IMG/VR virus record: IMGVR_UViG_3300020045_003178
Span: 1-24,968 of that record
Length of the DNA stretch: 24,968 bases
Direction: 5' to 3' (one strand)
Source: a virus
Lineage: Duplodnaviria > Caudoviricetes
Shown here in pieces: positions 1 through 24,968 of this stretch. Numbering within the stretch: position 1 is the first letter of the stretch; each line of letters opens with the position of its first letter. The position numbers and the translations under genes are program-made. Under the pieces are notes generated by a model. That model had not been told where the DNA came from, did not search any database, and saw nothing but the letters and a program-made list of their open reading frames with translations.

Positions 1-35
1 TGTACTACTTGCTTAATTGGATCTAACTCTGCCAT
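1..35 (-). CDS. 5' end of a gene running off the window (MAELDPIKQVV...), probably a tail-module gene
   Basis: ATG at 35, 2 nt after the stop of 38..1828; frame is open to the window edge. Confidence 0.5.
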   Translation of the reverse strand, partial: MAELDPIKQVV

Positions 36-37
36 TG

Positions 38-1828
38 CTATTTATTTAATAAAATTAATTTGCTTTTTTCTCCTGTCAGTCCTAGATTACTTTCCATAAC
101 AGTATATTTTGTTTCTTTGATTATAATTTCGTCATTATCATTGAATTTCTGAATCTCTACATTCGGCAAATCTAAATCGATTGTGTGAATCAATTTCTTT
201 CCTGATAAAGTATCTTCAATATATTCCTTATACCCTTGTGCGTACAACGTGTTTTGGTCTACGAAATCACCTGTTACAATGTTGAACAGTGAAGAAATGT
301 AATTCGATACGCCTGTAAATATTCTATTGCTCTTATGGCTTATTCTGTGATACACTCCAATACTCTTTACTATCTTCGTATCAGTATCTAAAAAACCGTA
401 AGGCGTTGAAATATTAGTAACTGCATTATAGTAGAATATAGGAAATTCTTTTATATTCGTTTCAAAAATAAATCTTGTCTCAATATCGTTCAATGATGCA
501 GTGCTACCAAATGGATAGAATGTATTTACCGTATTGTCTGCATCGGATAATACTGGATTAAAAACAGGAGCGGTAAATTTAGTTTCTATTTTAAATTCAG
601 TTTTTGGTTTTCCTGTAATTGGATATTTCAATTGTCCCCACTCCATACCATTGTCAGTTGAAAATTTTACGTTCTGCTGATACTCACTAGTTGCATGCTT
701 CAGGTCATAACCGTCATATTTTGTATTTGTCTTTTTTGTAAGCTTCGACAAATCAGCATAAGGCGTTAAGTCGTTTTCTAATCTAACGCCTTTATGAGGT
801 AATTCGAATATTGTTTTCTGCTTATAATAGAAATCATTAAGCACTTCATCTTTGAATTTCTTATAGGCAAACATCGTATAAATCGACTTCACGAAATCAA
901 TAGTTTTCATTTCTGGCAACGACTTGAATAGATTAACGGTTGTTGGTGTTCTAATCGGTTGAACATTATTCACAACCTCTTTAAACCAGTCTTGCGTTTT
1001 CCAATCAAATTTAACACTTGTAAATCTCCATTCACTTAAATTGTCGTCAGCTACAAATATAGCTATCAATGGTTTTACAAGCAGACTAGGTTCGCTTGCT
1101 CCTTCTGGTGTAAATACGTCGAGTCCTATATTGATATTTAGGAATGCGCTTTTTTGTTCAGCACCTCCGGTTATAGCGTAATTCAATTTCTTTTTCTTGT
1201 CTCCATTGTCGAACACTTCCCAAACTTCCATACTGTTAATATAGTTTGGCAACGCTAATGTACCACTACTACTTTTACATAATCTTATTTTCATCCCGAA
1301 AGTTGCATCATGAGAGCTTCCGCCTCCATAACCTAGGTAATTTAGTTCAAATAAATAGTTAGGCATAATTTCACCTACTATTGGTTTGATTAATATATCA
1401 AAACGCTCCTCTCTAAATGAATCATTTGTCCATGTTGGCTTAGTTATTTTTGCTTTGACATCTTTGATTGATACATCAGCAGAAATACACATGGTACATA
1501 AATCCGTTAGTTGAGTAATGCCATCAGCATAAGGCGTAGGATCTATTTTTATATCGTACTTTTTATTAATAGAATCCAATATCTCAGACATAAACATAGC
1601 TGGTCTTATTTCCTGTGGTAACAATAAGTTTTCGCTTATTATAGGTTTGCTTACTGAATAGTTTATATTATCAGTTGCAGGAATTTCTGTACTGTTGCTA
1701 ATTGAAAATATTCTTTCAGTAGATACTAACGGTATAAACCAACGAATACCGCCCGTTCCTGTCTGAATGCTTTGCAATCCGTTTTGTATATTCTTTGTAG
1801 TCCAAGAAACATCACCATCCGTCAACAT
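38..1828 (-). CDS. Large minor tail/structural protein, probably N-terminally truncated
   Basis: 596-aa ORF in the post-terminase structural operon; its start lies inside a probable deletion junction (see findings). Confidence 0.6.
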   Translation of the reverse strand: MLTDGDVSWTTKNIQNGLQSIQTGTGGIRWFIPLVSTERIFSISNSTEIPATDNINYSVSKPIISENLLLPQEIRPAMFMSEILDSINKKYDIKIDPTPYADGITQLTDLCTMCISADVSIKDVKAKITKPTWTNDSFREERFDILIKPIVGEIMPNYLFELNYLGYGGGSSHDATFGMKIRLCKSSSGTLALPNYINSMEVWEVFDNGDKKKKLNYAITGGAEQKSAFLNINIGLDVFTPEGASEPSLLVKPLIAIFVADDNLSEWRFTSVKFDWKTQDWFKEVVNNVQPIRTPTTVNLFKSLPEMKTIDFVKSIYTMFAYKKFKDEVLNDFYYKQKTIFELPHKGVRLENDLTPYADLSKLTKKTNTKYDGYDLKHATSEYQQNVKFSTDNGMEWGQLKYPITGKPKTEFKIETKFTAPVFNPVLSDADNTVNTFYPFGSTASLNDIETRFIFETNIKEFPIFYYNAVTNISTPYGFLDTDTKIVKSIGVYHRISHKSNRIFTGVSNYISSLFNIVTGDFVDQNTLYAQGYKEYIEDTLSGKKLIHTIDLDLPNVEIQKFNDNDEIIIKETKYTVMESNLGLTGEKSKLILLNK

Positions 1829-1895
1829 TCGCCTCGTCTTTAGATTTCTGAACTACTCGCTCAGCTAATGCGCTATCTTCTGCTGTTACGGGCAT
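1812..1895 (-). pseudogene. 27-aa truncated gene (MPVTAEDSALAERVVQKSKDEANVDGW), resembling the N-terminus of an HK97 gp10-like neck protein
   Basis: Start overlaps the end of 1886..2338; KSKDEANVD resembles the AKxxAxVDTG motif, then the frame stops. Confidence 0.45.
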
Positions 1896-2338
1896 GATGA
1901 ACCCTCGTTATTAATTGACAATACAATATCAAACTCGTGACCTGACAATCCATTCAGTTCTTTATTTTTAATTGGCGTAATATCTGAAACAGAAACCATT
2001 TCGATATTATCGCTATTGTATTGACGAAATGAATTTACAAACGTTTGGCAAATGTTAAATGTTTCGTTCCAAATATCGGCTTGGTTTGTATCTTCTTGCA
2101 GTTTGCTATCAGTTGCATGTATGTAAACATCATTTTGATCTAATGCTTTAATGTGGTATGAAAATGAAACTATATCCTCTTGAATAGGTGCGCTTCTATA
2201 ATCAACATTAACAACAGGATAAATAGTTTCTTTATTAGTGTCAACAAGGTCGTTTGAAAGTGTAGTCAAAGTATTTACCAAAGTATCAGATTGAAACTTT
2301 GCTATAATATAGTTGCGGACTTTTTGTAGTTCGTTCAT
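1886..2338 (-). CDS. Putative tail terminator/completion protein
   Basis: 150 aa; size, position and the YPVVNVD segment fit; function inferred. Confidence 0.5.
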   Translation of the reverse strand: MNELQKVRNYIIAKFQSDTLVNTLTTLSNDLVDTNKETIYPVVNVDYRSAPIQEDIVSFSYHIKALDQNDVYIHATDSKLQEDTNQADIWNETFNICQTFVNSFRQYNSDNIEMVSVSDITPIKNKELNGLSGHEFDIVLSINNEGSSCP

Positions 2339-2354
2339 TGTTTATATTTTAAAA

Positions 2355-2472
2355 GCAGTAAGTGGGACTCGAACCTCACAGTACGCCATTACCTCGACAT
2401 TATATCTCTATAAGCCTCGACTTTGATATTTAATAATACCTTTCAGCAACTACCAATTTATGCTACTACTGC
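2355..2472 (-). ncRNA. tRNA-like structured RNA with no canonical anticodon arm
   Basis: Acceptor stem GCAGTAG/TTACTGC, T8-A9, D-arm GCAT-AAATTGGTAG-TTGC, T-arm GTG(A)GG-TTCGAGT-CCCAC, ~66-nt central insert. Confidence 0.65.
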
Positions 2473-2481
2473 TTTATGTTT

Positions 2482-3105
2482 TTACTCAACGCCTTCAACG
2501 GCTCTTTTTCTTAATAAATATTCTCCTAATGCTAAATAATTCTTTAAAGGCATTTCGTTAACTTCATCGAATCTCATTGCATCGCCATTCCCTAATAAAT
2601 AAGTAATCTCTGCATAAGCTCCGTAATGCTGTTGAAACTCGGTTCGTAACTGCCTTCCTATCGAATGCTTATTTACTCCAGGCAATATAGGAGGATTATA
2701 AATCCATTCATATTTTTCCTTGAAATATTCAACACTTTGTAAGAACTCATTTTTCACCCACTTCGCCAAAGATACGGAAATATCTTTTTTATTGCTATTA
2801 GTCAAGTGATTATATAAAGCAACTAAATCCGACAGCATCACATAAGTATCAGCAGTTATAAAATAATTCGCTGGCTTATCTTCAAAACTCAGATTTAAGA
2901 CAATGTTACTACAATGTTTCTTTGAGATTAACTCGTTAAATTCCTGTATACATTCAGTCCATTGTCTTTTATCTTCTGAGTAAAAAGTTTTTAATATCGA
3001 AAAAATAGAATCTTCCTCACTAGGTTCGCTTCCTAGTTCGTTTGTCATCAACATGAACTTCTCGTAGCTTATCTGTTTTAGTTTCTTCTTTCGAAATATA
3101 CGCAT
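2482..3105 (-). CDS. Hypothetical protein of the structural operon (possible tail assembly chaperone)
   Basis: 207-aa ORF after terL; function inferred from position only. Confidence 0.6.
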   Translation of the reverse strand: MRIFRKKKLKQISYEKFMLMTNELGSEPSEEDSIFSILKTFYSEDKRQWTECIQEFNELISKKHCSNIVLNLSFEDKPANYFITADTYVMLSDLVALYNHLTNSNKKDISVSLAKWVKNEFLQSVEYFKEKYEWIYNPPILPGVNKHSIGRQLRTEFQQHYGAYAEITYLLGNGDAMRFDEVNEMPLKNYLALGEYLLRKRAVEGVE

Positions 3106-3199
3106 CTTGATATTGCTTCTTAATAGTGATTTCTTCTTTTGTTAATTCCTCATCCGCTTTCAATACAAACGGAAATTTGCTTTCAAATAGTGCTTTCAT
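3020..3199 (-). CDS. 59-aa hypothetical protein (MKALFESKFPF...), missing from the ORF track
   Basis: ATG 12 nt after the terL stop with an A-rich leader; overlaps the next ORF by 86 nt. Confidence 0.45.
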   Translation of the reverse strand: MKALFESKFPFVLKADEELTKEEITIKKQYQDAYISKEETKTDKLREVHVDDKRTRKRT

Positions 3200-3211
3200 A
3201 TATTTTATTTA

Positions 3212-4420
3212 TTAATCCAACCCAGAAACATAAATCTGTTCAACGACTGCATAAGTTCCAGCATCTAAAATATGATCTAAACCGCTTTTCTTATCTGGCA
3301 AACCTTTGTCATAAGTTTGTTGACTCAATGCGTCAGAATAATTAGGACACTTTGCCAAATTTACAAAATATTTTCCATCTTCTAAAGATTTATTTACGCT
3401 TCGAACTCTATTTAATATTTCAGGGTTCTTTCTTCTTATATTTACATTAAAATTATAAGCATCGTCTAATATAATATCATAGTCAGAAAGTCCAGCAGTA
3501 TTACGATTTTTACATGATGCATCCGGATTTATCTCTATTTCGTTATTAGGGTACTTTTCACGTATTAAAATACATAGTTCAGATGTATTATACACTTTGC
3601 AAAACTCATCTACAGCATACATAGCGCCACCATCGATTACGTGGACTATAGCATGCATATTTTGAACGTTAAAGTCCATTCCAATATACAAAGTCTCATT
3701 TGGTAATATTTCTCGTTTAGTATCGTTTTTTTCTCTATCGTAACTTTTATAAACAGATCCGCTTGTAAGGTTGCAAAACTCACCGTTAATATATGCTGTC
3801 AGTTCTTCAATCGTATATTGGGCAGCTAATGTTTGAATGTAGTCGTCAGGCAAAAAAGGATTGTCATTAGTCTTTGCTTTGATTAAAAACTTTTCGCTTG
3901 TTGCTTCTTTAACTGCGAAGTTGTAAAGGAAGTTAAAACCCTCAGGAGTAGAAACTAAATCAATGCTATTCTTTTGCCCTTTATCATCTATTTGTCTATT
4001 CCTAGCAATTATCTTATTAAATACTGCTTTTGCTTTTGATTTAGGTAAAATATCAATTTCATCAATAATAGAATAAAATGTTTCGTAACCGACAATAGTT
4101 TCAGGCTTCGTCATATTCCTTAATAATATCTTGCCGTAAGGCGTGCGAAATACCTTTTCACTCGAATTGTATTTGTATTTGATATTGTGCTTTTCGAAAA
4201 ACTCTTGGAATCTAGGGACTGCAATATCGTTTATTAAAGGATAGTTTGGTAGATAGTAACCTACGTTTAATTTTGAAGATGTGCTTGTAAGTTTATAAGC
4301 AGCTTTAGCAACTGCCGCTTCTGTTTTACCAGATCCAAATCCAGCTACTAAAATAGTGTGCTTGAACTTAGACAATACAAATGCTTTTTGATGCTTTAAA
4401 AGGCTTAATTTAGATTTCAT
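3212..4420 (-). CDS. terL: Terminase large subunit
   Basis: Q motif LLKHQ, Walker A AGFGSGKT, Walker B IIDEID, STPEG, nuclease motifs IGMDFN and DHILDA. Confidence 0.95.
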   Translation of the reverse strand: MKSKLSLLKHQKAFVLSKFKHTILVAGFGSGKTEAAVAKAAYKLTSTSSKLNVGYYLPNYPLINDIAVPRFQEFFEKHNIKYKYNSSEKVFRTPYGKILLRNMTKPETIVGYETFYSIIDEIDILPKSKAKAVFNKIIARNRQIDDKGQKNSIDLVSTPEGFNFLYNFAVKEATSEKFLIKAKTNDNPFLPDDYIQTLAAQYTIEELTAYINGEFCNLTSGSVYKSYDREKNDTKREILPNETLYIGMDFNVQNMHAIVHVIDGGAMYAVDEFCKVYNTSELCILIREKYPNNEIEINPDASCKNRNTAGLSDYDIILDDAYNFNVNIRRKNPEILNRVRSVNKSLEDGKYFVNLAKCPNYSDALSQQTYDKGLPDKKSGLDHILDAGTYAVVEQIYVSGLD

Positions 4421-4880
4421 CTATTTCAAATCCTTTAAATTCATTTTCATCTCCTGATTCACTTTGAACATAAGTACCGTCCATTTTGTTTAATAAATCG
4501 ATTGCATTCTTTCTATCAGCCCAATTTGGGACTATTTCTACTTGCTCAATCATTTTATCACACACTATATATTTAACTAAAGGAATTTCACCTAATGCAA
4601 TCTGGGTAAGTATCTTTTGCCTTTCGATTTTAGACAATATACCTGCCTTTGCAATTTCTCCCATCGCTTCCATTTCTTTAGCCCTTATAATTGGTTCTGC
4701 AATAAGCATAAAGTTCTTATATTGAATTTCAGCTTCTTCATAGTAATTATAAAATGATTTTAGAGAATTATTGTAAGTGGTTGAAAGTTTTTGAAAAATA
4801 GTAGGCTTATCAATTCCTTTCTTTAAATCTGAAAGTATTGATTTTATTGCCGTTTCTTTATCTATTTTTTTTTTATCCAT
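4410..4880 (-). CDS. terS: Terminase small subunit
   Basis: Overlaps the terL start; ILSKIERQKILTQIA and DRKNAIDLLNKMDG motifs; ATG 4880 preferred to GTG 4886. Confidence 0.8.
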   Translation of the reverse strand: MDKKKIDKETAIKSILSDLKKGIDKPTIFQKLSTTYNNSLKSFYNYYEEAEIQYKNFMLIAEPIIRAKEMEAMGEIAKAGILSKIERQKILTQIALGEIPLVKYIVCDKMIEQVEIVPNWADRKNAIDLLNKMDGTYVQSESGDENEFKGFEIDEI

Positions 4881-4885
4881 TACCA

Positions 4886-4893
4886 CAAATATA
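4886..4893 (-). promoter_or_regulatory. Bacteroidota -7 element (TATATTTG) upstream of terS
   Basis: Matches TAnnTTTG; no clear -33 element. Confidence 0.5.
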
Positions 4894-4894
4894 C

Positions 4895-4929
4895 AAAAAA
4901 AACCCTTAATCTATTATTAAGGGTAAAAA
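4895..4929 (-). terminator. Intrinsic terminator
   Basis: ACCCTTAAT/ATTAAGGGT stem at 4902-4924, followed by a T-run on the minus strand. Confidence 0.75.
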
Positions 4930-4933
4930 TTAG

Positions 4934-5110
4934 TTATTTAGATTTAATTTTCCATACTCCTACTCTCTCATCGTCTTTAATATTTTTCATGGCTTCTATT
5001 TTTTGCCATCCAAAATTCATTACTTCGTTTTCTGATTTAATATTAATTACTTCTATAAACCTATCCGTTTCGAAATTTATAAAATTCTCAATTATATACC
5101 CTTCTCTCAT
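4934..5110 (-). CDS. 58-aa hypothetical protein (MREGYIIENF...)
   Basis: Translated by hand; ATGA overlap with the upstream ORF. Confidence 0.6.
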   Translation of the reverse strand: MREGYIIENFINFETDRFIEVINIKSENEVMNFGWQKIEAMKNIKDDERVGVWKIKSK

Positions 5111-5229
5111 TTCAATAAATATTTAATAGGTTTAGTATCTACATGCTCTTTAGCCAATTTCTTAGCTTCAACTTTCAATCTCGCTTCCATTTCGAAAATT
5201 GTTTCGTATTTGTTTGTTAGTTTGCTCAT
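5107..5229 (-). CDS. 40-aa hypothetical protein (MSKLTNKYET...)
   Basis: Translated by hand; tightly packed between its neighbours. Confidence 0.55.
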   Translation of the reverse strand: MSKLTNKYETIFEMEARLKVEAKKLAKEHVDTKPIKYLLK

Positions 5230-5231
5230 AA

Positions 5232-5978
5232 TTAAACTATTTTACAATTAAGTTTTTCTTCTGCTTCTTTTTTGGTTAGTGTAGGTATTATTTCAGCCCA
5301 AACTCCATCTCTAAAAAAACAATAATGCTCAGATTTTGAAATATATAAAATTAACTCTTTATTTGAATATTTAATTATCCCTTTTTCCATACAATAATTT
5401 TTAAATTTACTATCATAAATGTTTGAGTTATTTACATAAACTACTTCTTTAAACCCTCTCTTCACCGCTTCATTTTTCAATGCTTCAAATACTTCTTGTT
5501 CTGTGGCTTCTATCCATTCGTGAGCGTGACTTTCAAAGCTCCAACAACCAATTAAATCATTCCAAGTTTTATTATGTTCAAATCCATATCCTTTACTACC
5601 GCCTTGATAATTAATCAAAGCCTTAGAATCGGTTTGATAATACCACTTACCTACTTCAAATTCCTTTTTAAATACAGAAGGAAACTCGTCTTTCATTTCG
5701 TATTTCATAATAGTTTCTTTCGTGATTGTGAAAATTGGCTCTATCCCACAAGCTTCTAAAAATACTTTTTCATTCCATGTTTCGTGGATTTCTTTGTGAC
5801 ATTCAGGACTAAGTGTTGAGCTTATTTCCTCTTTTTGATTGTAATTATTTGTAAGGTAATAATGTTTTGTATGTGTAAAAAAACTATATAAATCTGAATG
5901 AAACTTCATTCCTTCTAACTTCCCTTTAACAGCTTCAAACTGTTCTTTATTGCATTTCATTGCGATAGCTTTTCTCAT
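5232..5978 (-). CDS. Hypothetical phage protein
   Basis: 248-aa ORF, co-oriented and tightly packed. Confidence 0.75.
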   Translation of the reverse strand: MRKAIAMKCNKEQFEAVKGKLEGMKFHSDLYSFFTHTKHYYLTNNYNQKEEISSTLSPECHKEIHETWNEKVFLEACGIEPIFTITKETIMKYEMKDEFPSVFKKEFEVGKWYYQTDSKALINYQGGSKGYGFEHNKTWNDLIGCWSFESHAHEWIEATEQEVFEALKNEAVKRGFKEVVYVNNSNIYDSKFKNYCMEKGIIKYSNKELILYISKSEHYCFFRDGVWAEIIPTLTKKEAEEKLNCKIV

Positions 5979-6076
5979 AGTATAATTATTAAAATTGTTG
6001 ATAAAATTATGATTATTGTTATTGTGTAAATGAATGTTTTGAAAATCATATTCACTCTTTCGTCGTCTAGGTTCAT
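5975..6076 (-). CDS. 33-aa single-TM microprotein (MNLDDERVNMIFKTFIYTITIIIILSTILIIIL)
   Basis: ATGA overlaps at both ends; hydrophobic C-terminus. Confidence 0.5.
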   Translation of the reverse strand: MNLDDERVNMIFKTFIYTITIIIILSTILIIIL

Positions 6077-6366
6077 TTCGTTGCTTTTTTGATTAATTGA
6101 ACTATGCGGGCGTACGTGTCAGTACCGCAATCGTAATCCTGCTCTATCTTTTCCAACATCTCCAACATCTCAGGAGCGCACGCAATTAATTTGGCGTTGG
6201 CTCGACATTCTTCGTTTATTACATCCCCTAAATCCTGCCATGACCAAATAGTACAAACCGTATCATATTTTTGCGTTTTTAATTCGAATACTGGCTGATC
6301 ATATCTTTCGTCAAATTGTTCTGAAATTTCCCACTTCCCTTTTGTTCCTTTAAATTCGCTCATCAT
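6073..6366 (-). CDS. Phage protein of the TxGxW...ANAKLIACAPE family
   Basis: GTKGKW and ANAKLIACAPEMLEML motifs; paralogue of 16463..16825. Confidence 0.75.
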   Translation of the reverse strand: MMSEFKGTKGKWEISEQFDERYDQPVFELKTQKYDTVCTIWSWQDLGDVINEECRANAKLIACAPEMLEMLEKIEQDYDCGTDTYARIVQLIKKATK

Positions 6367-6584
6367 CTCGGCTGTGTTAAGTTACGTAAATCTTTTACCG
6401 TCATTCCTATATGTTGCATTCCTGTAGTATTAATACATTCTATTGCGTTGATCTCTTTTTTGATAGTCAGTAGACAACGGAAATACTTTTCTATTTTCGG
6501 GTTATCTGTTTGCGAGTAGTGGTTCGTGTTGTTAGCAGTTATTAGTGTTTCTCTGCGTTTTCTAAGGGTGGCTAGTCTTGTCAT
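6363..6584 (-). CDS. Hypothetical protein
   Basis: 73-aa ORF with ATGA overlaps. Confidence 0.65.
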   Translation of the reverse strand: MTRLATLRKRRETLITANNTNHYSQTDNPKIEKYFRCLLTIKKEINAIECINTTGMQHIGMTVKDLRNLTQPR

Positions 6585-6742
6585 AATTTCTTTTTCAATT
6601 TATTTAAATATTCATACATCATTTCTATTAAAGCAGGATTTATTCGTCTTTGATACTGTACGTTTCCTTTAGGTTTTGCACCTGAATTTTCACGTTTACC
6701 GCCTCTGTTATCGAAGCGGTTAGGTTTTAAGGTTTGTGCCAT
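6581..6742 (-). CDS. 53-aa basic GGxR microprotein, putative DNA-binding
   Basis: MAQTLKPNRFDNRGGKRENSGAKPKGNVQYQRRINPALIEMMYEYLNKLKKKL; TAATG and ATGA overlaps. Confidence 0.7.
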   Translation of the reverse strand: MAQTLKPNRFDNRGGKRENSGAKPKGNVQYQRRINPALIEMMYEYLNKLKKKL

Positions 6743-6915
6743 TACTGTGTTATTTTAAAATCTGAATCAGTATAATAGTGTCTTTCTTCTTTTGGCTTTC
6801 CAGCTTCTTCCTCGTTCATACATATAATTTCTTGTTCTATAAACGCCTTGGCTAATTTCAATGATGCTTGTTTTGAAGTACTTTTGTCGATTGTATTTGT
6901 TACCGTAAGTGTCAT
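6742..6915 (-). CDS. 57-aa hypothetical protein (MTLTVTNTIDK...)
   Basis: Start moved to ATG 6915 because a promoter lies at 6951-6980. Confidence 0.65.
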   Translation of the reverse strand: MTLTVTNTIDKSTSKQASLKLAKAFIEQEIICMNEEEAGKPKEERHYYTDSDFKITQ

Positions 6916-6950
6916 AATTTCTAATTTTTTGTTTCGCTTTATTGCTGAGA

Positions 6951-6980
6951 CAAATGTACAACGCTTATTTAGATAAACAA
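6951..6980 (-). promoter_or_regulatory. Bacteroidota-type promoter TTG-N19-TACATTTG
   Basis: CAAATGTA at 6951-6958 and CAA at 6978-6980 on the + strand. Confidence 0.75.
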
Positions 6981-6982
6981 TA

Positions 6983-7144
6983 CTATTTATCAAATATTTT
7001 TAATTTATTTTCTTTTAGAGAATATTCTTTAGATAATTCCCTTATCTTCTTAATACAGTTTGGGTGGCACTGTACCATATAGGCTTTATTGTCGTTTTTC
7101 GGTCTCCCAGACCCTTCTCTTTTTCCTCCTTTAGTATTTTTCAT
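6983..7144 (-). CDS. 53-aa basic GGxR microprotein, putative DNA-binding
   Basis: MKNTKGGKREGSGRPKNDNKAYMVQCHPNCIKKIRELSKEYSLKENKLKIFDK; has its own upstream promoter. Confidence 0.7.
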   Translation of the reverse strand: MKNTKGGKREGSGRPKNDNKAYMVQCHPNCIKKIRELSKEYSLKENKLKIFDK

Positions 7145-7168
7145 TTTTTTTATAATTTTTCAATTTAA

Positions 7169-7208
7169 CAAATATACGATAATTATTTAGATAAACAATA
7201 TTGTTTAT
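7169..7208 (-). promoter_or_regulatory. Promoter TTG-N19-TATATTTG with an overlapping 18-bp palindrome
   Basis: CAAATATA 7169-7176, CAA 7196-7198, ATAAACAATATTGTTTAT 7191-7208. Confidence 0.75.
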
Positions 7209-7215
7209 TAATTAT

Positions 7216-7413
7216 TTACATAGCGTTAATTATTTTTATAAAAGTTTCTAAATTATTCTTTTTATATTTTAAAACATAGTCTTTACGAACAAATACATCA
7301 TTTTTATCAAAGTATTTATATTCGTATCCGTTAAATTTCATACCTCCAAAATGTATAGCAGACGAAATGTAAGGTTGTTTTGAAGCGTTTAATATTATTT
7401 TAGGTGATTCCAT
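7216..7413 (-). CDS. Hypothetical protein
   Basis: 65-aa ORF. Confidence 0.65.
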   Translation of the reverse strand: MESPKIILNASKQPYISSAIHFGGMKFNGYEYKYFDKNDVFVRKDYVLKYKKNNLETFIKIINAM

Positions 7414-7549
7414 AATTAAAATAGTCTATAATTGATTTAAGCTCTCTTAAGCGTTCGTTATTTTCTTTTGATACTAATAGTTGTTTATACTCTTTTTGTG
7501 CCTCATCTATATTAAATACAGGCTTTGCATTACGTGTTACTTTTTTCAT
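7400..7549 (-). CDS. 49-aa hypothetical protein (MKKVTRNAKP...)
   Basis: Translated by hand; fills the gap between neighbours. Confidence 0.5.
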   Translation of the reverse strand: MKKVTRNAKPVFNIDEAQKEYKQLLVSKENNERLRELKSIIDYFNYGIT

Positions 7550-7605
7550 TAGAATAGTTTAGTTTGGCTCATGTGATTATTTACTCTTTTCATATTTTTT
7601 AATAT

Positions 7606-7932
7606 TTAATAAATCTTAAATTTTATATATTCCTCTCCTTTTTTAACGATAGATTTAAAAACATGTAGTTCATAAATGTACCTATCGTCAAACCCATACT
7701 TTTTAACTAAGCAATCTTCAAATAATTTTATAGGATTACTGCAGTCACTTGATCGTGTGCTAAACCCCCATTCAATAGCTAGTTTTATATTATTAACATC
7801 TGGAACTTCTATTTTACTAGGTAATAAAAGTAATATATCTTTGATATATCGATTATATTCATCTGTCTTATATCTTTTTCCCTTCCATGCTTTATTGACG
7901 CTTAAAGGTTTTATTTGTAGTTTATAATTCAT
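7606..7932 (-). CDS. RusA-like Holliday junction resolvase
   Basis: PLSVN N-terminus and D-x-SN-x-IK-xx-ED...FDD motif; start moved to ATG 7932. Confidence 0.85.
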   Translation of the reverse strand: MNYKLQIKPLSVNKAWKGKRYKTDEYNRYIKDILLLLPSKIEVPDVNNIKLAIEWGFSTRSSDCSNPIKLFEDCLVKKYGFDDRYIYELHVFKSIVKKGEEYIKFKIY

Positions 7933-7946
7933 AGTTTTTGTTTTAA

Positions 7947-8828
7947 TTATACCCAACTTTCCCCTTCTGGATTGTCTATTATTTCTGGTAACCAATCGTC
8001 ATTGACTTTAATGCAGAATTCTTTAAATTTCTTTCCTCTACCTCTTTGGCAAGTCACAAGCGAATAACCGACATCATCTTTACCTTCTTTGTAAGTTCCT
8101 TTGTCTGCAATAATTACAACGGTTTCGCATTTGTTTTGCAATATAGTTCCTAAATGCCCCCTAGCTTTGTCTGAGCCTGGATTTAAGTGTAAAACTCCCG
8201 TAATATGTGATTTACTTACGCTAGACCATTTCATTAGCTTTTGGGTTAGATTACTGCTTTCTGTTAATGAATTAAAATCGTTAATCAAATCCACATAACC
8301 ATCGATTGAAACAACGCCTAATTTATTCCTATATTCGCTTTCCATAAATAGCCATTCAACGTATTGTAATCTTTCGTTTGGAGAACGTTCACGAAGTTTT
8401 AAAGGTACGTAATTATCAGGAATCCAACCTACCATGTTTGGAATACGTATTGCACTTTGCCATGAATCAAAGTCATCTTGTTCGGTATCAATATCAATAA
8501 TATATTTATCTTGCAACTCATGACCTACGATATCAATTGAGTTTGTATAAACATTTGATCGCCCACCGAATGAGCATCCAAGTATTAAAGATTTCAAAAA
8601 TGATTTACGGGCTTTTTCTTCGCCTTTTATCATGCTTATATTTCCTGCTGTTCCGAAACGTAAAGGATGGTAAATTCCTTTGTATTCCCTGTCATCCCTA
8701 CCTATTGAAATTATTAAAGGTGGTCGGTCATAAACCAAACTTAAATCGATTAAAGATTTTTCGTGTATCTCATTGAAATTTAAAATTTCCTCTGTTTTAA
8801 TGTCTTTTTCTAGTTCGTCAAAGTTCAT
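7947..8828 (-). CDS. P-loop ATPase, putative replicative helicase (AAA_25/RepA-like)
   Basis: Walker A variant GEEKARKS, IDTEQ, Walker B VSIDG, VLHLN...RGHLG. Confidence 0.8.
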   Translation of the reverse strand: MNFDELEKDIKTEEILNFNEIHEKSLIDLSLVYDRPPLIISIGRDDREYKGIYHPLRFGTAGNISMIKGEEKARKSFLKSLILGCSFGGRSNVYTNSIDIVGHELQDKYIIDIDTEQDDFDSWQSAIRIPNMVGWIPDNYVPLKLRERSPNERLQYVEWLFMESEYRNKLGVVSIDGYVDLINDFNSLTESSNLTQKLMKWSSVSKSHITGVLHLNPGSDKARGHLGTILQNKCETVVIIADKGTYKEGKDDVGYSLVTCQRGRGKKFKEFCIKVNDDWLPEIIDNPEGESWV

Positions 8829-8837
8829 AATTTTATT

Positions 8838-9338
8838 TTATATGTAATTATCAATATCCTGTAAAAACTCGTTTGCCGTATTATAGAAAGATTTAGAAAC
8901 GGTTTCAAAATTCCAAAACTTATTCAATTTTGTAATTACTTCATTTTGGTTTTTAGTCAATATTTCCAAATTACTTTCTTCGTCTTCACCTGTAAAGTTT
9001 GCGCTTAATCCTAAAGTTTCTAAATACTCGTCAAAATCATTTTTATTTATATGCCTTCGCAACATTTCAATATGTTCGTTTAGCGAATAATTAAGCACAT
9101 TAGTTTGAATGTGCTTAATTGACCCTTTAACACTCTTAAAATGATCTATATTCTTATACAAAACAAAACAAAGTAGTTTCGCATATAGAATATTGTCCCT
9201 TACTTGCGCCTCTTGCTTAATTCTAAGCTCCTCATTCAACAATTTAAGTGCTTCGATATCTTCCTTGTACACTTTCTCTTTTGAACGCTTAAAAACGTTA
9301 AAAACTCTTTTCAATGCGTTTTCGGTTTTCCAGCTCAT
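8838..9338 (-). CDS. Hypothetical protein in the replication module
   Basis: 166-aa ORF between initiator and helicase. Confidence 0.7.
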   Translation of the reverse strand: MSWKTENALKRVFNVFKRSKEKVYKEDIEALKLLNEELRIKQEAQVRDNILYAKLLCFVLYKNIDHFKSVKGSIKHIQTNVLNYSLNEHIEMLRRHINKNDFDEYLETLGLSANFTGEDEESNLEILTKNQNEVITKLNKFWNFETVSKSFYNTANEFLQDIDNYI

Positions 9339-9349
9339 GTTTTTAGTTT

Positions 9350-9949
9350 TTAGATTGCATATTGTTTTTTAATCCTGACCCAATTAGTAAAATGCTTTTG
9401 AAAGTTTTTAAGTGACTTATCTGTTTTCTCTCCTATAGTTCCGCAATGGTTTGTAAAGTCTGTTAATGCGTGTTGTATTTTGTTTCTGTCTATTTTGTAA
9501 ACTCGTTCTATATCTTCTTTCCAGTCTTCATCGAATAAACATATTTTTACAGCATCTTCAAATTTTATTACAGCGTTATTAGTAGTTGTATCACTTACAC
9601 TTACACTTACACTTACGGTTGATTTAGTTGGATTTAGTTCAACTTTCAACTCGTTAGTTGAATCTAGTTGCTTTTTCAACTTGCGAGCTTCGGCACTTGC
9701 TAACCCTGCAAGCCTAGCTTTTTCAATACGTTGAGGTGATTTATCTTCCCATTTTGTTAAGTCTCTTTTTAATGTCGCTTTAATATCAATAAACATTAAT
9801 TTAGTAGTTCTATCTGGATACTCTGGGTTTAAGTCATTTACGTACCTAAAAAAGTGCTTAATAAGTCTTCCCGCCTCTTCGTCTTCAAGCTCTTCAAATT
9901 TATCAATCCAATCAGCATAAACTATTATGCTTTTCTTGTTTTCTGCCAT
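9350..9949 (-). CDS. Putative replication initiator (DUF6291-like N-terminus)
   Basis: KKSIIVYADW...LEDEEAGRLIKHFFRY, a low-complexity repeat linker and C-terminal HFTNW; start moved to ATG 9949. Confidence 0.75.
   Translation of the reverse strand: MAENKKSIIVYADWIDKFEELEDEEAGRLIKHFFRYVNDLNPEYPDRTTKLMFIDIKATLKRDLTKWEDKSPQRIEKARLAGLASAEARKLKKQLDSTNELKVELNPTKSTVSVSVSVSDTTTNNAVIKFEDAVKICLFDEDWKEDIERVYKIDRNKIQHALTDFTNHCGTIGEKTDKSLKNFQKHFTNWVRIKKQYAI
9592..9670. repeat. (CACTTA)x4 plus 10-bp-phased TAGTT(G/C) repeats; candidate replication origin
   Basis: CACTTA x4 at 9592-9615; TAGTT(G/C) at 9625, 9635, 9655, 9665. Confidence 0.55.
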
Positions 9950-9961
9950 AAGTTTATAAAA

Positions 9962-10063
9962 TAAAAATGCCCACAATTTCAAGCGGGCAGGCTTTACTTT
10001 TGTGAGCTTCTTTAAAATTTCTTAAATGTACCGAACCTGCCCGAACAATACAAAGCAAATATA
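9962..10063 (-). promoter_or_regulatory. Promoter -7 element plus attenuator-like 5' leader of the initiator gene
   Basis: CAAATATA 10056-10063; CCTGCCCG 10036-10043 complementary to CGGGCAGG 9984-9991, which lies in the loop of the 9969-9976/10000-10007 hairpin. Confidence 0.6.
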
Positions 10064-10101
10064 ATCAATTTTATTTAAATTCCTATAAGTTTTTCCATAA
10101 T

Positions 10102-10380
10102 TTAAATTCTTTTAAAATAAATTCCTTCATTAATTATTTTATATATCGTTGCTTTACAATAATTATTATCGCTTCTACAGTCTGTTATACTATCGTAAAT
10201 TTTACCATCACAAACTCTTTGTATTTTTACCGCATTTAAGCCGTATTTTTTTTTATTATGTTGTATTGGGTCTATTCCCTTTTTCATTAGATTAAGGTCT
10301 TTTAAGTCAAATTCAGTCCATTTGTTTTTGTCTTTATCCCATAAAATACTGTTTGGATATTTTTTAATTAAATCCCTCAT
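10102..10380 (-). CDS. Hypothetical protein with a NUMOD1-like C-terminal HTH
   Basis: DGKIYDSITDC...ATIYKII segment. Confidence 0.6.
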   Translation of the reverse strand: MRDLIKKYPNSILWDKDKNKWTEFDLKDLNLMKKGIDPIQHNKKKYGLNAVKIQRVCDGKIYDSITDCRSDNNYCKATIYKIINEGIYFKRI

Positions 10381-10739
10381 TTTTTATTCATTTTAGATTC
10401 TAAAATTATAAATTCTTTGTTTAAAATTAATTCGACTTGTCTCAAAGATACCGATAAAGTGTTTGAAATATCTTCACAATCTAACTCTGGGTATCTTTCG
10501 GAAAATTCAAAAATAAGTTTTTTAGACAATGGAATTTGCTTATATATTTTTTGTTGCAATATTTGATTTTCTTGCTCGTTTGATAATAAAAAACGTTTCC
10601 CTTCCATTGTTGGATAAATACCTAATAGTGTAATCCTTGAAAATAATGTCTTTTTATTTATTCCGCTTTCGGTTGAAATTTGATTTACTGATTTCACGTA
10701 TTTTTTATTTAAATAAAGTTTTGTGTATAACGACATCAT
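10377..10739 (-). CDS. Putative HTH DNA-binding protein
   Basis: SVNQISTESGINKKTLFSRI and EDISNTLSVSLRQVELIL HTH-like segments. Confidence 0.6.
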   Translation of the reverse strand: MMSLYTKLYLNKKYVKSVNQISTESGINKKTLFSRITLLGIYPTMEGKRFLLSNEQENQILQQKIYKQIPLSKKLIFEFSERYPELDCEDISNTLSVSLRQVELILNKEFIILESKMNKK

Positions 10740-11019
10740 TTATCCGTATTGGGAATTTAAGACGGGAGAGAGTCCAGTATTTCAATCCCTCAGCTTCACA
10801 GCACTTTTTTAAGTTTCCGTAGGTTTCGACTCGATCAGCTTTAATGAATACTATTATTGATTGTCGTTTCATTTTAATATTTTTTTTTAAAAGTAATTCA
10901 ATTATATTTATACAATCGCTTAAAGCGCCAACATATCCTATTGCATATTCTGACTCGTCTATTATTTGTCTTTGAGATTCTTTAAATTTTTTAATCATTT
11001 CTTGAATTACTGTTTTCAT
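10705..11019 (-). CDS. Hypothetical protein
   Basis: 104-aa ORF. Confidence 0.6.
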   Translation of the reverse strand: MKTVIQEMIKKFKESQRQIIDESEYAIGYVGALSDCINIIELLLKKNIKMKRQSIIVFIKADRVETYGNLKKCCEAEGLKYWTLSRLKFPIRINDVVIHKTLFK

Positions 11020-11183
11020 AATTTAGGGAACATCTTGCGTTTTAAAATACGAAATTCATAAACTCGAAATAACCCGTGTTTCAGTTTTTTATGATAATCA
11101 TTACATTCAACAGAAAAAGTATATCTATTTGACATTTTGAAATGCCACATTAATATTCTGATATTTATTAAACTATCGCTCAT
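11016..11183 (-). CDS. 55-aa hypothetical protein (MSDSLINIRILMWHF...)
   Basis: Translated by hand; ATGA overlap with the next gene. Confidence 0.55.
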   Translation of the reverse strand: MSDSLINIRILMWHFKMSNRYTFSVECNDYHKKLKHGLFRVYEFRILKRKMFPKL

Positions 11184-11187
11184 TTTT

Positions 11188-11556
11188 TTATTTTTTATTT
11201 ATTAATACTTCGTAAGGTCTTTTCAGCATCTGTCTTTTACAAGAATGACTTAAACAAAGAACTTTACTATGCATATTGCTAGCTACCCTAAAAGCGCCAT
11301 TAATGAAATATACGGTATATTCTTCTTTTCTTTCTGAATTTACAGCACACAACACATCTCCTTCATAAATTTCATTTCCATAAAAATCAATCATCCCTGT
11401 AAATTCAATTAAATATAAATCTACGATCTCATTGTTATTTCCGTACACAAATCCAAAAAAACCTCTATCTATTTCTTGTCTTAATTCAAAAAAACCAGGT
11501 TCAAAAATTGTATTTGTTTTTTTGTCAATTGCCTTAAATTTAATTTTTCTATTCAT
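11188..11556 (-). CDS. YopX-family protein
   Basis: RKIKFKAID and EFTGMIDFYGNEIYEGDVL motifs. Confidence 0.85.
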   Translation of the reverse strand: MNRKIKFKAIDKKTNTIFEPGFFELRQEIDRGFFGFVYGNNNEIVDLYLIEFTGMIDFYGNEIYEGDVLCAVNSERKEEYTVYFINGAFRVASNMHSKVLCLSHSCKRQMLKRPYEVLINKK

Positions 11557-11660
11557 ATCTAAAATTTTAATTTATTAATAATTAGTCTGTTTTAGGTAAT
11601 GGCGGTTTAATTTCTTGGTAATGTGTTATTCCTAGAATTTCAGTGCTTTTTGGGTAATTA

Positions 11661-11867
11661 TTACCAACATAAAGTTTCACTTATAACATATTTTTTATTT
11701 TCATATCTTACCAATAAAACGCAATCAAATGCTTTTTCTATAAATTCAACTTTTTTACCTAGTATTTTAAAACTTTCTTTTGGTAAATACTGACCGTTAA
11801 AATGCATACCCTCGCTTGTTATTGCGAGGGATTTTAATTCTGCTTCTTCTTTAGTTATTATAAACAT
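11661..11867 (-). CDS. Hypothetical protein
   Basis: 68-aa ORF. Confidence 0.6.
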   Translation of the reverse strand: MFIITKEEAELKSLAITSEGMHFNGQYLPKESFKILGKKVEFIEKAFDCVLLVRYENKKYVISETLCW

Positions 11868-12090
11868 ATCCAGTTTGTTTTTCTATTGCACAAATTCCGT
11901 AAATACTTCCATTATATTGTAAGTTGACAAAATATTTTTTAGCTAAAATATACGCTTCAAAACTTTTTTTATTTAATTCCTCTACTATTAAAGTTAAAAA
12001 ACCATCTACTTTTTTTAAATTAAAATCTTTTTTATTGAATCCTGCGTTTAATAAATCTGATGTTAGGTTTTGTTTTGCTAGAGTTTTCAT
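11851..12090 (-). CDS. Hypothetical protein (MKTLAKQ...)
   Basis: Start moved to ATG 12090, downstream of the promoter at 12126-12155. Confidence 0.65.
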   Translation of the reverse strand: MKTLAKQNLTSDLLNAGFNKKDFNLKKVDGFLTLIVEELNKKSFEAYILAKKYFVNLQYNGSIYGICAIEKQTGYVYNN

Positions 12091-12125
12091 AATATTTGTT
12101 TTAGTGGTCTGCCTTATTGGCACTA

Positions 12126-12165
12126 CAAATATAAGTCGAATATCTGTATAAACAATGCGCTTTAT
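12126..12165 (-). promoter_or_regulatory. Promoter TTG-N19-TATATTTG with an ATAAA-N8-TTTAT box
   Basis: CAAATATA 12126-12133, CAA 12153-12155. Confidence 0.7.
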
Positions 12166-12229
12166 TAAAAAATGTTACGTTGATAGCTAAACTTTAACAT
12201 TTGAGACAGTTTTACTTGGTTTGTTGTAT

Positions 12230-12260
12230 AAAAAAAACCGCCTAAATTAATAATCGGTTT
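12230..12260 (-). terminator. Intrinsic terminator
   Basis: AAACCG...CGGTTT stem with a T-run on the minus strand, right after the DUF3127 gene. Confidence 0.7.
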
Positions 12261-12264
12261 GGTG

Positions 12265-12549
12265 TTAAAATGTAGATGTTTTATCAATTTTCCATCCTTT
12301 AATCGTATTAAAATACAGTTCTTTGCCTTCTGGATTAGTCCATTTTCTACCAGCGATATTTATAGAAACTTTAACATCGTCTCCAATTGTAAGAGAATCT
12401 AATAATGCAGTTTTATCCTGTTGAAATTCAATATTAACTAATTGCGGATATTGACTATCTAGTTCAGTTTGCAATATCAAAGAACGTTTTTTAAAAGTTC
12501 CGTTAATTTCTTCTGTTTGAATAACCTCGATTTTACCTTGTAATTCCAT
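12265..12549 (-). CDS. DUF3127-family OB-fold protein, probable ssDNA-binding protein
   Basis: MELQGKI...QYPQ...IEFQQDK...GRKW...YFNTIKGWKI. Confidence 0.85.
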   Translation of the reverse strand: MELQGKIEVIQTEEINGTFKKRSLILQTELDSQYPQLVNIEFQQDKTALLDSLTIGDDVKVSINIAGRKWTNPEGKELYFNTIKGWKIDKTSTF

Positions 12550-12551
12550 GT

Positions 12552-13208
12552 TTAAAATTTTAATTTATTAATTGTTTCTGTGATTTTGTTTTGTAATAGT
12601 TCAGCTTCTTTATGTGATATTGTGACTAATTCCCATATAGGAAGAATTATTGGTTTGGCAACCGTTCCATTATTAACTAAACTTTCGCGGGTTAATTCTT
12701 TTACGAATAAAGGCTTAATTATGCATTCTGGACGGTACGAAACAAAGTAAAGTTTTTCTAACTTATCATTTACTGTAAAGGCATGAATACATTGATTAAT
12801 ATACTCTAACGGTATTGAATCAGCAACACACATTTTTAAATGGTTAACAGACTGAGGGCATTTAATTTCACATTGAATAGTTAAATCGGCAGTAATCCCA
12901 TCAGGCGAAATGCCCATTAATTCATTATCTGACTGAATCCATCCGCATTCTAAAAACTTTAAACCAGTGTATTTTTCTAATTCTAATCGCGCCATTGGTT
13001 CTAAAAAATTGCCTCGCTCCATTGCTTCGGACTGAAAATCTTCGTCAGCATCTTCATCGAAAGGCTCGATAGTTTCAGATAATAATTTGTATAGTAAAGT
13101 ATCGCTTTTTATAAACAATTCTTTTGCTCGTGTGCCACCGATTTTTCCATACCTAATTTCAAACCATTCAGCGGAATTTTGTTCTATATTAAAATGATAC
13201 GTAGCCAT
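12552..13208 (-). CDS. YqaJ/lambda-exonuclease family nuclease
   Basis: EQNSAEWFEIRYGKIGGT, AMERGNFLEP, SPDG, EIKCP. Confidence 0.9.
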   Translation of the reverse strand: MATYHFNIEQNSAEWFEIRYGKIGGTRAKELFIKSDTLLYKLLSETIEPFDEDADEDFQSEAMERGNFLEPMARLELEKYTGLKFLECGWIQSDNELMGISPDGITADLTIQCEIKCPQSVNHLKMCVADSIPLEYINQCIHAFTVNDKLEKLYFVSYRPECIIKPLFVKELTRESLVNNGTVAKPIILPIWELVTISHKEAELLQNKITETINKLKF

Positions 13209-13711
13209 TATTTTAAAATTAATTTTAATCTATCTTTTTCAGCCAATACTTCAGATGTTGCTTTTTCTTTTGACGTTAATGACTCCCAATTAGTTACCAA
13301 CTCGGAAAGTGTTTTAGATCCGTTTAAAGTTAACTTGCATTTTTCAATATCTACTTTTTCAATAGTTGTTGGTGCAGTAGCCACAATTCTAATTGCATCG
13401 TGAAAGTCTCCGAACGCTTTTATTCTCTTTGTAGTTAATTGTATGCGTTTTCCTGACATTTCTTCAATATATGATGTGTCGGTAACTTTCTTTAAAGTTT
13501 TTCGATTTGTAGCATTTAAAATAATTGGCTTACATTCTAAAAAGAATACGGTCAAAACAGGCTCTTCCATTTGTGCCTTTTGATTAAAAACAAACTCAGA
13601 TTTAACTTCTTTTATTGTTACAATAATATCGTTAGTTTTACCGTTTTCATCCTGTAAGTCCCAACCTCCTAAATAGTTTGGATTTCTCAACTTGTCAATG
13701 TGTGTTTTCAT
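13208..13711 (-). CDS. Hypothetical protein, candidate ssDNA-annealing or binding partner of the exonuclease
   Basis: 167 aa, coupled by TAATG to the exonuclease; function inferred from position. Confidence 0.6.
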   Translation of the reverse strand: MKTHIDKLRNPNYLGGWDLQDENGKTNDIIVTIKEVKSEFVFNQKAQMEEPVLTVFFLECKPIILNATNRKTLKKVTDTSYIEEMSGKRIQLTTKRIKAFGDFHDAIRIVATAPTTIEKVDIEKCKLTLNGSKTLSELVTNWESLTSKEKATSEVLAEKDRLKLILK

Positions 13712-13716
13712 GATTT

Positions 13717-14010
13717 CTAATTTTTTATAGGCTGTTCAAAAATAGGATCATTTACTAATATTTCAGTAATTGATTTTGCAAAAGGGTACTTTTTAGATAT
13801 TACACTACATTCAGCACTTGCAATAATTCTACGATTCGCCATTTCTTGTTTAAATTTTGATTCTAAGCTATTAAAAATATCAATGCTATACTTAGTGTCG
13901 CTTTTTAATAAAAGATAGCGTAGAATTATCTCAGCTTCTTTATCAGCGGTTAATCTTTCGTTTGCAAAGGCGTTAATGTACTTTACAATGTTTAATAGTA
14001 GTTTTTTCAT
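13717..14010 (-). CDS. Hypothetical protein
   Basis: 97-aa ORF behind the promoter at 14027-14056. Confidence 0.65.
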   Translation of the reverse strand: MKKLLLNIVKYINAFANERLTADKEAEIILRYLLLKSDTKYSIDIFNSLESKFKQEMANRRIIASAECSVISKKYPFAKSITEILVNDPIFEQPIKN

Positions 14011-14026
14011 ATCGTTTTATTTTCTG

Positions 14027-14056
14027 TAAATGTAAACATAATTATTTACATAACAA
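14027..14056 (-). promoter_or_regulatory. Promoter variant TTG-N19-TACATTTA
   Basis: TAAATGTA 14027-14034, CAA 14054-14056; same form as 17721-17750. Confidence 0.6.
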
Positions 14057-14239
14057 TTAGAAAGGACAAATATTTTTATTTTGTTTAGGAATTAATTCTA
14101 AATATTCTCTTTTTATCTTTTCTGCTATAGCATCTCTAATAAATTGCGCCACGTTTATATGGTAACTATCTAGTTTCTTCAGAGTATCGTGTTGAATTTC
14201 TGTAATTTTTAAAACCTTTACTTTAGTATATTTTATCAT
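14057..14239 (-). CDS. Ribbon-helix-helix-like small DNA-binding protein next to the array
   Basis: beta strand KVKVLKI, helix, then NVAQFIRDAIAEKI. Confidence 0.7.
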   Translation of the reverse strand: MIKYTKVKVLKITEIQHDTLKKLDSYHINVAQFIRDAIAEKIKREYLELIPKQNKNICPF

Positions 14240-14272
14240 GGTTAAGAAATTAAAGTAATACTTTTATAACGA

Positions 14273-14286
14273 CAAGCCGATAGTTA
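14273..14286 (+). other. Left terminal half-site (attI-like), CAAGC-CGATA-GTTA
   Basis: Same geometry as the right arm of site 1 (CAAGC-GAACC-GTTA) but has no left arm. Confidence 0.55.
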
Positions 14287-14329
14287 TCACTAATGCAACC
14301 ACACAACATCGATTGCATTAGCGACAATA

Positions 14330-14602
14330 TTATCTTTTTAGTGATTCTATAAATTCCTCACAGGTTCTTGAAAATGTAGTTTTGTTTTTATCATTGTACT
14401 CATAATACCAACAATATTCAACATATCCTTGTTTCATCCTAGTTATTTTAACAGTAGCTTTTGATTGTTTCTCAAATGGATTTTTAGATTTATATCCGTA
14501 AATAACGTATGTTTTTCCAATTTTTAAATCTGTACATTTTACTTTTTGCGCATTTATACTTAATGAAAATGCTAAAACGATTAATAAAATTACTTTTTTC
14601 AT
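14330..14602 (-). CDS. Cassette A gene: exported protein with a Sec signal peptide
   Basis: MKKVILLIVLAFSLSINA|Q; flanked by GTTATCACTAATGCA (14283) and TGCACTAGTGATAAC (14654-14668). Confidence 0.8.
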   Translation of the reverse strand: MKKVILLIVLAFSLSINAQKVKCTDLKIGKTYVIYGYKSKNPFEKQSKATVKITRMKQGYVEYCWYYEYNDKNKTTFSRTCEEFIESLKR

Positions 14603-14664
14603 AATATTTGGTTTTGAGTTTTTTAAGGACGCTCAATCCGTTAAATAAAAAAATGCACTAGTGA

Positions 14665-14788
14665 TAACAGCTTGTATAGTTAATGCGGTATGGTGTTAAA
14701 TTAATTGTTGATTTTGTACTTGAATTATAGTTTTTGTATGGAGTGATTCGGCTTACTTTTACGCACTAACCATACAAGCGAACCGTTA
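14665..14788. repeat. attC-like site 1
   Basis: TAAC-A, stem 14670-14687/14762-14779 (16/18), GAACC-GTTA. Confidence 0.85.
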
Positions 14789-15064
14789 TGCGTCAGCTTC
14801 GTTGGAGTCGTCATAAAGAGGTTTTCCACTAAACGGACAAAATTTTGCATATACCATCATTTCTTTATAAGAAGATGTGAAATCCTCACTTCCTTTTTTG
14901 CCTTTCTTTCCTCGATACAAACAAGGAATCATTAAATGACGACCATCACCACCAAGAAAGAAACTTGAAGCGTTAAAACCTGCTCTTGGGTCTCCTGTTT
15001 TATCTTTTACTTTGTTTTCTATTTCTTCAATAGATTTCCAATTTTCTAAAATTTTATTTGACAT
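14786..15064 (-). CDS. Cassette B gene: hypothetical protein (C-terminal FCPFSG)
   Basis: 92 aa; stop TAA lies in the GTTA core at 14785-14788. Confidence 0.8.
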   Translation of the reverse strand: MSNKILENWKSIEEIENKVKDKTGDPRAGFNASSFFLGGDGRHLMIPCLYRGKKGKKGSEDFTSSYKEMMVYAKFCPFSGKPLYDDSNEADA

Positions 15065-15114
15065 ATTTTTGTTTTTTAATTATTAATATTGTGTTGAAAA
15101 AAAAGCCGAACGCA

Positions 15115-15241
15115 TAACAGCTGGTAAGCAATATGGTGGCACTCGGCTTAATTTAAAGTTTAGGTTAATTTTGCGAGATTTGTCTTGAATCTCGAAGTTT
15201 TGGCTTATCAGTCCACCACATCGCCTACCAGCAGAACGTTA
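15115..15241. repeat. attC-like site 2
   Basis: TAAC-A, stem 15120-15139/15213-15232 (17/20), AGAAC-GTTA. Confidence 0.85.
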
Positions 15242-15406
15242 CTGGTTATTTTTCCTCTCGTAACTTGCCAAAAATTCCCTGACTAAAGCTTTAACTTCAT
15301 CTATTTTAGAAATAGGAATACGAAAAGCAGTTGTTTTTGTTGGTTCGTTATATTTTGGTTTAGCACCCGCATTTTTGCGAGTGCCTCCTCTATTTTCTTT
15401 TACCAT
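15239..15406 (-). CDS. Cassette C gene 2: 55-aa GGxR microprotein, missing from the ORF track
   Basis: MVKENRGGTRKNAGAKPKYNEPTKTTAFRIPISKIDEVKALVREFLASYERKNNQ; stop lies in the GTTA core. Confidence 0.75.
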   Translation of the reverse strand: MVKENRGGTRKNAGAKPKYNEPTKTTAFRIPISKIDEVKALVREFLASYERKNNQ

Positions 15407-15558
15407 AATCTACAAGTTCCATCGTTATACTTACGCATTGTTATCTTTTGCCCATACTTATTTAAGTATTCAATTTCGCCAAAAACATTTGCCGAAATTT
15501 CAAAACCAAAACTCATTAAAAAACGTTTGGCATCTTGAACTGATTTGTAATATCCCAT
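15400..15558 (-). CDS. Cassette C gene 1: 52-aa hypothetical protein (MGYYKSVQDAK...)
   Basis: ATG 15558 downstream of the internal promoter; overlaps gene 2. Confidence 0.65.
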   Translation of the reverse strand: MGYYKSVQDAKRFLMSFGFEISANVFGEIEYLNKYGQKITMRKYNDGTCRLW

Positions 15559-15589
15559 AATTTCTATTATTTTGATTGTCAATAATATT

Positions 15590-15620
15590 CAAAGATAATC
15601 ATTTATTTTGAATACGCAAA
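15590..15620 (-). promoter_or_regulatory. Cassette-internal consensus promoter TTTG-N19-TATCTTTG
   Basis: CAAAGATA 15590-15597, CAAA 15617-15620. Confidence 0.75.
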
Positions 15621-15656
15621 CTATTTCAAAGAAAATATTATAAAAAAAACAACCAG

Positions 15657-15716
15657 TAACACACAATAACCGCTATTTGCCGAATCTACTAACCGCACAG
15701 GCAAACAGCCGTGTTA
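15657..15716. repeat. attC-like site 3 (short; right arm apparently truncated)
   Basis: TAAC 15657, stem 15672-15681/15700-15709 (9/10); loop similar to site 5. Confidence 0.7.
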
Positions 15717-15947
15717 TTCGTCAAGCAACTTCATAACATTTGGAATTACATCTTTTAAAAATAATGTGTGTGGTACATCATCATCAAAAAAATTAAGATT
15801 TAACCATTTTTCATTTTCATTATCCCATTTTACTTGACCACCAATAAACAAAGGATATTTACCTTTAGTTTTTGCTTCAATAATATCTCCTTCAAATATT
15901 TTATTACCATCTGTGGTAATTTTTCCCGTAAATCTTTTTTCTTCCAT
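15714..15947 (-). CDS. Cassette D gene: short YopX-like protein
   Basis: RFTGKITTDGNKIFEGDII motif. Confidence 0.7.
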   Translation of the reverse strand: MEEKRFTGKITTDGNKIFEGDIIEAKTKGKYPLFIGGQVKWDNENEKWLNLNFFDDDVPHTLFLKDVIPNVMKLLDE

Positions 15948-15973
15948 TTCGTTTGAATTAAAAGCCGAAGTGA

Positions 15974-16098
15974 TAACAGTTGCTACCAGCTATAGCCACA
16001 TTCGGCATTGGTTAGTAATTTTGTGTGTTTGTGATTATTTGGCTCAATCGGAGCATAGTTTTGTACTTTTGGCTACATCTGGTAGCAACAGGACGTTA
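15974..16098. repeat. attC-like site 4
   Basis: TAAC-A, stem 15979-15998/16070-16089 (18/20), AGGAC-GTTA. Confidence 0.85.
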
Positions 16099-16107
16099 TC
16101 AGGAATA

Positions 16108-16347
16108 CTATGATTCCGTTTTTACAAGAACTTCTTCAAGCCAATGCGTGTAATTGTTTTTTAAGTAATCCGTAACATAATGACATTCCATCATTTCTAT
16201 AAATTTATTTTTCTTTATCTCTACTTTTTCATTTGGATGATAATCTTGCATAAATTCACCTTGATAATTTTCATCTAAAAACATAACTCTTTTACCCATA
16301 TTTGGTAATCTATCGGATATTTTTACAGTTCTAAATAATCTTTCCAT
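16108..16347 (-). CDS. Cassette E gene: DUF551-like protein
   Basis: VKISDRLP...YTHWLEE; start moved to ATG 16347 because the longer ORF begins inside site 5. Confidence 0.7.
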   Translation of the reverse strand: MERLFRTVKISDRLPNMGKRVMFLDENYQGEFMQDYHPNEKVEIKKNKFIEMMECHYVTDYLKNNYTHWLEEVLVKTES

Positions 16348-16381
16348 AACATATTTATTTTTAATTAATTCGTACTCCTGA

Positions 16382-16453
16382 TAACAGCAATTACACCTCA
16401 CCAGCCGAACCTAGCAACCGCATAGGCTGGCGTTGTGTAGTTGCAGAACGTTA
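16382..16453. repeat. attC-like site 5 (short)
   Basis: TAAC-A, stem 16387-16406/16425-16444 (16/20), AGAAC-GTTA. Confidence 0.85.
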
Positions 16454-16462
16454 GGGCAAATA

Positions 16463-16825
16463 CTATGTTAGTGCTTTTTCAAGAACTTTTTTTGCATTAT
16501 CCCAAGCAATTGGTTGTGCTTTTAAATACTGAGCATCTTTGCCGTACTTATCCTTCCACTCCTTTACTTGGATTAATTCTTCTAATGCTTCTAATAGTTC
16601 AGGAGCGCAAGCAATTAGTTTTGCATTGGCTTCTCTATAAGTTCCTGTAATTAATACGTTTTTACCATCTTGAATACCTTTTACTTTAGGTCTAGGATAC
16701 CAGCTTACGGTTGCGATAGTTTCGCCATCTTCTGTGTAAATTTGAGTATCATACATTCCTTTTTTGTTATTAGGAATTTTTCTGTGAGATTGTTTCCATT
16801 CTCCTGGTGTAAAATCTTTTTTCAT
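16463..16825 (-). CDS. Cassette F gene: TPGEW...ANAKLIACAPE family protein
   Basis: Paralogue of 6073..6366; start moved to ATG 16825. Confidence 0.8.
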   Translation of the reverse strand: MKKDFTPGEWKQSHRKIPNNKKGMYDTQIYTEDGETIATVSWYPRPKVKGIQDGKNVLITGTYREANAKLIACAPELLEALEELIQVKEWKDKYGKDAQYLKAQPIAWDNAKKVLEKALT

Positions 16826-16858
16826 AATTAATTTTAGTTTAATAATCCGTACTTGCCC

Positions 16859-16944
16859 TAACATACGCTTGTAAGCTATATGCTACGGCTTTTTTCTTTC
16901 TATTCACGTTCTGTCTTGGCATACAGCTACAAGCTTTTCCGTTA
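16859..16944. repeat. attC-like site 6
   Basis: TAAC-ATAC, stem 16867-16885/16917-16934 with a one-base bulge, TTTTCC-GTTA. Confidence 0.8.
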
Positions 16945-17196
16945 TGCAACAGTTTCAGAAACCTCGATTGAAACAGAAACATTTTCTGAAACAGTTTTTC
17001 CAAACGTATAATCAACTCTTACATAATGTTCAATTTTATCTACAATAAATGATTTTTGTATTTCCTTCACAGTCCAGTAATCTTTCTTATTGTTATTTAC
17101 AGATAAATGAATAACCTGTCCAATATTAAATGGATTGCTTTCTAAATTTAAGTTTTGAATTTCATTTCCTTCTTTGTCAGTAATTTCTATTCTCAT
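16942..17196 (-). CDS. Cassette G gene: hypothetical protein
   Basis: 84 aa; stop lies in the GTTA core at 16941-16944. Confidence 0.8.
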   Translation of the reverse strand: MRIEITDKEGNEIQNLNLESNPFNIGQVIHLSVNNNKKDYWTVKEIQKSFIVDKIEHYVRVDYTFGKTVSENVSVSIEVSETVA

Positions 17197-17223
17197 AATT
17201 TTTAATGTTAAAAACCGATTGCA

Positions 17224-17350
17224 TAACAGCCGTTTGGCAATATGGCAATATCAGGCTTAATTTATAATTTGTTTTGTGTCAGATTTATGGTTTCTCAACC
17301 GAAATATTAGGCTTATTTGTCCCATCCGAAAAGCAACACGCAAAACGTTA
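17224..17350. repeat. attC-like site 7 (terminal; right arm decayed)
   Basis: Same length as and similar to site 2; ends GC-AAAAC-GTTA. Confidence 0.75.
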
Positions 17351-17581
17351 CTCTTCGAATGACTCATAATGTTTTTTCTCTACGGCTTCGAATTTTAACT
17401 GCCTATCGATTATTTCAAGTATTTTAGAAAAATGACTATCTGGTATTGGATTATCTAATTTAGAGTTAAACCAACGTTGGCGAACCTGTGCGAAACTTGT
17501 ATTTGTCTTATCCGCAATTACAACAAGTATTGCTGTCTTATGCTTCATTAAAGCATATTTTTCTGCAATTTGTTTTTTCAT
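17348..17581 (-). CDS. Resident small protein, possibly an HTH regulator, bounding the array
   Basis: 77 aa; stop lies in the final GTTA, but no matching inverted repeat upstream. Confidence 0.7.
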   Translation of the reverse strand: MKKQIAEKYALMKHKTAILVVIADKTNTSFAQVRQRWFNSKLDNPIPDSHFSKILEIIDRQLKFEAVEKKHYESFEE

Positions 17582-17583
17582 AA

Positions 17584-17688
17584 TTAAAATTCGCTAGGGG
17601 TTAATTTTTTACCTCTAAATAAATAGTTACTAATTTCTTCGTGCGATGTGTAGCCTAATGTTATAACGGCTAAAAATAGTTTTTTCAT
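17584..17688 (-). CDS. 34-aa hypothetical protein (MKKLFLAVITLG...)
   Basis: First ORF behind the promoter at 17721-17750. Confidence 0.5.
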   Translation of the reverse strand: MKKLFLAVITLGYTSHEEISNYLFRGKKLTPSEF

Positions 17689-17720
17689 GGCGTTAGTTTT
17701 AATTTGTTATTTCTATGGTG

Positions 17721-17750
17721 TAAATGTAATCATAATATATAACATAACAA
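17721..17750 (-). promoter_or_regulatory. Promoter TTG-N19-TACATTTA pointing into the cassette array
   Basis: TAAATGTA 17721-17728, CAA 17748-17750. Confidence 0.65.
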
Positions 17751-17760
17751 TACTTTTTAT

Positions 17761-17788
17761 AAAAAAAGTGTAAAATAAATTACACTTT
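17761..17788 (-). terminator. Terminator ending the lysis/late operon
   Basis: AAAGTGTAA/TTACACTTT stem at 17765-17788 with a T-run on the minus strand. Confidence 0.6.
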
Positions 17789-17879
17789 GAATACATCATC
17801 AACAATTTTCTCATTGTCAGTGCCTTTGATTCCCTTTCGATTCTTAAGAACCAAACCTATTCCTACGACAATCGCTCTT

Positions 17880-18113
17880 TCAATAATCTTGCCTACTACT
17901 GTGTCCCAAAATTTCTTTTTCATTTATTACTTCTTTTATAATTAAACAATCTTCATACATTTCGGCATCTTCAAAAACCCTCAATGCGCACTCTAAATCT
18001 TTAACCGTTCCGATATTACACCATTGTAAAAATTGTTCCTCTGTTTGAATTGAACGAATGTAACGAGGGTCGCAAAGTTCTTCGTAGGCTTGGTTAAGTT
18101 TTTGAATGTTCAT
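17880..18113 (-). CDS. Hypothetical protein
   Basis: 77 aa; ATGA overlap with the endolysin. Confidence 0.65.
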   Translation of the reverse strand: MNIQKLNQAYEELCDPRYIRSIQTEEQFLQWCNIGTVKDLECALRVFEDAEMYEDCLIIKEVINEKEILGHSSRQDY

Positions 18114-18643
18114 ATTATTCTAAATTTAATTTCCGCTCGTTCTAATTTTTTATCGTATCCTAAAATCCAATAGTTTTTTCCATTATATCTTCTTGCTACT
18201 TCTTTTGTATCCCAATCTTTTACGGCTTGAAATAAAACCCTATCGGTTTCAATAAATTTCAAACCCAACCACAATTGATTAGTTTCAGAATCTTTAGCAA
18301 AATCCCACATATCTCCTACGTTTTTGAATCCTAAGCGTTTCCAATGTTCGCCCATGACCTGCATACGACCTACCGAAGTACTTTCCATAGCCGCATTTGG
18401 ATTTTTTGCGTAAGCATCATTAAAAGCCTGCCATTCTTTTGCCTGTCCTTCAACTTTGTTTGATGCCCACAAACCCGAAACCATTTTACTTATTCTTTTA
18501 AAATAATGAGGTTCAAATTGGATTACAATTTTTCCGTTTATAAAGCCTAATCCGTTGCTTTCAACTGAATCGATAGCCTTTACTTTTGAAATTGAAATTC
18601 CAAATTCTTTAGCTAAATTCTTGTATTCGTTATCTGTTATCAT
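18110..18643 (-). CDS. Endolysin, N-acetylmuramidase (DUF3380-like)
   Basis: AIDSVES, FEPHYF, STSVGRMQVMGEHW, ARRYNG motifs. Confidence 0.9.
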   Translation of the reverse strand: MITDNEYKNLAKEFGISISKVKAIDSVESNGLGFINGKIVIQFEPHYFKRISKMVSGLWASNKVEGQAKEWQAFNDAYAKNPNAAMESTSVGRMQVMGEHWKRLGFKNVGDMWDFAKDSETNQLWLGLKFIETDRVLFQAVKDWDTKEVARRYNGKNYWILGYDKKLERAEIKFRII

Positions 18644-18947
18644 CTTTATCTGTTTTAGGTTCTAAAAAATCATTCCTCCACCTCTTGTAGAAATGTTCAT
18701 TTTGTTTCTCTAATAGTTCTTGCTCTAGCATTTTACTTCTGGTTTTAGAATCTCTTATGTAAGTTCTTAATTTGTAATACGCAAAAAACACACCTATTAA
18801 AGTCAATAAAAACTGAACGAAGTTAGTTGCGTTACTAAGGTAAAATTCCCCAAAACTAAGCTTTTTAACTACATCAATTAAGGTAAAAGAATATAGGCAA
18901 TAGAATCCGTAATTAAGAGCATTGAAAAGTTGTTTTATCGCGTGCAT
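18630..18947 (-). CDS. Membrane protein of the lysis module
   Basis: TM segment FVQFLLTLIGVFFAYY; exact start uncertain. Confidence 0.65.
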   Translation of the reverse strand: MHAIKQLFNALNYGFYCLYSFTLIDVVKKLSFGEFYLSNATNFVQFLLTLIGVFFAYYKLRTYIRDSKTRSKMLEQELLEKQNEHFYKRWRNDFLEPKTDKDDNR

Positions 18948-19263
18948 AAGCAAAAATAATTATAGCTAGTGGTATTTTTAAAAGATAAAACAAATTATCT
19001 ATTAACCCCAAAAATACAAAATCTAAAGCATTTATGATGAATAAAAATAAGGCAATTTGTTTTGTTTCGAAATCAGGCTTTTTAAAAGCTAAAAAATAAA
19101 ACACAACCCCTAAAATAAAGATGTTAGAATAATCTTCGATCACATTGCATAAATACTTTTTATTTTCAAAAAACAAAGAATATCTAATCCGTATATCTGA
19201 TTGATAAAATACCGCCTTCACTTCTGAAAGCGGTATTAATAACAAAAGTATCTTACTTTTCAT
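18913..19263 (-). CDS. Multi-TM membrane protein of the lysis module
   Basis: Three to four hydrophobic segments; start moved to ATG 19263. Confidence 0.65.
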   Translation of the reverse strand: MKSKILLLLIPLSEVKAVFYQSDIRIRYSLFFENKKYLCNVIEDYSNIFILGVVFYFLAFKKPDFETKQIALFLFIINALDFVFLGLIDNLFYLLKIPLAIIIFAYARDKTTFQCS

Positions 19264-19474
19264 CTTTATCAGGTGGCGGTGTCGAACCCCCAATTATTCC
19301 GCTTACATTGTGGTCTTTAGCCAATCTAGTTATCAAAATTAATCCTATTGACGCAAATAATTGCATTCCTGTTTTATCCGTAAAATACCCCGCTGTGTAG
19401 GCTTCTAAAATCGCCTGTACCGCAAAAGGCAATGATACCACTAATCCAGCTAAAGTTGTTCTCCAATTTTTCAT
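19253..19474 (-). CDS. Putative holin
   Basis: MKNWRTTLAG, two TM segments, AKD motif, charged tail; upstream of the endolysin. Confidence 0.7.
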   Translation of the reverse strand: MKNWRTTLAGLVVSLPFAVQAILEAYTAGYFTDKTGMQLFASIGLILITRLAKDHNVSGIIGGSTPPPDKDEK

Positions 19475-19560
19475 TTTTATTTATTTAAAAGTTAATTGTT
19501 TATTTAAAATACGGGCTTGTCCTCTCCGACCAGCAACTAAATGCACCCGTCTTTTTTTTA

Positions 19561-22512
19561 TTAGTGTGAAACCCAATTTGTGCCGTTAAAAAATACTACT
19601 GTTACAACTGCACCACCACCCACTACCGATACCATATATGAAGGAGCGAGAGCATCTGTTACGTATGCCGTATCTCCTTGCACACCTGCTGGTAATGTTG
19701 CCACCGTATACCCTGTTAATCTAATAACATTGTTAATTATTACTTTTCCTTTTAAATACGTTCCTACTATATTGTCATTACCTAGTGTAACCGTGTTGCT
19801 TCCCTTGCCTTCTGAAAGATAACCTATTACTATTTCGTTCGTATTTCCGTCACCTAATGCACGGCTACTATTTCCTATAAATATAGAATTAGAGCCTGTA
19901 GCCATTGCGGCAAGCCCTGCCGAGGAATGTGCACCAGCTAAATAGCCTAAAGAAACGTTGTTCGCGCCAGTAGTCAGATATCTTAATGAGCTACCCCCAA
20001 AGGCGGTGTTAAAATTACCCGACAATGCTGATTGATTTAATACATTCTCGCCAAAAGAGGTGTTGTTACTTAAATTATTCCGGCCATTGTTCCACACGGT
20101 TTTTTCAAGCGAATCAAATTCTAAACTACCTGTCGCTATTGCGGCATTTGCCAACACAAATGCAGTTGTAGCAATCTGAGTTGTGTTTGTTCCCGGCGCT
20201 GCTGTTGGCGCTAATGGCGTTCCTGTAAATGTAGGTGAAGCTAAATCAGATTTTAAATCCAACTGACTTTTAACAACTACCTGATCACTAAGTGTCGCAG
20301 CACTTGCCGAAATAGTACCGACTACTTTTAATCTATTAGTTACGTCATTAACATATGTTCCTCCGTCTTGCATTACTACGTGTCCGTTGCTTGCGTACAT
20401 TCTTAACTGGTCTGTTAATGTAGTTCCTGTATTGGTTTTATTAGTAGAAATTACGTAATCGCTTGTACCACCTATTACCGATGTAGAAGCATTTCTAACG
20501 CTTCCTGTTCCATAAGATAAAACACCTGCGGCTGTACCATTACCTACTATATTAAGTCTAGTAGCTTGGTTTGTTGTTGGGTTTTTAAACGTGTATTGAT
20601 TAGCTATAGAAAAACTAAAAGGGTCTGTAGCATTTGCTCCAAAAGTAATCGCTCCACCTGCAGTGTTTAATCCTAAAGCATCGTTTGTAAAAAATTCTAA
20701 ACGTGAAGATGTAGCGGTTAAAGCACTTCCTACATAATCACCTCCAAAAACCATCTTTAAACGAGGTGCAGTACCCAATCTGTTCGCACCGAATTGTATA
20801 TCATTGTTTACGTTATTTGTTATGATGTTCAACGCGTTATAATTTGCTGCATCTGTAATATAATCAGAATTAAACATTTCAAATTTAGAACTAGTGCCAC
20901 TAACACCTGTTGTAGGTATCAAATAAAATCTAGGCGATGTAGAAGCGTTTGATGGCTGAAATACATAGTACCCTTTATTGGATTTTATAAAAGGCTGACC
21001 TGTCTGACTCGCAATAGTGTTTAATGTTGTACTAAATATATCAGATCCGCTCGTTATGTTTAAAAAAGAATTACTATTTAAACTGTTTGCATTAATTGCC
21101 GTACTAGTAATTAATTTAGACGCCCTATTTATAGATACTGCAGCGCCTAAGCTACTTCCTACATCACTAAAAGGTTCTATTTTAAAATCTCCTCCAGAAT
21201 TTCCACCCGACTCTGTACCGTCAGTGTACGTATACCATCTTGAAATACCAGATGTTTGTATCATCAAACCTCTTGTTGAGCCGTTCGTTGAATTTACTAT
21301 GAAGTTCTTTCCAGATTCAAGAGAACCTGATTTTACCTCGTCACCTGTTTTATGAATTACGTCAACATCATTTGCAGGCGTAAACCCTAGTGCGCTAACG
21401 ATATTCGCTAAAGTCAAGGCAATACCACCAGAAGCAACACCTCCAAATTTCTGAGCTTCTAAAATTTCAGCGTCCGAAGCATTTTGCAAAGACGTTGTAG
21501 TATTTTTCATTATGATATACCCACGGATAATACCATTTTCCAGAGAATTAGGTTCAATTACAAATTGCCTCGTAAATACCGCAGCCTTTGCACTCGCTAA
21601 GTCGTCATAAACATTTTGTCCGTATAAAATTCGTGTCAAACCCGTTTGAAACATTACTACTGTTTGAATAGTAAATTTGTTGTTTGGAACTGACGTTAAA
21701 ATATTATTTAGGTCATATAAAGCAGGGTCTAAATTTATCCTGTCACTTCCTTCAGTGCCGTTTTGAGTTCTATATCTAAAGGTTAAAGATGTACCCGCTG
21801 TTTGCGCTAATGAATGCGGGTTTTTCCAGTCATTCGCAAAGTTAATGCCCATTTTAAAAATAGTACCTGCGCTCTTATTTAATTGTAAATTCGCCCCATT
21901 GGCTGTGTACTTATTTCCAGTTAAATTCAATGCTCCTACCGCCTCTATAAAGTCATGAAGTTGGTTTGTACTTGAATTACTTGGTGCAGAGATGTTATTT
22001 ACAACGTTTATATTTGTAAGATTGCTATGTATAACCGCTCCTAAAATAATTAAAGAACGTCTTTGTTCTGGAGTAAAAGGTGTAGCTTGCATTACTACCG
22101 CTGGCGTGCTATTTATAGCTACATAAGTAATCGTACCCGTAAGTAAATACGTTGGCGTAATTCCTGTAAAAGCAGGGAAATTAACAAGGGTACTCGTTGG
22201 ATTTTCGGGGTCGTCAAAGTTTGAAATTATCCCTATTCCCGCTGTAATATTAAATTTAGTAGGGTCTACGTTGGTCGATATTAAACCATTTTTAATTAAG
22301 CCAGTAGAAAGGAATGATTTTTTACCTTGAAGGTCTGCAAGCAATATTTTACCGTAAGTTCCATCTGCTCCAACTGTTCCTAAATAAGTCGGTGTAGTTA
22401 CCGTCTGAGTAGAATTATTTTTAATCCCATAATCAAACTCCTGCTCTTGCCCCGTTGAAACTTGCCCATACATTGAAACGGTACATAATAAAAGAAATAG
22501 TATTTTTTTCAT
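19561..22512 (-). CDS. Tail fibre/receptor-binding-like protein
   Basis: 983 aa, G/T/N/S-rich; SPTFTGTPLAPTAAPGTNTTQIATTAFV fibre motif; NTxxG-type repeats. Confidence 0.75.
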   Translation of the reverse strand: MKKILFLLLCTVSMYGQVSTGQEQEFDYGIKNNSTQTVTTPTYLGTVGADGTYGKILLADLQGKKSFLSTGLIKNGLISTNVDPTKFNITAGIGIISNFDDPENPTSTLVNFPAFTGITPTYLLTGTITYVAINSTPAVVMQATPFTPEQRRSLIILGAVIHSNLTNINVVNNISAPSNSSTNQLHDFIEAVGALNLTGNKYTANGANLQLNKSAGTIFKMGINFANDWKNPHSLAQTAGTSLTFRYRTQNGTEGSDRINLDPALYDLNNILTSVPNNKFTIQTVVMFQTGLTRILYGQNVYDDLASAKAAVFTRQFVIEPNSLENGIIRGYIIMKNTTTSLQNASDAEILEAQKFGGVASGGIALTLANIVSALGFTPANDVDVIHKTGDEVKSGSLESGKNFIVNSTNGSTRGLMIQTSGISRWYTYTDGTESGGNSGGDFKIEPFSDVGSSLGAAVSINRASKLITSTAINANSLNSNSFLNITSGSDIFSTTLNTIASQTGQPFIKSNKGYYVFQPSNASTSPRFYLIPTTGVSGTSSKFEMFNSDYITDAANYNALNIITNNVNNDIQFGANRLGTAPRLKMVFGGDYVGSALTATSSRLEFFTNDALGLNTAGGAITFGANATDPFSFSIANQYTFKNPTTNQATRLNIVGNGTAAGVLSYGTGSVRNASTSVIGGTSDYVISTNKTNTGTTLTDQLRMYASNGHVVMQDGGTYVNDVTNRLKVVGTISASAATLSDQVVVKSQLDLKSDLASPTFTGTPLAPTAAPGTNTTQIATTAFVLANAAIATGSLEFDSLEKTVWNNGRNNLSNNTSFGENVLNQSALSGNFNTAFGGSSLRYLTTGANNVSLGYLAGAHSSAGLAAMATGSNSIFIGNSSRALGDGNTNEIVIGYLSEGKGSNTVTLGNDNIVGTYLKGKVIINNVIRLTGYTVATLPAGVQGDTAYVTDALAPSYMVSVVGGGAVVTVVFFNGTNWVSH

Positions 22513-22521
22513 GTTGTAAAT

Positions 22522-23130
22522 TTATAATAAATATTCGATATAAATGTAGTTATTTAAAACTGTAGCTTTTGTGATTGTGACAATATCACCTGTTTGAGAC
22601 CATCTATTTACTAAAGATGTATTATTTGCCGTTGTTTTGTATTGTTTTGTATGAGTTAAGTGTACGTCTATACATTTTGAACCTGTAGGTAGTGTAAAAG
22701 ATACTTGACCCACTGTAAAACCAACTGTTACGCCTATAAATCCATCTATAATTTTAGGCGTAAATACTTCTAAAGGAGAAACCCACTCACCTGCAGAACG
22801 TAAGAAACCTCCTACCTCTTGAACATCTTCTATATATTCTGAATCATTAAAAAAACTAGAGACATTTGTCGGCTTATTATTGATATAAGCCTTACTTAAT
22901 GCGTTGCCTTCTGTCCAATCAGATTGAACTTGCCCGCCTTCAAATAGTCCTGCGAGTTTATCTTTTTCATCCTGTGTAAAATTAGTGTCTGAAAGTGATT
23001 TGCCTGTTATTTTATCAACTTTATTTGCGTATAGTTCGTTAAAATTACTTTCGGCTTTTACTTGTGAAGTCCTTAACGTATCACCTAAACCATCGTTTGG
23101 ACTTGAATAATTTATATGTTGTTGTGCCAT
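22522..23130 (-). CDS. Tail/baseplate-associated structural protein
   Basis: N-terminal NDGLGDTLR...NFNELY motif typical of phage fibre/baseplate proteins. Confidence 0.7.
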   Translation of the reverse strand: MAQQHINYSSPNDGLGDTLRTSQVKAESNFNELYANKVDKITGKSLSDTNFTQDEKDKLAGLFEGGQVQSDWTEGNALSKAYINNKPTNVSSFFNDSEYIEDVQEVGGFLRSAGEWVSPLEVFTPKIIDGFIGVTVGFTVGQVSFTLPTGSKCIDVHLTHTKQYKTTANNTSLVNRWSQTGDIVTITKATVLNNYIYIEYLL

Positions 23131-23597
23131 TAGTAGAAGTCGTTAAAATTAGTTGTCTCTTCTGCTTTTTTACAATAGTTCCACTCTGGAATACTTGACT
23201 TTTCCATATATGCACGAAAATTATTTTCTACTGATATAGCTAAACTTTTATATTGTTCTGCTAATTGTACCGTTTTTTGCGTAGGAGTCCCACGCTCAGG
23301 AGATAAGATAGTGTTTCCTACATTACTACTTTTAACCTCATTGAATAATGTAAAATAATGTGCCGTATAAAATACATGCATATCAATTATATATTTATCA
23401 AATATAGTTAAATAGTCTCCTGTAAGAGTTGGTAAATCAGTGTAAATCTTATCATATAAATCCTGTCCTAAAACCCTAACTATATCCGTAATTTGAGCAT
23501 AATATATTTTCTGAGATATAGAATCGCTGTCAGTTCCGCTACTTATAGAAGTAGTTTCTTTTACGTTTTCGGCTGTTATAAATAGTTTAGTTATCAT
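23130..23597 (-). CDS. Putative head-tail adaptor
   Basis: 155 aa directly after the portal; AQITDIVRVLGQDLYDKI. Confidence 0.6.
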   Translation of the reverse strand: MITKLFITAENVKETTSISSGTDSDSISQKIYYAQITDIVRVLGQDLYDKIYTDLPTLTGDYLTIFDKYIIDMHVFYTAHYFTLFNEVKSSNVGNTILSPERGTPTQKTVQLAEQYKSLAISVENNFRAYMEKSSIPEWNYCKKAEETTNFNDFY

Positions 23598-24751
23598 ACT
23601 TTTTCTTCTTCTGGAGTTGCTGGAATTTCTGTTGTTTTTCTAAACTCTTCAAAATCTACAAATTCTAATTTTACATTAACATCAATTAATTTAAATAATT
23701 TAGTCAATCCATCTAAAACTACTTTTCGCAAAGGATTTATATTCCTGCGATACATTTCTTTAGTCGCTACTAAAATTTCATCGGCATTAGAACTAAAACC
23801 AGAAGCGTTATTTGAACCGCTAAACAATATCTTTGGTGCTGAATGCGCTACTATTATTTTACGTTCGCATTCCTCAGCAAAAAATACATTTTGTTGGTTT
23901 ATATTTGGTGTTTCAACTTGATCAATTGTTGTAGCATCTAATCCGTCAGAATTATAAGAAACAACTACATGATGTTTTGGAGATCCACCTGTATAATCCT
24001 TTTTAATTGCTTCGGCTTTTTTCTTTTTAACTTCTTCACTTGCAGAAGATTGTTTTCCTCCATTGAAATTTATAACCGTTGTTATTTTGTTTTCAAATTG
24101 AAAATGTGTTTTAGTATTTTGCCCAAAAAAACCCTCTGCGATACAATAATTAATGCCACTAAAATAATCAGGCAAAGGGAAGAATTTATTTTTAGTTACT
24201 CTTTGTATAATTACTATTTCAACTCCACCTTGATAAGTACCATTAAACTTTTTGCATTGAACAGGAGTATTAAATCCAACTCTTGACCAATCAAAAGAAT
24301 ACCAATAACCAATAACCTTTGGATTAACAATTGAGTTGTCTAACTCTACTGCGAAATTTTCTATGGGCACGTACTCAAACTTTAATATTTGCCTGTCTGC
24401 CTCGCTATCGTTCCAAATCACTTGTAAAGCAAAACCGCCTAACATTTTTGCATCTAAACAAACAAGCTCAACTGTATCTTCATCTAAGTATTTAGAAATA
24501 TCTAAATCAGAACCTACATTTTTTAATCCATCCGCATACATAAAGTTAACGAATGAATTAATAATACTTTGATTAGTTGGACTGTCATCGTAAGCGTCAC
24601 GTAATGTTTTATAGTTTGAGTTTTTTTCTCCGTTAAGTATAGCATTGTATATATTCCTAGACTGCGGATCAATATCTATAGGTTGCCAAGCTGACATTTT
24701 TACGACATCATTAGACATCGAAAATACATTTTCTGATTCTTTTACTGCCAT
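23594..24751 (-). CDS. Portal protein
   Basis: 385 aa; SPTNQSII, GGFALQVIW, PLPDY, IIVAHSAP, INPLR motifs of Bacteroidota phage portals. Confidence 0.8.
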   Translation of the reverse strand: MAVKESENVFSMSNDVVKMSAWQPIDIDPQSRNIYNAILNGEKNSNYKTLRDAYDDSPTNQSIINSFVNFMYADGLKNVGSDLDISKYLDEDTVELVCLDAKMLGGFALQVIWNDSEADRQILKFEYVPIENFAVELDNSIVNPKVIGYWYSFDWSRVGFNTPVQCKKFNGTYQGGVEIVIIQRVTKNKFFPLPDYFSGINYCIAEGFFGQNTKTHFQFENKITTVINFNGGKQSSASEEVKKKKAEAIKKDYTGGSPKHHVVVSYNSDGLDATTIDQVETPNINQQNVFFAEECERKIIVAHSAPKILFSGSNNASGFSSNADEILVATKEMYRRNINPLRKVVLDGLTKLFKLIDVNVKLEFVDFEEFRKTTEIPATPEEEKV

Positions 24752-24968
24752 CTTTTGTTATCTTGTGAATTGTTAGTGTAATTTTGCACATCAGTACCAT
24801 TTTTTAGAAATATAATTTTCCCTTTATAAATTATATCTTCACCTTTGAAAATAGTAAATGGATAATTTTCTCTTTGTACAAATAATGATGTGTCTGAAAA
24901 AGTAATGATAAGTAAGTTTTTTGAAATAGTCCAAATAAAATCGTTAGTCATTCCATTTTCAAACTCAA
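24742..24968 (-). CDS. Hypothetical structural-region protein, 5' end probably outside the window
   Basis: Frame stays open from 24951 to the window edge. Confidence 0.55.
   Translation of the reverse strand, partial: EFENGMTNDFIWTISKNLLIITFSDTSLFVQRENYPFTIFKGEDIIYKGKIIFLKNGTDVQNYTNNSQDNKRWQ

Follow-up and report, generated by a model that had tools for sequence, protein, structure and literature searches.

The classical attC sites of integrons are described with spacers of 5-6 nt on each side and with G:T pairs that favour the bottom strand (PMC5027507). Recombination at folded cassette sites is held to require the insertion by which IntI reads extrahelical bases (PMC8138268, PMC4792948); PMC4792948 poses the open question of how the first integrons could do without it. 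Xer sites, for their part, are built of 11+6+11 bp (PMC2731167), and XerCD also acts on the folded strand of the CTX phage, the stem of which resembles duplex DNA and has no extrahelical bases (PMC4792948). IntegronFinder detects almost no cassettes in Bacteroidota (bioRxiv 2022.02.28.482270).

We analyzed a window of 24,968 nt, that is, the whole stretch given of the Caudoviricetes record IMGVR_UViG_3300020045_003178 (73% complete), in which an array lies between positions 14283 and 17349, counted from the first letter of the window. We propose, with a probability of roughly 0.68, that the array consists of swappable gene cassettes, each flanked by matching ends that likely form, once folded, the outer arm of a single-strand site of the attC type, and that it is a Bacteroidota integron variant which a host enzyme likely serves. 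Such an integron-like gene-swapping system is likely common to Bacteroidota and their phages. We found no published description of it in a literature from which subscription papers were largely absent.

Organization of the array and mobility of its units

The array (Table 1) contains cassettes A, B, C, E, F and G, and a seventh unit, D, whose right end is present and whose left end is absent. A deletion at about 15709 took the G^TT (the caret marks the crossover) of the hairpin of C together with the left arm of D. We infer this deletion because two sequencing runs (contigs of relatives) continue past 15709 into an intact arm, a spacer and G^TT. The four runs used in all yielded contigs of relatives and no circle junction, which says nothing on whether circles are absent; no run contained more than 12% of the words, and none of those listed was of RNA.

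Table 1. Features of the array region, with positions in the window
Feature	Position	Strand	Remark
Fixed bordering gene, 60 aa	14057-14239	-	phrog_25647 (unknown function); flanks array in related phages
Entry site, attI-like	14261-14285	+	without long hairpin; conserved until G^TT at 14283
Left arm of cassette A	14283-14297	+	A11 at 14293
Gene of cassette A, 90 aa	14330-14602	-	no family match
Right arm of cassette A	14654-14668	+	
Hairpin of A, 116 nt	14669-14784	+	spacers 1 nt + 5 nt
Cassette B between arms	14785-15118	+	arms 14785-14799, 15103-15118
Gene of cassette B	14786-15064	-	phrog_38446
Hairpin of B, 119 nt	15119-15237	+	
Cassette C between arms	15238-15660	+	
Two small ORFs of cassette C	15239-15406, 15400-15582	-	
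Hairpin of C	15661-15713	+	short; truncated near 15709
Unit D	15714-15977	+	damaged; right arm ends 15977
Gene of unit D	15714-15947	-	weak YopX match
Hairpin of D, 117 nt	15978-16094	+	
Cassette E between arms	16095-16385	+	
Gene of cassette E	16108-16347	-	DUF551 (E 3e-4); likely start 16347
Hairpin of E, 64 nt	16386-16449	+	short class
Cassette F between arms	16450-16862	+	
Gene of cassette F	16463-16825	-	phrog_1273; likely start 16825
Hairpin of F, 78 nt	16863-16940	+	spacers 4 nt + 6 nt
Cassette G between arms	16941-17227	+	
Gene of cassette G	16942-17196	-	
Hairpin of G	17228-17349	+	its arms no longer complementary
Last G^TT	17347	+	no A11; overlaps stop codon of next phage gene
Six end pairs, A, B, C, E, F, G	14283/14668, 14785/15118, 15238/15660, 16095/16385, 16450/16862, 16941/17227		

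The units had been read in an earlier note on this DNA as mobile cassettes cut at G^TT, and the relatives of the phage bear this out. Seventeen of 21 related loci were read (L011, L013, L014 and L021 were left out), and in 16 of the 17 contigs the entry site is conserved up to the G^TT at 14283, where 13 different cassette starts follow; all 16 first cassettes possess an A at position 11 of their left end (A11). Cassette B is present in Flavobacterium phage 6H with a different hairpin and one unmatched end change. The record of phage 23T has ambiguous bases following G^TT. Cassette G has a copy (98% protein identity) in another context, in which the likeness begins at G^TT. The conserved site at the array head ends with AG^TT in phages and likewise behind the host enzyme described below, where it would constitute a putative attI.

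An alternative is that the hairpins or the units are elements of the MITE or transposon type, bounded by terminal inverted repeats and mobilized by a transposase. Near-identical hairpins indeed adjoin unrelated ends, the end sequences being independent of the hairpin, and MITE candidates common to Flavobacteriales and their viruses have been published (PMC11602168). However, the six junctions read show no duplication of bases beside the units, insertion always takes place at G^TT behind a single entry site and in one orientation, a tyrosine recombinase heads the host arrays, and the end sequence is private to each unit, with no shared terminal repeat. Of all the explanations considered here, this one appears to us the least probable.

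Pairing of the cassette ends

The earlier note had claimed that each cassette possesses its own complementary ends, that this complementarity spans the gene and not the adjoining hairpin, and that permuted end pairings would be a suitable null. Our analysis agrees on these points. In the window, cognate ends match at 40/42 of positions 4-10, which is equalled in 1/720 permutations, whereas ends facing each other across the neighbouring hairpin match at 2-4/7 (5 junctions tested). The cognate match is 16/18 at positions 8-10 and, ungapped, 21/30 at positions 12-16, with 2/720 and 4/720 permutations as good, respectively. Between 14200 and 17400 there are ten GTT..AAC pairs with at least 8 leading matches, and six of them correspond to cassettes A, B, C, E, F and G.

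Cognate and non-cognate ends were also compared in a larger set of 357 dereplicated, unrelated cassettes from phages and Bacteroidota (175 viral and 182 bacterial), in whose detection end pairing was not used. Identity between cognate ends at positions 5-9 is 0.82-0.87 in viral and 0.92-0.96 in bacterial cassettes, against 0.26-0.47 and 0.28-0.74 across the hairpin, values that equal the permuted ones. By the criterion that the earlier note had set for its own refutation, this comparison speaks for the note. Cognate pairing extends to position 15 and then falls to background. Since the seed pattern for cassettes had imposed positions 4-7 of the inner stem and the bases adjoining AAC and GTT, a recount of these positions was made in loci retrieved through a protein or a region, five genomes of which had first been reached via the seed pattern.

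Supporting a concerted change of both ends, 25 of 28 copies in one cassette family have matched ends, which fall into three types, and homologues of gene B display a matched end change at positions 7, 9 and 10. The fractions of "compensated" end changes, inflated by the paired-end filter, were set aside as evidence. An origin of the stem by templated copying alone was rejected: had one end been copied from the other, position 11 would be A:T or G:C.

The note had also stated that the two ends form a stem only in the excised circle. This wording goes too far, as the ends are also predicted to pair across the gene in the linear bottom strand, with a probability of 0.80-0.98 in 5/6 units. One could then imagine that the across-gene stem in linear single-stranded DNA is itself the excision substrate, stems and hairpins alternating like the arms of a Holliday junction and private ends defining the excised unit. 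In favour of it, besides this prediction, the ends facing each other across the hairpin in arrays pair over about 4 bases only, too short for an 11-bp arm, and the ends are diverse, with 89 different hexamers at positions 5-10 among 136 viral cassettes, and independent of the hairpin. On the other hand, the classical cassettes of our small sample show no across-hairpin pairing at positions 6-8, and classical cassettes are nevertheless excised by attC x attC recombination (PMC3053210). Moreover, neighbouring ends are near-identical in 5/135 and 19/173 cases, for 4% and 9% expected; they are no more different than random pairs and give no sign of selection as barcodes. Pairing is not predicted for unit A (0.15), and equilibrium folding leaves out SSB and kinetics. 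We thus consider a linear excision substrate doubtful. Such a stem would add to the attC-like outer arm and would not replace it.

The folded site and its position 11

In the folded site that we favour, an AAC...GTT core flanks an imperfect hairpin, and the inner stem pairs without bulge over positions 1-10. The spacers are of 1 and 5 nt in 264/309 cassettes, and not of 5-6 nt on both arms, for a detector that at the spacer step admitted only 1/5, 2/5, 1/4, 4/5 and 4/6. The sites depart from the R box consensus RYYYAAC/GTTRRRY, position 5 being T in about half of them and positions 6-7 near uniform. Many of the classical cassettes sampled also depart from this consensus.

These classical cassettes (21 unique, 18 kept) were taken from named phage and plasmid records because a class-wide search for classical integrases gave 0/201, with no positive control responding; the sample is rich in Shewanella and contains a few false calls. 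They also show cognate rather than across-hairpin pairing, at positions 4-8, so that pairing of the ends within their own cassette stands in the window and in the 357 cassettes, but not as a novelty. The note had put the stem at roughly double the R box of classical sites, and our analysis supports this, with about 15 bp here for about 8 bp in classical cassettes. An outer stem is present in 304/315 cassettes here and in 2/18 classical ones. Left A11 is found in 15 of the 18 classical cassettes and may therefore be common to both kinds of site and not distinctive of this Bacteroidota family. What is specific to the family is only the outer stem and the fixed G partner.

At position 11, the left-end A is kept in 353/357 cassettes and an A is found at the right end in only 9/357. 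In the window, cassettes A, C, E and F have this A directly opposite a C, while B and G need a one-base bulge, as the note had already drawn; with such a bulge allowed, A11 is opposite C in 297 of 309 well-paired cassettes. The earlier note had described an invariant A/C mismatch. The position is indeed fixed throughout the family, but as a T.G wobble on the better-folding strand and not as a mismatch: ungapped, G.T lies on the bottom strand in 280 of the 357 cassettes and on the top strand in 1, and the bottom strand (the minus strand of the window) folds lower than the top one in 77/80 viral and 77/80 bacterial circle junctions. Unit G, whose hairpin is damaged, folds better on the top strand. 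The gain in stem folding due to the wobble is small, about 1 kcal/mol. Position 11 had moreover been singled out, whereas the folded site has further positions that are fixed and asymmetric. Those at 5 and 14 may stand in for the extrahelical G in L'' and for a second extrahelical T. The conservation of position 11 suggests that it could be a recognition determinant.

In 108/136 phage cassettes the gene runs antisense to the top strand, whereas in 140/173 bacterial ones it runs in the sense direction, and the wobble stays on the bottom strand despite these opposite orientations. Since the same strand is kept while gene orientation flips, the wobble is not tied to the mRNA. The paired ends might otherwise have acted in RNA, as a 5'-3' closing stem or a terminator of small transcripts with a G.U pair, and in this phage the wobble strand is the mRNA strand. 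Apart from the bacterial cassettes, this explanation has against it that an Rfam scan of 13500-18000 returned a single chance match only and that the ends coincide with DNA exchange points. It is thus highly improbable, although slightly less so than a transposon-like origin.

Candidate host recombinase, proposed mechanism and known systems

In hosts, the array follows some 100 bp after a XerA-like tyrosine recombinase of the same orientation. This recombinase stands at the array head in 15 of the 26 loci whose DNA extends far enough downstream, and never in reverse. This enzyme has no IntI insertion, scores below the TIGR02249 cut-off as well as below those of XerC and XerD, from which it is separate, and carries an extra 65-aa N-terminal domain. 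Matches of this domain to HARP are weak: Pfam HARP at E 7e-4 in 1/14 sequences, SMARCAL1 HARP at E 0.056 as best match, and SMARCAL1 HARP again ranking first by Foldseek at E 0.39. A single-sequence fold of the recombinase gave a pLDDT of 45, too low for use. No tyrosine recombinase is encoded in the window, which comes from a record 73% complete, and from sequence the phage array is likely run with the host enzyme. The link between enzyme and array is one of neighbourhood; 11/26 recombinase loci have no site within 0.85-1.5 kb, and 3/5 array-bearing phages carry their own tyrosine recombinase.

We propose the following mechanism. In a circular cassette, the bottom strand would fold as an outer arm, a bulged 6-nt centre and an inner hairpin. 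An enzyme without a module reading flipped-out bases would need a duplex arm of Xer length, here positions 2-12, which would explain why the stem is twice the classical R box. It would cut between A and C of AAC and link the cassette with an entry site in double-stranded form. T11, invariant on the cut strand, would probably contact the protein and persist as A:T once the junction is duplex. With G as its partner, the bottom strand would pair and the top strand would receive an A.C mismatch, which, together with a right end devoid of A11, would fix strand and orientation. Most likely, the stem would correspond to a Xer-type arm of 11 bp, and the choice of strand would depend on its wobble.

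Could these be ordinary attC sites used by a classical IntI, the longer stem just stabilizing an AT-rich hairpin and position 11 being a by-product? The AAC/GTT core, the G^TT crossover, the bottom-strand G.T bias and the cognate end pairing are all classical, as is the left A11 in most of the cassettes sampled. However, the spacers of 1 and 5 nt, the outer stem present in only 2/18 classical cassettes and an array-heading enzyme without IntI insertion argue against it, as does the failure of IntI1 to recombine a look-alike site, attC1 of phage P12002L, the single failure among six phage sites (PMC9892861). We regard this explanation as very unlikely. Another proposal goes further than ours and would see here an integron of a second kind. 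Each cassette would have a private end code of 15 bases, whose pairing across the gene on single-stranded DNA would build the substrate of excision; the recombinase would be Xer-like, with a junction-binding domain resembling HARP, and phages endowed with the entry site but not with the enzyme would have hijacked the system. We consider it rather improbable.

If the attC-like reading is correct, a likely enzyme without module, an arm of duplex length and a fixed wobble would together make a candidate for a simpler, pre-module state of integrons, and position 11 offers a one-base experiment. The end rule provides a simple way to delimit cassettes in Bacteroidota, and phages would use this cassette system to reshuffle small accessory genes.

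With integrons, including phage CALINs (PMC9892861), the array shares tandem one-gene cassettes, a folded AAC...GTT site, an entry site at the array head and the classical traits listed above. It differs by its longer end stem with a fixed T.G at position 11, by its spacers and R box, by a host enzyme co-oriented with the array and endowed with the additional N-terminal domain, and by phage genes antisense to the top strand. A further case is the CALIN of Polaribacter phage P12002L, also a Flavobacteriaceae phage, with genes antisense to the top strand and a cognate end pair with A11/G11 in the cluster; by sequence reading, its attC1 resembles the present family. It was published as ordinary attC sites of divergent direction, and the available part of that paper makes no mention of an extended end stem, a wobble or a Bacteroidota enzyme (PMC9892861). 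With Xer/dif, an 11-bp arm and a 6-nt centre fit positions 2-12 and C plus the 5-nt spacer, whereas dif is double-stranded and of fixed sequence (PMC2731167). Its highly conserved outer A, at arm position 8, corresponds to position 9 here and not to 11, two positions further in, which speaks against the Xer-arm reading. The parallel with CTX-type elements (PMC4792948), finally, would be that a phage relies on a Xer-type enzyme of its host, devoid of the I2 module, and on a single strand whose stem imitates a duplex arm. The candidate enzyme is here a dedicated array-linked recombinase and not XerC/XerD, and whereas a CTX-type phage enters dif as a whole, the array inside the present phage receives small cassettes.

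The cassette array

The array is a row of small genes. Successive units are separated by AAC, a single base, a hairpin (64-119 nt), another five bases and GTT, unit F being the exception with 4 and 6. Since the array has a hairpin at its right end and none at its left, each cassette reads as TT - gene - AAC - hairpin - G. The hairpin at the right end only also makes the plus strand of the window the "top" strand in integron terms, with the genes antisense. The record (linear, 24,968 bases) encodes a terminase, a YqaJ exonuclease and a muramidase, and the named phages that match it are Flavobacterium phages only (12 records).

A unit absent from the earlier note's list, D, has lost its left arm through a deletion that also took the end of the hairpin of C. 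At this point, contigs from two sequencing runs go on into an intact hairpin arm and the crossover point G|TT, and the deletion has fused C and D into a block that is probably fixed. The arms of G's hairpin do not match, and this hairpin looks chimeric, the first part resembling the hairpin of B and the later one a Flavobacterium phage 6H hairpin. Two imperfect direct repeats (34 and 42 nt), possibly early promoters, flank the array upstream of small genes. A second phrog_1273 gene, related to that of cassette F, lies outside the array with no adjoining junction called, and homologues of gene B without cassette ends also occur.

Coordinates of features in the window and in comparison records
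Feature	Record	Position	Strand
Small genes of the cassette array	window	14283-17349	minus
Deletion near 15709 (end of C's hairpin, left arm of D)	window	15661-15977	
Hairpin of G	window	17228-17349	
Imperfect direct repeats	window	13983-14057; 17661-17751	
Second phrog_1273 gene	window	6073-6366	
Sequence common to E and F, inside left ends	window	16095-16136; 16450-16491	
Ambiguous bases at cassette B	L023 (phage 23T)	6100-6115	
Very long bacterial array	G003:C1	~3,476,000-3,982,000	
Recombinase heading that array	G003:C1	3,985,864	
ORF at distal side of a bacterial array	L318	6079-7236	
ORF at distal side of a bacterial array	L241	828-1589	
Recombinase, small genes and intron	L445 (Chryseobacterium plasmid)	9001-18987	

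Pairing of cassette ends

We confirmed the six end pairs (A, B, C, E, F and G) where the earlier note had placed them. Cognate ends, those of one cassette, match at 40 of 42 places over positions 4-10, with a single permutation in 720 scoring as well; for positions 8-10 taken alone the match is 16/18 (2/720) and for positions 12-16 it is 21/30 (4/720). Ends facing each other over a hairpin match at just 2-4 of 7. The A at position 11 of the left end (A11) indeed stands opposite C; in B and G this takes a one-base bulge, in the other four units none. Cassettes E and F have a common sequence inside their left ends and differ at positions 5-10, where the changes are matched.

With a degenerate pattern, an estimated 1,100 stretches were hit in viral contigs and 4,300 in genome contigs, the titles pointing mostly to Bacteroidota. 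Junctions were called from the inner hairpin alone and a cassette was taken as the stretch between neighbouring junctions, which yielded 421 cassettes, or 357 after dereplication (175 viral, 182 bacterial). Cognate identity at positions 5-9 was 0.82-0.87 in the viral and 0.92-0.96 in the bacterial set, and across-hairpin identity in the 357 equalled permuted values. Pairing picks up again at positions 12-15 (0.66-0.86) and is at background level at 16. Left A11 is found in 174/175 viral and 179/182 bacterial cassettes, a right-end A at this position in 1 and 8, respectively; among 309 well-paired cassettes, 297 have A11 opposite C, a one-base bulge being allowed.

Positions 5-10 are highly diverse across the sample. 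Among 28 copies of one cassette family of 540 nt, 25 bear matched ends of three types, the others being two chimeras and one copy with a single change. Hairpins at least 95% identical adjoin ends as unlike as random (36 pairs; 3.14 versus 3.36 differences of 6), which argues that hairpins undergo homogenisation or exchange separately from the ends. In hairpins longer than 100 nt, a motif resembling the -7 promoter element of Bacteroidota lies on the top strand in 21/115 viral and 52/169 bacterial cases, and on the bottom strand in 3 and 3.

That the two ends of a cassette pair with each other is known from the early integron literature. In our small classical control (Shewanella, Vibrio, Tetrasphaera-phage, class 1 and 2 records; 23 rows), cognate match is 0.87-0.96 at positions 5-8, so that such pairing is general, and goes down to 0.35 at 10-14. 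By contrast, the outer stem is specific to the Bacteroidota/phage cassette type: it occurs in 304/315 of these cassettes versus 2/18 classical ones, by a criterion that 25% of non-cognate pairs also reach, and A11 opposite C in 302/315 versus 2/18. Left A11 itself is present in 15/18 classical cassettes, which counts against a family-specific role.

The invariant mismatch claimed at position 11 holds as A facing C on the top strand; on the bottom strand it is a T.G wobble and no mismatch. Bottom-strand T opposite G accounts for 280 cases versus 1 of the reverse kind. At the circle junctions, the bottom strand folds lower in four of five window units (A, B, E, F and G), the exception being G with its damaged hairpin, and in 77/80 viral and 77/80 bacterial junctions. 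Relative to the top strand, cassette genes are antisense in phages (108/136) and sense in bacteria (140/173), with the wobble strand unchanged. Since the wobble stays put though gene orientation switches, it is a feature of the DNA site rather than of the mRNA. With the phage orientation, new cassettes would join the transcription unit at its far end.

Other fixed positions were counted on 137 loci that the seed pattern had not selected. AAC is followed by A in 135 of them, and GTT is preceded by C in all 137, another bottom-strand T.G. Inner position 14 of the left arm is A in 134, opposite C in 99; in 89 loci a top-strand T faces G at inner position 5, and the bottom-strand counterpart is a true mismatch. 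G:T pairs of classical attC sites also lie on the bottom strand (PMC5027507).

Cassette mobility and the array-heading recombinase

The units of the array move. The gene to its left has relatives in 21 viral contigs, 17 of which were read (two by eye); in 16, conservation extends to AG|TT and 13 different cassette starts follow, all 16 first cassettes having A11. Cassette B recurs in phage 6H with other neighbours and a different hairpin, and the match to a near copy of G begins exactly at G|TT.

In the phage 23T record, ambiguous bases lie just after the G|TT of cassette B and within the hairpin ahead of it, so that the stock used for sequencing may have been mixed there. A few junctions are reversed within the phage arrays of L016 and L022. 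One bacterial chromosome carries, behind a recombinase, a very long array with 155 pattern hits and many repeated cassettes. ORFs at the distal side of two other bacterial arrays were recognised by eye as what we assume to be a Tet(X)-type monooxygenase (L318) and a B1 metallo-beta-lactamase (L241).

No tyrosine recombinase was found in the window, whose record is 73% complete according to CheckV, in a complete 36-kb relative with 12 junctions or in Polaribacter phage P12002L; three other array-bearing phages carry one. Bacterial arrays begin behind a tyrosine recombinase of 340-370 aa in the same orientation. Our survey of 151 genomes of the phylum covered 30 homologue loci, 26 of them with at least 850 nt downstream: 15 of these 26, query included, showed a same-strand junction or end pair downstream, and none showed either in reverse orientation. 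In most cases the first G|TT comes 60-140 nt past the recombinase stop, behind a common motif ending in AG. The enzyme has its highest score with the XerA-like model NF040815, does not reach the integron-integrase cut-off and lacks the insertion present in IntI1 and in the enzymes of Shewanella and Vibrio. Its extra N-terminal domain, with a weak HARP likeness, occurs in 69/151 genomes of the genus. On a Chryseobacterium plasmid, the same recombinase (52% identical) precedes small genes of like orientation and a group II intron.

Proposed mechanism and relation to known sites

One could assume that the excision substrate is built by long-range pairing of a cassette's ends over its gene: ends that face each other across a hairpin pair for no more than about four bases, and folding of the linear bottom strand predicts ends paired across the gene in 5/6 window units. 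We consider this unlikely, as classical cassettes are excised despite poorly matched ends and neighbouring cassettes show no avoidance of like ends.

We propose that a recombinase without the insertion would need an arm that is duplex throughout, that it would contact T11 of the cut strand, and that the G partner of T11 would favour the bottom strand and keep the right end from resembling the cutting arm. To this mechanism as a whole we give a probability of roughly two in three. IntI holds extrahelical bases with its insertion, and XerCD works on the CTX phage strand because the stem mimics a duplex (PMC4792948). The 11-bp arms and 6-bp centre of Xer sites (PMC2731167) fit cassette positions 2-12 and C plus five spacer bases. 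Of six phage sites, P12002L attC1 is the sole one not recombined by IntI1 (PMC9892861, section 3.4), which fits the proposed mechanism; we read its geometry as Bacteroidota-type, and it adjoins an A11/G11 end pair, our detector not having called it. P12002L attC2, tested on the other strand, did recombine (PMC9892861).

We found no description of this site type in the literature searched. The window array resembles integron cassette arrays in its way of working and falls outside them by the integrase and the spacer geometry.
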